Assembly: GCA_963768855.1 (NCBI GenBank)
Contig: CAVYJM010000010.1
Location: 64,001-128,000 of the forward strand
Source of the DNA: an uncultured Thermoplasmata archaeon
Lineage (GTDB): Archaea > Thermoplasmatota > Thermoplasmata > RBG-16-68-12
Length of the DNA: 64,000 nt
Direction: 5' to 3'
The translations under genes were made by a program, and so were the position numbers. Under the pieces are notes generated by a model. That model made no database searches and was not told where the DNA came from. It worked only from the letters and a program-made list of their open reading frames with translations. This document shows positions 1 to 64,000 of the stretch, piece after piece (position 1 is the stretch's first letter; each line of letters opens with the position of its first letter).

Positions 1-448
1 AGGATCCCGCGAATCCCCCGATGACGATGTTGCTGATGTGGGTCCGCTTCAGGCCCAGGGTGTACACGCCGACGTACACGGCGAATCCGAGGCCGATCAT
101 GGCGGCCGTCAGCGGGTTGATCGCCACGTACGCCATGCCGAGCGCGAGGGCCGTGAGCCCGAGTCCGAACACGAGGGCGCGCGTCGCGGGGTCGATGCGG
201 CGGGCCGGGAGCGGGCGGGTCGAGGTGCGCCGCATGACCGCATCGATGTCGCGGTCGATGTAGTGGTTCACGGCGCTCGCTCCGCTGCTCGCGAGGAGTC
301 CCGTGAGCATCAGCAGCCCCAGGGCGGCCGGGTCGATGCGGGGGCCGCTCGTCGCCACATACCCCGCTGCGGCCACGAGGAGTAGGAGCGCGTCGATGCG
401 CAGTTTCATGAGTTGAACATAATCATCGAGGGACAAGGTCGGTCGCAA
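1..448 (-). CDS. ctaB: Protoheme IX farnesyltransferase (heme O synthase), 3' end runs off the window
   Basis: Not in ORF track (no stop in window). Minus strand from TTG 448 (alternative ATG 409) reads DYVQLMKLRIDALLLLVAAAGY...SGASAVNHYIDRDIDAVMRRTSTRPLPA...VYVGVYTLGLKR..NIVIGGFAG, the UbiA/CyoE signature. Confidence 0.9.
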   Translation of the reverse strand, partial: MRPTLSLDDYVQLMKLRIDALLLLVAAAGYVATSGPRIDPAALGLLMLTGLLASSGASAVNHYIDRDIDAVMRRTSTRPLPARRIDPATRALVFGLGLTALALGMAYVAINPLTAAMIGLGFAVYVGVYTLGLKRTHISNIVIGGFAGS

Positions 449-483
449 CCCGCGCCAAACCTCTTGCTGTTCTTAATCCTTTG

Positions 484-1194
484 TTACCCACTCCGCGCGG
501 CTGGTCTCCCGGGACGCGCTCCTCGTCGGGCTCCGCGCTGACGGGCGCGGTACCAGTCGCAGTCGCGACGCACGGGACACGCATTGCAGAGGGGATTGCG
601 GGCGCGGCAGAGCTCGCGTCCGTGCGCGATGATCGCGAGATGCCAGGCCATCCGTTTCGCGGGCGGCGTCCAAGCCTCGAGGGCGGCGCGGGTGGCTTCG
701 TAGTCCGAGCGGTCGACGATGCACCATCGTCGGGCGATCCGGGCGATGTGAGTGTCCACCGGGAACGTGGGATGGTCCCCTGCCATGGCGAGGACCACAT
801 CGGCGGTCTTCGGTCCGACCCCCGGGAGCGACATCAAGGCGTCCCGCGCCTCGCGCGTCGGCAGGGCGAGGACAGGGTCCAGGGAGCCGCCCCAGCGCTG
901 CCTCACTTCACGTGCGCAGGCACGGATCCGCGGGGCCTTCTGGCGTGCGAGCCCTGCGTGCCAGATAGCCTTCGCGATCGTGAATTCCGAGGCCGCCACG
1001 ACCGAGTCAGGCGTGATGCGTCCCAACGCCCGCCTCAACCCGTCGAGGCCGCGTCGTTCGTTTGCGACGGTCGTGCTTTGCGAGAGGATCGTGGAGACCA
1101 GGGCCTCGAACGGACTCATCTCTGCAGCCCAGTCCACCGGCGGATGGCGCCGCTCGAGCGTCCGCATCGTCCTCCGGAACGCCCTGCGGTCCAC
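484..1194 (-). CDS. nth: Endonuclease III family HhH-GPD DNA glycosylase with 4Fe-4S cluster
   Basis: LVSTILSQST, HhH LPGVGPKTADVV, FPVDTHIARI, C-terminal CRARNPLCNACPVRRDC; TATA-like cctttatc 25 nt upstream of GTG. Confidence 0.9.
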   Translation of the reverse strand: MDRRAFRRTMRTLERRHPPVDWAAEMSPFEALVSTILSQSTTVANERRGLDGLRRALGRITPDSVVAASEFTIAKAIWHAGLARQKAPRIRACAREVRQRWGGSLDPVLALPTREARDALMSLPGVGPKTADVVLAMAGDHPTFPVDTHIARIARRWCIVDRSDYEATRAALEAWTPPAKRMAWHLAIIAHGRELCRARNPLCNACPVRRDCDWYRARQRGARRGARPGRPAARSG

Positions 1195-1234
1195 GGAGTC
1201 GCAACCCGCCCGCGCGAGATAAAGGCCTGGGCTC

Positions 1235-2077
1235 TCAGCCGGTGATGAGCGAGCGGACCATCGTGATGATGTTCCTCGGTCGTTCCCGCAATCGGCGGGT
1301 GAAGTACGGCAGCCAGGTCGGCCCGTACGGGATGTACTCGGCGACGGCGTGACCCTGGGACACGAGCTCGGCCTTAAGCGGATCGCGGACCCCTTGGAGC
1401 ATGGCGAACTCGAACGGGACGTCCGGGTGCTCCTTGGCGAGGGAGAGAGCCCGGTCGATCATCTTCCCGTCGTGGGTCGCGACGGCGAAGTGCGTCCCGG
1501 CGGTGAACAGAGTCTCAAGGAGCCGGAGGTACTCCCGGTCGATCTCCGGGTGGCGCGTGAACGCGACGTCCTCCGTTTCTTTGTAGGCGCCCTTGACGAG
1601 GCGGATCCGGGCGCGCAGCGCGAGCAGGTGCCTCAGGTCGTCCTCTGTGCGGCGGATGTTTGCCTGGAGGCAGAGGCCGACCTTGTCGTACCGCTTCAGG
1701 AGGTTCTCGTAGACCCAGATCGTGTCCGCGACGGTCGAGGCGCCCTCCATGTCCACCCAGAACACGTGGCCCCATGCCTTCGTCGCATCGAGGATCGGGA
1801 TGATTTGGGAGAGCGCGTATTCCTTGTCGATCAGGATGCCGAGCTGGGTCGGCTTGATGCTCACGTCCGTGCGGACGTCCGCGGCACGGAGCTTCGCCAC
1901 GAGACGGAGGTACTCCTGCGTCGTGGCTTCGACGGGCGGCTTCTCGTGGTAGTGCTCCCCGAGATGGTTCACGACTCCTTGGATGCCGCGCCGGTTCGCT
2001 TCCTTCGCGACCCGCAGGGCATCGTCCATCGTCTCCCCCGCGACCCACTGCCGAGCGAATCGAATGAGGAGCCCCAT
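1235..2077 (-). CDS. Proline dehydrogenase (monofunctional)
   Basis: ARQWVAGET, NHLGEH, SIKPTQLG, VDMEG, RLVKGAYKE, VATHD, FEFAMLQGVR, YIPYGPTWLPYFTRRLRERP. Confidence 0.92.
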   Translation of the reverse strand: MGLLIRFARQWVAGETMDDALRVAKEANRRGIQGVVNHLGEHYHEKPPVEATTQEYLRLVAKLRAADVRTDVSIKPTQLGILIDKEYALSQIIPILDATKAWGHVFWVDMEGASTVADTIWVYENLLKRYDKVGLCLQANIRRTEDDLRHLLALRARIRLVKGAYKETEDVAFTRHPEIDREYLRLLETLFTAGTHFAVATHDGKMIDRALSLAKEHPDVPFEFAMLQGVRDPLKAELVSQGHAVAEYIPYGPTWLPYFTRRLRERPRNIITMVRSLITG

Positions 2078-2134
2078 GGGTCGGGGGATTTCCCGCCTTC
2101 GCTCAAATAGCTTCCGACTTGGGCAGCGAGACGG

Positions 2135-2566
2135 TCAAATGGGCTTGCCGCACGAGATGCAGAACTGCGCCTCTTCGGGGTTTAGGCGTCCGCACGCGCG
2201 GCACCGCACCTTCACGTCGCCCGCCTGCATGGCCTCCCGCCCGCGAACCGTGTCCGCGGAGTTGTTCGTACCCGCGACGGCTCCGAACAGGAGGAAGAGC
2301 CACCACAGCCGGACCATCCACCCGCCGACGCCCGCGAGCACGCCGCCGAGGACGAAGAGCATCATCGCGCCGAAGAAGCCGTTGAAGAACCCGGTGATCG
2401 AGAAATCCGAGCTCGTTGCGTTCCCGATCGTGCCGCCGATGAACGCGAACATGCCGTAGAGGATGATCAGGATGCCGGCAATCATAAGGACGGCGCCGAC
2501 GAGGAGTACGGTCACTGCGCCCCAACCGAAGGGCAGGGAGGGCGCGTTTCTCCGGTTCCGGGTCAT
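2135..2566 (-). CDS. Membrane protein with C-terminal zinc ribbon
   Basis: Two to three Gly-rich hydrophobic segments then CRACGRLNPEEAQFCISCG; start ATG 2566 (alternative 2593). Confidence 0.7.
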   Translation of the reverse strand: MTRNRRNAPSLPFGWGAVTVLLVGAVLMIAGILIILYGMFAFIGGTIGNATSSDFSITGFFNGFFGAMMLFVLGGVLAGVGGWMVRLWWLFLLFGAVAGTNNSADTVRGREAMQAGDVKVRCRACGRLNPEEAQFCISCGKPI

Positions 2567-2706
2567 GGCGTACGCGGCGAGGGGCAGGGCCATACTGTGC
2601 GAGCTCCTGGGGCGTCCCGAACGGGACGTCGTCCTGCGAGGTTCGGTTTGCCCCCTGATATACTTTTCAATGGCGTTCCCACGGTTGGTACTGACGCACG
2701 CTGGGG

Positions 2707-3114
2707 TCAGTGCAGGTCCGGCCGGGCGACGACGGTCTCCGCGAACAGCACGCCCTTCACGGTGCGCAACCGATCCGCCAGCTCCGCGACCTGCTTCGAC
2801 TCCCCTTCGACGATGAGGACCTCGAGGCATGCTTCTTCGCTCAGGTGTGTGTGGGCCGTGGCACGGATGGTGCCGAGGAAATCGTGCTGGCGGTGCAGGA
2901 CTCGGTGCGTCACCATTCCGACGTCATGGCGATAGACGATTGTGATCGTGCCGACAACGTGACCGCCCGCCTGGATGCGGCGCTGCACGAGACCTTGTCG
3001 AATCAGATCTCGCAACGCTTCCGAGCGGCTCGCGTACCCCTTCTCCCGGACGAATCGGTCGAACTCTCCGAGCAGGGGGCCTTCCAGAGAAACGCCGATG
3101 CGCTCGACGGCCAT
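2707..3114 (-). CDS. nikR: Nickel-responsive transcriptional regulator NikR
   Basis: RHH start ERIGVSLEGPLLGEFD...SRSEALRDLIR; Ni ligands equivalent to H76 (RQHDF), H87/H89 (AHTHL), C95 (EACLE). Confidence 0.95.
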   Translation of the reverse strand: MAVERIGVSLEGPLLGEFDRFVREKGYASRSEALRDLIRQGLVQRRIQAGGHVVGTITIVYRHDVGMVTHRVLHRQHDFLGTIRATAHTHLSEEACLEVLIVEGESKQVAELADRLRTVKGVLFAETVVARPDLH

Positions 3115-3142
3115 GTGCTACCCGCCGTGGACGAAGTGCTAC
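3115..3142. promoter_or_regulatory. Candidate NikR operator immediately upstream of nikR start (GTGCTAC-N14-GTGCTAC)
   Basis: Exact 7-mer direct repeat at 3115-3121 and 3136-3142 abutting the nikR ATG; similar to GT(G/A)(C/T)TAC half-sites recalled for deltaproteobacterial NikR. Confidence 0.55.
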
Positions 3143-3203
3143 TCCCGGATGAATCCTACGGTTTTCGCCTCCTACCCCCGCGCTAAAGCTTTAAGTTGCG
3201 GCA

Positions 3204-3230
3204 GTGTTACTCTCACAACCGGCGTCATAC
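3204..3230. promoter_or_regulatory. Candidate NikR operator over the NiCoT transcription start (GTGTTAC-N13-GTCATAC)
   Basis: Lies between TATA-like tttaag (3190-3195) and ATG 3242; half-sites and 27-bp span fit NikR operators. Confidence 0.6.
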
Positions 3231-3241
3231 CGCCCTTTTGC

Positions 3242-6920
<3,679 letters not shown>

Positions 6921-7180
6921 CTGCCGCATAGCGGCTTGTTGAGCGCCCGCACGTGGAATTGGCTGCCGGTGCCGCTGCCGACCTCTTGTGCACAGGCCGC
7001 CTGGGCTCTCTCCGAACCGGACTTCGACACGACTGACCTGACCACACCCGCCGATATGTCGGCGTGAGTACACCCCCTTGTCGTCAAGGTACCCCTTTCG
7101 CGCGCCAATCCCGACCCCTCAGGGAGGAGCGCCGCAGGCGTGGGACCCTGACGAGCCTTCGGGCGACGGGAGGACCGCAC

Positions 7181-7747
7181 GTGCACGCTCGCACACTCCG
7201 GCGAGCGCGTTCATCGGCTTCCAGATCGCGTCCATAAGACACTCGCTTCCGGCATCATCTGCCAATACCCCATGCAGGAACATCTCTTCCGTGACCCCGT
7301 ATCTGGCGTAGAACCTCGCCGCCTCCGTCCTCGCCGTCGGCTTCCTCTTCCTGGGCCGAATTCCCCAATCCGTCGAGGGAGCTGTCTCGCCCCAGCCCAG
7401 AGAGGCGGCTTTCGTCCCTTCGCCGCAGACCGAGCATGCCCCCCGGCCCCTAAGTCATCGCGGGTTCCCCGTTCCCTGCCGTGACGGCCAAGGAAGCCGG
7501 GGACGGACGCCTATCCGAGCCTGCCTTGAAGAGGGTCCTCGGCGAGGATGAGCGGCGGATGTACTTGGTGCTCCGCGAGCACGGCGGGGCGATGCTCTAG
7601 AAGGACCTCGTCGGGCTGGGCATCTTCTCGAGGGCGAAGGTTAGCCGGGTCTTGGACCGGCTCGAGGCGAAGCGCGTCGTCGTGCGGGAGCGCCACGGGA
7701 TGACGAACTGCGTGAGAATCGTCGCCGGCACGACCAAGTCCCCCTGA
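7181..7747 (+). pseudogene. Decayed membrane-anchored winged-helix regulator
   Basis: Frame 2, 7526-7747, reads LKRVLGEDERRMYLVLREHGGAML*KDLVGLGIFSRAKVSRVLDRLEAKRVVVRERHGMTNCVRI (TAG 7598-7600 where Q is expected). Upstream frame 1 has a TM segment YLA*NLAASVLAVGFLFLGR (TAG 7309-7311). Frame changes near 7205 and 7445. Confidence 0.7.
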
Positions 7748-7828
7748 ATTAGGAAAGCCTAAACGATTTCCGGCGCACGACAACTGCGGACAAATGTTTA
7801 AATCGGACCTGAGGGTGCGGGCTTCCGC

Positions 7829-8623
7829 ATGATGCAAGGAACGGCCCCCACCCCTGCAGCAACCCAGGCCAAACCCGTTTTGAAAGACGCTCCCCCCAAG
7901 TTCCGTTCGGGGAAGCACACGGCCGTCGTGAAGGAGGTCTTCGACATCGCGCCGAAGGCCCCCGAGACCTACCTGATTCGGTTCACCTTCGAGAACGAAC
8001 CCGTATTCGACTTCGAGCCGGGCCAGTTCATCTCGATCTTCGCGGAGAAGGAAGGCAAGAAGATCTCCCGGCCGTACTCGATCGCCTCCTGGCCGGAGAA
8101 CAAGGACTACCTCGAGCTCTGTATCAAGGTCGTGGAGGGGGGGTTCATGTCGAACTTCCTCCACCACGTGACCCCGGGGACCAAGCTCGCGTCGATCGCG
8201 CCCCTCGGCCGGTTCGTGCTCGCGGAGCCGCTCCAGTACGACACGGTCTTCGTCGCCACGGGCACGGGCGTCGCGCCGTTCGTCTCCCATCTCGGCCACA
8301 TCTTCCTGAACGACCTCGACGACGGCCACGAGATCGACCTCGTGTTCGGGACCCGGTACACGTACGAGCTCATCTATCACGACCTGTTCCTGAAATGGGA
8401 GAGGGAGCATCCGAACTTCCACTACTACTCGACCGTTTCGCGCCCCGAGACGCCGGACTACAAGGGCCGCGTGGGCTACGTGCAGAAGATCATCCAGAAC
8501 GACCTGAAGGACTACGCGACCAAGCAGGTCTTCATCTGCGGGCTCAACAACATGGTCGAGGACGTGCAGAACCTCTGCAAGCAGCTCGGGTTCGCTTTCG
8601 TGCGATTCGAGAAGTGGGACTGA
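7829..8623 (+). CDS. FAD/NAD(P)-binding oxidoreductase, ferredoxin-NADP reductase family
   Basis: FEPGQF, RPYSIAS, GGFMSNFL, ATGTGVAPF, FICGLNNMV; TATA tttaaa 7797-7802. Confidence 0.9.
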   Translation: MMQGTAPTPAATQAKPVLKDAPPKFRSGKHTAVVKEVFDIAPKAPETYLIRFTFENEPVFDFEPGQFISIFAEKEGKKISRPYSIASWPENKDYLELCIKVVEGGFMSNFLHHVTPGTKLASIAPLGRFVLAEPLQYDTVFVATGTGVAPFVSHLGHIFLNDLDDGHEIDLVFGTRYTYELIYHDLFLKWEREHPNFHYYSTVSRPETPDYKGRVGYVQKIIQNDLKDYATKQVFICGLNNMVEDVQNLCKQLGFAFVRFEKWD

Positions 8624-8628
8624 AATCT

Positions 8629-8958
8629 TCAACCCAGGTGGCGCATCACCCGCACATCCTCCACCGTGATGAGGCCCCCCTTCACCATCTCGCTGATCTT
8701 CGGGATGACCGCAGCGATCTTCTTCTCGGAGTCCACTGCCTCGATAATCACCGGCAGATCCTCGCTGAGCCGCAACGGCGTCGAGGTGTGCAGGAGGCTC
8801 CGCTTCCCGAAGCCGTAGACGCCGCGGGTAACCGTGGCGCCCCAGATCCCTTGTTCCCGCAGATGGTGCACGACCGCCTTGTAGGCGGGGAGGCCACCAT
8901 ATCGGTCCGACTCCCCGAGATAGATCTTCACCCGCACCGCCTTTTCGTCGAGCTCCAT
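8629..8958 (-). CDS. DUF190 (P-II-like) protein
   Basis: KIYLGESD, GATVTRGVYGFG, LSEDLPVIIEAVD, GLITVEDV; directly after crcB. Confidence 0.92.
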   Translation of the reverse strand: MELDEKAVRVKIYLGESDRYGGLPAYKAVVHHLREQGIWGATVTRGVYGFGKRSLLHTSTPLRLSEDLPVIIEAVDSEKKIAAVIPKISEMVKGGLITVEDVRVMRHLG

Positions 8959-8959
8959 C

Positions 8960-9349
8960 TCACCCGCCTCCCAGAAGCATCCCGACCGCCCGCCCGAGGT
9001 ATGCTCCGACCACGCATAGGCCTGCGTTCAGGAAAACGTTTCCCGCGGCCCAGCCGAGCTGTCCCCCCGCCAGGAGGGTCACGGTCTCGAGGCTGAATGT
9101 GGACATCGTCGTGTATCCTCCGAAGATCCCGATGAACGCGAAGGCCCTCAGGTCCGAGGAGATGAAGCCACGGCCCATCGCCAGGAAGAAGGTCACCGCC
9201 AGGAGGAAGCTTCCCGTCAGGTTGACAAAGAACGTTCCCCACGGGAAGTCGCCACGGGTCAGATAGCCGGATGCCTCGTAGCGGAGCACGCTTCCGAAAG
9301 CTCCGCCTGCGGCCACGAGTCCCACGAGCTTGGCCTGGTCCCAGTCCAT
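8960..9349 (-). CDS. crcB: Fluoride efflux channel Fluc/CrcB
   Basis: GGAFGSVLRY, FPWGTFFVNLTGSFLL, GIFGGYTTMSTFSLET. Confidence 0.95.
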   Translation of the reverse strand: MDWDQAKLVGLVAAGGAFGSVLRYEASGYLTRGDFPWGTFFVNLTGSFLLAVTFFLAMGRGFISSDLRAFAFIGIFGGYTTMSTFSLETVTLLAGGQLGWAAGNVFLNAGLCVVGAYLGRAVGMLLGGG

Positions 9350-9411
9350 CGTCGCACCGTCCCTCGGCGCGGGGACCGGGTGGACCCCGACGCCGTCTCG
9401 CCCGGTTCGCG

Positions 9412-9461
9412 GTAGAAGCCATCAGCCCCGGGCGGGGCGGTTGGGGTGGGCCTCATCACCC
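9412..9461 (-). ncRNA. Fluoride riboswitch (crcB motif) aptamer
   Basis: Minus strand GGTGATGAGGCCCACCCCAACCGCCCCGCCCGGGGCTGATGGCTTCTAC: P1 GGTG/CACC, pseudoknot AGGCC/GGCTT, AACCGC...GCTGATG...CTAC consensus; about 60 nt upstream of crcB; TATA-like tttat at 9486-9490. Confidence 0.92.
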
Positions 9462-9513
9462 GGGTCGGCGAGACACGGGAATCCCATAAACCTTTGTCGG
9501 TCGACAGCCGGCT

Positions 9514-9819
9514 TCACGGTCTCGCGTGGTAGCGGACCTTGCCGATGAGCAGGTGCCGCGGCACCATGCCGAAGTGGCGGCTGTCGCGGCTGTGGGCCAT
9601 GTTGTCCCCGAGCACGAAGAAGCCCGCCGCGGCGTCGCTGGACATGATCCGCTTGACGAGGAACTGACCGGTCGCCTCGGGATCGCGGAGCACGACGATG
9701 TCTCCGGCCGCCGGGAGGTGCGATCGGTACGCCCACCGGTTCACGAGGACGTAGTCCCCGGAGCGGAGCGTCGGCTCCATGCTCTGGTCTTCGACCCGGA
9801 ACCGGGCGAGGGGGAACAC
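9514..9819 (-). CDS. sodX: Nickel-type superoxide dismutase maturation peptidase (S26 family)
   Basis: RFRVEDQSMEPTL, GDYVLV, LVKRI, VLGDN..HSRDSRHFG; 15 nt downstream of sodN. Confidence 0.9.
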   Translation of the reverse strand: MFPLARFRVEDQSMEPTLRSGDYVLVNRWAYRSHLPAAGDIVVLRDPEATGQFLVKRIMSSDAAAGFFVLGDNMAHSRDSRHFGMVPRHLLIGKVRYHARP

Positions 9820-9834
9820 CGTCCCCCAGATTGC

Positions 9835-10356
9835 TCACCCGAGCTTAGGGTAGACGGTCTCGCGGGCCGTCGGGTATGGGGCCTTCGCCTTGAACGTGGC
9901 GATGCCCTTCGTCTTCCAGAAGGCCTCCGCGATCTCGTTGGCGAGCTTGAGCATGTCCTCGGCGGCGGCGAGGTTGATCTCCTGGCGTCCCTTGCTCCCC
10001 GCCTTCAGCGCCTTCCACACGGTGTCGTGGAGCGTCGGGAACTGCTGGAGGTGCTCCGGCTTGAAGTAGTCGCCGTACAGGATGCGGATCTCCTGCTTGT
10101 AGATCTCCGCATGCTGCTCCTTCGTGGCGATGTACCGGCCCAGCTTGCCATGGAACTCCTCCTTCTGCGCCAGGGTCGCGCTCGGTCCCGGGTGCTCGAG
10201 CTGGCCGATCAGGTCGACCATTCGGATGACCGTGTGTGCCGCGAGCTGGGCGTGGTGCGGGTCGTAGATGCCGCAGGGGATGTCGCAGTGTGCGTACGCG
10301 ACCGGGGCCGGGCGGACCCAATCGAGGGCTCGGAGTAGCTTGTGTGCGAGGGACAT
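9835..10356 (-). CDS. sodN: Nickel superoxide dismutase precursor
   Basis: 22-aa leader ending VAYA followed by Ni-hook HCDIPCGIYDP; TKEQHAE, DYFKPEH, FWKTK; TATA tttaaat 10381-10387 places start at ATG 10356. Confidence 0.95.
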   Translation of the reverse strand: MSLAHKLLRALDWVRPAPVAYAHCDIPCGIYDPHHAQLAAHTVIRMVDLIGQLEHPGPSATLAQKEEFHGKLGRYIATKEQHAEIYKQEIRILYGDYFKPEHLQQFPTLHDTVWKALKAGSKGRQEINLAAAEDMLKLANEIAEAFWKTKGIATFKAKAPYPTARETVYPKLG

Positions 10357-10414
10357 GTTCGCGTCGTAGCCGACCCCCATATTTAAACGTGAGGCGGCCT
10401 CGCGACGCCGCGCG

Positions 10415-11515
10415 TCATTTCGACTCTGCCGACGGCTGGGAGAGCGGTGCGCTGGCGACCGCCGTCTTCGGGAAGTTCCGCCGGAATCGCAGCGCCACGT
10501 TCACGAGGCTCATGAGGACGGGCACCTCGATGAGGGGTCCGATGACCGCGGCGAAGGCCTGCCCCGAGGCGATTCCGAACACGCCAATCGTCGTCGCGAT
10601 GGCGAGTTCGAAGTTGTTGCTCGCGGCGGTGAACGACAACGTGGTCGTCTCCTCGTAGGAGAACCCGAGGCGCTTGGACACCGCGAAGGAGAGGAAGAAC
10701 ATGATCACGAAGTACAGGGCGAGGGGCACTGCGATGCGGACGACGTCCCAAGGCAGGCTGACGATGCTGTTCCCGCGGAGGGAGAACATGACGACCACGG
10801 TGAAGAGGAGGCCCAGGATTGCCGTGGGGGCGAGGCGCCTCATGAAGGTGTCCTCATACCAGCGCTCTCCGCGGCGCCGCACGAGGACGGTCCGGGTGAG
10901 GAACCCAAGGAGGAGCGGGATGCCGAGGTAGAACAGGACCGTGCCCGCGACGTCGAGGATGGAGATGGAGACGACCTGGGACGCGGTCAGGCCGCCGATG
11001 ATCCCCGAAAGGAAGGTGATGAAGAACCACGCGAGGACGGAGTAGAGGAGCATCTGGAACACGCTGTTCAGACCCACGAGGAGGGCCGCGTAGTCCGTCG
11101 AGCCTTTCGCCATGGCGTTCCAGACGAGGACCATCGCGATGCACCGCGCGAGCCCGACGATGATGAGCCCGACGCGGTACTGCGGCAGATCCGGGAGGAA
11201 GATCCACGCGAGGGCGAACATCAGGAAGGGCCCCAGGATCCAGTTCTGGAACAGGGACAGGCCCATGAGTCGCCGATTCGTCGCGAGGCGGGGCAGGTCA
11301 CCGTACCTCACGCGGGCGAGGGGCGGGTACATCATCCAGATGAGGCCGATGGCCAGGGGGACGGAGATGCCGGACCACGAGAAGGAGTCCAGCCACCCGG
11401 AGAATCCGGGAACGAAGGCGCCGAGGCCCACGCCGAGGGCCATGGCCAAGATGATCCACAGGGTCGTGAGCCGGTCGAACAGGGAGAGCCCCTCGCCTTC
11501 GGCCACGTCAATCAC
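10415..11515 (-). CDS. acr3: Arsenite efflux transporter Acr3
   Basis: SLFDRLTTLWI, MMYPPLA, QNWILGPFLMF, GLARCIAMVLVWN, AASNNFELAIA, GPLIEVPVL; GTG 11515 overlaps the arsR stop (GTGA). Confidence 0.95.
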   Translation of the reverse strand: MIDVAEGEGLSLFDRLTTLWIILAMALGVGLGAFVPGFSGWLDSFSWSGISVPLAIGLIWMMYPPLARVRYGDLPRLATNRRLMGLSLFQNWILGPFLMFALAWIFLPDLPQYRVGLIIVGLARCIAMVLVWNAMAKGSTDYAALLVGLNSVFQMLLYSVLAWFFITFLSGIIGGLTASQVVSISILDVAGTVLFYLGIPLLLGFLTRTVLVRRRGERWYEDTFMRRLAPTAILGLLFTVVVMFSLRGNSIVSLPWDVVRIAVPLALYFVIMFFLSFAVSKRLGFSYEETTTLSFTAASNNFELAIATTIGVFGIASGQAFAAVIGPLIEVPVLMSLVNVALRFRRNFPKTAVASAPLSQPSAESK

Positions 11516-11952
11516 CCGGGTCGGGCATGCGGAGAAGGCTGCGTTCCCTGGTGGTGGTTCTCCGCTCGCGGAGACTCCCCGGGACGGCGATGGACGAGGC
11601 CAATTCCAGCATCCACGAGCCGAAGGACGCGGCGGTCCGGGATTCGGTAAAAGGTCCACTTGCCCTTGGGCTGCGCCTCGACGAGGCCCGCGCGCTCAAG
11701 AATCCCGAGGTGGTGGGAGGTCGTTGGCTGGGTCATCCGGAGAGCGAAGGAGATTTCGCAAACGCAGAGCTCGCGGGGGGCCAGCAGCCTCAGGATGACG
11801 AGTCGATCCGGATTGGAAAGGGCCGCAAAGACCTCGCTCGCGGGCGGTAGGTCCGCCTCTTGAGACACCCGTCGGGCGAGGGTCCTGAGTTCCTCGCTGT
11901 GCTCGGATGCGGTGCACGATAGGCGGAGGCCACTCTCGACAAGATTCTCCAT
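11512..11952 (-). CDS. arsR: ArsR/SmtB family repressor
   Basis: FAALSNPDRLVILRLL..RELCVCEI...TQPTTSHHLGILERAGLV; start ATG 11952 is uncertain (ORF is open to 12081). Confidence 0.9.
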   Translation of the reverse strand: MENLVESGLRLSCTASEHSEELRTLARRVSQEADLPPASEVFAALSNPDRLVILRLLAPRELCVCEISFALRMTQPTTSHHLGILERAGLVEAQPKGKWTFYRIPDRRVLRLVDAGIGLVHRRPGESPRAENHHQGTQPSPHARPG

Positions 11953-12134
11953 CTGAGGGTCGAACACAGATCCGTGCTCCTGAGTGCCCGCTTGCGTCTT
12001 GCGATCGTGCCCACGGAATGGACTCCTTTGGCCCAAAGTTGCTCGCAAGGCACCCTTGAGGTAGTGAGTACATATACACACATTTAACTATTTCGATTTG
12101 ACCAGATACAGGAAACTGAGAGTGAGGCGACCAG

Positions 12135-12773
12135 ATGAACGGGACGGAGAACATTGAGATCCCGAGTTGGGCATGGGAGTTCCACGGGCACCGTTGCCCG
12201 TTCATGCCGATCGGGTACCGGATGGGAGTCATCGCGATGCGCGAGCTCGGGATTGGAAAGGTGCACGACCACGGAGCCTTCGCTCTCTCGGAGATGGGCG
12301 TCGGCCATCCTCAGACCTGTATGATGGACGGCGTGATGGCCGCGACCGGGTGCACGTACGGGAAGCTGATGATGGAGCGCCTGAACCTCGGTAAGGTGGC
12401 CATGCGTCTCCTTGCTCCCGGGAAAGGCGCGGTGCGGGTGTACCTGAAGACCGAGTTCCAGGACGATTTGGGGAAGCAAGAGTTCTTCGTCTACCGCAAA
12501 CAGGGCATCGAGCCCTCCGACATCCCGAGGGAGGTCACGGAGCCCGCGGTCCGCATGGTCCTCGAGGCGCCCGAGTCCGTTGCGTTCAAGGTCGAGCCTC
12601 TTCCGGACTTCACGTTCTCGCGCCCGAAGGGATCCTTTTCCAAGGTGGCGTGTGCGAAGTGTGGGGAGTATGTCTTCGAGCGCTACGCGAGGCTCGTGGA
12701 CGGCAAGCCCGTGTGCATCCCGTGCTCGGGTTTCACGGAATCCCGGCTGGACTCGCTCAAGGGCATGCAGTGA
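12135..12773 (+). CDS. FmdE family protein with C-terminal zinc finger
   Basis: FHGHRCPFMPIGYRMG, CMMDGVMAATGCTYGK, CAKCGE...CIPC. Confidence 0.88.
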   Translation: MNGTENIEIPSWAWEFHGHRCPFMPIGYRMGVIAMRELGIGKVHDHGAFALSEMGVGHPQTCMMDGVMAATGCTYGKLMMERLNLGKVAMRLLAPGKGAVRVYLKTEFQDDLGKQEFFVYRKQGIEPSDIPREVTEPAVRMVLEAPESVAFKVEPLPDFTFSRPKGSFSKVACAKCGEYVFERYARLVDGKPVCIPCSGFTESRLDSLKGMQ

Positions 12774-12785
12774 GCCGGTGAGACG

Positions 12786-13560
12786 GTGGACGGCGTCGTG
12801 GTCATCGCAGCCGCCTCAGTGCTCATCGTCTCCTTCGTCTTCTCGATGTTCGGCCAGGGCGGGGGATCTCTGTACACCCCCATCCTGTTCCTCCTCGGAT
12901 ACGCGACCTCGGCCTCCGTGTCCACCTCCCTGGTCCTCAACCTTGTCACGGCCCTCACTGCAACGGTCGTGTACTATCGTGGTGGGTTGGTGAACCTCCG
13001 CCAGGCCTCCGTCTTCGTCCCGGGGATCATCGTGGGGTCCCTCATCGGTGGAGCCCTGAGCGAGTCTGTCGATCCGAATCTCCTCATGTGGCTCTTCGTG
13101 GCGTTCCTCGTCGGCGCCGGGGGGCGGATGCTCTACACATACTGGGAACGAGGGCCGGTCGACACGACGGAGCCCACGCCGTTCTCGCGCCGTCTGACCG
13201 CGGTCATCGTGGTTTTCAGCTTCGTCGTGGGCATCGTGTCCGGGCTGCTGGGGGTGGGCGGCGGCATCCTCATCGTGCCCTTCCTCATCTTCGTGTGCAA
13301 GTACCCCGTGAAGCACTCCGCGGGAGCGGCGGCCTACGTCGTCGTCTTCTCCTCGCTTTTCGGCGTGATCGGCCATTCCGCCGTCGGGCAATTGGACACG
13401 GATCTCATCGCCGTGACGGCGGTCGCGGTCCTCGTCGGAGCGGTCCTCGGGGCGAGTTTCATGACCCGCACGAAGCTCGAAGACGATCAAGGCGGGTTTC
13501 GGCCTGGTCATGCTGGTCTTCGCCATCCAGCTTGTCCTCAAGCTTGCCGGCGTGGTCTGA
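12786..13560 (+). CDS. TauE/SafE family permease, frameshifted near 13476
   Basis: FGQGGGSLYTPIL and SGLLGVGGGILIVP repeats. The last helix SKTIKAGFGLVMLVFAIQLVLKLAGVV* (13477-13560) is in another frame, so the ORF-track frame runs on to 13781 into arsC. Confidence 0.8.
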
Positions 13561-13592
13561 CCGCGCGGGTGAATGCTGGAACCCGCCCGACG

Positions 13593-14081
13593 TCAGCGCT
13601 TGCTCCCGGAACGGGCCAGCGTTCGCCTCGAGCGTCCTTCCCGCCTAGAGCCACGCATCCCCGGTTTCCTCGCGGATCCCTTGGCAGGTGCGATCTCGCG
13701 GAGGAGCCGACGAACCCTCCTTTCGATTTCGTCGCGAATCTGGCGGACCTCGTCCAGCGTCCGATCCTTCGGGTCCGGTAGGGCCCAGTCTCTGGCATCC
13801 CCGCGGAAGCGTGCGGGGCACACGTCCTGCGCGGAGCATCCCATCGTCACGACGATGTCACAGGCGGCGAGATCCAACGGGCCGACCCTCTTGGGTCGCT
13901 CGTCGGACAGGTTGATTCCCACCTCTCGCATCGCCTCGACGACCACCGGATGGACCTGCGACGCGGGCAGCGTGCCGCCCGAGATGACCTCGACGCCCGC
14001 AGGAGCCGAGGCCCTAGCGAAACCCGCGGCCATCTGGCTCCGTCCCGCGTTCTCGACGCAGACGAACGCGATCTTGACCAT
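13593..14081 (-). CDS. arsC: Arsenate reductase, LMW-PTP/thioredoxin-type
   Basis: FVCVENAGRSQMA P-loop, VTMGCSAQDVCP resolving cysteines, WALPDP...IRDEI. Confidence 0.85.
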   Translation of the reverse strand: MVKIAFVCVENAGRSQMAAGFARASAPAGVEVISGGTLPASQVHPVVVEAMREVGINLSDERPKRVGPLDLAACDIVVTMGCSAQDVCPARFRGDARDWALPDPKDRTLDEVRQIRDEIERRVRRLLREIAPAKGSARKPGMRGSRREGRSRRTLARSGSKR

Positions 14082-14192
14082 GAGGCCTCGGAGTGACACG
14101 GGACGCGGTACTTGAGGCTGACGCACGGAGTTTCCGTGGATACGCGAGCCTTAACTCCTGCGGCTCGATTCCCGGCCGGTGAGAGCGGCTCC

Positions 14193-15719
14193 ATGAAGAT
14201 CAATGTCGAAGTCGGGGACATCGCCCGCTGGGAGGACGAGGTCGTCGTCGTGAACCTCTTCGAAGGCGTCGGCCACCCGGGCGGGGCCACCGGCGCCGTC
14301 GACACGGCGATCGGCCATCAGATCACCGCCATGATTGCGACCGGTGACATCACAGGGAAGTTCAAGGAAATCGTGGTGTTCCCGAGCTTCGACCGGATCC
14401 CCGGGAACCGCGTGATGGTCGTCGGCCTCGGGAAGCGGGAGGCCTTCACCCTCGACCGCGTCCGAGAGGTCTCGGCCGCGGCGGCGCTCCGGGTCCGCGA
14501 GATGGGGCTCCGGACGTTCGCGACGATCGTCCACGGCGCCGGAGTCGGCGACCTCGACATCGGCGACGCGACCGAGGCGGTCGTGGAAGGCACGATCCTC
14601 GGGCTCTACCGCTACACGGAGCACAAGACGGACAACGACCGCAAGAAGATCGAATCGATGACGCTCGTGAACCTGGACAAGGCGCGAGCCGGGGCGATTC
14701 GCGACGCGGTCCACCGGGCGTCCGTCATCGCGACGATGACGAACTTCGCGCGCGACCTCATCAACGCCCCGAGCAACGAGAAGACGCCGCGTCTCTTCGC
14801 GGACCGCATCCGCACGGCCGCGAAGGAGGCGGGCGCGACGCTCACGGTCTTCGACGAGAAGCAGCTCGAGAAGATGGGCTTCGGCTGCCTGCTCGGGGTC
14901 GCGAAGGGGAGCGTGGAGCCGCCGCGATTCCTGGTCCTCGAGCATCGCGGGGGCGGCAAGTCCAAACCGATCGTGTTCGTGGGCAAGGGCATCACCTTCG
15001 ACTCCGGCGGCATCGCCCTGAAACCCCTCGAGGCGCCCGGCGCGGACCCGATGTGGGTCATGCGCTACGACATGGGTGGCGCGGCGGCGGCCCTGGGCGC
15101 GGTGCTCGCGGCCGCGCGACTCAAGCTGCCCGTGAACGTCGTCGCCCTGGCTCCTCTCAGCGAGAACATGCCGAGCGGCAGCGCGCAGAAGCCCGGAGAC
15201 ATCGTGCGGTCCTTCGGGGGGAAGACGATCGAGGTCCTCAATCCCGATGCGGAGGGCCGGCTCGTCCTCGCCGACGCCCTCGGTTACGCGAAGACCCTGA
15301 AGCCCCAGGCCGTCGTCGATCTGGCGACGCTGACTGGCGCGGTGAAGGTGGCGCTCGGGAAGCACGCGGCCGGGATGTTCTCGAACGATCCGGCGCTCGC
15401 GAAGCGCCTCGTCGACGCGGCCGACGTCATATCGGAGCGAGTGTGGCAGCTCCCCCTGTGGGACGAGTACAACGAGCAGATTCAGAGCGACTTCGCCGAT
15501 GTAAAGAACACGGGCGGGAGGTCTGCCGGGGCGATCACTGCCGCGAAGTTCCTCGAGAAGTTCGCGGAGGACCTGCGGTGGGCGCACCTCGACATCGCCG
15601 GAACGGGATGGATTGAGGACGGTTCCGATTCCCCGAAGAAGGAGTACCTGCCGAAGGGGGCCTCCGGCTACGGCGTCCGGCTCCTCGTGCGGCTCCTGCG
15701 GGACTGGGACGCCGGGTGA
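14193..15719 (+). CDS. pepA: Leucyl aminopeptidase, M17 family
   Basis: VGKGITFDSGG, DMGGAA, NPDAEGRLVLAD, ATLTGA, WAHLDIAG. Confidence 0.95.
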   Translation: MKINVEVGDIARWEDEVVVVNLFEGVGHPGGATGAVDTAIGHQITAMIATGDITGKFKEIVVFPSFDRIPGNRVMVVGLGKREAFTLDRVREVSAAAALRVREMGLRTFATIVHGAGVGDLDIGDATEAVVEGTILGLYRYTEHKTDNDRKKIESMTLVNLDKARAGAIRDAVHRASVIATMTNFARDLINAPSNEKTPRLFADRIRTAAKEAGATLTVFDEKQLEKMGFGCLLGVAKGSVEPPRFLVLEHRGGGKSKPIVFVGKGITFDSGGIALKPLEAPGADPMWVMRYDMGGAAAALGAVLAAARLKLPVNVVALAPLSENMPSGSAQKPGDIVRSFGGKTIEVLNPDAEGRLVLADALGYAKTLKPQAVVDLATLTGAVKVALGKHAAGMFSNDPALAKRLVDAADVISERVWQLPLWDEYNEQIQSDFADVKNTGGRSAGAITAAKFLEKFAEDLRWAHLDIAGTGWIEDGSDSPKKEYLPKGASGYGVRLLVRLLRDWDAG

Positions 15720-15775
15720 ATGGGCCCCGAGCTCCCCCAACAGGTTTTTGAGATGCCAGACCGTGGGTCGGAACC

Positions 15776-16429
15776 TTGCCCGCGCACCGGGATCTGGACC
15801 TGTTGCTGGGAGAGTTCGCAACGAAGCGACATGCCATCGAAGCCCGGCTGACCGAATTCCGCAAGATCGGCCGAGGATCCGATGCGGTAATCTTCGAAGA
15901 GCTCTGCTTCTCGATCCTTGCGATTCAGTCCAGCGCCCGGTCCAGCGACGCCGCGGTCCGAGGGCTCGCGAGCGAGGGTCTCCTCTGGTCCGGCAGCGAG
16001 ACGGAGATTGCCCGGTTCTTGCGTCATCGCACGCGGTTCCACAACCACAAAGCTGCCTACATCGTGCGCGCGCGGGAGCGATTCTTCCCCGGAGGCGAGC
16101 CCCGCCTTCGGAAGGATCTCGACGCATTCGCGACCTCGCGTGACGCGCGCTCCTGGCTCGTCGCAGAGGTCGACGGATTCGGGCTCAAGGAGGCGAGCCA
16201 CTTCCTCCGCAACATCGGGCGCGGGGAGGACCTCGCCATCCTGGACCGCCACATCCTGCGAAACCTCCTTCGTCACCGGGTCATCGGCCGCATGCCGAAG
16301 TCGCTCACGCCGAAGCGGTACCTCGCCATCGAGGCTCGCATGCAGCAGTTTTCCGAAGGGATTGGCATCTCCCTTGGGATCCTCGACCTGCTGTGGTGGA
16401 GCCGGCAGACCGGGGAGATATTCAAATAA
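15776..16429 (+). CDS. ogg: 8-oxoguanine DNA glycosylase/AP lyase (archaeal Ogg family)
   Basis: FEELCFSIL, RFHNHKA.YIV, GFGLKEASHFLRNIG, AILDRHILR, KRYLAIE, LDLLWW. Confidence 0.9.
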   Translation: MPAHRDLDLLLGEFATKRHAIEARLTEFRKIGRGSDAVIFEELCFSILAIQSSARSSDAAVRGLASEGLLWSGSETEIARFLRHRTRFHNHKAAYIVRARERFFPGGEPRLRKDLDAFATSRDARSWLVAEVDGFGLKEASHFLRNIGRGEDLAILDRHILRNLLRHRVIGRMPKSLTPKRYLAIEARMQQFSEGIGISLGILDLLWWSRQTGEIFK

Positions 16430-16442
16430 AGCGCGCGGAGCG

Positions 16443-16667
16443 TCAAAAGGCCTTCCGGTCGCGAAGGAACCAGACGGTCCACAGGATCGCGATGGCCGCG
16501 GCGTCCGCGAGGCCTGTGACCAGCAGGACGGTGAGGTCCGTCGAGACGCTCGGGCCCGGCAGGAACGTCAGGTACGTGAACAGGAAGGCGAACCAGACGA
16601 AGGCGATGAGGACCGTCCCCGCGATGCGCGCCAGGAGCGAACCGCGGTAGCTCATCCTCCGGAGCAT
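16443..16667 (-). CDS. Small two-helix membrane protein
   Basis: Two hydrophobic segments; fills the gap between ogg and mutY. Confidence 0.5.
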   Translation of the reverse strand: MLRRMSYRGSLLARIAGTVLIAFVWFAFLFTYLTFLPGPSVSTDLTVLLVTGLADAAAIAILWTVWFLRDRKAF

Positions 16668-16735
16668 CGAGGCCGTGAGGGAAATCGTTTCGCCATCGGC
16701 GGCCCGTTAAGTAGCCGCGCCGTCATGGCGTCGGC

Positions 16736-17860
16736 GTGGAAGCCCCATCGTCGCGGGAAGTCCAGGCGCGGTTGCTCGCCTGGTTCGATGCGGGCCACCG
16801 GGACATGCCTTGGCGGCGCACGAAGGACCCGTACCGCATCCTGGTGGCCGAGGTGCTCCTCCAGCGCACGCGGGTCGTCTCCGGGACCCCGTACTACGAG
16901 CGGTTTGTGTCCAGGTTCCCCGATGTGCAAGCCCTCGCCGCCGCCTCGGAGGAGGAGGTCCTCCAAGCTTGGGAGGGCCTCGGGTTCTACCGCCGCGCGC
17001 GCAACCTCCATGCCGCCGCGAAGGCGATTGTCCAGGACCATGGCGGGAGCGTCCCCTCGACCGCGACGTCGCTTGCTGCGCTCCCCGGGATCGGTCCCTA
17101 CACGGCCGGTGCGGTCGCGTCGATCGCATTCGGGGAGGCCGTCCCGGCCGTCGACGGCAACGTGACCCGGGTCCTGGCGCGCCTGTTCGCAGTCGAGACC
17201 GACGTCACGGCGCGGCCCGGACGGATGCGGATTGCCGAGCTGGCCCGCGAGCTCGTTCCTGGCCGACGGCCGGGTGCGTTCAATCAGGCCCTCATGGAGC
17301 TGGGAGCGACCGTGTGCACGCCCACCCGCCCGGCGTGCCGGACCTGTCCACTCGGAGATACTTGCCTGGCTTACCATGGAGGCCTGGAGGACTCCCTCCC
17401 ACGGACCCGGGCCGCACGCCCGCCGAAGGCGGTGGCCGTTGCCTTCGCGTTCATTCACTCTCGCGGCCGGACGCTCCTCGTCCGTCGCGGCGACGCGGGG
17501 TTGCTCGGAGGCCTTTGGTCCCTTCCTGGAGGTGAGGTCTCCCCTGGTCACGACGACACGAAATCGCTCCGGGACCTTGTGGCGGCCCAAACGGGTATCC
17601 GCATCGAGGTTCGGGAGGACGTGGCTCGGGTCGGCCACACGTTCTCCCACCGCCGATGGACCGGGAGCGTTTACCGATGCATTCCCGTGGCAAGGGAGGA
17701 GCCCTCGGCTGCGGCCCGATGGGTAACGCTTCCGGAAACCCGCGGGATGCCCCTCGTGCCCGCCCATCGGAAGATCCTAGACGAACTCGGGTCGCGGCGC
17801 TCCCTCGAGTCCTTCGTTGAGACAGGGCCCTCCCGGCCGAAGCGACGTCCGTATCAATGA
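16736..17860 (+). CDS. mutY: A/G-specific adenine glycosylase
   Basis: RDMPWR..DPY.ILVAEVLLQRT, WEGLGFYRRARNLH, LPGIGPYTAGA, VDGNVTRV, FeS motif CTPTRPACRTCPLGDTC, C-terminal Nudix-like domain. Confidence 0.95.
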   Translation: MEAPSSREVQARLLAWFDAGHRDMPWRRTKDPYRILVAEVLLQRTRVVSGTPYYERFVSRFPDVQALAAASEEEVLQAWEGLGFYRRARNLHAAAKAIVQDHGGSVPSTATSLAALPGIGPYTAGAVASIAFGEAVPAVDGNVTRVLARLFAVETDVTARPGRMRIAELARELVPGRRPGAFNQALMELGATVCTPTRPACRTCPLGDTCLAYHGGLEDSLPRTRAARPPKAVAVAFAFIHSRGRTLLVRRGDAGLLGGLWSLPGGEVSPGHDDTKSLRDLVAAQTGIRIEVREDVARVGHTFSHRRWTGSVYRCIPVAREEPSAAARWVTLPETRGMPLVPAHRKILDELGSRRSLESFVETGPSRPKRRPYQ

Positions 17861-17914
17861 CGAGATTCGGTTGCGTTCTTTGATACGCCCCGACGCCCAC
17901 CCCGGTTCGATTCC

Positions 17915-18358
17915 ATGACATCCGGCGCCACCACGGTGCTCGTCTTCCCCGGGCGGAGGGTCCAGGATCTCCTGGCCGCCTACGAGAAGGCGCTCGTCGA
18001 CTCAGGCTTCGAAATCAAACAGCACGACTGGATGGGGCAGTACTACCTGCACAAGGCCATCCTGGGGGGCAAGGCCAAGGCGTACTTCGTCCGGAAGATT
18101 GTGCCCTTCGGCGAGCTCACGAAGTCGGGCAACCGCCTAGGCGCGGAAGCCCAGATCTACCCGTCCGGGAACCAAGCGGTGCTTCGCGTCGCGGTGGTCC
18201 CCTACATGGAGCTCTTCAACAAGGCGGAGGTCGCCTTCCTGTCCCAGGGCGTATTCGAGAAGATCGTCGACGATGACTGGTCCGTCGAAAAGCTCCATGA
18301 GATCGTGAACCGGATGGCCGCGATCGGCTTCGCCGGCCAGATTCCGGTCCGCCCGTGA
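17915..18358 (+). CDS. Hypothetical protein
   Basis: 147-aa ORF with host-like codon usage and normal globular composition; no family recognised. Confidence 0.75.
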   Translation: MTSGATTVLVFPGRRVQDLLAAYEKALVDSGFEIKQHDWMGQYYLHKAILGGKAKAYFVRKIVPFGELTKSGNRLGAEAQIYPSGNQAVLRVAVVPYMELFNKAEVAFLSQGVFEKIVDDDWSVEKLHEIVNRMAAIGFAGQIPVRP

Positions 18359-18389
18359 GGCTTAAGCGCCCCCGGCCGTTCCTTTCGCC

Positions 18390-18971
18390 GTGCGTCGCTT
18401 CCTCGTCGTCGGACATCGAGCGGTCACCTCCCCCGACTTCTCCTTGGACGACCTCGCGGGCGCCGCGGGACGGATGGACATCCTCCTGAGCGCCGCGAAT
18501 GCCGCCCTCCTGCTCGCGCACGACATCCGCCGGGACGCGGAGGCGGACCTCCTCCTCCTCGGACCGCCGGACCCTCCGCGGCTCGTCCGGATCCTCGGGG
18601 ACCGCGTCCGTTCGTACCAACCGGACCTGCGAAGCAACGCGGCCCTGCTTCGCAAGGCCCTGGAGCACGGCTCGCGCGTTGAACACGAGACATCCCCAGG
18701 GATCCTTGCCTCCCGCACCGATCTCGAAAGCGCCCTAGAACAGCTCGGCCCGGCCTTCGTGTATCTGAAAGAGGGCGGCCCGGACGTCCGGGGCCTGTCG
18801 CTCCCCGACGACGCGACGTTCGTCCTCTCCGACAACCAGGACCTGACCCCTGAAGAGGAGCGTGCGGTCCTCGCGCACAATCCCCTTGTCGCGGGACTCG
18901 GTCCCCATGGGCTGCATACAGATCACGCCATCGTCTTGGTACAGAACGAACTTGATCGGAGGCGAGTATGA
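18390..18971 (+). CDS. trmY: tRNA (pseudouridine54-N1)-methyltransferase, SPOUT
   Basis: MRRFLVVGHRA.T..DFSLDDLAG.AGRMDIL, HDIRRD, GPPDPP, FVLSDNQD, LGP..LHTDHAI.LVQNELD. Confidence 0.88.
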   Translation: MRRFLVVGHRAVTSPDFSLDDLAGAAGRMDILLSAANAALLLAHDIRRDAEADLLLLGPPDPPRLVRILGDRVRSYQPDLRSNAALLRKALEHGSRVEHETSPGILASRTDLESALEQLGPAFVYLKEGGPDVRGLSLPDDATFVLSDNQDLTPEEERAVLAHNPLVAGLGPHGLHTDHAIVLVQNELDRRRV

Positions 18972-20032
18972 ACGAGACCGAGTTCGTACGTACGGCGCTC
19001 TCGGAACTCGTACGCATCCCCTCGGCAGCGGACGTGGACATGGCAGGCATCCTCGAGGCCGCCCGCGCCGCGATGGAGGAGCTGGGGCTCCACCCGATCG
19101 TCCACGACGACCTCAAGGCCGTCGAGGCGTCCTCCGGATCGGGGGGCGTGCTCCTCAACGGGCATCTCGACACGGTCCCCGTGGCCTCGGGCTGGACGAA
19201 GGCCCAGGGCGCGTGGGAGGGCGATATCCTGTACGGGCGCGGGACCGCGGACATGAAGGCGGGATGCGTCGCCGCGCTCGCCGCAGCCCGGACGCTCGTC
19301 GAGCGGGGCGAGCCGGTCTCCCTCCTTTTCACCACGGACGAGGAGACGACGATGGTGGGCTCGAAGGCGCTCGCCGCCTCGTCGATCGTGAAGGATGCCG
19401 CGGCGGTCGTCGTCCTCGAGCCGACGGGCCTCCGGGTCATCGCGAGCGAGAAGGGCGTCCTCTGGTACCGCGCGACGGCCCACGGCCGGAGCGCCCACGG
19501 CAGCATGCCCCATCTGGGCGACAACGCGATCCAGCGGATGGCCCGGATCCTCGGGCGGCTCGAACCCTACGCCCATCCGAAGGACGTGCTGAACGAGGTG
19601 ACCGTCAACGCGGGGCAGATTCGCGGCGGCGTCGCCCCGAACGTCGTGGCCGACGCGTGCAGCGTGGAGCTCGACTGCCGCCATCCGCCCGAGGTGGACA
19701 AGGCCGGCGTCGAATCTCTTCTCCGCACTGCGTTCCAGGAAGTCGGCGGGGACGTCACCCTCGAGACAATCCACGAGGTCCCGGCGGCCCGCGTCTCGTC
19801 CGACGCGCCCCACGTCCGCCTCCTGCGGGAGCTCGCCGGCACGGAGGTCGTCGGCGTGACCTACGCCACGGAGATGGCGTGGTACGCAATGCACAACCCG
19901 CGGTGCGTCGTCTTCGGGCCCGGGGAGACCGCCCGGATCCACGTACCGGACGAGCGCGTCTCCCTTCGGGAGACGGTCCGGGCCGCCGACCTCCTCGTGC
20001 GGTACGCGGAGCGCCTCGAAGCTACTCGATAA
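18968..20032 (+). CDS. M20 family metallopeptidase/deacylase (ArgE/DapE-like)
   Basis: NGHLDTVP, YGRGTADMKAG, DEET, EPT, GRSAHGS, FGPG..HVPDE. Confidence 0.9.
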   Translation: MNETEFVRTALSELVRIPSAADVDMAGILEAARAAMEELGLHPIVHDDLKAVEASSGSGGVLLNGHLDTVPVASGWTKAQGAWEGDILYGRGTADMKAGCVAALAAARTLVERGEPVSLLFTTDEETTMVGSKALAASSIVKDAAAVVVLEPTGLRVIASEKGVLWYRATAHGRSAHGSMPHLGDNAIQRMARILGRLEPYAHPKDVLNEVTVNAGQIRGGVAPNVVADACSVELDCRHPPEVDKAGVESLLRTAFQEVGGDVTLETIHEVPAARVSSDAPHVRLLRELAGTEVVGVTYATEMAWYAMHNPRCVVFGPGETARIHVPDERVSLRETVRAADLLVRYAERLEATR

Positions 20033-20081
20033 CGGTCGACCAAAACATATAAGGCGAGGGGCGAGTAGCGGCCGCGACACC

Positions 20082-21278
20082 ATGGCACGCTCCGACAAGG
20101 GCCGGGACTTCTACATCGCCACGGAAGAGGAGATCCACGCCGGGAAGACGACGGACATCTACTTCCTGCGGACCCTGGACATCCTCAAGAAGGCGGGGCG
20201 GGACCGGACCGTCGTCGACGCGGAGGTCACCACGGGCGGCCTGCCGAACGGTTGGCCCTGGGGCATCCTGGCCGGGATCGAGGAGGCCGTCCACCTCCTG
20301 AAGGGCAAGGGAGTGAGCCTCTGGTCCCTCCCCGAGGGCACCCTGTTCCAGCCGCGCACCCCACGAGGCGTCCCGCTCCCCGTCATGGCCTTGCAGGGCC
20401 CGTATGGCGACTGGGCGTTGTACGAGACGCCTCTCCTGGGGCTGATTTGCCAGACGAGCGGGATCGCCACGAAGGCCGCCCGGCTCCGCAAGCTCGCGAA
20501 CGGCAAGCAGATCTTCTCCTTCGGCGTGCGGCGGATGCATCCCGGGATCGCCCCGCTCATCGAACGCTCCGTGTACGTCGGCGGACTCGACGCGATCACC
20601 ACGCCCCTCGGTTCCTCCCTCCTGGGTCTGCCCGCCATGGGGACGATGCCCCATGCCCTGGTCATCGTCATGGGCGGGTCCCGCGAGGCGTTCCACGCCG
20701 TCCAGAAATACCTGGAGAAGCGAATCCCGCGGATCGCCCTCGTGGACACGTACTACGACGAGAAGACGGAGACCCTCCTCGCCCTGGAGGAGATTCCCGA
20801 CCTGGCAGGCGTCCGCCTCGACACGCCCTCGTCCCGCCGCGGCAACTTCCCGCAAATCGTCCGCGAGATCCGATGGGAACTCGACCTGCGGGGCCACAAG
20901 GACGTCAAGATCTATGTCTCGGGCAACATCGACGAGAAGACGATCCCCGCGCTCCTCGCGGCCGGCGCGGACGGCTTCGGCATCGGCACCTCCCTGAGCA
21001 ACGCCCCCACCATCGACTTCGCCTGCGACATCGTCGAGATCGAGGGCAAGCCCGTCGCGAAGCGGGGCAAGTTCGGAGGGCGGAAGGAGCCGCTGCGCTG
21101 CCCGAAGGACGGGACCTACGAGGTCGGCGTGAGCAAGTGTCCGATGTGCGGGGGTCCGATGAAGCCGGTCTACGTGCAGTACCTGGAAGATGGCGAGCTC
21201 CGGGCCGAGTTGCCCTCCCTGTCCGAGATCCGGAGCCGCGTCATCGCCGAGGTCGACCGCGCGACGCTCGAGGCCTGA
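20082..21278 (+). CDS. pncB: Nicotinate phosphoribosyltransferase (archaeal type)
   Basis: TDIYF, YETPLLG, FGVRRMHP, GTMPHAL, LVDTY, VRLDTPSSRRG, FGIGT, KRGK; C-terminal CPKD/CPMC. Confidence 0.93.
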   Translation: MARSDKGRDFYIATEEEIHAGKTTDIYFLRTLDILKKAGRDRTVVDAEVTTGGLPNGWPWGILAGIEEAVHLLKGKGVSLWSLPEGTLFQPRTPRGVPLPVMALQGPYGDWALYETPLLGLICQTSGIATKAARLRKLANGKQIFSFGVRRMHPGIAPLIERSVYVGGLDAITTPLGSSLLGLPAMGTMPHALVIVMGGSREAFHAVQKYLEKRIPRIALVDTYYDEKTETLLALEEIPDLAGVRLDTPSSRRGNFPQIVREIRWELDLRGHKDVKIYVSGNIDEKTIPALLAAGADGFGIGTSLSNAPTIDFACDIVEIEGKPVAKRGKFGGRKEPLRCPKDGTYEVGVSKCPMCGGPMKPVYVQYLEDGELRAELPSLSEIRSRVIAEVDRATLEA

Positions 21279-21309
21279 GCGCGCCTTTTATCGGGCCGCA
21301 GGGGCTTAG

Positions 21310-21996
21310 GTGTGCGTGGCAGCGGCGACGAAGGCAGAGGTCCGGGCGACCTACGAGCGCATCGCTGAACCGTTCGCGGCCTCGCGGGAGGAACCGTGGC
21401 CCGAGGTCCTCTCGTTCGCGACCTCGCTCCCCGAGGCGATCCGCATCGCCGACGTAGGGTGTGGCAACGGCCGTCATGCCCGGGCGCTCGCCTCGACCGG
21501 GCACATCGTCACCGCGGTCGACTTCGCACGCAACCTGCTCCTGATTGGCCGCCGCGGATCGCGCGGTCGGGTGTGGGGCCAGCACATCTCCTGGGTCCAG
21601 GCCGAGGCGACGACCCTCCCGCTCCGCTCCGGCTCGATGGACGCCGCCCTGTGCGTCGCGGTCCTTCACCATCTGCCCTCGGCCGAGGAGCGGACTGTCG
21701 CCCTGCGCGAGCTCCGCCGCATCCTGCGGTCCGGGGGCCGCGCGTTCATCAGCGTCTGGGCTCTCGATCAGCCCCGCTTCCGGAAGGCCGTCGAGGCAAG
21801 GCGGCACCTCCCCGCGGACGTGCGGGGCGACGTGGAAATCCCGTGGACGATGCCCGATGGGGTCGTCATCCCGCGGTACTACCATCTGTTCGAGGAGGGC
21901 GAGCTGGAGGTATTGATTATCGAATCCGGGCTTCACGGAGAAAGGTTTTTCCGGGGCCCGGGAAACCTCTTCGCGGAGGCATCGAGCCATGGCTGA
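21310..21996 (+). CDS. Class I SAM-dependent methyltransferase (Trm9/ALKBH8-like)
   Basis: IADVGCGNGRH, AVLHHL, LRRILRSGG...SVW, RYYHLF..GEL. Confidence 0.85.
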   Translation: MCVAAATKAEVRATYERIAEPFAASREEPWPEVLSFATSLPEAIRIADVGCGNGRHARALASTGHIVTAVDFARNLLLIGRRGSRGRVWGQHISWVQAEATTLPLRSGSMDAALCVAVLHHLPSAEERTVALRELRRILRSGGRAFISVWALDQPRFRKAVEARRHLPADVRGDVEIPWTMPDGVVIPRYYHLFEEGELEVLIIESGLHGERFFRGPGNLFAEASSHG

Positions 21997-22177
21997 CCTC
22001 GGGACGACCGTCACGGACTTCTTCGCGACGATCGTCCAGAACCCGCTCTATCTCCTCCTCACGGTCGGCGGCGTCGCCGCGCTCCTCCTCGTGATCATCG
22101 CCCACCACATTCACAAGATCCGCAGCCAGGAGATCTTCGTGCACCAGGCGTGGGGCGCGAATTGGAAGGGCCGCTAG
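21989..22177 (+). CDS. Small single-pass membrane protein
   Basis: 62 aa with one TM helix; ATG overlaps the end of the upstream gene. Confidence 0.6.
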   Translation: MADLGTTVTDFFATIVQNPLYLLLTVGGVAALLLVIIAHHIHKIRSQEIFVHQAWGANWKGR

Positions 22178-22227
22178 GTTCGAAACCCTCATATCCGGTC
22201 GCGGCTTCGTGCCGCTCTGGTGCGTCT

Positions 22228-22611
22228 GTGTCCAAGATACCCGAGGAGCTCCGCTACACGAAGGATCATGAGTGGGCGAAGATCGAGGGAAACCGCGCGC
22301 GCGTGGGCATCACGGACCACGCCCAGAATGAGCTGACGGACGTGGTCTACGTCGAATTTCCCGCGGTCGGCAAGACCGTGGCACAGGGCGAGGTCCTCGG
22401 GACGGTGGAATCCGTGAAGGCGGTGAGCGAGATCTTCTCCCCGCTGAGCGGCAAGGTCGTCGAGGTGAACAAGGTCCTCGACGACACCCCGGAGCAGGTG
22501 AACAAGGACCCGTACGGAGCCGGATGGATGGTCTTGCTGGAGATGACGAACGCCACGGAGGTCTCGAAGCTCCTCGACGCGTCGGCGTACCAGAAGCTCG
22601 TCGGCGACTGA
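22228..22611 (+). CDS. gcvH: Glycine cleavage system H (lipoyl carrier) protein
   Basis: LRYTKDHEW, GITDHAQ, lipoyl-Lys motif ESVKAVSEIFSP, VNKDPYG.GW; GTG start 22228. Confidence 0.95.
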   Translation: MSKIPEELRYTKDHEWAKIEGNRARVGITDHAQNELTDVVYVEFPAVGKTVAQGEVLGTVESVKAVSEIFSPLSGKVVEVNKVLDDTPEQVNKDPYGAGWMVLLEMTNATEVSKLLDASAYQKLVGD

Positions 22612-22659
22612 GCTGAGACCGGAAGGAACCCTTTTATCGGCAGGGACGGTTCGGCCCGC

Positions 22660-22734
22660 GGGCACGTAGGCTAGTTTGGACTAGGCTAGAGGCCTTCGGA
22701 GCCTCAGACCGGGGTTCGAATCCCCGCGTGCCCG
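22660..22734 (+). tRNA. tRNA-Arg(TCG)
   Basis: Acceptor GGGCACG/CGTGCCC, anticodon arm GAGGC-CTTCGGA-GCCTC, T arm CGGGG-TTCGAAT-CCCCG, discriminator G, no encoded CCA; TATA-like ttttatc upstream. Confidence 0.95.
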
Positions 22735-22828
22735 TTTCGTCTCGCGTTTGTCAACTCGGGGCCGTTGACGAGACATACGCACAAATAGCGGATATCCCGC
22801 TCGGCGATCCAATTCAAGAAGGGCTGGG

Positions 22829-25393
22829 ATGCCTCAAGACAGGGGAACTCCCCTCGCTCGCTTCGCGCAGGCCATCGCCGCGGAGGACGGCTTCTCGTTC
22901 GGACGTCCGTCCTTGTCGGACGACGGTTCTACGGTGACCGTCCCGATTCTCCAGACCCATGGTCCCACGCGGCGATACGTGTTGGCCCAGGAAGTGTGGG
23001 ACAGCATCTCGGCCGTGGACTCGGGCCGTCTCGATCGCCTGCGGGTGCACAACGCCTCCGCGGTGCGCGTGTTCTTCCCTCCTGGGACCCTGTTCGTAGG
23101 GCGGGAAACGCCCTCCCGGGGCACGGTCGCCGGCATCCTGCTCGAACCCGGATCCGAAGTAGATGTAGAGGTCAAGTGCGTCCACGCATCGCAACGTCTG
23201 ACGCCCGGGGCGGCCCTGCAATTGGCCGTCTACATCGCGTCCGATGAGTTGCGCCGCGCGCTGGTCTCCAGGGACCAAGGTTGGGTGTGGACGATGGTGC
23301 GCGAGGGCGTGGGGAACAACCGCAGGACGCCCGCCGCAGGCCCATCCCACCGACCCACTCGAGTAGGCGATGACGATCTTCTCGCTTCCCTGACCGCGTC
23401 GAGCCCAGCAGCAAACGGTCCCGACTTGGCGCCGCGCGGGCTCGTGTCGGACAACAGCCAGTGCGGGATGGTCATATTGGATGCCGAAGGAGTCCGGCTC
23501 CTCGAGACCTACGCAAGCCCAGAGTCATGGAACGTCGCAAGCCCTCTCGCTCGGACGCACACCGCCGAGGGAATCGAATCGAATTCGATTCCCGGGATGG
23601 CCTTGACCCTGGACCCCACTCGGGCCGTCCAGGTTGCAAAGGAGTTCCTGCTCCGCGTGGGTGCGGTGGAGTATCGCCACGGGACTCCCTGCAGCTGGTC
23701 GAGCGTCGACTCTGCCTCCGAGTACACCGAATTCGAGGGCGACGTCCTCCATCTCATCGCCTTCGGTTCCGGGAATCTCCGGCCCGAGTCGTACACACGG
23801 GCGCCCTCGGTCTCTCGGAGCGGATGGCTCCCCGGGACGGAGCCGGAAGGCCCGATCCTCGGCTCCTCCCTCACCATGTCAACGCCCGCGTCGGGCGACG
23901 GGGAGACCACCACGCTTCCCGTCGCCGCCGTGGAGCCGGAACAGGAGCCCGAGCCGGAGCGGCCGGAAGCCCGACCGCGCCGCCGGAAGGTCCTCACGAG
24001 CGGCTGGGACGCGCCCACGTTCGAATCCCTCGAGCGGTACTCGCAGAAGGAGTTCGGCGGCGATCGGTCCGCCGCGATGCGGTTCCTCGTGCGCCAAGGG
24101 CTGGACCGGCGCGGCTATCTGGGTCCACGGTCCGCACGCCCGATCGCTGCAACCTGGACCGTCGCGCCAACCGACGAGCCGGCGCCCGACGTCGAACTCG
24201 GTCGCGCCGCGATCGAGGCGCGGATCCAGGACTTCGAGCGGATCGTTCAGACTGATGCATATGCTGATTGGCTCCGTGCGCGGGCCCGCGTCGAGCTCGA
24301 GCGGATGGCGGGGGCCGCGGGAGATGAGTCACTCCGTGTGGTGGCCCAGGCCGCGCTGGACCGGTTGCCCGCCCCGCCCACGGAGCCGGAGCCCTCCCCG
24401 CCTGTCGAGGAGGAGGCGCCTCCCCTTCTGCCTCCCGTGGACGTCCGCCCAATCCTGCGCCGGGCGTTCTCCGCCAGCGCGGGCGGCCGCTACTCGGAGG
24501 CTCTCCTCCTGTTCGACGAGGCCCTCGATGCCGAGCCGGACAACCGCACTGCCCTCCTGGGCCGGGCCGTCGCCCTGCGTCGGTCCGGAAAGGCAGCCGA
24601 AGCCCTCGCGGCCCTCGACCTAGTCCTCCGGCTCGAGCCCGCGAACGCCGCCGCCCTCTTGAACCGCGGTCGGGTGCTCCAGGAGCGGGGCGATCTGCAG
24701 GGAGCGCTGGAGACCTTCGACCGGCTCGCGGTGGTCGCCCCGAACGACTGGGACGTCTGGATGGCGCGGGGCGACGTCCTCGTCCGGATGGGTCAGGATC
24801 GCGGCGCGTTCGACGCCTACTCGGAAGCCCTCCGGCGGAATCCGGACGATGAGAGCATCCAGGCGAAGATTCGGGCCCTGGAGAGGATTCGCCTCGCGCC
24901 GGCCTCCTCACCCGCGCCTCGGCCCGCGCTGCCGCGCGACGTGCAGGAGGGCCAGTCCTTCCTCGTGAAGGCGGCACGGCCCGATCTGGGCTACCGAGTG
25001 CTCCGGACCCTCGCGGTTCGGCAGGTTCCCTCCCTCGTGTTGACCCATCAGCCAGCCGAGACATTGCGGGCCACCCAGGGGCTCGGAGGGACCCGCGTCC
25101 TGGAGCTCAGTCATGCACCGGGCGAGGGCCACCTCAGCCCGACCTCGCTGGTCCTCCTGACCAAGGTCATCGAGCGGTTTGTGGAGGAGAACCACGGGCA
25201 TGCGGTCATTCTCCTCGATGGGCTGGGCGCTCTCATCGCGGGGAACGGGTTCCGCGATACCGTCCTGTTCGTCGAGCGCGTGCACGAAGTCATCCTCCAG
25301 TCGCAAGCCATCTTCTTGATTTGCGTCGCGCCGGACGACCTGAGTGAGAGGGAGGCCGCCATCCTCGAGCGCAACCTCCGCGTCCTGACGTGA
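22829..25393 (+). CDS. Multidomain protein: ARPP-1-like N-terminus, RHH-like segment, TPRs, C-terminal DUF835
   Basis: N-terminal LRVHNAS.VRVFFPPGTLFVG...GILLEPG..V.VKCVH; FESLERYSQKEFGGDRSAAMRFLVRQGL; about four TPRs (24450-24880); DUF835 pattern LSPTSL...VILLDGL.ALIAGNGF...LSEREAAILER. Confidence 0.75.
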   Translation: MPQDRGTPLARFAQAIAAEDGFSFGRPSLSDDGSTVTVPILQTHGPTRRYVLAQEVWDSISAVDSGRLDRLRVHNASAVRVFFPPGTLFVGRETPSRGTVAGILLEPGSEVDVEVKCVHASQRLTPGAALQLAVYIASDELRRALVSRDQGWVWTMVREGVGNNRRTPAAGPSHRPTRVGDDDLLASLTASSPAANGPDLAPRGLVSDNSQCGMVILDAEGVRLLETYASPESWNVASPLARTHTAEGIESNSIPGMALTLDPTRAVQVAKEFLLRVGAVEYRHGTPCSWSSVDSASEYTEFEGDVLHLIAFGSGNLRPESYTRAPSVSRSGWLPGTEPEGPILGSSLTMSTPASGDGETTTLPVAAVEPEQEPEPERPEARPRRRKVLTSGWDAPTFESLERYSQKEFGGDRSAAMRFLVRQGLDRRGYLGPRSARPIAATWTVAPTDEPAPDVELGRAAIEARIQDFERIVQTDAYADWLRARARVELERMAGAAGDESLRVVAQAALDRLPAPPTEPEPSPPVEEEAPPLLPPVDVRPILRRAFSASAGGRYSEALLLFDEALDAEPDNRTALLGRAVALRRSGKAAEALAALDLVLRLEPANAAALLNRGRVLQERGDLQGALETFDRLAVVAPNDWDVWMARGDVLVRMGQDRGAFDAYSEALRRNPDDESIQAKIRALERIRLAPASSPAPRPALPRDVQEGQSFLVKAARPDLGYRVLRTLAVRQVPSLVLTHQPAETLRATQGLGGTRVLELSHAPGEGHLSPTSLVLLTKVIERFVEENHGHAVILLDGLGALIAGNGFRDTVLFVERVHEVILQSQAIFLICVAPDDLSEREAAILERNLRVLT

Positions 25394-25457
25394 CGCCGTC
25401 CGGCCCGGCACGATCCGCGTCAGGCTTAAGCGCGGGCAGGGCCTCCGGCCGAAACGG

Positions 25458-26021
25458 ATGGCATCCCCGCCGCCCGCTCCGGATTCGGTCGGCGCCATCA
25501 TCCGCAAGGCCCTCCCCGAGGATGCGCCGGCCCTCGCGGAGATCTACAACCGCGCCATCGAGGAGCGAATCGCCACCTTCGAGACGGAGGCGCGCTCGGC
25601 GTCGGGCATGCGGGCCTGGATCGGCGAGCACGACGACCGCCATCCGGTCCTCGTGTTGGAGGCGTCCGACGGGCGGAGCCCCGTCGACCGAGGACGACAG
25701 GTCGTTGCCTGGGCCTCCATCGCGAGCTACCGGCCCCGTGCGTGCTACGCGGGAGTCGGGGAGGTCTCCATCTATGTTCGGGAAGGGTACCGCGGTCGAG
25801 GCTTCGGGCAACAGCTCCTCCTCTCGCTGGTCGACGAGGCACGAGACCTCGGGTACTGGAAGCTCGTTTCCCGGATCTTCCCTCATAACACGGCCAGCCG
25901 GCGGCTCGTCGCGCGGTGCGGGTTCCGGGAGGTCGGTGTGTATGAGAAGCACGGGAAGCTGGACGATCGATGGCTCGACACGGTGATCGTGGAGCGACTG
26001 ATACCCGAGAACCTGCGTTGA
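25458..26021 (+). CDS. GNAT N-acetyltransferase, ArsN1/phosphinothricin acetyltransferase-like
   Basis: IYNRAIEERIATFE, SYRPRACYAGVGEVSIYV, RGRGFG, WKLVSRIFPHNTAS, FREVGVYEKHGKLD..WLD. Confidence 0.88.
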   Translation: MASPPPAPDSVGAIIRKALPEDAPALAEIYNRAIEERIATFETEARSASGMRAWIGEHDDRHPVLVLEASDGRSPVDRGRQVVAWASIASYRPRACYAGVGEVSIYVREGYRGRGFGQQLLLSLVDEARDLGYWKLVSRIFPHNTASRRLVARCGFREVGVYEKHGKLDDRWLDTVIVERLIPENLR

Positions 26022-26111
26022 CGTTCGAGTGTGGGGAACCCGGGCATCCCGGTCCCGGTCTGATGCCTCATGCTTATGCGGCGAACGGGATTGAGGGAAC
26101 CGAGGAATCCC

Positions 26112-26657
26112 ATGCCGAAGAAGACGAAGCGAGCCGCCAAGAAACCACGCCGCGCGCCGAAGCTGAGCCCAATCCCGCCGGGCATGCGCACGGTGACCCC
26201 CTACCTCTTCATTGCGGGTGCTGCGCAGGCTCTCGAGTTCTACAAGAAGGCTTTCGGGGCGAAGGAAATTTCACGACAGCCCACGCCGGATGGCAAGTTG
26301 ATTCACGCGATGATGAAGATCGGCGATTCCTTTGTCATGATGTCCGACGCATTCGAGGAAACCCCGACCCCGACACCCCCGACCGCCGGCGCCCCCACGG
26401 CCATGATCCACATCTACACGAGGGATGTGGACAAGCTCTGGAACCAGGCCCTCGCGGCGGGTGCCAAGGTCTCCATGCCCCTCGACAACGTGTTCTGGGG
26501 CGAGCGGTACGGGCAGCTCGAGGACCCTTTCGGACACCGATGGACCCTCTCCATGCGGATCCCGATGAGCCGCCAGGAACGGGAGGCGAAACAGAAAGCT
26601 TCCATGGCGATGTTCGCCTCCGGCGAACATCCGGGCTCCGAGCAGCAACCGCGTTAG
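26112..26657 (+). CDS. VOC/glyoxalase family protein (PhnB-like)
   Basis: TVTPYL, ALEFYKKAFGA, HAMMKIGDS, FWGERYGQLEDPFGHRW. Confidence 0.9.
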   Translation: MPKKTKRAAKKPRRAPKLSPIPPGMRTVTPYLFIAGAAQALEFYKKAFGAKEISRQPTPDGKLIHAMMKIGDSFVMMSDAFEETPTPTPPTAGAPTAMIHIYTRDVDKLWNQALAAGAKVSMPLDNVFWGERYGQLEDPFGHRWTLSMRIPMSRQEREAKQKASMAMFASGEHPGSEQQPR

Positions 26658-27586
26658 CCGCTCTCCGAGTCCTCGAAGACCGCGGCGCGGTGCGATTTCG
26701 GAAGGAGAGCGTAGACCCGATCGCGCCCGCCATCGAAACCGATCGTGTGGGCACCCATTTCCGTGGGACAAGATTCGATCCGTTCCAGGGTTCGTGCGTC
26801 GAACACATCGACCACGCCAGGGTCGCCGATGGCCACGTAGAGGTGATTCCGGCGGGCGTTGAGGAAGACCACGTCGGGCGGTCCACTGAGGGGCCGCTCG
26901 GCGAGCACCTCGCCCGAGGATCGGTTGAGGACGATCACTCGGCCGTCGTCGCAGGCGCAGAAGAGGCGCCCCCGCGTCGCGTCGAGGTCCAGCCCGTGCG
27001 GTCCCACGGCCGGCACGGACAACGATCGCGCGATGTGATCTGGATGCGGGACGTCGAGCACGACGATCTGCGGTGGATCGCGGATGTTGACGTAGAAGGC
27101 CCTCGTCTTGTCGTCGTACAGGGCCCACCGCGTGCGGCCCGGGACTGGGACATCTGCCACCCTTCTCTTCGAGGGGACGTCCACCAGGGAGACCGTCGTC
27201 GATTCCGGCACCTTCGGGTCCCCCACGTTGGCTGCGAGGAGGAGCCCACGGGAGGGAGCGAAGGCCAGCCCGTTCGGATGGACCCCCACCTCCACCCGGG
27301 CCGCCTCGGCCTCCTTCCCCTCCTCGAAGAAGCTGACCGTGTCCTCCGCGCGGTTCGAGGTGAAGATGAGATTCCGTTCTTCGGAGACGAGGACGCCCGC
27401 CACCCCCTTCAGTCCGGGGATGGATCGAAGGTAGCGGTTCGCGGGGCCGTCGATGACGTCGACCGCATCGTTCGCGGTGTGGGCCACGTAGAGGCGGCCC
27501 GATGCTCCGTGGACGGCCGCGTGATCGAAGCCGCCCTCCCCGAGGTGTTCCGGCAGGGCGATGTAACCTCGGGGTTCGAGGCTCAT
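26654..27586 (-). CDS. YncE/YVTN-type beta-propeller protein
   Basis: GGFDHAAV..RLYVAH; repeated blades GVHPNGLA, VGPHGLDLD, GAHTIG. Confidence 0.82.
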   Translation of the reverse strand: MSLEPRGYIALPEHLGEGGFDHAAVHGASGRLYVAHTANDAVDVIDGPANRYLRSIPGLKGVAGVLVSEERNLIFTSNRAEDTVSFFEEGKEAEAARVEVGVHPNGLAFAPSRGLLLAANVGDPKVPESTTVSLVDVPSKRRVADVPVPGRTRWALYDDKTRAFYVNIRDPPQIVVLDVPHPDHIARSLSVPAVGPHGLDLDATRGRLFCACDDGRVIVLNRSSGEVLAERPLSGPPDVVFLNARRNHLYVAIGDPGVVDVFDARTLERIESCPTEMGAHTIGFDGGRDRVYALLPKSHRAAVFEDSESG

Positions 27587-28050
27587 CGGGGCGCGTGCTC
27601 CAGCTTGCCCCTTCCTTCGACCTTGAGCTTGCAGTAGGTGTACAGGGCGTCGTACGCCGGGAACTGGAGGCGCATGTTGTCGTGGTCGTCCTTCGCGTTC
27701 GTGCGGAACCCGAGCGCCATGGCCTCCAGCCCTGCGCCTTCCGGTCGCGGCTTGTGCGGCGCCGCGTCCGCGGTCCGGACGATCTCGGCCATGTCGAGGA
27801 GCGCGGGATCCGTGAGTTTGTACTTCCGGATGATCGCATCGAAGCTGCAGCGCTCGTCGTCGCCGTCCTTGTAGTGGAAGAGCTCGGCACCCGGCGCATC
27901 GAACGAGATGGCGCCCTGCTCCTTCGCCACGTCGAGGACCTTCTCCCTCGGGACGAACAGGAACTCCGCTTTCGCATCTACGAACCGGGTGATGAGCCAG
28001 GGACAGGCGATCCGATCCACCTTGGCCTTCTCACGCGTTACCCATTTCAT
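27583..28050 (-). CDS. Stand-alone ChrB-domain (chromate resistance family) protein
   Basis: MKWVTRE..KVDRIACPWLI.RFVD..AEFLFV, CSFDAII..Y.L.DPAL, D...YDALY. Confidence 0.88.
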   Translation of the reverse strand: MKWVTREKAKVDRIACPWLITRFVDAKAEFLFVPREKVLDVAKEQGAISFDAPGAELFHYKDGDDERCSFDAIIRKYKLTDPALLDMAEIVRTADAAPHKPRPEGAGLEAMALGFRTNAKDDHDNMRLQFPAYDALYTYCKLKVEGRGKLEHAPR

Positions 28051-28118
28051 CGGTGTCTCCACCCGCCGGCACCGAGCGGTGGACGGCTACAAAAGGCTGG
28101 TGCCAAGTGACGGCCGCG

Positions 28119-29402
28119 TCATCTTGGCGGGGGTTCCCCGGGAGGAGCTTTCGGCTTTTCCTCCGGCGGGTGGACCTTCCGGAAGCTCACGTAGATCAGC
28201 GTGTCGTAGACGAGTTTGAGGACCCCGGCGGCGACGAGCGGCGTCCCGAGCCAGAGGTTCTCGAGGGCGTAGCCCGCGATGGAGGGACTGATCGACGACG
28301 TCACCGTTCGCGTGGTGCTCGTGAATCCCGCGGCCGGAGTCCGGTCGGCCTCGTCCACGATGGCCATGACGTAGGATTGCCGCGTCGGCACGTCCATCTG
28401 GGACAGCGACTGGCGGCACAGGAGGAGGACCACCGCCCCCAGGGCGGTCGGAGCGAACGCGACCCCGATGAGGAAGACGTTCGAGGGGACATGGCTGAAG
28501 ACCATCGTCCGGAGCAGCCCGATTCGTTTGGCGATGGGATTCGCGAGGAAGAAGGAGCCCGCCGTGACGAGCTGGGTGAGGAGGAAGAGGAGGCCCAAGG
28601 ACCCCAGTTGGAGTCCGAAGCGGTCCGCGAAGTAGAGCGAGAGGATGTTTCCCCCGATGAAGCCGCCGCCGAACGAGTCGATCGCGAACAGCGCCGAGAG
28701 CCGGTACACGATGGGCCGTGCACTCGGAGACAGGATGGCGCGTTTCTTCGCAGCGGCGTCCGACTCCACCTGCTTCGACAGCCGGGAGTAGAGGAAAGCT
28801 CCGAGGAGCCCCGAGGCCAGATACCCGAGGAAGAAGGGCCGCAGCTGGTCCGGCGACGGGGTCGATGCGAGGGCGGCCAGGCCCGCCCCGACCGCAGACG
28901 CGCCGTACCCGACGAAGTTGTAGATGCTGAAGGCGAACGTCCTGCGGTTCGGCTCGCAGGTTCGCGGGAGCATGGCCTGTTCGAGCGAGAGGAAGGGGCC
29001 GACCTCCCCCGCGCCGACGGTCATGTTGCCGACAATCCCGGCGAAGACCGGGGCCCACCAGGCCGTCGTGCTGAAGAGGAGCGCCCCTGCGATGAAATCG
29101 GTGAGAGCGAAGAACACGAGCGTCCGCCTGCGCCCGATGCGGTCCGCGACGAAGCTGATGACGAACGTGTACGCCGCGCTGCTGAGGATTGTGAGCGTCA
29201 GGACGATGCCGATCTGGACGAGGGTGAACCCCAGGTATTGCAGGTACAGGGAGAAGGCCACGCTCAGGAACCCGTACGGGATCGTCCGGGTCGCCTTCTC
29301 GAGGAAGACGAGCTTCCCATCCCGGCTGATCCAGTCGCCGTAGCCCACCGGAGACCCTCCCCGCCTTCGTGTCTGTCCCGTCGGCATGGCCGGCGAGGTC
29401 AT
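28119..29402 (-). CDS. MFS transporter
   Basis: About 12 TM helices, ADRIGRRR motif A, GAGEVGPFLSLEQA, LSQMDVPTRQSYVMAIV; start 29402 or 29387. Confidence 0.9.
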   Translation of the reverse strand: MTSPAMPTGQTRRRGGSPVGYGDWISRDGKLVFLEKATRTIPYGFLSVAFSLYLQYLGFTLVQIGIVLTLTILSSAAYTFVISFVADRIGRRRTLVFFALTDFIAGALLFSTTAWWAPVFAGIVGNMTVGAGEVGPFLSLEQAMLPRTCEPNRRTFAFSIYNFVGYGASAVGAGLAALASTPSPDQLRPFFLGYLASGLLGAFLYSRLSKQVESDAAAKKRAILSPSARPIVYRLSALFAIDSFGGGFIGGNILSLYFADRFGLQLGSLGLLFLLTQLVTAGSFFLANPIAKRIGLLRTMVFSHVPSNVFLIGVAFAPTALGAVVLLLCRQSLSQMDVPTRQSYVMAIVDEADRTPAAGFTSTTRTVTSSISPSIAGYALENLWLGTPLVAAGVLKLVYDTLIYVSFRKVHPPEEKPKAPPGEPPPR

Positions 29403-29513
29403 CAGGCCTTCGGAGCCGACACCTCCGTGGGAATCGTCAGAGGAACACCGGTGGTCCCAAGGACGAGGCCATCGCACGGCGCCCGCATGAGAGGGGAGGG
29501 CCGTTGGCTGGTG

Positions 29514-29554
29514 GGAGGAAGAAAAGGGGGACGGGCCGCCCTCAGAGCGGCCCG
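29514..29554 (-). terminator. Hairpin plus T-tract terminator-like element for the 29542-30333 gene
   Basis: 8-bp stem cgggccgc/gcggcccg (29532-29554) followed on the minus strand by cccctttttcttcc. Confidence 0.5.
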
Positions 29555-30333
29555 CAGGTGTAGGTGGGGTGGTTCGGGATCCCGAGGCCATCCGGGCGCT
29601 CGGCCCAGAACTTGAACTCGAAGCTTCCCCGGGATTGCGGGTGGATTTCCACGAGGAAGCCGTTCTGGGAGCCGTCTCCCGAAGCGACGACGTGGTCGGA
29701 GAAAGGCATCGTGAGGACCCAGTCCGTGGCCCCCGTCGTCATCGCGATCATCCCGTAGTAGTTCAGGACCTTGAGGATGTCCGACCCGGAGTTCCGGACG
29801 GGATCCGTCGCGTTCACGCCCGGGTCGATGAGCGACCGGTAGCCCGCGGCGTCCCGTTCTGCGATTTCGTGCAGGACGGACGGCCAGTAGTCCGCGCCCC
29901 CGAGGTCCGCGGTGAGCGTCCGCAGGGGGGTCCCCGCGGCGTAGGACACGCCCTTCGCTGCCAGGAGAGGACCGTCCCACCCGATGTAGTAGTCCAGCGT
30001 CCGTGAGCTCACGACCTCCTCGGCCCCGCAGCCCGCGTAGACCGTCAGCTCGTTCGGGACCGTGTTGTTCGGATTCCGCACCTCGATTCGCAGGACCGCG
30101 GGCACGGGCCGGTTTGCGTTGTTCGCCATCGTCGCCACAACCCGGAACACGTCCCCGGGGGCGACGCTCAGCGGGACGCCCTCCACGGTCAGGGTGATGG
30201 CCTGGCCGTTCACCTGCACGTCTCGATCCACGGTGTTGCTGATCGTGGGCGTGAGCACGCCCACCGCGCTGGCCGCGAGGACGACCACAAGGAGGACCGT
30301 CCACCGCGTCCGCAGTTTCTTCCCAAGACCCAT
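29542..30333 (-). CDS. Hypothetical secreted or surface protein
   Basis: Basic N-terminus plus hydrophobic signal/anchor, then a beta-rich domain; GAGGTG RBS before ATG 30333. Confidence 0.75.
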   Translation of the reverse strand: MGLGKKLRTRWTVLLVVVLAASAVGVLTPTISNTVDRDVQVNGQAITLTVEGVPLSVAPGDVFRVVATMANNANRPVPAVLRIEVRNPNNTVPNELTVYAGCGAEEVVSSRTLDYYIGWDGPLLAAKGVSYAAGTPLRTLTADLGGADYWPSVLHEIAERDAAGYRSLIDPGVNATDPVRNSGSDILKVLNYYGMIAMTTGATDWVLTMPFSDHVVASGDGSQNGFLVEIHPQSRGSFEFKFWAERPDGLGIPNHPTYTCGPL

Positions 30334-30506
30334 CGTTCGCACCTCGCCCGCGCACCGCGCGGGACGGAGCCGGGGAGGGCCGCCCCGCCCGCATAAGGCG
30401 GTGTCGTACAGTCACCGTGCACGTAGCCGCTGCGCGGCGCACAGGCCGCGCCGACATGTTAAATAGAACCCGGGGTTCTTGCGTGATTCGCGGGAGAGGA
30501 GACCCC

Positions 30507-31676
30507 GTGACCGAGGTCGTCATCGCCGGCGCCTGTCGCACGCCCATCGGGAAGTACGGCCGTGCGTTCCGCAACGTCGAGGCGGTCAAGCTTGGGAGCC
30601 TCGTCGTCGCGGAGGCCGTGCGGCGCACGGGCCTCGTCGGCGCGGACATCGAGGAGGTCATCCTGGGCAACGTGATCCAGGCGGGCCTCGGCCAGAACCC
30701 GGCGCGCCAGGCCGCGCTCACCGCCGGTCTGCCGGACCGCATCGGCGCGGTGACGATCAACAAGGTGTGCGCGAGCGGGATGAAGAGCGTCGCGATCGCC
30801 GCCGACGCGATCCGAGCCGGCTCCGAGGCGGTCGTCGTGGCGGGGGGCATGGAGTCGATGAGCCGCGCGCCCTACCTCGTGAAGGAGGCCCGGTGGGGAA
30901 TCGGGTACAACCACGTGCCGTTCGTCGACGCGATGGTCCACGACGGCCTCTGGGACGCCTACAACCAGTTCCATATGGGCGTCACGGGCGAGATCGTGTC
31001 CGAACGATTCAAGGTCAGTCGCGAGGACCAGGACGCGTTCTCACTGGAAAGTCACCGCCGGGCCGCGCAGGCGACCCTGGAGGGGAAGTTCCGGGAGGAG
31101 ATCCTCCCGGTCGAGCTCCCCGGGCAGGCCCGCGTCGAACTGGACGAGGGCATTCGCCAGGACACGTCGATGGAGAAGCTCGCGAAGCTGCCTCCCGTGT
31201 TCCGCGAGCGAGGCGTCGTGACGGCGGGCAACGCCTCGCAGCTCAGCGACGGCGCGTCCGCGATGCTCGTGATGTCTCGGGAGGCCGCGGACGGCCATGG
31301 CGTCCGGCCCCTTGCGAAGATCGTGGACTACGTCACGGCCGGCGTGAAGCCGGAGCTGGTGATGGAGGCGCCGATCCCGGCGGTCCGGAAGATCCTCAAG
31401 AAGACGGGCTTGAGGATCGAAGACTTCGACCTGATCGAGCACAACGAGGCCTACGCCGCGGCCAGCGTCGCGGTGATGAAGGAGCTCGGGATCGACCACG
31501 CGAAGTTCAACGTGAACGGCGGCGCGGTCGCGATGGGCCATCCCCTGGGATGCAGCGGCGCGCGCATCCTCACGACCCTGGCGTACGCGATGAAGGACCG
31601 AAACGCGAAGCGGGGCCTCGCGACCCTCTGCCTCGGCGGAGGCAACGCCATGGCGATGATCCTCGAGCGGCCTTGA
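30507..31676 (+). CDS. Acetyl-CoA C-acetyltransferase (thiolase)
   Basis: RTPIG, NKVCASGM, TAGNASQLSDGA, HNEAYA, GHPLGCSG, LCLGGG. Confidence 0.95.
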   Translation: MTEVVIAGACRTPIGKYGRAFRNVEAVKLGSLVVAEAVRRTGLVGADIEEVILGNVIQAGLGQNPARQAALTAGLPDRIGAVTINKVCASGMKSVAIAADAIRAGSEAVVVAGGMESMSRAPYLVKEARWGIGYNHVPFVDAMVHDGLWDAYNQFHMGVTGEIVSERFKVSREDQDAFSLESHRRAAQATLEGKFREEILPVELPGQARVELDEGIRQDTSMEKLAKLPPVFRERGVVTAGNASQLSDGASAMLVMSREAADGHGVRPLAKIVDYVTAGVKPELVMEAPIPAVRKILKKTGLRIEDFDLIEHNEAYAAASVAVMKELGIDHAKFNVNGGAVAMGHPLGCSGARILTTLAYAMKDRNAKRGLATLCLGGGNAMAMILERP

Positions 31677-31730
31677 CGATTGCCGACTCGGTGCATACGC
31701 TCTTAATGCCCAACCGTCTATGCGCCCGGC

Positions 31731-32582
31731 ATGCCGATTCGAACCGTCGCCGTCCTGGGTGCGGGGCAGATGGGTGCAGGGATCGCCCAGGTCGCCGCGG
31801 CCTCCGGGTACGATGTCGTCATGCGGGACGTCGAGGAGCGTTTCCTCGCCAGCGGTTTCTCGAAGATTGAGCGGTCGCTCCAGCGATCCGTGGAGAAGGG
31901 CTCCTTGGACACCGCATCGGCCCGGTTGATCCGCGATCGGATCCAGGGGACGCTCGATCTCGCGGCGGCCGCGAAGGTCGACCTCGTCATCGAGGCCGTC
32001 CCGGAAGATCCGGTTCTCAAGAAGTCCGTCCTCCAGGAGGTCGACGGCTCGGCGGCGCCCCACACGGTCTTTGCGAGCAACACGTCCTCGATCGGAATCG
32101 GGGAGCTCGCCTCGGCGACCCGCCGTCCGGACCGGTTCGTCGGGATGCACTTCTTCAATCCGGTCCCGGTGATGAAGCTCGTGGAGGTCGTCCGTGGCAA
32201 GTCGACGAGCGAGGAAACGATGCGGCTCGCCCTGGAGGTGTGCGCCCGGATGGGGAAGACCGCGGTCGAGGTGCACGATTTTCCCGGCTTCGTCTCGAAC
32301 CGCGTCCTCATGCCCATGATCAACGAGGCCATCCTCGCCCTCCAGGAGGGCGTGGCGACCCGTGAGGCCATCGACACGGTGATGCGGCTCGGGGCCAACC
32401 ACCCGATGGGGCCGCTGGAGCTCGCCGACTTCATCGGGCTCGACACCTGCCAAAACATCATGGAGGTCCTGCAGGAAGGGTTCCACAGCGAGAAGTACGC
32501 GCCCGCTCCCCTCCTTCGCCGGATGGTGTCCCAGGGGAAGCTGGGGAAGAAGGCCGGCCACGGCTTCTACGACTACCCGTGA
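31731..32582 (+). CDS. hbd: 3-hydroxybutyryl-CoA dehydrogenase
   Basis: GAGQMGAGIAQ, ASNTSSI, GMHFFNPVP, PGFVSNR, PMGPLELADFIGLD. Confidence 0.93.
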   Translation: MPIRTVAVLGAGQMGAGIAQVAAASGYDVVMRDVEERFLASGFSKIERSLQRSVEKGSLDTASARLIRDRIQGTLDLAAAAKVDLVIEAVPEDPVLKKSVLQEVDGSAAPHTVFASNTSSIGIGELASATRRPDRFVGMHFFNPVPVMKLVEVVRGKSTSEETMRLALEVCARMGKTAVEVHDFPGFVSNRVLMPMINEAILALQEGVATREAIDTVMRLGANHPMGPLELADFIGLDTCQNIMEVLQEGFHSEKYAPAPLLRRMVSQGKLGKKAGHGFYDYP

Positions 32583-32606
32583 GGCCCGATGGCCGCGCGA
32601 GTCGGG

Positions 32607-32852
32607 TCAGCGCTGGCTGCCGAACAGTCTCTGCAGGATGGACGGGCCCGTGGGCGAAGACGCCGTCGTGATGTACTTGCCTGCGGTGGCCTGGTTCGTC
32701 CGATTCGTCGAGGCCGCCTTGACGAGCCCCTGCAGCCCCTTCTTCTGGGTCGCCGCAAGGACGAAGGCGCCGACCAACGCGCCGGCTCCGGCCAGGGTCA
32801 GGAATTGTCGTCGGCTCATCTCGCGCGTCCGTGTGTTCTGCTGCGTCGCCAT
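32607..32852 (-). CDS. Small protein with twin-arginine (Tat) signal motif
   Basis: MSRRQFLTLAGAGALVGAFVLAA then a short polar tail ending SILQRLFGSQR; GAGGG RBS and minus-strand tttata upstream. Confidence 0.7.
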   Translation of the reverse strand: MATQQNTRTREMSRRQFLTLAGAGALVGAFVLAATQKKGLQGLVKAASTNRTNQATAGKYITTASSPTGPSILQRLFGSQR

Positions 32853-33078
32853 CGAAATCCCCTCGCGGCCTTCGGCTTTCCGCGCTTCCGCCGATTCAAG
32901 GACCACGTGGTATAAACCGTTTACGCACGCATCCCACCCACTCGGCGACCGGCTCTCTTCGGCGGCCGCCCCGGGCACTTGGCTCGTCCGAGTCTCCGGT
33001 TCGGGCGCCTCTCCCGCAAGCCTTTTTTAGCGCACCTCCTATACCTCGTGATTTCCGAGGGTCTCACGAGGACGGGGC

Positions 33079-36000
33079 ATGTTACATAGAGTGAAGAAAG
33101 CCGCCACGAAGGACGAGGTCCTCGGCCTCCTCCAGCCCCTTCTCCGGGACTGGTTCACCGCCAAGTTCGCGGGGCTCACGGAGCCGCAGTCCTACGCCGT
33201 GCCCCTCATCCACGCGCGGAAGAACGTCCTCGTGTCCTCGCCCACGGGCAGCGGGAAGACCCTGACCGCATTCTTGTCCGTGATCAACGAGCTGTACGCG
33301 AAGCAGCTCCGTGGCGAGCTGGAGAACCGGATCTACTGTCTGTACGTCTCCCCGCTCAAGGCGCTCGCGAACGACATCAACCGCAACCTCGAGGAACCCC
33401 TGCAGGAGATCACGGCACTCGCGACGAAGGAGGGCCAGCCCCTGCCCGAGATCCGCGTCGCGGTCCGGAGCGGCGACACCTCGGCTCAGGATCGACAGAA
33501 GCAGGTCCGCAGGCCGCCGCACATCTTCATCACGACGCCGGAGAGCCTGGCGATCATCCTGAGCACCCCGAAGTTCCGGGAGGCCTTCTCGAAGGTCGAG
33601 TGGGTCATCATCGACGAGATCCACGAGCTCTGCTCGTCGAAGCGCGGCGCCCTCCTTTCCGTCGGCCTCGAGCGCCTCCGCCAGCAGACGGGACGGGATT
33701 TCGTGCGGATCGGCCTGAGCGCCACGATCGCGCCGATCGAGGAGGAGGCGAAGTTCCTCGCCGGATACGAGGGCGGCAAGGTGCGGGACATGCACATCGT
33801 CGAGGTCGACACCCGCAAGTCCCTCGACCTCTCCGTCCTGTGCCCGGTCCGGGACATGACCGCGGTCCCCATGGACGTCGCGAACGCCCGGATGTACGAT
33901 TTGCTGAGCGACCTGATCGACCAGCACCGCACGACGCTCATCTTCACGAACACCCGCAGCGGGACGGAGCATGTTTCCTTCAAGCTCAAGGAGCGCGGCG
34001 TCGAGGACCTCGAGGCCCATCACGGTTCCCTCTCCAAGGTCACCCGCCTGGATGTGGAGCAGAAACTGAAGGATGGCCTGCTCAAGGCCGCCGTCTCGTC
34101 CACGTCGCTGGAGCTCGGGATCGACATTGGGTACATCGACCTCGTCGTGCAGATCGGCTCCCCGAAGAGCGTGGCGAAGGGCCTCCAGCGGATCGGCCGC
34201 GCGGGTCACGCGTACGGGGAGACGGCGAAGGGCCGGATGATCGCCTTCGAGCCCTGGGATCTCATCGAGTGCGCCACGCTTTCCAAGGCGGCGTACGACG
34301 GCCGCATCGACCGCGTCGACATCCCGAAGAACCCCCTGGACGTCCTCGCACAGGCGCTCGTCGCCATGTCGCTCGAGCAGCGCTGGAGCGTGGACGAGGC
34401 CTACGAGCTCGTGAAGCGGTCGTCCTCCTTCCACGACCTGCCGAAGAAGGACTTCCTGGCCGTAATCGACTATCTGTCGTCCCGCAACCCCGACATCAAG
34501 GTCTTCGCGAAGATCTGGTTCGACGAGGCCGAGGGCCGGTTCGGGAAGAAGAAAGGCACCCGCATGATCTACTACACGAACGTCGGGACGATCCCCGAGG
34601 AGGGGACGTACCACGTGTATTCGGAGCGCGGGACGCCCCTCGGCGAGCTGAGCGAGCGGTTCGTCGAGTACCTGAGCCCCGGCGACGTGTTCGTCCTCGG
34701 CGGCCGCACATATCAGTTCGCGCGGGCCCGCGGGACCTCCGTGTACGTGAAGGACGCCTCGGGCCGCCGGCCCACGGTGCCCTCCTGGACCGGGGAGATG
34801 CTCCCGCGCTCCTTCGACCTCTCCGTGCAGGTGGGGAGGTTCCGGCGGGACCTGGCCGCGAAGATCGACAAGGACGGGGAGAAGGCCGCGCGGGAATGGC
34901 TTGCGCAGGAGTACCGCGTCGACGAGGGGTCCGCGAACTCCCTCGTCTCCTACGTGCAGGAGCAGCGCGCGCTCCTCCCGGACCTGCCGACGGACGAGCA
35001 GGTGCTCCTCGAGGGCTTCATCGACGAGAAGGGCAACCGGAACATCGTCTTCCACTTCCCGTTCGGCCGCCGCGTGAATGACGCGCTGAGCCGAGCGTAC
35101 GCGTTCGCGATCACAGAGAAGCAGCACACGAACGTGCGCGTGAGCGTGACGGATGACAACTTCATGCTCACCGTCCCGAAGCGGATTGAGATCCACGACC
35201 TCGTGAAGCTCGTGTCGAGCGAGAGCCTGGAGGACCGGCTGCGCAAGGCGATCAAGAACACGGAGCTGTTCAAGCAGCGCTTCCGGCACTGCGCGACGCG
35301 GTCGTTCATGGTCCTCCGGAACTACAAGGGGCGGGAGGTCTCGATCGGCCGGCAGCAGCTGCGTTCTCAGCGCGTCCTCGACTGGCTCCATGAGATTGAG
35401 GATTTCCCGGTCATCAAGGAGACGTACAGCGAGATCCTCCACTCGGTCATGGACCTAGACCACGCCCGGGAGGTCCTCCAGGCCATCGAGGCCGGGACGA
35501 TCCGCGTCAAGGAGACGGACTTCAGCGGCCTGCCGTCGCCGTTCGCCCACAACGTCGTCCTGCAGGGCGTCTCCGACCTCGTCCTCATGGAGGACCGCTC
35601 CGCCCTCCTCCGCGAGCTGCACCGGAAGGTCCTCGAGCGCGTCATGCCCGCGGACCAGATCACCGCGATCCAGTTCAAGCCGGCCGAAGTCCAGGAGTAC
35701 TTCCGGAAGAAGCTCCCGCGGATCGCCTGCAAGGAGGACATCCTCTCCTTCCTCGACCGCGTCGGGGACGCGAACCTGCTGCAGCAGAAGGGCCGCAATC
35801 CCCTGGAGCATGCGACCGCTTCCTTCCCAGACGTGCGCAAGTGGTCCGGGGCGCTGATGGACGAAGGCCTCGTCGAGAGCGTCTGGACCCCGCAGGGTGT
35901 GCACTGGTCGCCGAAGGAGCTCGTGCCCACGTACGCGGCGGTCTACGCGCAGCGCTCGCGCCTGCGGCCGCCCGAGGAGAAGCTCCTCAAGCTCATCCAG

Positions 36001-38487
36001 GAGAAGCCGCGGACCCACAAGGAGCTCGCGCGCCTCTCCAAGCTCGAGAAAGACGACCTGAACGAGGCGCTCCGGAAGCTCGAGCGCGCCTACCTCGTCG
36101 GCCGCAAGGGCGTCGAGGAGACCGTCTACGGCGCGCGGGAGGTCGAACGCGCGAAGTTCGAGGAGGCCCTCGACCGCCTCCTGACGAAACGCCTCGAGGC
36201 GGACGGTCCGCAATCCGCGCAGGAGCTCGCGGTGGCCATGGGCCTCGAGACCGACCTCGTGGAGGAGACCCTCCGCGACCTCGAGGCGGAGAGCGTCGTG
36301 ACCTCGGGCCACTTCCTCGTCGACAAGGAATTCCAGTACATGATGACCCGCGACCTCCAGCACCTCCAGCGGAAGGGCGAGACTCGCGAGGTATTCGAGG
36401 AGGGCCAGCTCAAGGCATTCCTCCTGCGGAAGCAGTTCGCGGACATCCGCACGATCGACGACTACTTCGACCGCTTCCTCGAGGTCGGGATGATCCTGGA
36501 CCTCTGGAACCATGCGTCCGCGTTCGACTACGTGGAGTGGCTCGAGCGCCGCAAGAAGGGAGACATCCTCGAGGGCCGCTTCCTGAACGGTCGCGTGCGC
36601 TACGTACGGGCGAAGGACGTTCCCCTGTTCCTCTCCGCGTTCCCCCGGAGCCCTCTCACGGACCTCGAGCAACGCGTCCTGGACGTCATCCGGTCCACGG
36701 AGGGCGTCGACCTCTACCGGATCGTCGCACGCGTGCGGGAGGAGAAGGAGAAGGTGAAGGAGGCCCTGGACAAGCTCGACTACGACGTCTACGTGATCCG
36801 CAAGTTCCAGGGGGACGGATGGAGCGCGCGGAACCTCTATCTGGCCTACGATCCGCCGAAGGAGGCGGTCCCCGACGCGGTGGAGAAGCTCGTGCGGTCC
36901 TTCCTGGCGGCGTACGGCCCCGTGCCGTTCTCCGGCATCCGGGAGTGGGCCCGGTTCGAGTGGGACGAGCTCGAGATGCTCCTCGACCGCCTGGAGGACC
37001 AGGGGGTCGTCACGCGCATCCTGATCACGGGCAAGGGCGAGACGGAGATGTACGTCCTCGCGGACGAACTCCCATTGCTCCGCGCCGCGCCCGCCGGCGC
37101 CGAGGATCCGATGCGGGTCCTCTCTCTCATGGACCCGTGGACCCAGCCGCTCTGGGCCCAGGTGGCGAGCCGCTACGGGGAGGGCTGGTTCTTCCCCCTC
37201 GTGCAGGACGGCGACCTCGCCGGCATGGCGGAGATCTGGGAAATGAGCGGATGCATCGAGGTCCGCGAGCTCGACCTCGTCGGACCGGACATGCTTGAAC
37301 CCGCCATTGCGGCGCTCGGCCGCATGATGCAGTACCACGCGGTGCGCGGCGTCGACGTGCTCCGGGTCACCCGGTTCCTCGGAAAGGACGTGCCCGACGC
37401 GGAGGACATCTCACGCTGGACGAAGGCCGGCTTCGTCCGCCTCGGCGACTTCCTCGCACACGGTCCGATCGTCCCGAGGGACTTCGACAAGGAGAACCTC
37501 CTCGCGTACGCCTTCCAGAAACAGGGGCTCGCACCGGACCACCAGTTCCCGGACGCACTCGAAGCCTCGAAGGCCCTCGGCGGCCTGCGCTCGGACTACG
37601 CCGCGCGCCTTCGGGTGAAGGACTTCGTCCCCCTGGAGCGCCTGCACCGCCAGGGCCTCCTGGCGAAGGGGCTCGCAATCCCGGAGTACTGGTCCTACCT
37701 GCTCGAGGAGGACCTTCGGCTCTACAAGGCCGCGAAGGCCTCACGCCCGACGAAGGATGAGAAGCACGTCCTCAAGATCGTCGCGGAAGAAGGACCGATT
37801 TCACGGCAGCAGCTCCTCGCCCTGTCCGACCTGAGCTACTCCACGACCACGGAGGCCCTCCGAAAGCTCTACAAGGGCAACCACGTCACGCGGGACGCAG
37901 GGAACCGGTACCGGCACGTGCCGGACCTGAAGATCTCCCAGGAGGAGGCTCGAAAGGAGGTCCTGCGGCGGATCATCCGCAGCCTCGGGGTGACCTCCGC
38001 CGAGTCCCTGGCCGCCTACACGCGCTTCGAGTTCAACATGGGCGAGACGCGGCAGCGGCTGAGGGAGTTCGAGCGGGAGGGTTGGCTCACGAAGGGCTTC
38101 CTGGCGCGCGGCGAGCGCACGGTCTACTGGATTCTCAAGGAGGACATCGACCGCGTGGAACACGCGTCGTTCCGGAGGAAGTTCGTCCTCACGCCGATGG
38201 ACAACCTGTTCCTCTACCTGCGGCAGGAAATCGTGAACAGGTTCCACTCCGGCTACTGCTACGTCGTGTTCGGCGGCACGGAGATGGCCGGCTCGTTCAA
38301 GGCCCGCCGCAGGAAGACCGAGTTCGTGATCACGGAATTCGAGGGCGAGCCGGACGCGCGCCGGATTGTGGATGCGTGGCAGGAGGAGAACGAGCTCGCG
38401 GTCCACGAGGAAGTCGACCGGATTTCGGACCACGAGGTCATGGAGTGGTTCGCGAAGATGTATGGACGGGGTGCGGCGGAGCGATGA
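33079..38487 (+). CDS. lhr: Lhr ATP-dependent helicase with long C-terminal winged-helix/AlkZ-like extension
   Basis: SPTGSGKT, DEIHE, GLSAT, HHGSLS, LELGIDIG, LQRIGRAGH; about 930-aa C-terminal extension of repeated wHTH modules. Confidence 0.93.
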   Translation: MLHRVKKAATKDEVLGLLQPLLRDWFTAKFAGLTEPQSYAVPLIHARKNVLVSSPTGSGKTLTAFLSVINELYAKQLRGELENRIYCLYVSPLKALANDINRNLEEPLQEITALATKEGQPLPEIRVAVRSGDTSAQDRQKQVRRPPHIFITTPESLAIILSTPKFREAFSKVEWVIIDEIHELCSSKRGALLSVGLERLRQQTGRDFVRIGLSATIAPIEEEAKFLAGYEGGKVRDMHIVEVDTRKSLDLSVLCPVRDMTAVPMDVANARMYDLLSDLIDQHRTTLIFTNTRSGTEHVSFKLKERGVEDLEAHHGSLSKVTRLDVEQKLKDGLLKAAVSSTSLELGIDIGYIDLVVQIGSPKSVAKGLQRIGRAGHAYGETAKGRMIAFEPWDLIECATLSKAAYDGRIDRVDIPKNPLDVLAQALVAMSLEQRWSVDEAYELVKRSSSFHDLPKKDFLAVIDYLSSRNPDIKVFAKIWFDEAEGRFGKKKGTRMIYYTNVGTIPEEGTYHVYSERGTPLGELSERFVEYLSPGDVFVLGGRTYQFARARGTSVYVKDASGRRPTVPSWTGEMLPRSFDLSVQVGRFRRDLAAKIDKDGEKAAREWLAQEYRVDEGSANSLVSYVQEQRALLPDLPTDEQVLLEGFIDEKGNRNIVFHFPFGRRVNDALSRAYAFAITEKQHTNVRVSVTDDNFMLTVPKRIEIHDLVKLVSSESLEDRLRKAIKNTELFKQRFRHCATRSFMVLRNYKGREVSIGRQQLRSQRVLDWLHEIEDFPVIKETYSEILHSVMDLDHAREVLQAIEAGTIRVKETDFSGLPSPFAHNVVLQGVSDLVLMEDRSALLRELHRKVLERVMPADQITAIQFKPAEVQEYFRKKLPRIACKEDILSFLDRVGDANLLQQKGRNPLEHATASFPDVRKWSGALMDEGLVESVWTPQGVHWSPKELVPTYAAVYAQRSRLRPPEEKLLKLIQEKPRTHKELARLSKLEKDDLNEALRKLERAYLVGRKGVEETVYGAREVERAKFEEALDRLLTKRLEADGPQSAQELAVAMGLETDLVEETLRDLEAESVVTSGHFLVDKEFQYMMTRDLQHLQRKGETREVFEEGQLKAFLLRKQFADIRTIDDYFDRFLEVGMILDLWNHASAFDYVEWLERRKKGDILEGRFLNGRVRYVRAKDVPLFLSAFPRSPLTDLEQRVLDVIRSTEGVDLYRIVARVREEKEKVKEALDKLDYDVYVIRKFQGDGWSARNLYLAYDPPKEAVPDAVEKLVRSFLAAYGPVPFSGIREWARFEWDELEMLLDRLEDQGVVTRILITGKGETEMYVLADELPLLRAAPAGAEDPMRVLSLMDPWTQPLWAQVASRYGEGWFFPLVQDGDLAGMAEIWEMSGCIEVRELDLVGPDMLEPAIAALGRMMQYHAVRGVDVLRVTRFLGKDVPDAEDISRWTKAGFVRLGDFLAHGPIVPRDFDKENLLAYAFQKQGLAPDHQFPDALEASKALGGLRSDYAARLRVKDFVPLERLHRQGLLAKGLAIPEYWSYLLEEDLRLYKAAKASRPTKDEKHVLKIVAEEGPISRQQLLALSDLSYSTTTEALRKLYKGNHVTRDAGNRYRHVPDLKISQEEARKEVLRRIIRSLGVTSAESLAAYTRFEFNMGETRQRLREFEREGWLTKGFLARGERTVYWILKEDIDRVEHASFRRKFVLTPMDNLFLYLRQEIVNRFHSGYCYVVFGGTEMAGSFKARRRKTEFVITEFEGEPDARRIVDAWQEENELAVHEEVDRISDHEVMEWFAKMYGRGAAER

Positions 38488-38894
38488 CCGTCTTCGCGAT
38501 CGACACGGTCGCGGTGGTCGTGGCGGACGCGAAGAAGGCGATCCCCTGGTATCGTGACGTCCTCGGCTTGGAGGTGACCTACATCGGACCGCCCACGGCT
38601 CGAGCCGATCCCCTCATCCAGGGAACACCCGACCATCCCGGCCATTGGATTGAACTCGGTCCCCGTCGCCCACGGACTCGCGTCCACCTCTGTGAACTAG
38701 ATGGGAAGACCGAACCCGGGCCCACCGGGATCACGCTGCTGACGGACGACATCCGCTCGGAGTACGACCGGCTGCGCGCCAAGGGCGTCCACTTCCTGTA
38801 TCCGCCGCAGAAGATGGAGTGGGGCGAATGGCTCTGCGCCCTCGTGGATCCGGACGGGAACGAGTTCGACCTGAAGCAGCCCGCGACGGATTGA
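38484..38894 (+). CDS. VOC/glyoxalase family protein
   Basis: VVVADAKKAIPWYRDVLGL...MEWGEWLCALVDPDGNEF; ATGA overlap with lhr. Confidence 0.88.
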   Translation: MTVFAIDTVAVVVADAKKAIPWYRDVLGLEVTYIGPPTARADPLIQGTPDHPGHWIELGPRRPRTRVHLCELDGKTEPGPTGITLLTDDIRSEYDRLRAKGVHFLYPPQKMEWGEWLCALVDPDGNEFDLKQPATD

Positions 38895-38938
38895 CCCCTG
38901 GGCAACCTTTATCGCGGGACGGTCCATGGGAGACCCCG

Positions 38939-40153
38939 ATGGCGATCGAAGAGGTCCTGGCCCGTCTCGACAGGATGCGCGACGACATGGTCTCGACCCT
39001 CACGGACCTGTGCCGCATCCCCGCCATCGGACCGACGAACGGAGGGGAGGGCGAGGCCAAGAAGGCCGCCTTCGTCCAAGGGCTCCTGAAGGACTTGGGC
39101 CTCAAGGTCGAACGGTTCGACGCCCCGGACAAGCGCGTGCCGGGCGGGAAGCGGCCGAACCTCATCGCCCGCGTGGGAAAGGGGCCGCGCTTGTGGTTCC
39201 TCTGCCACATGGACATCGTGCCCCCGGGAGACCGCAAGGGCTGGCGGTGCGACCCCTTCGATCCCAAGCTGATGGACGGTCGTCTCTATGGACGAGGGAC
39301 GGAGGACAACGGGCAAGCCCTCGTGTCCGTCCTCTCCGCATACCAAGTCCTCACCAAGGCGAAGGAGAAGCCCGGACGTGCGCTCGGCTTCGCCCTCGTC
39401 TCCGACGAGGAGACTGGCAGCGCCCTCGGCCTCAAGCATCTTCTCGCCCGAGATCTCTTCGAGGCGAAGGACGCGTTCGTCGTCCCGGACTGGGGCGTAG
39501 CGGGGGGCGACGAGGTCGAAGTCGCGGAGAAGAGCCTCCTCTGGCTCAAGATCACCGTGACGGGCAAGCAGGGGCACGCGAGCACGCCGAACGAGGCGGT
39601 GAATGCGTACCGCGCTGGGGCGTTCCTCCTGACCGCGATTGACGCGAATCTCCCGCGGCGGTTCCCTGCGACGGACCCGATCTTCCGTCCCTGGATTTCG
39701 ACGTTCGAGCCGACGAAGCACGAACCGAACGTCCCGAACGTGAACACGATTCCCGGGGAGGACGTGTTCTATTTCGACTGCCGCATCCTGCCGAAGTATG
39801 CCCCCAAGGAGATCGTGTCCGCGGTCCAGGAGCTCGCGATGCAGACGAACCAGACCTTCGGGGTCCAGGTGAAGGTCGAGGTGACGAACCAGGAGTCGAG
39901 CCCTCCCACTCCGGCGGACGCGCCCATCGTCCGTGAGCTCCTCCGCGTCCTGCGGGATGTCCGGAACCTCCGCGCGAAGCCCGTCGGGATCGGCGGGGGG
40001 ACCGTGGCGGGACCCCTGCGGGAGGAGAAGTTCCCCTGCGCCGTCTGGTCGACGACGGACGAGACGGGTCATACGGTCAACGAATACGCGCGGGTCGACA
40101 ACTTGGTGGCCGACGCGAAGGTGTTCGCGGGCCTCATGCTCGGCCCGGAGTGA
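38939..40153 (+). CDS. M20 family metallohydrolase (DapE-like)
   Basis: CHMDIVPPG, YGRGTEDNG, SDEETGS, GKQGHAS, GGGTVA, GHTVNEY. Confidence 0.92.
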   Translation: MAIEEVLARLDRMRDDMVSTLTDLCRIPAIGPTNGGEGEAKKAAFVQGLLKDLGLKVERFDAPDKRVPGGKRPNLIARVGKGPRLWFLCHMDIVPPGDRKGWRCDPFDPKLMDGRLYGRGTEDNGQALVSVLSAYQVLTKAKEKPGRALGFALVSDEETGSALGLKHLLARDLFEAKDAFVVPDWGVAGGDEVEVAEKSLLWLKITVTGKQGHASTPNEAVNAYRAGAFLLTAIDANLPRRFPATDPIFRPWISTFEPTKHEPNVPNVNTIPGEDVFYFDCRILPKYAPKEIVSAVQELAMQTNQTFGVQVKVEVTNQESSPPTPADAPIVRELLRVLRDVRNLRAKPVGIGGGTVAGPLREEKFPCAVWSTTDETGHTVNEYARVDNLVADAKVFAGLMLGPE

Positions 40154-40381
40154 TCAGGAGGCGCGGGTCGTCGCCACGGCGTCCTTGATCACGACCACGC
40201 TCACGCTGTCCAGAAGGAGATGCGCCCCGCACTTGGGACAGTCGACCCCGTTCCAGGAGTCGGCCGCGCGGCTCGAGTCGAGCGAGATCCGCGTGGACTT
40301 GCAGTACGGGCACAGGAAGCTGACCAGGAGATCCCGGTCCTTGAGTCGGTCGAGCGTCACCTTGTCCACGATGGGTTGCAC
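40154..40381 (-). CDS. Small zinc-finger protein
   Basis: CPYC...CPKC; GGAGG RBS before GTG 40381 (alternative 40369). Confidence 0.7.
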   Translation of the reverse strand: MQPIVDKVTLDRLKDRDLLVSFLCPYCKSTRISLDSSRAADSWNGVDCPKCGAHLLLDSVSVVVIKDAVATTRAS

Positions 40382-40466
40382 GCGGCTGCCTCCGTCCCTG
40401 AGCCGTCTACCTGTTCGCGTTCTTGGCTTATTAAGGCCATGGAACACCTGTCGAAGCTCCGCGGCC

Positions 40467-42416
40467 TCACGCCGTCCCCGTGCGGACGCCCTCGTTCAGT
40501 CGCAGCGCGTGGTCCGCGCAGGACGTCGCCTCGTCGTAGCGGCCGAGCTTCGTGAGGACGTAGCCCTTGTTGACCCACGCCCCGCGGTACCCGGGGTCGA
40601 TCTCGAGAGCCCGCTCGTAGCAGGTGAGCGCCTCCTCGTAGTGTCCGAGGCGAGCGAGCGTGTTCCCCTTGTTGTTCCAGGCGACCTCGTACTTCGGGTT
40701 GACCTTGATCGCGGCGTTGAAGCAGCGCAGCGCGTCGACGAGCCGCCCCATCTTCGTGAGCGCGTTCCCCTTGTTGAGCCACGCGACCTCGTTGCGGGGG
40801 TTCAGGTCCAGGGCCTTGTCGATCGCGCGGAGGGCCTCGTCGTACCGGCCGAGCAGGACGAGGCTCGCGCCCTTCCCGTACCACGGCATCTCCTCGTCCG
40901 GCGCTCCCTTGCCGCCGAGTGCGATCGCGCGGTCGAAGTCCTTCACGGACTGCGTATAGTCCTCATGCGCAAGATGCCTCTCCGCCTTCGACAATTCCCG
41001 GTTGACGTTGAGGGCCGTGCGCCGCTGGCGCACTCCTTCGAGGGCGACGGCCGCGGGCCACGGCGTGACCGCCAGGAGCCCGAACGTCCAGGCGGCGGTC
41101 CCCGCGAACGCGAGGCCGAGCCCCACCACCGCGCCGAAGGCGATGAGCGGGATCCCGGATGCGGCCACCAACAGGTCGCGGGCCTTGGACTTCAGCAGGC
41201 GCCGCGTCGCGAGCGCGAGGGCGACCGCTCCCGAGAGCGAGAGGACGGGCGCGAGCGCCTGCGGGAACGCCGGTGCGGCCGCGCAGAGCGCCGAACCCGC
41301 GAGGAGGGCGACTGTGTCTATCCGACTCGGGCTCGATCCCCGGAGGACGGCGACTGCGATCACGTACGCCACCAGAATCGTGACCACGAACGCCGTGGCC
41401 CATCCGATGTTCGGTTCGCCGAGGAAGGCCGACAGGAAGAGACTGGCTGCCGAGGCCACCACGAATCCCCCGAGGAACTCGGACGGGAGCGGGCCGGCGG
41501 GTCGGCGCGACGGCGACTCCTTCGGTGCCACGCTCGGAGTGGGTCGAGGTTGCGAAAGGCGCAGCGTGGGAGGCGGAGGACGGTCCGCCCGCGTGCTTCC
41601 CGAGAGGGTCCGCGGCCGTGTCTTCGCCGCCGTGGGAGTCCGTTTGGCCGCCGTGTCCTTCGTGCGGATGGATGGCGCACGCATGGGTCTAAGCTGAGGA
41701 TGGGCCGAGGCGGCGGGTGCTGGCTCGGTCGGCCTGGGCCTTACGGGTCTTGTGATCTTGGCCAGTCTCGGCACCCGTCGGATCTTCGCGACGGGTATGG
41801 CCGGGGCCGGTTGGTCCAGATCCTTCAAGATGTCGTCGATCCGGTCCAGGCTGGGAGCGTCGACCGGCGGTTTCATTTGTGTATGAATCGGCGACACACC
41901 CTGCGCGGCGGGAGCGGGGACCTCGGGCGCCGGGGCGGGTTCTCCTCCGGGAGGCTCTTCGGTCCCGCCGAGCGGCTCGCCGCAGATCTCGCACTCCTTC
42001 CACACGGCCTCGTTCTCCGCTCCGCAGACCGGGCACAGAACCGTATCGAGGATGTCCTTCTCCGCCTCGGGTCCTGCGGGTTCAGACTCGAACTCGGCGG
42101 CGCACCGAGGGCACTTGGGGTCCCAGGTGGCAACGAAGCCGCCACAGTTCGTGCACAGGAACAGGAGCCCGTTCTCGCCCTTCTCGAGGACGTCGTCGAC
42201 GTTCCGATCCTGGAGCTGGTTCGGATGGCGGAAGCCCTTCTCGAACAGGGCGAGGGCCTTCTCTCGGGGAATGCCGAAGGCTCGGCAGAGGCGGACGACT
42301 GCCTCGTCGATGACGAAGGCCCCGCAGTTGTCGCACTCCGTCTCGTCCGGGGGCATCGGCTCCTGGCAGACGGGGCACAGGGCCCGGGCCGTTTTCCCGG
42401 GCATCGCCCCATCCAT
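40467..42416 (-). CDS. Zinc-ribbon / membrane / TPR protein
   Basis: Three CxxC-CxxC pairs, Pro-rich linker, about six TM helices, C-terminal TPRs (AWLNKGNAL, AWNNKGNTL, AWVNKGYVL). Confidence 0.88.
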   Translation of the reverse strand: MDGAMPGKTARALCPVCQEPMPPDETECDNCGAFVIDEAVVRLCRAFGIPREKALALFEKGFRHPNQLQDRNVDDVLEKGENGLLFLCTNCGGFVATWDPKCPRCAAEFESEPAGPEAEKDILDTVLCPVCGAENEAVWKECEICGEPLGGTEEPPGGEPAPAPEVPAPAAQGVSPIHTQMKPPVDAPSLDRIDDILKDLDQPAPAIPVAKIRRVPRLAKITRPVRPRPTEPAPAASAHPQLRPMRAPSIRTKDTAAKRTPTAAKTRPRTLSGSTRADRPPPPTLRLSQPRPTPSVAPKESPSRRPAGPLPSEFLGGFVVASAASLFLSAFLGEPNIGWATAFVVTILVAYVIAVAVLRGSSPSRIDTVALLAGSALCAAAPAFPQALAPVLSLSGAVALALATRRLLKSKARDLLVAASGIPLIAFGAVVGLGLAFAGTAAWTFGLLAVTPWPAAVALEGVRQRRTALNVNRELSKAERHLAHEDYTQSVKDFDRAIALGGKGAPDEEMPWYGKGASLVLLGRYDEALRAIDKALDLNPRNEVAWLNKGNALTKMGRLVDALRCFNAAIKVNPKYEVAWNNKGNTLARLGHYEEALTCYERALEIDPGYRGAWVNKGYVLTKLGRYDEATSCADHALRLNEGVRTGTA

Positions 42417-42514
42417 CCTCGCCCTCGGGCCATAAAGCCATTGACCCGGTTGTCAGCCCCGATAACCCTCGGACGGACCGCTTAAGTAGCGCGGGCCGGT
42501 TGCTCGGGCATCCG

Positions 42515-43258
42515 ATGGCCCTGTCCCAGCTCGACTTCAGCATCGCCCTCGCCCTGGGCCTGGCTCCGGCGCTGGCCGTCCTCTACTGGTCCATCCGCCG
42601 CTACGACATCCCCTTCACCCGCTACCGGCTGTTCGACGACCGACGGCTGTTCGGCGGGTTCGCGGTCGGGCTGATCTTCGGCACGATCGCGGCGTTCGTG
42701 GAGGTCAACGCCCCGACTGGGCTGGCGGGGACCGTGGTCGCCCTGGCTGCGTTCTTCCTGTTCGAGGAGACGTTCAAGACCGTCTGGCTGAACCGCCGTG
42801 CCTACCGGGGGCGGTTCGACACCACCTTCTACGGCGTCGCGGTCGGCGTCGGCGTGGCCGGCACGCTGGCCGTGGCGAGCGTCCTTGCGAGCGTCGCCGG
42901 CTCGCCGACATCCCCGTATACGATGGACAGCCTGCTCCTCCTTGGCCTATTCTCCGTGAGTTGGAGCCTCATCCATGCGGACACGGGCGTGCTCATCGGG
43001 TTCGGCGCCTCGCGGGGAGAGACGCTCTGGCCGCTTCTGAAGGCCCTCGGCGTGCGCTACGCCCACGGAGCCATCCTCTTGGCCTTCTTCATTGGAGTGG
43101 ACGAGCCGTGGAGCCTGATCGCGGTCGCCACCTCGATCGTGTTCGCCGCGGTGCTGTACCATTACGTCTATTCGATCCTGTTGCCCGCCACGCTCCCCGA
43201 CGACATCCGGCGGGACATGCAGCGGGAGAAGCGCCGGGCGCGGCGCGCTAAAGCCTGA
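42515..43258 (+). CDS. PrsW-like intramembrane protein
   Basis: Multi-TM protein with FEETFK (EExxK), LIHADTG and YAHG. Confidence 0.7.
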   Translation: MALSQLDFSIALALGLAPALAVLYWSIRRYDIPFTRYRLFDDRRLFGGFAVGLIFGTIAAFVEVNAPTGLAGTVVALAAFFLFEETFKTVWLNRRAYRGRFDTTFYGVAVGVGVAGTLAVASVLASVAGSPTSPYTMDSLLLLGLFSVSWSLIHADTGVLIGFGASRGETLWPLLKALGVRYAHGAILLAFFIGVDEPWSLIAVATSIVFAAVLYHYVYSILLPATLPDDIRRDMQREKRRARRAKA

Positions 43259-43724
43259 GGTCCACGACGCGGTAGAACCCGGGCTTGGGTTCGAACACCA
43301 CGTTCGCTTCGAGGAGGACCGCGAGCGCGCCATCGGCGTCCGCCAGGCCGAGTCCGTCGAGGACCTGCATCCAGTCCTCGCGCGAGAACAGCTCCAGTTC
43401 GTTCGTCAGCTCGACCGCCGCGGCCCGCACCCTCGACGCGCGGTCCCCCTGCCTCGGAAGGGCCGCGATGATCCGGGCATGGACCTCTCGCGGCCGCGTC
43501 TTCTTCCGCGGCGCGAAGGCTTTCTCCACTTCACGGGCGCCCCCCGCAAGCTCGGCGTTCACTTGGCCCACGAGGGGCGCGAGCTCCCGCGCTGTCTCGG
43601 CTCGTCCCCGGACTCGGGAGGGGACCACCCGGATCTCGAACCCGCAGGAGCACGTGGTGGTCTTCTGCTTCAAGTCGACGCCCTTCGCCTTCCTGCATCG
43701 GGGACACACGACGACGCCGTACAT
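43248..43724 (-). CDS. Archaeal zinc-ribbon protein (DUF1922/DUF5817-like)
   Basis: MYGVVVCPRC...TTTCSCGF; C-terminal wHTH-like VVFEPKPGFYR. Confidence 0.75.
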   Translation of the reverse strand: MYGVVVCPRCRKAKGVDLKQKTTTCSCGFEIRVVPSRVRGRAETARELAPLVGQVNAELAGGAREVEKAFAPRKKTRPREVHARIIAALPRQGDRASRVRAAAVELTNELELFSREDWMQVLDGLGLADADGALAVLLEANVVFEPKPGFYRVVDLRL

Positions 43725-43728
43725 GGGC

Positions 43729-44196
43729 TCAGAGCATGAAGACGACCGCGGCAAGGCAGGCGCCGTAGTGGTCCATCGGCGTGCTGAGCTCCTCGATCTT
43801 GTACTCGAGGCGGCGGAACTTGATTCCGCGCATTTTTGCCATCTCGCCCATCTTCCACTCGAGGACCTCTTGGAGGGACTTCTTCGTGCCATGCATGTGG
43901 CCCTCCGCGACGTAGCCGCCCAGTCCGTCGTCGCGGAAGCCGTAGGCGATGCCCGCGGAGATCGTCTCGCCCTCGCCTCCGCGTTGCTGCGCGAGGACGC
44001 AGAACGTGATCGCGCCCATGGGGAGGTCGCGGTGCCGGACCTGTCGGATCCCGACCGGCAGGACGGAGGAGACGGAGACGATGTTCTGCTCGGACAGGCC
44101 TGCGTTCTGGAGGGCCTCATCGAACGCGTTCAGGTCGGAAACCTTGGAAACGGCTTTCCCCGAGGTGACAAAGAACTTCGTTGGGACCGGCAACAT
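43729..44196 (-). CDS. pdaD: Pyruvoyl-dependent arginine decarboxylase
   Basis: LNAFDEAL.NAG...NIVSVSSVLP (Ser-Ser cleavage site), GGYVAE, GACLAAVV. Confidence 0.92.
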   Translation of the reverse strand: MLPVPTKFFVTSGKAVSKVSDLNAFDEALQNAGLSEQNIVSVSSVLPVGIRQVRHRDLPMGAITFCVLAQQRGGEGETISAGIAYGFRDDGLGGYVAEGHMHGTKKSLQEVLEWKMGEMAKMRGIKFRRLEYKIEELSTPMDHYGACLAAVVFML

Positions 44197-44313
44197 GGTG
44201 CTCTGCGGACGCGGCACATCACTGCGCGCGGCTTAAGCGTTTGCAGGGAGGCGACGAAACGAACCGAGTCTCGGAGCCACCATTTTTATCCACGATTCCA
44301 TATTTATGATGAC

Positions 44314-44799
44314 CTACGCGGATGCGCCCGTTGGATCCGACGGCTCCGCTAGGGAGCGGACCATGCTGTAGGCGTCCTCGCCCCAGGAGTAGTAGCCGTA
44401 GAGGACGCCATCCGTTCGGTAGCCGAGGCCGCGGTAGAACTCGATGGCGCCGTAGTTCTGTGTGCTGACCTCAAGCCGCACTCGGAGGCAGGCGCGTTTC
44501 CGGGCCTCCGCCTCCGCGGCCTGCATCATCACTGTCCCGAGGCCGTGTCGGCGGTGCTCGGGCATCGTGGCGATCGAGAGCACGCGGCAGAACTGGCCCT
44601 CGAAGAGGAGCATGATCGCCCCGTCCAGCCGACCGCCGTCCGCTTCCTTGACGAAGGTCATGGCGCGCTCGTTCCGTAGGATCCAGTCCACATGGTCCCG
44701 CCGGAAGCGGCGCTCCTTGAAGCAGGCGACTTCGATATTGTAGATGGCCTCGAGGTCGTGAGGGGTTGCGCGTCGCAGCAAGGCGGAGATTGAGCGCAA
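44314..44799 (-). CDS. RimI-like GNAT acetyltransferase
   Basis: DLEAIYNIEVACF, VLSIAT.PEHRRHGLG, LEVSTQNYGAIEFY, YY..GEDAYSM; start uncertain. Confidence 0.85.
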   Translation of the reverse strand: MRSISALLRRATPHDLEAIYNIEVACFKERRFRRDHVDWILRNERAMTFVKEADGGRLDGAIMLLFEGQFCRVLSIATMPEHRRHGLGTVMMQAAEAEARKRACLRVRLEVSTQNYGAIEFYRGLGYRTDGVLYGYYSWGEDAYSMVRSLAEPSDPTGASA

Positions 44800-44920
44800 G
44801 GATGGTTCATGTCCTTTTCCCTCCTCTTGGGGGGATACCACCTTCCCCGGGAAGCGCGCCTTGATGGAGACGGTGCGCCCGCGAAAGGATAATCTAGAGC
44901 CACCGGAATGGCCGAGGCCC

Positions 44921-46210
44921 ATGGTGGCCATCGCGGAGATCCTGCACGGCAAGCACACGGGTGCGCCCGTCGAGCTGAAAGGCTGGATCTACCGCACGCG
45001 GACGATGGGCGGCAAGGCGTTCGTCGTCGTGCGGGACGCCACCGGCGTGATCCAGACCACGATTGCGAAAGACAAGGTGTCCGCCGAGTCCTTTGCCGCC
45101 GCGGAGAAGGCCCTCATCGAATCCGCGGTCGTCGTGAAGGGCGCCGTGGTCGCAGACAAGCGCGCCCCGGGCGGCTTCGAGATCCGCGCAACGGACTTCC
45201 ACGTCGTCCACTTCGCGGAGAAGTATCCGATCCAGGAGGATCAGAGCGAAGAATTCCTCCTCGACGTCCGCCACCTCTGGGTCCGCTCCCAGAGGATGAC
45301 AACGATTTTCCGGATTCGGGACGCCACGTTCAAGGCCGTCCACGACTACTTCCGCGGACAGGGGTTCTGGGAGATCTCCCCGCCGATGATCACGCCCGCG
45401 GGGAGCGAAGGCGGTTCGACGCTCTTCGAGGTCGAGTACTTCGGAAAAAAGGCGTACCTGACCCAGTCTTGGCAACTGTACGCGGAGGCGCTCGTCCTCG
45501 CGATGGAGAAGATCTACTACATCGGCCCCTCGTTCCGCGCGGAGAAGTCTCGTACGACGCGCCACCTCACGGAATTCTGGCACGCGGAGATGGAGCAGGC
45601 CTGGGTCGGCATGGACGAGGTCCTCAAGCACGCGGAGGGCGTGATCTCGCACGCCTGTCAGATCGTCGCCGAGGAGCGACCGGACGACGTCGTCGCGATG
45701 GGCCGCACGCCCGAATTCCTCAAGGCGGTCAAGCCCCCCTTCGAGCACATCACGTACGACGACGCCATCAAGGTGCTCAAGTCCAAGGGGATCGAGATCG
45801 AGTGGGGCAAAGACCTCCGGACCCTCGAGGAGCGCGCGCTCACCGAGGGCAAGACGAAGCCGGTCGTCGTGACGCACTACCCGCGGATGTCCCAGGCGTT
45901 CTACAAGGCCAGGGACCCGAAGCATCCCGATCTCGTGCTGGGCTTCGACGTCATCGCGGGGGACGGCGTCGGCGAGGTCGTCGGCGGGAGCGAGAGGGAG
46001 ACGGACCTCGAGGTGATCAAGAAGTCCCTCCTCGAGCAGGGGGAGGATCCGAAATCGTACGACTGGTATCTCGACTCCCGCCGGTACGGGAGCGTCCAGC
46101 ATGCAGGATTCGGGATGGGCATGGAGCGCCTCATCCAGTGGATCTGCAAGCTCGAGCACATCCGCGACGCGGTCCCCTTCCCACGGACGCCTGCGCGGTC
46201 CTATCCCTGA
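44921..46210 (+). CDS. asnS: Asparagine--tRNA ligase
   Basis: OB fold KGWIYRTR, EGGSTLF, YLTQSWQLY, FRAEKSRTTRHLTEFW, GEVVGGSERE, YDWYLD.RRYG...HAGFGMGMER. Confidence 0.93.
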   Translation: MVAIAEILHGKHTGAPVELKGWIYRTRTMGGKAFVVVRDATGVIQTTIAKDKVSAESFAAAEKALIESAVVVKGAVVADKRAPGGFEIRATDFHVVHFAEKYPIQEDQSEEFLLDVRHLWVRSQRMTTIFRIRDATFKAVHDYFRGQGFWEISPPMITPAGSEGGSTLFEVEYFGKKAYLTQSWQLYAEALVLAMEKIYYIGPSFRAEKSRTTRHLTEFWHAEMEQAWVGMDEVLKHAEGVISHACQIVAEERPDDVVAMGRTPEFLKAVKPPFEHITYDDAIKVLKSKGIEIEWGKDLRTLEERALTEGKTKPVVVTHYPRMSQAFYKARDPKHPDLVLGFDVIAGDGVGEVVGGSERETDLEVIKKSLLEQGEDPKSYDWYLDSRRYGSVQHAGFGMGMERLIQWICKLEHIRDAVPFPRTPARSYP

Positions 46211-46249
46211 ACGGACACCCTTTTACGCCCGCGGGGGTTGCATCGTCAC

Positions 46250-46747
46250 ATGGCCGGGGACGTGGACCCCTTCAAGCCCCTCCTCGACGACCACGAGGAG
46301 TTCCTCGAGAAGCTGAATGAGCTCGAGGCGGTCCTCGACGAGATGATGCACACCCGCGAGGCGAGCGAAGGCAACCGGGAGCTCCTGGACGAGTCGCTCC
46401 GGTTCTTCCAGGACGAGCTCCTGCCGCACCTCCGTCGGGAGGACGAGATCGTCCTGCCGCCGCTCGAGGCGGTGATCGGTCGTTACGGAACCCTCGTGAA
46501 CGTCGTCGCGTACGAGCACGAAGAGATCCGCCGGGAGGTCGCGAAGTTCCGGGAGGCGCGGGGGCAGCTCGACGCCTCGAAGGACCCGTGGCCCGCGATC
46601 CAGGAGCTGAACCGCCACGGGGTCTTCACGATCCAGTTCCTGTGGGACCACTTCCGGAAGGAGAAGATGAGCCTCTTCCCGACCGCGCGGACCGCCCTGA
46701 AGACGGACCGGCTCGACGCAATCCGTCAGGGGCTCGCTCAGCGCTGA
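46250..46747 (+). CDS. Hemerythrin (HHE) domain protein
   Basis: DHEEF, HLRREDEIVLP, YEHEEI, DHFRKEKMSLFP. Confidence 0.85.
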   Translation: MAGDVDPFKPLLDDHEEFLEKLNELEAVLDEMMHTREASEGNRELLDESLRFFQDELLPHLRREDEIVLPPLEAVIGRYGTLVNVVAYEHEEIRREVAKFREARGQLDASKDPWPAIQELNRHGVFTIQFLWDHFRKEKMSLFPTARTALKTDRLDAIRQGLAQR

Positions 46748-47184
46748 CCTCTCGCGGCGCGAATCGCCTCAGCCAAGCGGTCGAGCTCATTGCGCTTGGG
46801 CATGGTGCCGTAGCGGGGGCCCATCCGGAGCCCTACGCCGTCCCCCGCGTACCGCGGATACACGTGCAGGTGGACATGGAAGATTTCCTGGCCCGCGACC
46901 TCTTCGTCGGCCAGATGGATGTTCACGCCTTCGGCCTTCACGCCACTTCGGCGGAGCGCCCCGGCGAGCTCCCTCGCCATCTCGAACAGGCGCCCGCCCT
47001 CGCCCGCGGGCAGGTCGCTGAGGTGGGCGGCGTGGGCCTTCGGGATCACGAGGAGATGTCCCGGATTGATCGGTCGGATGTCGAGGAAGGCGAGCGTGGA
47101 TTCGTCCTCGCACACGATGCTGGCCGGTAGTTCATGACGAACGATCTTGCAGAAGATGCAGGTCGCATCGGCTTGCACCGTCAT
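46738..47184 (-). CDS. HIT family nucleotide hydrolase
   Basis: CIFCKIV, FLDIRPINPGHLLVIPKAH, GQEIFHVHLHVYPR. Confidence 0.93.
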   Translation of the reverse strand: MTVQADATCIFCKIVRHELPASIVCEDESTLAFLDIRPINPGHLLVIPKAHAAHLSDLPAGEGGRLFEMARELAGALRRSGVKAEGVNIHLADEEVAGQEIFHVHLHVYPRYAGDGVGLRMGPRYGTMPKRNELDRLAEAIRAARGQR

Positions 47185-47250
47185 GATTCTCGCGAAGAAG
47201 GCGCACGCCTTCAACCTTTTGCGTGGCAGGTCCCGCGAGATGCGACGACC

Positions 47251-48414
47251 CTACGCGCGTTTCGTGGAGGGCCCCAGGACGTGTTCCGCGATCACGAGCT
47301 TCTGGATTTCGTTGGTCCCCTCGTAGAGGCCCAGGATCCGCGCGTCACGGAAGTACCGCTCGACGTCGAACTCGCCACTGAAGCCATAGCCGCCGTGGAC
47401 CTGGACGGCCCAGTCCGTGACCCGCTGGGCCATCTGGGCCCCGAACAGTTTCGCCATGGAGACCTCGACCGTGTTGTCCTGGCCCAGGTCACGCAAGTGC
47501 GCGGCGCGCAGGGTGAGGAGCCGAGCCGCATCGATTTCCACCGCCGACTGGGCGATCATTTCCCGGATGAGCTGGAAGTCCCCGATTGGACGGCCGAACG
47601 CCTTCCGCTCCTTCACGTACTTCGTGGCGGCCTCCAGGGCGGCCCGCGCCACGCCCACGGCGCCCGCGGCGATCCCGATCCGACCACTGTTCAGGGTCTT
47701 CATCGCCTGGCTCCACCCGTCGCCTTCCTTCCCGAGCAGGTTCTCCTTCGGGATTCGGCAGTCCTCGAAGGCGAGGTCCGCGGTCGGGCTCGCACGGAGG
47801 CCGAGCTTCGTCTTGGACTCGACGTGGGTGACCTTGAAACCCGGCGTGCCCTTCGGCACGAGGAAGAGGCTCAGCCCCTCGTGCCGCTTCGAGCCGGGCT
47901 TCCGCGCGTACACCTGGACGTAGTCCGCGATGCTCCCATTCGAGATGAACCGCTTCTGCCCGTTCAGGACGATCTCATCACCCTCGTCCTGATACGTCGT
48001 GGACAGGTTCGCGGCGTCGCTGCCCGCTTCGGGTTCGGTCAAGGCCCACGCGCCGAGCTTCTCCCCCTTCGCGAGTGGCACGAGCCATCGCTGCTTCTGC
48101 GCCTCGTCCCCGAACCAAATCAGGGACGTCTCAGACAGGGACGTTTGCACGCTGACCGTCGTCCGCACGGACGAGGACCCGCGACTGATCTCTTCCACGA
48201 GGAGCATGAACGAGACGTAGTCCATGCCCGCGCCGCCGTACGTCTCTGGGACCGGCGCCCCGAGGAATCCAAGCTCCGCCATCTTGCCGTAGAAGGAGCG
48301 CGGGATCTCGCCCTTCTCCTCCCACTCCCGGTTGTGGGGGAGGATCTCCCGGTCGACGAAGTCCTTCGCGGTCTGCTGGACGAGTTTCTGCTCCTCGGTG
48401 AGTCGGAAGTCCAT
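47251..48414 (-). CDS. Acyl-CoA dehydrogenase
   Basis: ALTEPEAGSDA, LNGQKRFISNG, KLGLRAS, LNSGRIGIAA, QVHGGYG, LYEGTNEIQKLVIA. Confidence 0.95.
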   Translation of the reverse strand: MDFRLTEEQKLVQQTAKDFVDREILPHNREWEEKGEIPRSFYGKMAELGFLGAPVPETYGGAGMDYVSFMLLVEEISRGSSSVRTTVSVQTSLSETSLIWFGDEAQKQRWLVPLAKGEKLGAWALTEPEAGSDAANLSTTYQDEGDEIVLNGQKRFISNGSIADYVQVYARKPGSKRHEGLSLFLVPKGTPGFKVTHVESKTKLGLRASPTADLAFEDCRIPKENLLGKEGDGWSQAMKTLNSGRIGIAAGAVGVARAALEAATKYVKERKAFGRPIGDFQLIREMIAQSAVEIDAARLLTLRAAHLRDLGQDNTVEVSMAKLFGAQMAQRVTDWAVQVHGGYGFSGEFDVERYFRDARILGLYEGTNEIQKLVIAEHVLGPSTKRA

Positions 48415-48492
48415 GGTTCCGCCCCTTCCTGCGGCCAAACGAGGGGGTACCCTTAAAGGTTGGGCACGGACCCGACTCGCTCGGTGTTCGGA

Positions 48493-49059
48493 CTACCGGT
48501 GGCGGGTCTCGAGCCACGTGAGGGCGAGGGCGATCCCGCCTGCGAGGTATCCGAGGAGCGCGACGCCCATCAACGCGGCGATCGGGATGGTCGCTGGCCC
48601 GAGGAAATTCGTGTGGACGTAGAGGACGTCATGTCCGCCCCCTCCAACGTTTGTCGGAAGGTAGGCAGCTCCGGCCTGGAACCCCTCGTAAGTCATGAGC
48701 AGGGACGCCGCCGCGGCCCCGACGCCTCCGAGGATCAAGTGAATCCATGCGGCCCAGTTCTTCCAGCCCTGGAGAGGGGCTTCCAGCGTCACCTCAAGCT
48801 GCTGGTAAAACAGGGCACTGAACCCGAGGCCCGCGACGCCGACCAAGAGATAGGAAAGGATGCCCATCACGAACCAGGTGCCCGGTCCGCCTTCTGCGAC
48901 GATTCGGGACGACGCCGGGCCGAGCGCGTAGTTCGGCGGTGTGAGGCCCGCCAGCACGTTCCCAAGGAGAAGCACCGCGATGACGAGCCACGCGATCCCT
49001 CCCAGGATGAACGTCCCGGTCGTGAAACGAATCGCCCAGGGACTCCTCGTCGTTGCCAT
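48493..49059 (-). CDS. Uncharacterised four-helix membrane protein, paralogue A
   Basis: 188 aa; W..RF, IVAEGGPGTWF, SALFY..LEV, AWIHLILG, VH...LGP. Confidence 0.8.
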   Translation of the reverse strand: MATTRSPWAIRFTTGTFILGGIAWLVIAVLLLGNVLAGLTPPNYALGPASSRIVAEGGPGTWFVMGILSYLLVGVAGLGFSALFYQQLEVTLEAPLQGWKNWAAWIHLILGGVGAAAASLLMTYEGFQAGAAYLPTNVGGGGHDVLYVHTNFLGPATIPIAALMGVALLGYLAGGIALALTWLETRHR

Positions 49060-49190
49060 CGCAACCCCGCCGAAGCGAACCGCCGACGCGCTTTAAGGAT
49101 TGCTCCGCGATTCTGCGATTTGGGCACTTGAGAGGTGCCGCGCGTGTCAAACCGGCGCGGCGCACGCGGTTCCTTGCCCAGGGTGCGGTT

Positions 49191-49757
49191 TCAGGGAAGC
49201 GGTGGGGCCACACCGGATTTCGAACGGAACTGGATGGCGTACCCGATCCCGCCAAGGAGGGGGCCGAGGGAGCCGACGATGAACAGGGTCGAGATGATTG
49301 GAACGAGAGGCCCCAGAATCTGGTCGTGGACGCACTGCGGGATCTCCTGCGGCGGCGCACAGCTTAGGGTCGGAGCGAACAACTGGGCTCCGCCGACGTA
49401 ACCGCCGTACATTAGGAGTCCGAGGGCCGCCCCGATGACGACGTTCCCGAGGAGCAGATGGCCCCACGCCAGGTACTGGAGCCCGCCCTCGTACGGCTTT
49501 CGCATGACGACCTCAAGGTAATGGTAGAACAGGGCGCTGAGCCCGGAGCCGATCACTGGCACGATCAGGTATCCCAGGTACCCAACCGTGAACCAGGTGC
49601 CCGCGGAACCCTGGGCCACAATGTTCTCAGGGGACACGAAGCCGGAGAAGGGGAAGTCCGCGTACAGCAGAATCTCCGTGAGGACGAACATGATCGCCCC
49701 CTGGATCAGGGCCACGCCGATGAACCGCCGGGCCCATACGCTTCCAGACCCCTCCAT
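49191..49757 (-). CDS. Uncharacterised four-helix membrane protein, paralogue B
   Basis: 188 aa; WARRF, IVAQGSAGTWF, SALFYHYLEV, AWGHLLLG, VH...LGP. Confidence 0.8.
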   Translation of the reverse strand: MEGSGSVWARRFIGVALIQGAIMFVLTEILLYADFPFSGFVSPENIVAQGSAGTWFTVGYLGYLIVPVIGSGLSALFYHYLEVVMRKPYEGGLQYLAWGHLLLGNVVIGAALGLLMYGGYVGGAQLFAPTLSCAPPQEIPQCVHDQILGPLVPIISTLFIVGSLGPLLGGIGYAIQFRSKSGVAPPLP

Positions 49758-49877
49758 GGTAGACCTCAGCGGGCCAACGGTCCTCGATGGCAAAAAGCTT
49801 CCCGTACCCGGGCCCGGATGTGCGACGCCCGATGGCGCGGGTCCTCGTTGGCGTGGCTCTCTGGCCTCCGCCGCGCC

Positions 49878-50066
49878 TCAGAACGGAAGCGGACCCGCCT
49901 CGTCCGTCGGTCGGATGATCCACCGGTGTCCCCGCTGGGTGATTACGATGCTGCCGCAGGTGGTGCACCGATAGAACAACGCGCCCTCGTCGTGCCCGAG
50001 CTCTTCGATGCTGTCGTGAAGACACGTCCCGGGATCGACGGGGACCTCGATGAGAATCGAGGACAC
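49878..50066 (-). CDS. Small zinc-ribbon-like protein
   Basis: C-x-H...CTTCG pattern, 62 aa, GGAG RBS before GTG. Confidence 0.55.
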   Translation of the reverse strand: MSSILIEVPVDPGTCLHDSIEELGHDEGALFYRCTTCGSIVITQRGHRWIIRPTDEAGPLPF

Positions 50067-50203
50067 GCTCTGCTCTCCATGGTCATTGCGTCGTCCCTCA
50101 CCCTAATCTCTTGGGTAAGTACGCTAGGGGCGTCGTTCTCGTTCTCTATGCACTTCGTCACGTCGGAAAGTCTTTATCGCGTTCGCCTGGATACCGCGGC
50201 CCC

Positions 50204-50686
50204 ATGGCAGTCCTCTCGGACGCGGGCATCCTCGCCTTCCGCGCGAAGGGCGAGCTGTCCATCGAGCCTTTCGCGGAATCGAACCTCACGCCGAACGGAT
50301 ATGACGTGAGCATCGAGGAGATTGCCCTGCCCTCGGTCGACCAGCGCGTGCGGTCCGGGGCGGCCCACATCCCCTCCCTGACGCGGTTTGCGGTGAGCAC
50401 GCGGGAGACCGTGACGCTCGGCCGGCACGTGGCGGCCCAGATCTGGCTCCGGACGACCTGGGCTCGCCGGGGCGTGGTCGCCTCGTTCGGCATGATCGAC
50501 GCGGGCTTCTCCGGCACCCTCACGTTCGGCGCGCTCAACGCCTCGGAGGCCACCCTGGACCTTCCCATCGGGGAGCGGTTCGCCCAAATCGTATTCCATC
50601 TCCTCGAGTCACCCGCCGCCGAGACGTACGACCAGCGGTCGGGCACGTATCAGGGGCAGCGCGGGGTCACCCTGGACCGACCCTGA
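50204..50686 (+). CDS. dcd: dCTP deaminase
   Basis: VLSD..I, LTPNGYDV, LRTTWARRG, IDAGFSGTLT, GERFAQIVF, YQGQRGVT. Confidence 0.9.
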   Translation: MAVLSDAGILAFRAKGELSIEPFAESNLTPNGYDVSIEEIALPSVDQRVRSGAAHIPSLTRFAVSTRETVTLGRHVAAQIWLRTTWARRGVVASFGMIDAGFSGTLTFGALNASEATLDLPIGERFAQIVFHLLESPAAETYDQRSGTYQGQRGVTLDRP

Positions 50687-51689
50687 CGTCGAACGCCACG
50701 TGATGTTGCGTCGGCGAGTAGGCGCGCACGGTGTGCACGGTCAGCGCGTCGACCGTGCGCCCGTTCCTCGCAACGAGGTCTCGGACAGCGTGTACCCGGT
50801 CCTCGCGGTCCGCGTCCTCCATGATTGCGTAGACATGGACGGTGCCGCGCGGCCCAAGGGCCTGGAGGGCGTCCGGGACGAAGTCCAGGGCCGTGTGGGG
50901 CAGGTCCAGGATGATCCGGTCCAGGGGAGCCGTCTCGCGCAGGACGGCGCGGGCGTCCCCTTCCCGAGTCTCAACGCGGTCCGCCCGGTTCGCGGCGACA
51001 TTCTGGCGCAGGAGATTCACGGCCACGGGGTTCGCATCCGATGCTACGACCCGTGCGGGCCGCCGGCGGCGGGCGATGAGGATCGCGTAGGGACCGACCC
51101 CGGCGAAGGGGTCCGCGACCGCCTCTCCCGGCCGCACCTGATTGGCCACGCGCAGCCGCTCCGTCCCGAGGCGGGGGCTGAAGTACGCGCGGGCGACGTC
51201 CACGTGATAGCGCAGCCCGTACTCCGTGTGGACGGTCGTCGTGCGCGAATCGCCCGCAAGGATTTCGAGCGCCCGGATACGGAACTCCCCCGTCACCCCG
51301 TGGTCCTGGGCGACCACTCTCAGGTTGCGGTTCCACTCCAGGACCGCGCGGCCGATCTCTGCGCGGTGCGGGACGAGCGGATCGGGGATCTTGAGGATCG
51401 CGATGTCGCCGATGACGTCGAACGAGGTCGGGAGCTGCGGCCGCAGCGCTTCCGGCACCCGGGCCACGTCCTTGTAGCTCCGGATCGGCGTGAACGCCTC
51501 CTCGAACTCCCGTTCCTCGACCGGCCAGCCGGCCTCCACCCGCTCCGTGGTCGGGAGTCGGAGGCGGCCGGCCGCTTCCTGGACCTTGAGGTGCTTCTGG
51601 AGCACCCCGCGCTCCTTCAAGGCGCGGCGGATCTCCTCGCCCCGCTCGCGCGGCACGACGACGCACCAGGACCGCACGACTGCGGCCAT
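50667..51689 (-). CDS. trm5: tRNA (guanine37-N1)-methyltransferase, Trm5 family
   Basis: SFDVIGDIAILKI, GEFRIR, TEYG.RY.VD...AYFSPRLGTER, DPFAGVGPYAI, DRIILDLP. Confidence 0.9.
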   Translation of the reverse strand: MAAVVRSWCVVVPRERGEEIRRALKERGVLQKHLKVQEAAGRLRLPTTERVEAGWPVEEREFEEAFTPIRSYKDVARVPEALRPQLPTSFDVIGDIAILKIPDPLVPHRAEIGRAVLEWNRNLRVVAQDHGVTGEFRIRALEILAGDSRTTTVHTEYGLRYHVDVARAYFSPRLGTERLRVANQVRPGEAVADPFAGVGPYAILIARRRRPARVVASDANPVAVNLLRQNVAANRADRVETREGDARAVLRETAPLDRIILDLPHTALDFVPDALQALGPRGTVHVYAIMEDADREDRVHAVRDLVARNGRTVDALTVHTVRAYSPTQHHVAFDVRVGPG

Positions 51690-51766
51690 GCAGCGGAGCG
51701 TATGAAGAACTTTCGCGGACCCGTGGAGGCCAAGCTTCATGGACCCCACGGCCGTTCGCTTCCGGG

Positions 51767-52546
51767 ATGGGGGACCTCGTCTTCGTAGGCCTCGGACTCT
51801 ACGACGAGAAGGGCATCACCCTCCGGGGGCTCGAGGAGGCCCGCGCCGCAGACGTCGTCTTCGCGGAATTCTACACCTCCGTGCTCCTGGGCACGCGGGT
51901 CGAGGCGGTCGAGGCGCTCGTGGGGAAGCCGATCCGCCGCCTCACGCGGGAAGGGGTCGAAGGCGGGAAGGAGGTCCTGGAGGCCGCCAAGAGCGGCCGC
52001 GTCGCGTTCCTTGTCGCCGGGGACCCGATGGTCGCGACGACCCACGTCGACCTGCGGCTCCGTGCGGCGGCTGCGGGAATCCCAACCCGCGTCGTCCATG
52101 GCGTCTCAATCCTCGGCGCGGCGGCGGGCGCCCTCGGACTCCAGGCGTACAAGTTCGGGCGGACCACGACGGTCCCGTTCCCCTCGCCCGGGCTCCTCGT
52201 CACGAGCCCCTTGGATCCGATCGTCCTGAACCGGAAAGCCGGGTTGCACACCCTCGTCCTCCTGGACCTCCGGGAGGACGGCACGTTCCTCGACCCGAAG
52301 ACCGCGCTCGAATCGCTGCTCGGGATGGCCGAGAAGACCGGGACGGCGGAGTTCGGCCCCTCCACGCTGGTGTGCGTCCTGAGCCAGGTCGGCTCGCCCG
52401 GGATGAAGATCCAGACGGCCGCTGTCGCGCAAATTCTAAAGCGGGATCTCGGGCCGCCGCTGCACTGTCTCGTGGTGCCCGGGTCCCTCCATTTCCTCGA
52501 GAAGGAGGCGCTCGTGGCGTTCGGCGGAGCGCCTCACGACCTCTGA
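51767..52546 (+). CDS. dph5: Diphthine synthase
   Basis: LVFVGLGL, AEFYTS, GDPMVATTH, GLQAYKFGRTTTVP, GLHTLVLLD, GPPLHCLVVPG.LH..E. Confidence 0.95.
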   Translation: MGDLVFVGLGLYDEKGITLRGLEEARAADVVFAEFYTSVLLGTRVEAVEALVGKPIRRLTREGVEGGKEVLEAAKSGRVAFLVAGDPMVATTHVDLRLRAAAAGIPTRVVHGVSILGAAAGALGLQAYKFGRTTTVPFPSPGLLVTSPLDPIVLNRKAGLHTLVLLDLREDGTFLDPKTALESLLGMAEKTGTAEFGPSTLVCVLSQVGSPGMKIQTAAVAQILKRDLGPPLHCLVVPGSLHFLEKEALVAFGGAPHDL

Positions 52547-53295
52547 GGCGTCCGCCTGCCGAGCTCCGCGAGGTGCTCGACCTGCCAGAACGTGATCTCC
52601 AGGCTGTACGTGTGTTTGAACTCGTGCCCCGCCCAGCGATGCCGGAGCTCCCGCATGACCTGGCGATGGACGGTCTCCGGCGTGCCCCACTGCGAGGAGA
52701 AGGATCGCTGCTCCAGCTCCTCCAGGATCAGATCGGCGGGGACGATCTCCTCGAACGGCCCGACCGGCATGACGAGGTCCGGGGGCAGGACGTCGGGCAG
52801 GTCCCGCTCGTGGAGTCCCGGCGGAGACCACTTGTATCCCGCCTCGCCCGCGAGGCGGTCGTACTCCCGGTGCAGGTTCGTCGTCCGGCCCGAGCGCTCA
52901 AGGATGCTGAAGTAGCTGTCGCGGGTCACGCGTACGATCTCCAGGAGCACCTCCCGCCAGTCCGGGACCAGGTGGAGCATGTGGTTCGAGGTGGACAGGT
53001 CGAACGCGCGTGCCGTGAAGGGCAGGCGCGCGCCGTCCGCGAGGACGACGTTTCGGAGACCCTTCCCTAGGCCGAGCTCGACCATCTTGTGCGAGATGTC
53101 CACGCCGACCACGTCGAGGCCGCTCTTCTGGAGGGGCACCGCGTACCGGCCCGTGCCCACGCCGACCTCGAGGACCTTCTTGCTCAGGAGCTGGTCCACG
53201 AGGACCCCGAGGACGTGGGACATGACCTTCGGAGAGAGCGCGCGGGTCTCGTCATAGATGGCCGCGACGCGGTCGAAAGAGAGGCGCACCGGCAT
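52534..53295 (-). CDS. Class I SAM-dependent methyltransferase
   Basis: SFDRVAAIYD, VLEVGVGTGR, GVDISHKM, ADGARLPF, HLVPDW. Confidence 0.88.
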   Translation of the reverse strand: MPVRLSFDRVAAIYDETRALSPKVMSHVLGVLVDQLLSKKVLEVGVGTGRYAVPLQKSGLDVVGVDISHKMVELGLGKGLRNVVLADGARLPFTARAFDLSTSNHMLHLVPDWREVLLEIVRVTRDSYFSILERSGRTTNLHREYDRLAGEAGYKWSPPGLHERDLPDVLPPDLVMPVGPFEEIVPADLILEELEQRSFSSQWGTPETVHRQVMRELRHRWAGHEFKHTYSLEITFWQVEHLAELGRRTPQRS

Positions 53296-53404
53296 GGACG
53301 ATGCCGCAAAGGCGCGCAGTGATAAAAGGGTGCCTCGGCGAGCCTGAGCGGCGTCCTCCCAAAGACGATAGTTTCACCCACCCCCCCGTCTTACCCTCTT
53401 ATGT

Positions 53405-54382
53405 ATGGCCAAGGATGGTAAGCAAGGTGACAAGGTGGCCACCTCAGTGAAAGCGGTGGAAGAGCTACCCGGCGTGGGTCCTGCAACGGCGGAGAAGCTG
53501 CGGGAGGCCGGGTTTTCGGATCTCATGAGCCTCGCGGTTGCGACCCCGGACATGGTCGCGGAGGCCACGGAGATCGGTGCCAATGTTGCGCAGAAGATCA
53601 TCGCCGCCGCGCGCGAAGCGGTCGACGTGGGCGGCTTCGAGACCGGAGACGTCATCCTCGAACGCCGAAAGAGCGTCGCGAAGCTGACGACCTGCTCGAA
53701 GGCCTTCGACGAGCTCCTCGGCGGCGGCCTAGAGACGCAGGCGATCACGGAATGCTTCGGCGAGTTCGGGTCCGGGAAGAGCCAGCTCGCCCACCAGCTC
53801 GCCGTGAACGTCACGCGCGGCGAGGACGAAGGCGGGCTGAACGGCGACACGGTCTGGGTCGACACGGAGTCGACGTTCCGGCCGGAGCGCATCCGCCAGA
53901 TGTCGGATGCCCTCGAGCTCGATCCGGAGCCGATCCTGAAGCGGGTCCATGTCGCGCGGGCGTTCAACAGCCATCACCAGATGCTCCTCATGGAGAAGGC
54001 CCACGAGATGACCAAGGACTTCCCCATCCGCCTCGTCGTCATGGATTCCCTCACGGCCCACTTCCGGGCCGAGTACATCGGCCGGGGCGTTCTCGCGGAG
54101 CGCCAGCAGCTCCTCAACAAGCACATCCACGAGCTCATGCGCTTCGGGGACGTCCACAACGCCGCGATCTACGTCACGAACCAGGTGGCGGCGAAGCCGG
54201 ACGCGTTCTTCGGCGATCCGACGCGGCCGATCGGCGGCCACATCGTGGGGCACAGCGCGACCTTCCGCGTCTACCTGCGCAAGTCGAAGGGCGGGAAGCG
54301 CATCGCGCGCCTGATCGACTCCCCGAACATGCCCGAGGCCGAGGCCGTCTTCACGGTCTCCGAGGACGGCATCCGCGACTGA
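53405..54382 (+). CDS. radA: DNA repair and recombination protein RadA
   Basis: N-terminal Hh[62 protein letters not shown]. Confidence 0.98.
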
Positions 54383-54412
54383 GCCTGTCGTGTCACATCG
54401 TGTCGGGACAGG

Positions 54413-55528
54413 TTGAAGTATCCTCACGGGCGTCTACCGCCCGTGGACGCGGGGCTCCTCCTCATTCCCGGCCCGGTCCCTCTCCATCCTCTCGTCCAGG
54501 CGGAGCTCGCGAAGCCCGCCCTGCCCCACTACGGCGACGCTTGGATCCGGGCGTTCGCCGAGATGCAGGACCTGATGCGGTACGTCTGGGAGGCACCGAA
54601 AGGCCGCGTCTTCCCCCTCGTGGGCCCGGGCCACGCGGGACTCGAGGCCCTTGGATACACCTTCCTCCGCCCCCGCGACCGAGTGGTCGTCCTCGACAAC
54701 GGGTTCTTCGGCGAGCGGCTCGCAGAGGTCCTCGCGACGCACCGCTTGAAGGTGGAGCGGGTGCGCTCCGAGTGGGGCGGCGGGTTCGACCTGGCCGGCC
54801 TCAGGAAGGCGCTCGGGAAGCCGGCGAAGGCAGTCGCCTTCATCCATAACGAGACCGGGACGGGGGTCACGAACCCGCTGGACGAAGTGGTCGAACTGGC
54901 CCACTCGAAGGGTGCGTTCGCCCTCGTCGATGCGGTCTCCTCCCTTGGCGGCATTCCCACGCGATGCGGGAAGCTCGCGATCGACGCCGCGTTCAGCGCC
55001 TCGCAGAAGTGCCTCGCCGCTCCGGCGGGCATCTCCCCGGTCCTGGTCGCTCCCTCCCTGTGGGAGGCGACGGATCCGAAGGGAATCGATGGATGGTACC
55101 TGAACCTCTTCACCTGGGACCGGTACCAGCGGGAGTGGAGCGACTGGCATCCCACCCCGACGACGATCTCCTCGAACCTCTTCTACGCCGTCCATCGGGC
55201 GCTCTCCCTCGTGAGGGAGGAGGGGCTCGAGCCTCGCTTCCAGCGTCACGCGCGCGCAGCGTCGCAGCTGCGGGGCGGCCTCACGGACCTCGGCTTCTCG
55301 CCGGTCGCGTCGCCGTCGCTGTGCTCGAACACGGTCACCTGCATGCGTCCGCCCGCCCACATCGACGCCGCGGCCCTCGCGAAGGGACTCAAGGAGAGGC
55401 ACAACATCTTCATCTCCGGCGGCCTGGGACCGCTGCGCGGGAAGACGATCCGGATCGGTACGATGGGCACGCAGGCCGAGCCCGAGATCGTCGAGCGCCT
55501 CCTGGCCGCCGTCAAGACCCTCGTCTGA
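54413..55528 (+). CDS. Class V PLP aminotransferase (alanine-glyoxylate/serine-pyruvate type)
   Basis: LLIPGPV, HNETGTG, VDAVSSLGG, PLP-Lys ASQKCL, IRIGTMG. Confidence 0.9.
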   Translation: MKYPHGRLPPVDAGLLLIPGPVPLHPLVQAELAKPALPHYGDAWIRAFAEMQDLMRYVWEAPKGRVFPLVGPGHAGLEALGYTFLRPRDRVVVLDNGFFGERLAEVLATHRLKVERVRSEWGGGFDLAGLRKALGKPAKAVAFIHNETGTGVTNPLDEVVELAHSKGAFALVDAVSSLGGIPTRCGKLAIDAAFSASQKCLAAPAGISPVLVAPSLWEATDPKGIDGWYLNLFTWDRYQREWSDWHPTPTTISSNLFYAVHRALSLVREEGLEPRFQRHARAASQLRGGLTDLGFSPVASPSLCSNTVTCMRPPAHIDAAALAKGLKERHNIFISGGLGPLRGKTIRIGTMGTQAEPEIVERLLAAVKTLV

Positions 55529-55531
55529 GCG

Positions 55532-57331
55532 TCAGGCCTGCGGCAGGTACGTCTCGAACCAGGCGATCGCGCGGTCGTGGAGGCGGACGCGGTTCGATGT
55601 CTTGCGCGGGGAGTGCCCCTCGTCGGGGAACTCCAGGTAGTCCACGGTCTTCCCCATCTTCCGCATCGCCTCGACGATCTGCCTCGCCTCCGTGACCGGG
55701 CACCGCGGATCGTGCGCCCCGCCCGTGAAGAGCACGGGCACCCGGATCCGGTCGAGGTAGAAGAACGGCGAGTACTTGCGGAAGCGTTCTGCATCCGCCT
55801 CGGGCGTCCCCATCTTGTGGTGGTCGTAGATCTGCAGGTTCCCCCGCTCGTTCGTCGTCGCGGTGAACCAGTTGAAGAAGCCCACCACGCTCACGCCGAC
55901 GGCCCAGAGTTCGGGGGCCTGCTCGAGACAGTGGGCCACTGCGTACCCGCCGTAGCTGACGCCGAAGATCCCGAGCCGGTCCGGCGAGCATCGCCTCGTG
56001 CGGACCAGCCAGCGCCCGCCCGCGATGATGTCCTTCATGTCCGCGCCGCCGAGGTCGTGGTCGCTCGTCTTCCGCCACGCGCGGCCGTAGCCGGTGCCGC
56101 CGCGGTAGTTCGGCGCCAGGACCGTGAACCCCCGGGCCACGAGGAACTGGTGGCCCGCGTCCCACTCGTTCAGCTCTTGGCTCTCCGGCCCCCCGTGGGG
56201 ATCGACGATCGCCGCGCCGCGGGAGCGCGCCTTCGCGGGCTCGTACAGCCAGCCGGGAATCTGGCGGCCGTCGAAGCTCCGATACCGGACGGGCTTCGCG
56301 CGCGCGAGTTCGGCGGCGGGGAGCCGGGTCCGGAGGCTGTCCACTAGGACGGTCCGGCGGGCCCCTCGCTGGAGCACGAGCCGGTACGGCTGGACGCTCG
56401 TCGAGTGCTCGTACAGCAGGGCGCGGCTGTCGGGATGCCAGGCGGGCCGGGCCGCCACGCCTTCGGCGGGCGAGACGGGACGGCTACCGCGCCCGCGCAC
56501 GTCGGCGGTCAGGAGGCGGATGTTGCCGTCGCGGTTCTCGAGGAACGCGATTCGCGTCCCGTCCGGAGACCAGAGGGGCATTAACTTGTCCCGCCGCGTC
56601 CGCACGGGCCACCGCACGGCCTTCGTCTCGAGATCGAGGACGCCGACGTCCAGGTGGTCGTGAACGTTCGAGATGAACGCCATCTGCCGGCCGTCCGGCG
56701 AGAAGGGCTCCGTCCGGCCCGCGTCCCCGCCGAGGAAGCTCTCGCTGTCCGGCCACGCGACGAGCTTCTCCATCCGACCTTCGAGGTCCACAATCCCGAT
56801 CCAGTCCTCATGCCCGACGCCCGCGGAGAAGGCGATCTGCCGGCCGTTCGGACGCCACGCGATCTCGCCGACGATGTCGTCGATGTGGGTCAGCTGCCTC
56901 GGACCCCCACCGTTGACCTCGACGACGAAGACATTCTCACGGTCGCGGTCCCGGTTCGAGATGAAGGCGATCCTCGCGCCGTCGGGCGACCATCGCGGGG
57001 ACGCGCTGTCCGCAGGCGTGTCCGTGAGCTTCCGCGCCGGTCCTCCCTTCGAGGGCACCACGTAGATGTTGAAGTTCTCGTCCCCCTCGAAATCGGACTG
57101 GACTGCGACCCATCGCCCGTCCGGCGAGAACTCGGGATTCATCACCGCCTGGTCCGACCTGAGCAGGACGCGGGATACGTTTCGTGCGAGATCCCGCATG
57201 TAGACGGTCCATTGCTCCCCCTGGTTCGCGGAATACGCGAGCCGCCGTCCGTCCGGCGAGACGTCGAAGTTGCCGAGCTGGCCGATCTTCCGGAGGAAGC
57301 GGCGAGGCGTGAACGTGACCTTCCGAGCCAT
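55532..57331 (-). CDS. S9 family peptidase with PD40/beta-propeller N-terminus
   Basis: PHGGPE, PNYRGGTGYG, GVSYGG, HDPRCP, DEGHS; repeated (W/F)SPDG. Confidence 0.93.
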   Translation of the reverse strand: MARKVTFTPRRFLRKIGQLGNFDVSPDGRRLAYSANQGEQWTVYMRDLARNVSRVLLRSDQAVMNPEFSPDGRWVAVQSDFEGDENFNIYVVPSKGGPARKLTDTPADSASPRWSPDGARIAFISNRDRDRENVFVVEVNGGGPRQLTHIDDIVGEIAWRPNGRQIAFSAGVGHEDWIGIVDLEGRMEKLVAWPDSESFLGGDAGRTEPFSPDGRQMAFISNVHDHLDVGVLDLETKAVRWPVRTRRDKLMPLWSPDGTRIAFLENRDGNIRLLTADVRGRGSRPVSPAEGVAARPAWHPDSRALLYEHSTSVQPYRLVLQRGARRTVLVDSLRTRLPAAELARAKPVRYRSFDGRQIPGWLYEPAKARSRGAAIVDPHGGPESQELNEWDAGHQFLVARGFTVLAPNYRGGTGYGRAWRKTSDHDLGGADMKDIIAGGRWLVRTRRCSPDRLGIFGVSYGGYAVAHCLEQAPELWAVGVSVVGFFNWFTATTNERGNLQIYDHHKMGTPEADAERFRKYSPFFYLDRIRVPVLFTGGAHDPRCPVTEARQIVEAMRKMGKTVDYLEFPDEGHSPRKTSNRVRLHDRAIAWFETYLPQA

Positions 57332-57401
57332 GGTACACCCGTCGCCTCGGGGAACGGTCGCGGGGATAAAAGTCATCTTGGCGGCCCGCGTTCGGTCCGG
57401 C

Positions 57402-57887
57402 ATGGTCGTGAACGTCGCGACGCTGCCGATCACCGTCGGCGTAGGGGCGATCGTGAAGCGGGACGATCGGCTCCTCGTCGTCAAGCGAACGTACGGCGCG
57501 CTGAAAGGGTTCTGGACAATCCCCTCCGGCTACGTCGAGCCGCACGAGTCCGTCGCGATGACGCTCGAGCGGGAGGTCAAGGAGGAGACCGCGGTGGTCG
57601 GTCGGGCGGGTCCCCTCGTCGCCGTCCGGAACCGGGTCACCGCAGACGTCAACGACACGTTCCTCGTGTTCCACATGGACTACGTGTCCGGAGAGCCGGC
57701 CCCGGATGCGCAGGAGGTGAGCGCCGCCGCCTTCGTCCCCCTCGACGAGCTCCGGACCTCGCCGGAGTCGGCTCCGTTCACCAAGGCGATGGTCGAGAAG
57801 GGGCTTCCCGCCCGCGGGATGCGGCTCGACTCGTACCTTCCTCCCGGACCCCGCAAGGAAGGCGAGTTCTACCTGCTCTACCTCTGA
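57402..57887 (+). CDS. Nudix hydrolase
   Basis: Nudix box GYVEPHESVAMTLEREVKEET. Confidence 0.9.
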   Translation: MVVNVATLPITVGVGAIVKRDDRLLVVKRTYGALKGFWTIPSGYVEPHESVAMTLEREVKEETAVVGRAGPLVAVRNRVTADVNDTFLVFHMDYVSGEPAPDAQEVSAAAFVPLDELRTSPESAPFTKAMVEKGLPARGMRLDSYLPPGPRKEGEFYLLYL

Positions 57888-57928
57888 ACGACCGAAAGGC
57901 CTTATGTTCCGCGGACCTTGGGGAACTC

Positions 57929-58549
57929 GTGACGGCCACGATTCCTGCGGTCTGCATCGGCACGAAGTACGTGCTGGACGCGTCGGCGGTGGACCGCATC
58001 CGCGCCTGTCTCGCGGAAGGCGGGCTCGTCGTCCATCCGACGGACACGGTCTACGGCCTCGCCGCCGATCCGTTCCAGGCCAAGGCGGTCGACCGTCTCT
58101 ATGCGGTGAAGGCGCGGCCGCGGGATCTCGCCGTCTCGATGGCCGTGGCCGACGTGGAGGAAGTGTTCCGCTACGGCACGAAGACGCCCCTGGCGGAGAA
58201 CTTCTGCCGCAAGAACCTCCCCGGCCCGTACACCGTGGTCCTGCGGGCCACGCCCGAGGCGCCGCCGGCCCTCGTGAACCGACAGTCCCTCATCGGAATC
58301 CGAGTCCCCGACCATCCGATCCCCCGCCTCGTCGCGCGGATCGCCGGCCCCATCACGACGACGAGCGCGAACCGGCACGGGCAACCCTCGCCGACGTCGT
58401 GCGACGAGGCGAAAGCCCAGCTTGGCGAGGCGGTCGACCTCTACATCGATGCAGGCCCCTCTCCGGTCGGGCGGGAGTCCAGCGTCGTCGATCTCTCCGG
58501 TCCCAGGGCAAAGGTCCTTAGACAAGGCGCCCTTCCAACGGGGGCGTGA
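57929..58549 (+). CDS. L-threonylcarbamoyladenylate synthase (YrdC/TsaC domain)
   Basis: PTDTVYGLAAD, LYAVKARP, LPGPYT, GIRVPDHP, TTSANRHG, SSVVDL. Confidence 0.92.
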   Translation: MTATIPAVCIGTKYVLDASAVDRIRACLAEGGLVVHPTDTVYGLAADPFQAKAVDRLYAVKARPRDLAVSMAVADVEEVFRYGTKTPLAENFCRKNLPGPYTVVLRATPEAPPALVNRQSLIGIRVPDHPIPRLVARIAGPITTTSANRHGQPSPTSCDEAKAQLGEAVDLYIDAGPSPVGRESSVVDLSGPRAKVLRQGALPTGA

Positions 58550-59439
58550 CGATGGACCCCGACGCCCGGGCCGCCTTGCTCGAGGCGGGCCGCGTCTCCA
58601 AGGAGGCGAAGGAGCGCGGCGTGGAGCTCGTCGCGGACGGCGTCCTGCTGCTCGATGTGGCGGAGGAGATCGAGGGCCTCATGCGGAAGCGCGGCCTGCG
58701 GCCCGCCTTCCCGACGTGCATCTCGATCGACAATATCGCGGCCCACTACTCCCCGACGCACGACGACACCCTTCGCTTCCGCCGGGGCAACGTTGTGAAG
58801 CTCGACCTCGGCGCGCACAAGGACGGCTGGGTCGCGGACACCGCGGTGACCATCGAGGTGGGCTCGCGGAACTGGTCGCGCCTGATCCAGGCGTCCGAGC
58901 TCGCCCTGCAGACCGCGATCGAGGCGGTCCATCCGGGCGTCGAGACAAGGGTTCTCGGAGAGGGCATCCGCCGTGCGATCGAATCGAACGGCTACAAGCC
59001 CATCCGCAACCTCACGGGCCACACGGTGGAGCGGTACGTCCTCCATGCGGGGAAGAGCGTGCCGAACATCCCGCACGGGCACGACTCGCTCGACGAGGGC
59101 GACGTCGTGGCGATCGAGCCCTTCTCCTCCTCCGGCGCGGGCGAGGTCGACGGCCGGCGCAGCGGGAACATCTACCGCGTCCTCCGGACGAAGTCGCTCA
59201 AGGAGGACGCGCTGAACGCGTTCCTCGAGCAGCTCTCCGTGGAGTTCAAGACGCTGCCCTTCGCGGAGCGGTGGGCATACGCGCTCGACCCCCGAGCCCC
59301 CTCGCTCCTCAACCAGCTCCTCCGGACGCGGTCCGTCATGACGTATCCCGCGCTCCTCGACGTGGGCGGCGGGATCGTCGCGCAGACGGAGCACACGATG
59401 ATCGTCCAGCCGGGTAGCGCCGAGGTCACGACCGCGTGA
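58546..59439 (+). CDS. map: Methionine aminopeptidase type II
   Basis: [44 protein letters not shown]. Confidence 0.95.
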
Positions 59440-59522
59440 GGGCCCGCACCCGCAGCCACGGCGTGTCACAACGTTTAATACCGGAGGTCTCCATCGACAA
59501 CCTCCTTTCGGAGTACCGTTCC

Positions 59523-59819
59523 GTGACCGAAATCAAGCGCCTCGTCCTCGACGTGCTCAAACCCCACAAACCCTCGCTCATCGAGCTGTCGCAGCGGCTG
59601 AGCGCCCTCAAGGGCGTCGAGGGCGTCAACTGCAGCCTCGACGAGGTCGACCAGGAGACCGAGACGGTCAAGGTCACGATCGAAGGCAGTTCCATCGCCT
59701 ACGACAGCGTCGAGGCCGCCCTGCGGGAACTGGGCGCGGTGATCCACTCCGTCGACGAGGTCGCGGCGGGTAAGCGTCTCATCGAGGACGTCCGCACGCT
59801 GCAGGACCACCGCGACTGA
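59523..59819 (+). CDS. DUF211 family protein
   Basis: [40 protein letters not shown]. Confidence 0.9.
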
Positions 59820-59888
59820 ACCCGGCATGCAGTTGTTTCGCGGGACCCCCCTCTGGCTTCATTAGACCTTCCCGCCTCGCATCGGCCC

Positions 59889-60311
59889 ATGGTGGACCTT
59901 CTCACCCTGGCCCTGACGATCCTGGCCATCGGATTCGGCCTCGTGGTGGGCTTCGTGGCCGGGCGGGCCCTCACCCAGCGGACCCTCGAGCTGGATTTCC
60001 GGGATCGCGAGAGGGAGATCCGGAGGGACTCGGTCGACCGGAGCCGGGCGACCCTGAGCGGGCAGTTCCTGGAGAAGCTGGCGCCCCACCTCCCGGAGTT
60101 CCCCTACGACCCGACCGACGTGCGGTTCCTCGGGACGCCGGTCGACTACGTGGTATTCGACGGCCTCGCGGAAGGAGAGCTCCAGGAGATCGTCTTCCTT
60201 GAGGTGAAGAGCGGGCGGTCGGACCTGAGCTCGCGAGAGCGCCGGGTCCGCGACGCGGTCAAGGCCGGTGCGGTCCGATGGGACGTATATCGCGTCCCCG
60301 ACGAAGACTAG
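59889..60311 (+). CDS. Membrane-anchored endonuclease related to archaeal Holliday junction resolvase
   Basis: N-terminal TM, SRATLSGQFLEKLAPHLP, RFLGTPVDYVVFDG, FLEVKSG. Confidence 0.85.
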   Translation: MVDLLTLALTILAIGFGLVVGFVAGRALTQRTLELDFRDREREIRRDSVDRSRATLSGQFLEKLAPHLPEFPYDPTDVRFLGTPVDYVVFDGLAEGELQEIVFLEVKSGRSDLSSRERRVRDAVKAGAVRWDVYRVPDED

Positions 60312-60598
60312 CGGGACCGGGACTGCTTGATCCGCTGGGCGACCTTCTGGACGATCGATGTCTTGAAGTAATCCGCCCGAACGAGGACGCGGCCCTCGTG
60401 GCGCCAGTGCGACGTCGGGAACGCCTTCTCCGCATCCATCTCGGGCTGGAGCCCGAGCGCCTTGGCGGCCGCGGTGACCTCCTCGGTGGTCGGTGACTCG
60501 ACCGCCCACTTCTTCGCGACCCGCCGGCCATCGGCGCGGGAACGCCCCAGGTCGAAATACGCCGGATAGAGGACGATGGGCCGGTCGCGCTTGGGCAT
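60308..60598 (-). CDS. srp19: Signal recognition particle 19 kDa protein
   Basis: VLYPAYFD..RSR..GRRVAK..AV..PT..E, K.FP..W...GRV. Confidence 0.92.
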   Translation of the reverse strand: MPKRDRPIVLYPAYFDLGRSRADGRRVAKKWAVESPTTEEVTAAAKALGLQPEMDAEKAFPTSHWRHEGRVLVRADYFKTSIVQKVAQRIKQSRSR

Positions 60599-60707
60599 GC
60601 GCGGAGCGAAGGGCCACCTCACCATAAGGCTTTCCCGCGAGGACGTCGTCGCGCAAGGTTCATTGCGGGACCCTGCTTCACTCGGGCATCGCGGGTGGCA
60701 GAGCACG

Positions 60708-62123
60708 ATGGACGGGGAGCGGGATCTCGTAGACTACGCGATCGACTATGCACGGCAGCGCGGCGCGACCTACGCGGAGGCGCGGTTCGAGCGACAGGAG
60801 CCGGAGCAATTCATCCTGAAGAACGGCACCCTGGACGCCCTGTACGTCGGCGCGGACCGCGGGATCGGCGTTCGCGTCCTCGCGAACGGCAGCCTCGGGT
60901 TCGCCGCGACGAACACCCTGACCAAGGGGGACGTGAAGGCGATCGTGGACGACGCCGTGAGGATCGCGAAGGCGTCGCGTCGCAGGACGCCGATCACGTT
61001 CGCCCAGGAGGAGGCCGTCACCACGAACTGGTCCGTTCCGGAGCAGACGAAGCTCCTCGATGTCCCGGTCGAGGAGAAGATCCGGGAGATCCAGGCCGTG
61101 GACAAGGCCGTCACGGACCTCGGTTTCAAGACGCCCGCCCGGTACTTCCAGCTCGCCGGCAACCGCATCACGAAGTACTTCGCGAACTCGGAGGGCTCCC
61201 GAATCGGATCGTACAGCCCGCGCCTGCGGGTCACGTACTTCCTGACCGTCGCGAGCGGCGCGGACGCGGAGCAGACCCACCGGGACTACGGATGGTCTGG
61301 CGGTTGGGAGGGCGTGCGCGAATGGGATCTGGCGAAACGCGTGACGGACGAGGCCAAGTCCATGCAGCGTTCGCTCCGCGAGGGGAAGAAGTCCCCCGAG
61401 GGGAAGATGGACCTCGTCGTCGGCCCCCAGGTGTCCGGGATCGCGGCCCACGAGTCCTGCGGGCACCCGACCGAGGCGGACCGCGTCCTGGGCCGTGAGG
61501 CCAGCCAGGCTGGGAAGTCCTTCATCGGCCCCGATGGCCTGGGTATGAAGGTGGGGTCGGAGGTCGTCAACGTCTGCGACGATCCCACGGTCGAGCATGC
61601 GATCGCCTACTACGTGACGGATGACGAAGGGGTTCGCGCCCGCCGCAGGTACCTGTACAAGGAGGGCCGCGTGAACGAGTTCCTCCAGAACCGGGAGACG
61701 GCCGCAGCGTTCTCCACCCGGAGCAACGGCGCCTCCCGCGCGGTCAACTACAACGTGGAGGCGATCGTGCGCATGGCGAACACGTTCGTGGAGCCGAAGG
61801 ACCACAGCATCGAGGAACTTCTCGAGGGCGTCAAGTTCGGCGTCTACATGAAGTCCTTCATGGAGTGGAACATCGACGACAAGCGCTACAACGCGAAGTA
61901 CGCGGGGCGGGAGGCCTATCTCGTCGAGAACGGAGAGATCAAGCACCCCGTGCGGCGGACGATCATCGAGCTGACCACGCCGACGTTCTGGTCCTCGGTC
62001 GATGCGGTGGGCAAGGACTTTGAGTTCGAGGCGGGATTCTGCGGCAAGTCCGACCCCGGGCAGGCGCTCGACGCCAGCCTGGGCGGGCCGACGATGCGCC
62101 TCCGCAACGTCTACCTGAGGTGA
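60708..62123 (+). CDS. tldD: TldD family metalloprotease
   Basis: GIGVRV..NG..GFA, HESCGHPTEADRV, DDEGV, RMANTF. Confidence 0.9.
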   Translation: MDGERDLVDYAIDYARQRGATYAEARFERQEPEQFILKNGTLDALYVGADRGIGVRVLANGSLGFAATNTLTKGDVKAIVDDAVRIAKASRRRTPITFAQEEAVTTNWSVPEQTKLLDVPVEEKIREIQAVDKAVTDLGFKTPARYFQLAGNRITKYFANSEGSRIGSYSPRLRVTYFLTVASGADAEQTHRDYGWSGGWEGVREWDLAKRVTDEAKSMQRSLREGKKSPEGKMDLVVGPQVSGIAAHESCGHPTEADRVLGREASQAGKSFIGPDGLGMKVGSEVVNVCDDPTVEHAIAYYVTDDEGVRARRRYLYKEGRVNEFLQNRETAAAFSTRSNGASRAVNYNVEAIVRMANTFVEPKDHSIEELLEGVKFGVYMKSFMEWNIDDKRYNAKYAGREAYLVENGEIKHPVRRTIIELTTPTFWSSVDAVGKDFEFEAGFCGKSDPGQALDASLGGPTMRLRNVYLR

Positions 62124-62127
62124 TCGG

Positions 62128-63441
62128 ATGGAGGACCTCGCCGCGCAGATCGTCCGGAAGGCGCAGAAGCTCGGCTGCCAGGACGCCGTCGCAGACCTCG
62201 TGCAGAATCGCGCGTACCAGATCCGGTTCGCCCGGAACGAGCCCGTGATCAGCAACCGCTGGCGCGAGTCCTACGCCTCCGTCTTCCTCGTCCACGAGAA
62301 GCGGGTCGTCGCCACGGACATCAAGGACCTCTCGGACGTCGACGGCGCGCTCGAGCGCCTCGTGAAGATTGCGAAGGCCTCCCAGCGCAACCCGGAGTAC
62401 GCAGGCCTCGCGAAGGGGAACTTCAAGTATGGCCGGGTGCGGCCGGACCCGAAGGTCCTCGCGCTGCAGGACGGCTCCGACTTCGTCGAGGCCGCGATCA
62501 AGGGTGCGACCGCCCAGGGAGCGAAGGAATGCGCTGGCTCGTTCTGGCGGTATGAGGACGAGCACTCCCTTGCCACGTCGAACGGGGTCGAGGGTCACGA
62601 CCACCGCGCGGGGCTCTATCTCTCCATCCGGGCCATGGTCTCGCTCGAATCGAGCGGCCATGGAATCGCCTGCGCCTCGCGGCTGTCCCAGTTCGACCCG
62701 GAGAAGGCGGGCCGCAAGGCGGGGCGGATCGCGTCCCTGGCGAAGAACCCGAAGGGGGGCAAGGCGGGACGGTACACGGTCGTCTTCGATCCCCTGATCT
62801 TCGGCGCGCTCACGGACCAGGTCGCGGGGCGGGCGAGTGCGTACGCAGTGCTCGCGGGATTCTCGCCGTACGCCAGGAAGGTCGGGAAGAGCGTGGCCTC
62901 CCCCGCCGTGACGATGTGGGACGACGGCTCCGAGGAGTCCCTCACGCGGAAGAAGTTCGACATGGAGGGCGTGCCCACGCGCCGGACCGCGATCATCCAG
63001 AAGGGGATCCTGAAGACGTACCTCCACAACACCTCCACCGCGAAGCGCTTCAAAACGAAGACGACGGGCAACGCGGGACTCATCGCGCCGGACCCGCACG
63101 CGGTCTTCGTGAAGCCGGGGGACTGGTCCCGCGACGAGATCTTCTCCGAGGTCAAGGACGGCCTATGGCTCACGAACACGTGGTACACGCGGTACCAGTC
63201 CTACGTGAGCGGCGACCTGAGCACGATCCCGCGCGACGGCATCTTCCACATCCAGAAGGGCGAGGTCGTCGAGACCTGGAAGGATATCCGCCTCACGGAC
63301 AACCTGATCCGGTTGATGAAGAACGTTGTGGCCCTGAGCGACACAACGGAGCAGATGATGTGGTGGGGCGAGGTCAGCATCCCGAACTTCGTCCCGTATG
63401 CGCTCATCAAGGACGTCAACATCACGCGATCGGCGGAGTAG
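62128..63441 (+). CDS. pmbA: TldE/PmbA family protein
   Basis: TldD/PmbA fold motifs (FDMEGVP, TYLHNTSTA, TTGNAG, GDLS) without the HExxH motif. Confidence 0.85.
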   Translation: MEDLAAQIVRKAQKLGCQDAVADLVQNRAYQIRFARNEPVISNRWRESYASVFLVHEKRVVATDIKDLSDVDGALERLVKIAKASQRNPEYAGLAKGNFKYGRVRPDPKVLALQDGSDFVEAAIKGATAQGAKECAGSFWRYEDEHSLATSNGVEGHDHRAGLYLSIRAMVSLESSGHGIACASRLSQFDPEKAGRKAGRIASLAKNPKGGKAGRYTVVFDPLIFGALTDQVAGRASAYAVLAGFSPYARKVGKSVASPAVTMWDDGSEESLTRKKFDMEGVPTRRTAIIQKGILKTYLHNTSTAKRFKTKTTGNAGLIAPDPHAVFVKPGDWSRDEIFSEVKDGLWLTNTWYTRYQSYVSGDLSTIPRDGIFHIQKGEVVETWKDIRLTDNLIRLMKNVVALSDTTEQMMWWGEVSIPNFVPYALIKDVNITRSAE

Positions 63442-63477
63442 CCCCAGGGGGCCTCTCGGGCCCGGTCCGTCGGAGCG

Positions 63478-63879
63478 TCAGCTCGACGGCGCCTTCTCGG
63501 CCGTCACGAGCACGGCGTTGATGACGCCGTCCTGCCCCGGCCGCGACGTGATTTTCGCCAGACCGATCTCCGTCTGGACGACGGCGCCCCGGGTCATGAT
63601 GTTCCGCGTCACGTAGTGCGGGTTCGAGGTGTTCTCCTTGACCGTGACGATCTTGACCTTCTTCGTCGTGGAGGTGCGCGGGTCGAGGACGTTCGCGAAC
63701 TCCGCCTTCAGGACGCGGACCTTGCGGTTCCCGCCCTTCGTGCGGTAGAGCTTGAGCCGCGTCGTGCCGATGAAGGCGAACTGCTGCTCGCGCGAGATCT
63801 CGCGGCGGCGCTTCTTCCGCAGCGGGCGGTATCGTCCGCCCGTGGGCTTCCTCTTGGATCGTCCTTGCCACAGGGCCAT
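63478..63879 (-). CDS. rps8e: 30S ribosomal protein S8e
   Basis: WQGRSKRKPTGG, RTKGGNRKVR, NPHYV.RNI.TRGAVV.TEIG.AKITSRPGQDG.INAVL. Confidence 0.97.
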   Translation of the reverse strand: MALWQGRSKRKPTGGRYRPLRKKRRREISREQQFAFIGTTRLKLYRTKGGNRKVRVLKAEFANVLDPRTSTTKKVKIVTVKENTSNPHYVTRNIMTRGAVVQTEIGLAKITSRPGQDGVINAVLVTAEKAPSS

Positions 63880-63941
63880 TCTCAGCCTCGAAGGGAGTCG
63901 TCCCAACTTCGCGGCCCTATAAGACGCTTACGGCCTCCGGG

Positions 63942-64000
63942 TCACGGCGGGATGAGCGTGCCGTAGACCAGGAGCGCGGTCAGGAAGAACCCGACCAGCG
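63942..64000 (-). CDS. C-terminal fragment of a membrane protein entering from beyond the window
   Basis: Minus strand LVGFFLTALLVYGTLIPP* ending at TGA 63942-63944. Confidence 0.5.
   Translation of the reverse strand, partial: LVGFFLTALLVYGTLIPP

Follow-up and report, generated by a model that had tools for sequence, protein, structure and literature searches.

A fusion of ARPP-1, an RHH-like segment, TPRs and DUF835 in uncultured Thermoplasmata as a candidate one-component regulator

The gene at positions 22829–25393 (plus strand) of the window, the whole 64,000-nucleotide stretch of DNA that was analysed, encodes a protein of 854 amino acids (P0001), in which an ARPP-1/DUF6569 domain, an RHH-like segment, three helices, four TPRs and a DUF835 domain follow one another, with Pro/Glu-rich linkers between them. 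We consider it probable that this protein works as a lineage-specific, cytoplasmic one-component transcription regulator. The statements below on domain make-up, conserved residues, sister architectures, distribution and upstream conservation are observations; DNA binding, the operator, the ligand and the partners are proposals.

Gene structure and distribution

The open reading frame represents a whole gene. Its GC content at the three codon positions (0.73/0.52/0.82) fits a genuine gene, and the first methionine and the N-terminus are kept across 46 full-length orthologs, which are 43–62% identical to it at 97–100% coverage. The earlier note described a single 854-residue ORF with four modules and Pro/Glu-rich linkers, located directly downstream of a tRNA-Arg. 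The ORF call, the domain matches and the linker composition agreed with this description, and ARAGORN placed tRNA-Arg with the anticodon TCG at 22659–22735 (+), ending 93 nt before the ORF. The linkers consist of 63–86% Pro, Glu, Ala, Ser and Thr, and their conservation is about 20%; linker 1 (aa 321–382; 23789–23974, +) is rich in Pro, Glu, Ser and Thr and shows a mean pairwise identity of 20%. Neither a signal peptide nor a membrane segment was seen in the protein sequence, and the isolated segments of aa 276–375, 376–445 and 440–540 gave no Pfam match.

Of the 38 species genomes in a single Thermoplasmata genus, seven contained the full fusion, as did 5 of 301 genomes of the class in a scan that took in the unpublished genome G098, on which no claim rests. 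The carriers, few in number, are archaea from soil and groundwater. The family comprises about 47 clusters at 90% identity, and its existing labels are automatic only ('DUF6569 family protein' and 'TPR repeat protein'). The architecture, which had been called unusual from the sequence, is not a widespread annotated family.

The N-terminal ARPP-1 domain

By sequence comparison, the N-terminal 320 residues (22829–23788, +) are a real ARPP-1 domain. The PF20208 profile matched aa 61–278 with a marginal score (27.2 bits when the full-length protein was used, 29.4 bits with aa 1–345; curated cut-off 27 bits), and a precomputed match to this profile is present in about half of the orthologs. A phmmer search using aa 1–320 retrieved 279 representatives, 145 of them at E ≤ 1e-10, and PF20208 was matched by all 120 of the nearest relatives that were scanned (best E 7.6e-36). 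The resemblance to ARPP-1 pointed out by the earlier note was thus confirmed by a match above the cut-off, marginal as it is, and by the identity of the relatives.

Five residues of the domain, R97, C117, Q150, W154 and E226, are invariant in the 46 orthologs, and the first four are at least 90% conserved in the 145 relatives, R97 fully. The Cys and Gln that are published as absolutely conserved in ARPP-1 (PMC9503650), when looked for, were found as C117 and Q150, and both are kept in the protein and its orthologs. In contrast to the wider ARPP-1 family, in which R84 and Q95 are near-invariant, the clade of this protein has Pro and Ala/Pro, respectively, at these positions.

Structure prediction was consistent with the assignment. 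The AF2 model of the domain (pLDDT 88.7, pTM 0.87) contains strands at aa 22–42, a barrel insert at aa 60–136 (23006–23236, +), strands at aa 211–228 and a second meander at aa 282–312. The published fold of ARPP-1 has a β-barrel inserted into the first of two four-stranded meanders (PMC9503650), and the model agrees with this description in the order of the strands, which was the only feature compared. When the model was searched against the PDB with Foldseek and VIA-align, no match across the whole domain was obtained. The partial matches, which covered only aa 67–135 with Z ≤ 5.5, were common barrels, namely the F1-ATPase N-domain and phage baseplate proteins, and were rejected.

ARPP and ARPP-1 have been described computationally only and in a single paper, as part of ARG-centred NAD+/ADP-ribose conflict systems, and its authors lean towards an enzyme and not a passive sensor (Iyer, Burroughs, Anantharaman and Aravind 2022, PMC9503650). 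No mention of DUF6569 or of ARPP-2/3 was found in the collection of papers that was searched. The conflict-system proteins are homologous to the N-terminal 320 residues of our protein and have C117, Q150, R97 and the predicted strand order in common with it. However, no partner gene for ARG, Macro, REase, HIRAN or WYL was seen at the locus studied here, and the protein carries its RHH-like module, TPRs and DUF835 in one chain with ARPP-1.

Relatives that join ARPP-1 to DNA-binding domains

Among the 145 nearest ARPP-1 representatives, 57 carry a C-terminal winged helix of the HxlR, HVO_A0261_N, ArsR or MarR type, and some of these are labelled as HxlR or Lrp regulators by JGI. Another relative, P0066 (432 aa), consists of ARPP-1 and the same RHH-like tail as in our protein, RK.LTSGWD...KEF.GD.S.A.R.LV..GL..GY, and its chain ends right after this tail. 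One further relative is fused to HNH. The 57 winged-helix proteins and P0066 show that ARPP-1 has been combined with DNA binders repeatedly, and the idea of a one-component sensor or regulator, raised by the earlier note, was strengthened.

The archaeal winged-helix proteins (about 410–460 aa, e.g., P0067 and P0140) and P0066 share with our protein the succession of ARPP-1, linker and small DNA-binding domain, and are 28–34% identical to it across the ARPP-1 domain. Most of these relatives have a winged helix at the position where our protein has the RHH-like segment. They end at the DNA-binding domain, whereas our protein extends for about 420 aa more, including the three helices, four TPRs and DUF835.

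The same fusions may also be read in terms of DNA damage. In this alternative, the protein would be a sensor of DNA lesions or adducts, in which Cys117 links covalently to an aldehyde or a ribose moiety on DNA in an SRAP-like manner, and the RHH would provide general DNA affinity instead of operator recognition. The repeated fusion of ARPP-1 to DNA-binding domains, once to HNH, is compatible with this, the invariant Cys, Gln and Arg suggest chemistry and not binding alone, and both an analogy to SRAP and a linkage to the 3′-end-binding HIRAN domain have been published for ARPP-1 (PMC9503650). We regard this alternative as improbable, because the fused winged helices belong to the classic transcription-factor types HxlR, MarR and ArsR, and specific operator recognition accounts better for the very high conservation of both the RHH-like segment and the upstream DNA. 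No linkage to repair genes was observed either; a MutY-like gene lies 5 kb upstream and is shared by genomes that lack the gene for our protein.

The RHH-like segment

The putative DNA-binding segment occupies aa 383–433 (23975–24127, +). The RHH-like stretch that the earlier note had described as ending in RSAAMRFLVRQGL was found at aa 388–431. It comprises RKVLTSGWD followed by a helix at aa 395–407, a GDRS turn and a helix at aa 413–428. Conservation within the protein is highest in this segment, with 75% pairwise identity and 18 invariant residues, and G411-D412-R413-S414 is invariant among the 46 orthologs. In hhalign, it aligned in register with six genuine RHH_1 segments over 33 columns, including the RS..R residues, with a P value of 1.5e-4, while four control profiles gave P values of 0.17–0.37. 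The nearest ESM Atlas clusters were CopG-type RHH proteins (score 0.90). The AF2 monomer model has an extended stretch at the start of the segment, followed by two helices, and no β-strand was formed.

Searches with curated models and known structures were negative. No Pfam family matched aa 376–445 at E ≤ 10, an RHH_1 scan of the genome detected six other genes and not this one, and a phmmer search of the segment against the PDB gave nothing. The RHH-like segment proposed earlier is thus present and supported by the profile comparison, the secondary structure and the ESM features, while a curated Pfam RHH match is lacking. We read the segment as probably an RHH module, because profile–profile comparison, predicted secondary structure and language-model features agree.

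The protein was also compared with NikR/CopG-type regulators, such as the products of the NikR-like genes L033 and L035 of the same genome. Helix A, turn and helix B, with RS..R..L, are in register with our protein, and the design of a small RHH combined with a ligand-sensing domain is common to both. In contrast to NikR/CopG, the RHH-like segment of our protein lies mid-chain after the sensor and not at the N-terminus, and it is not recognized by Pfam RHH_1; the sensor is ARPP-1, where NikR has an ACT-like metal-binding domain.

Another explanation is that the segment acts only as a dimerisation or peptide motif in a scaffold that does not bind DNA, and that the TPR/DUF835 part is an adaptor, which brings an ARPP-1 enzyme to a protein complex. 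The lack of a match to any curated RHH model and the character of TPR and DUF835 as protein-interaction modules favor this explanation, as does the origin of the TPR block described below. We give it little credence, since the match to RHH profiles is specific with clean controls, the segment occupies the position where the sister proteins carry their winged helix, and no other region of the protein is so constrained.

The three helices, the TPRs and DUF835

Downstream of the putative RHH module, the AF2 model contains three helices at aa 453–474, 480–496 and 500–512 (segment of aa 453–515; 24185–24373, +) with pLDDT > 90, and this segment shows 53% pairwise identity among the orthologs. Fold searches against the PDB with Foldseek and VIA-align, using the model of aa 376–540, gave generic helical-repeat matches only, located at aa 453–515 with Z ≤ 9. 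The three helices are probably a helical cap or an extension of the TPR array.

The array itself (aa 537–690; 24437–24898, +) contains four stretches matching Pfam TPR_2 at about aa 545–680 (E 2.5e-18), in agreement with the number of about four TPRs counted from the sequence. A conserved TPR+HhH protein (about 715 aa) occurs in the same genus, and its final four TPRs share 56% identity with these repeats. Judging from this similarity, the TPR block was evidently copied from the TPR+HhH paralog.

The C-terminal domain (aa 706–854; 24944–25393, +) is DUF835, an inactivated KaiC-like domain ("iKaiC"). PF05763 matched aa 720–849 over profile positions 7–135 of 136 with 70.6 bits (E 1.5e-19), where the cut-off is 33.1 bits. 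The Walker A motif [AG]xxxxGK[ST] was absent in the protein and in the C-terminal 200 residues of all 47 family clusters that were examined (P0001–P0047), and a phmmer search of the domain against the PDB gave nothing. The DUF835 paralogs of the same genome have LLDG[LIF]E[YF]L, where our protein has the degenerate LLDGLGAL, and the E and Y/F positions of this motif vary freely in the 46 orthologs. The Pfam match and the comparison with these paralogs bear out the change from DGLEYL to DGLGAL that the earlier note had seen.

Twelve other DUF835 domains are encoded by the genome, and the domain is promiscuous there, its fusion partners including a 7TM sensor, a DnaA-type ATPase and zinc ribbons. 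The name iKaiC comes from Galperin et al. (2018, PMC5847659), who describe DUF835 among the output domains of response regulators in archaea. Its role as an archaeal signalling output module, stated in the earlier note, is inferred in that work. The REC-DUF835 and REC-PAS-DUF835 response regulators of Methanomicrobia and Thermoplasmata (PMC5847659) have DUF835 at the distal C-terminus without Walker A, as in our protein, which belongs to the same archaeal class. Unlike those regulators, our protein has neither a receiver domain nor a phosphorelay, its input domain is ARPP-1, the RHH-like module and the TPRs lie between input and DUF835, and the LLDGxE[YF]L motif is degenerate.

The locus and the conserved upstream region

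In every carrier genome, the left end of the locus is set by tRNA-Arg(TCG), which was seen before the orthologs in G256, G128, G313 and UBA8695. The 93 nt between the tRNA and the ORF (22736–22828, +) were 72–87% identical to the corresponding DNA of three orthologous loci, while the identity of the adjoining ARPP coding DNA was 56–66%, and we regard this region as a putative promoter/operator. The alignment revealed an invariant block, TTTGTCAAC.CGGGG, at 22747–22761. An imperfect inverted repeat, GTCAAC (22750–22755) and GTTGAC (22764–22769), is short and is broken in G256. The region also contains the A/T-rich ACAAATA at 22781–22787, GGATATCC at 22790–22797 and AAGAAGGG immediately before the ATG. 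No stable conserved hairpin was predicted in this region (RNAalifold −4.5 kcal/mol with a covariation penalty) and a terminator scan was empty, and thus a hairpin or terminator was rejected. From its conservation, the region may be the binding site of the protein itself.

Two co-directional genes follow as a variable cassette. A GNAT acetyltransferase gene (25458–26021, +; Pfam; GC3 0.835) starts 64 nt downstream, and is present in G256, reduced to a remnant in G128 and not found in G313. A glyoxalase/VOC-superfamily gene (26070–26657, +; Pfam) is present in G256 and G313 and was not found in G128. In genomes that lack the regulator, neither of them was found at this place. It is possible that the GNAT gene is a co-transcript or a target of the regulator; no regulon was defined, because some carriers are missing the GNAT or the VOC neighbour. 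The ORFs at 25390–25986, 25970–27637 and 27502–28110 (all +) were discarded as wrong frames by codon-position GC.

The other neighbours are housekeeping genes (GcvH, methyltransferase and NAPRT-like). The NAPRT-like gene, 1.5 kb upstream, was recovered together with the methyltransferase and GcvH genes at 78–94% identity in the two carrier loci that cover this stretch; in genomes without the regulator, GcvH was the only one of the neighbours upstream of the tRNA that fell within the compared stretches. A connection with NAD through the NAPRT-like gene was set aside as unsupported, though not disproved.

Recent integration of a mobile element was also considered. No integrase was seen, the tRNA 3′ end is not repeated downstream, and the sole repeat was a 14-nt match to the anticodon region of the tRNA at 29404–29417. 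Recent integration was dropped on these grounds; a locus that undergoes rearrangement, together with a single gain in the ancestor of a sub-clade, fits better.

Search for an ADP-ribose conflict context

The earlier note had also placed the protein in an NAD+/ADP-ribose conflict setting, and this part was left unsupported. ARG (PF03747) and Macro (PF01661) had no match anywhere in the 93.6%-complete genome, and no PADLOC-DB 2.0 family matched the protein or six neighbouring proteins at E ≤ 0.01. No nuclease, helicase or other effector domain was present in the gene or beside it, the neighbours are mostly housekeeping genes, and the locus of P0066, the minimal form, contained no conflict genes. 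Together with the missing integrase and att-like repeat, these results make it unlikely that the protein belongs to an NAD+/ADP-ribose-centred conflict (antiviral) system, in which moieties derived from ADP-ribose would be the substrates of ARPP-1, the RHH would hold the protein on DNA, and TPR-DUF835 would recruit or assemble an effector. Several properties would suit such a system, in addition to the published ARG-centred contexts of ARPP (PMC9503650). The ARPP domain is the fastest-evolving folded part of the protein (43% identity, compared with 75% for the RHH-like segment), the gene diverges far faster than its flanks (53–62% versus 78–94% identity among carriers), its occurrence in the genus and the class is patchy, and it lies in a rearranging spot adjoining a tRNA.

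Proposed function

We favor the reading of the protein as a one-component transcription regulator. ARPP-1 would be the input domain, which may bind or covalently react with a small molecule containing a sugar or a nucleotide. The RHH-like module would dimerise and bind DNA, and the likeliest site would be the conserved 93-nt region before its own gene. The protein could thereby control its own gene, and perhaps also the two genes downstream, for GNAT and glyoxalase. The three-helix/TPR array and the inactivated DUF835, which are not expected to hydrolyse ATP, may serve as surfaces for docking or oligomerisation, and the partners could be, for example, the twelve other DUF835 domains of the genome or active KaiC-type ATPases.

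A broader proposal is offered tentatively, as one that we would sooner doubt than accept. ARPP-1 could serve widely in archaea as the input domain of one-component transcription factors, with the binding or the Cys-mediated covalent capture of a metabolite derived from ribose or a nucleotide as the switch, and in the present clade TPRs and an inactivated KaiC-like domain could connect it to the lineage's large DUF835 network. If this is true, ARPP-1 is not merely an enzyme of conflict systems, and the TPR-DUF835 wiring is a previously undescribed signalling route.

The gene is confined to a few uncultured Thermoplasmata, and its general impact is accordingly moderate. The fusion of a large share of the nearest relatives (57 of 145 representatives) to DNA-binding domains recasts ARPP-1 as the likely sensor of a transcription switch, and in one clade the domain has gained an RHH-like module, TPRs and DUF835. 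The protein provides a concrete case of DUF835 (iKaiC) combined with an input domain and a putative DNA-binding domain, and may help to reveal the role of DUF835.

Domain organization of P0001

The sole tRNA gene of the window, tRNA-Arg(TCG) at 22659-22735 (+), is followed by an ORF with an ATG start at 22829-25393 (+), which encodes a protein of 854 aa, designated P0001. Its GC content by codon position (0.73/0.52/0.82) has the pattern of a real gene in this genome of 67% GC. Pfam placed ARPP-1 (PF20208) at aa 61-278, four TPRs at about aa 545-680, and DUF835 at aa 720-849 (E 1.5e-19). The ARPP-1 match was at the curated threshold (27.2 bits for the whole protein against 27), and aa 1-345 alone scored 29.4 bits. 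Pro, Glu, Ala, Ser and Thr make up 63-86% of the linker residues, and neither a Walker A motif nor a membrane-like stretch is present in the sequence. The ORF, the four modules, the linkers and the adjacency to tRNA-Arg, which the earlier note had described by eye, were all present.

The N-terminal domain is ARPP-1

The resemblance of the N-terminal domain to ARPP-1 was borne out by the threshold-level Pfam match and by its relatives, and the domain is ARPP-1. Searching 1.84 billion representatives by phmmer with aa 1-320 as query retrieved 279 proteins at E <= 1e-3, of which 145 reached E <= 1e-10, and all of the 120 relatives scanned matched ARPP-1 (best E 7.6e-36). The accessible text of PMC9503650, the sole paper describing the domain, emphasizes that one Cys and one Gln are absolutely conserved. 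C117, Q150, R97, W154 and E226 were invariant across 46 full-length orthologs of P0001; among the 145 wider relatives, R97 was invariant and C117, Q150 and W154 were at least 90% conserved. The AlphaFold2 model of aa 1-320 was confident (pLDDT 88.7, pTM 0.87). Its chain runs from strands at 22-42 through a barrel (60-136) to further strands at 211-228 and then a second meander (282-312), and this predicted layout agrees with the ARPP description in the accessible text of PMC9503650. Only the barrel matched solved structures, namely common small barrels (Z <= 5.5), and no likeness of the whole domain model to a solved structure was found. Other fusions were also seen: P0117 (534 aa) carries ARPP-1 with CDC48_N/CDC48_2 domains, its ARPP-1 region having in addition a weak ARPP-2 (PF22549) match, and one representative in the alignment of ARPP-1 relatives has an HNH nuclease domain.

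ARPP-1 joined to small, predicted DNA-binding domains

At least 400 aa in length were 68 of the 145 nearest ARPP-1 representatives, and 57 of these 68 have one homologous C-terminal tail in common, which Pfam reads as a winged helix of HxlR, HVO_A0261_N, ArsR or MarR type. Some of these proteins are labelled HxlR or Lrp regulators by JGI, and one NCBI record among them is from a Thermococci archaeon. The best non-orthologous match to P0001, P0066 (432 aa), consists of ARPP-1, a linker and the same RHH-like tail as in P0001 (RKRKILTSGWD...KEFEGDKSKAIRTLVKNGLEKKGY), and the protein stops one residue after it. Given the winged-helix tails of the 57 relatives and the RHH-like tail of P0066, ARPP-1 followed by a small, predicted DNA-binding domain is a recurring design, to which P0001 adds about 420 residues. 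In the accessible text of PMC9503650, an ARPP adjoining a WYL regulator gene is reported, and no mention of fusions of ARPP-1 to DNA-binding domains was found there.

The RHH-like segment (aa 383-433) is the most conserved part of P0001, with 75% mean pairwise identity and 18 invariant residues in the 46 orthologs. No curated model matched it in Pfam, in an RHH_1 scan of the genome or in phmmer against PDB. In the structural model, an extended stretch is followed by helices at 395-407 and 413-428. Six genuine RHH_1 segments from this genome aligned in register with helix A, the GDRS turn and helix B of P0001; two of the six, NikR-like, read RSEALR.LIRQGL against RSAAMRFLVRQGL in P0001. The hhalign comparison with these six gave P 1.5e-4, while control profiles (reversed RHH, winged-helix, three-helix and TPR) gave P 0.17-0.37. 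The closest named clusters in the ESM Atlas were CopG-family RHH proteins (score 0.90), and the segment occupies the position of the winged helix in the sister proteins. From the model, hhalign, the ESM Atlas and this position, we consider aa 383-433 to be quite probably a ribbon-helix-helix, and putatively a DNA binder.

The C-terminal half

The model places three helices at aa 453-515, with pLDDT above 90, and these look like helical repeats of a generic kind. The genus and its sister genus share a conserved protein of some 715 aa that combines eight TPRs with a helix-hairpin-helix at its C-terminus (L017:22-2172 in G226; L021; L024); its N-terminal 330 aa have no Pfam match, and the copy in this genome was seen as a 387-aa ORF (L048:1398-2561). 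The TPR module of P0001 likely came from this protein, whose last four TPRs share 56% identity with it. With stand-alone DUF835 proteins (some 200 aa) the DUF835 domain shares about 46% identity, and from these identities to local proteins the fusion looks assembled from local parts.

DUF835 is termed 'iKaiC' by Galperin et al. (PMC5847659), as a divergent, possibly inactivated KaiC-type ATPase domain, and response regulators of Methanomicrobia and Thermoplasmata use it as an output. This genome has 13 DUF835 matches, including those joined to a DnaA-type ATPase domain (L006:1480-3321, -), a 7TM (HisKA_7TM) sensor with two DUF835 (L008:709-2460, +), DUF5915, HhH and a double zinc ribbon in part of a 1419-aa frame (L001:1459-3285, -), and a MAM-like region in an 835-aa protein (L046:968-3475, +). 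The motif change read earlier by eye is real, as P0001 has LLDGLGAL against LLDG[LIF]E[YF]L kept in the paralogs. The two changed positions vary freely among the orthologs, and none of the orthologs has a Walker A motif.

Upstream DNA and neighbouring genes

Among four carriers, the 93-nt stretch from the tRNA to the ATG was 72-87% identical, and the adjoining coding DNA 56-66%. The region contains an invariant block (TTTGTCAAC.CGGGG), conserved A/T-rich elements at 22781-22797, and conserved AAGAAGGG just 5' of the ATG. An imperfect inverted repeat, GTCAAC-N8-GTTGAC, is broken in one genome, and no stable conserved hairpin was found in the 93 nt. We infer that the region resembles a promoter with a putative operator.

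MutY-like, RNA methyltransferase, M20 peptidase, NAPRT-like, methyltransferase and GcvH genes lie upstream, and GNAT, glyoxalase/VOC, propeller-like, ChrB-C and MFS genes downstream. The NAPRT-like gene, of the quinolinate/nicotinate phosphoribosyltransferase family (NAD salvage; 398 aa, 20082-21278, +), lies 1.5 kb upstream and is 92-94% identical in the two carrier loci covering it (G256 and G128). Several shadow ORFs in the GC-rich downstream stretch are at least 500 aa long and were cleanly separated by codon-position GC: the frames at 25970-27637 (+), 26271-27977 (-) and 28053-29615 (+) were rejected as opposite-strand shadows, and the real genes are at 26070-26657 (+), 26654-27586 (-), 27583-28062 (-) and 28119-29591 (-).

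Distribution and history

About 47 clusters (90% identity), all from metagenome-assembled Thermoplasmata, match P0001 over its full length at 43-62% identity; the only names given to them are 'DUF6569 family protein' and 'TPR repeat protein'. Within the genus the gene is present in 7 of 38 species genomes. The architecture is thus not a widespread annotated family, in keeping with the earlier note. In the seven carriers, the GcvH-tRNA DNA is closer to that of the window (79-87%) than in the other species genomes. ARPP-1 was found in 5 of 301 genomes of the class, four of them with the fusion family. The only other one (L056, G014:C50:2825-3256) is canonical (E 6e-47); its matched stretch contains an in-frame TAG, which may reflect a sequencing error, a broken gene or a pair of genes. 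Nothing stated here depends on the unpublished genome G098.

In every case that could be read, the gene lies directly 3' of the same tRNA-Arg. In non-carriers, where the region is readable, the tRNA is followed by MFS/ChrB-C/propeller genes in variable order, and GNAT and VOC are missing at the locus. Between carriers the flanking genes are 78-94% identical, against 53-62% for the P0001 gene and 42-54% for its ARPP part. Neither an integrase nor an att-like repeat was seen at the locus. The simplest history is a single gain in the ancestor of a sub-clade, followed by vertical descent with a fast-diverging sensor domain.

Within the genus, the tRNA-Arg(TCG) locus is a hotspot for rearrangement (L038-L045): G100 has two tandem copies of the tRNA gene 22 nt apart (L042:10021-10191, G100:C16), and several genomes place the MFS/ChrB-C genes 5' of the tRNA, after GcvH, and not 3' of it. 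In the window, 14 nt at 29404-29417, inside the MFS gene at its 5' end, exactly repeat the anticodon-arm region of the tRNA-Arg gene (22690-22703; blastn-short E 0.003); this may be a coincidence or the trace of a former attachment site.

P0001 as a candidate transcription regulator

The earlier interpretation joined an ADP-ribose/NAD+ conflict domain to DNA binding and signalling, and the conflict link was not supported. Neither ARG (PF03747) nor Macro (PF01661) genes were found in the whole genome (93.6% complete), PADLOC returned no match for P0001 or six neighbouring proteins, and no conflict genes were found among the neighbours or on the P0066 contig. Because P0001 evolves fast and is patchily distributed, its membership in an ADP-ribose conflict system stays alive, at a low level. 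The other part of that interpretation, the one-component regulator, is kept as the best explanation, and we consider it reasonably likely that P0001 is a lineage-specific transcription regulator of this kind. ARPP-1 would be its input part, the RHH-like segment its putative DNA-binding part, and TPR/iKaiC its docking end. The finding is of value chiefly for the broader pattern to which it belongs, ARPP-1 joined to predicted DNA binders, and for the straightforward tests that it opens.
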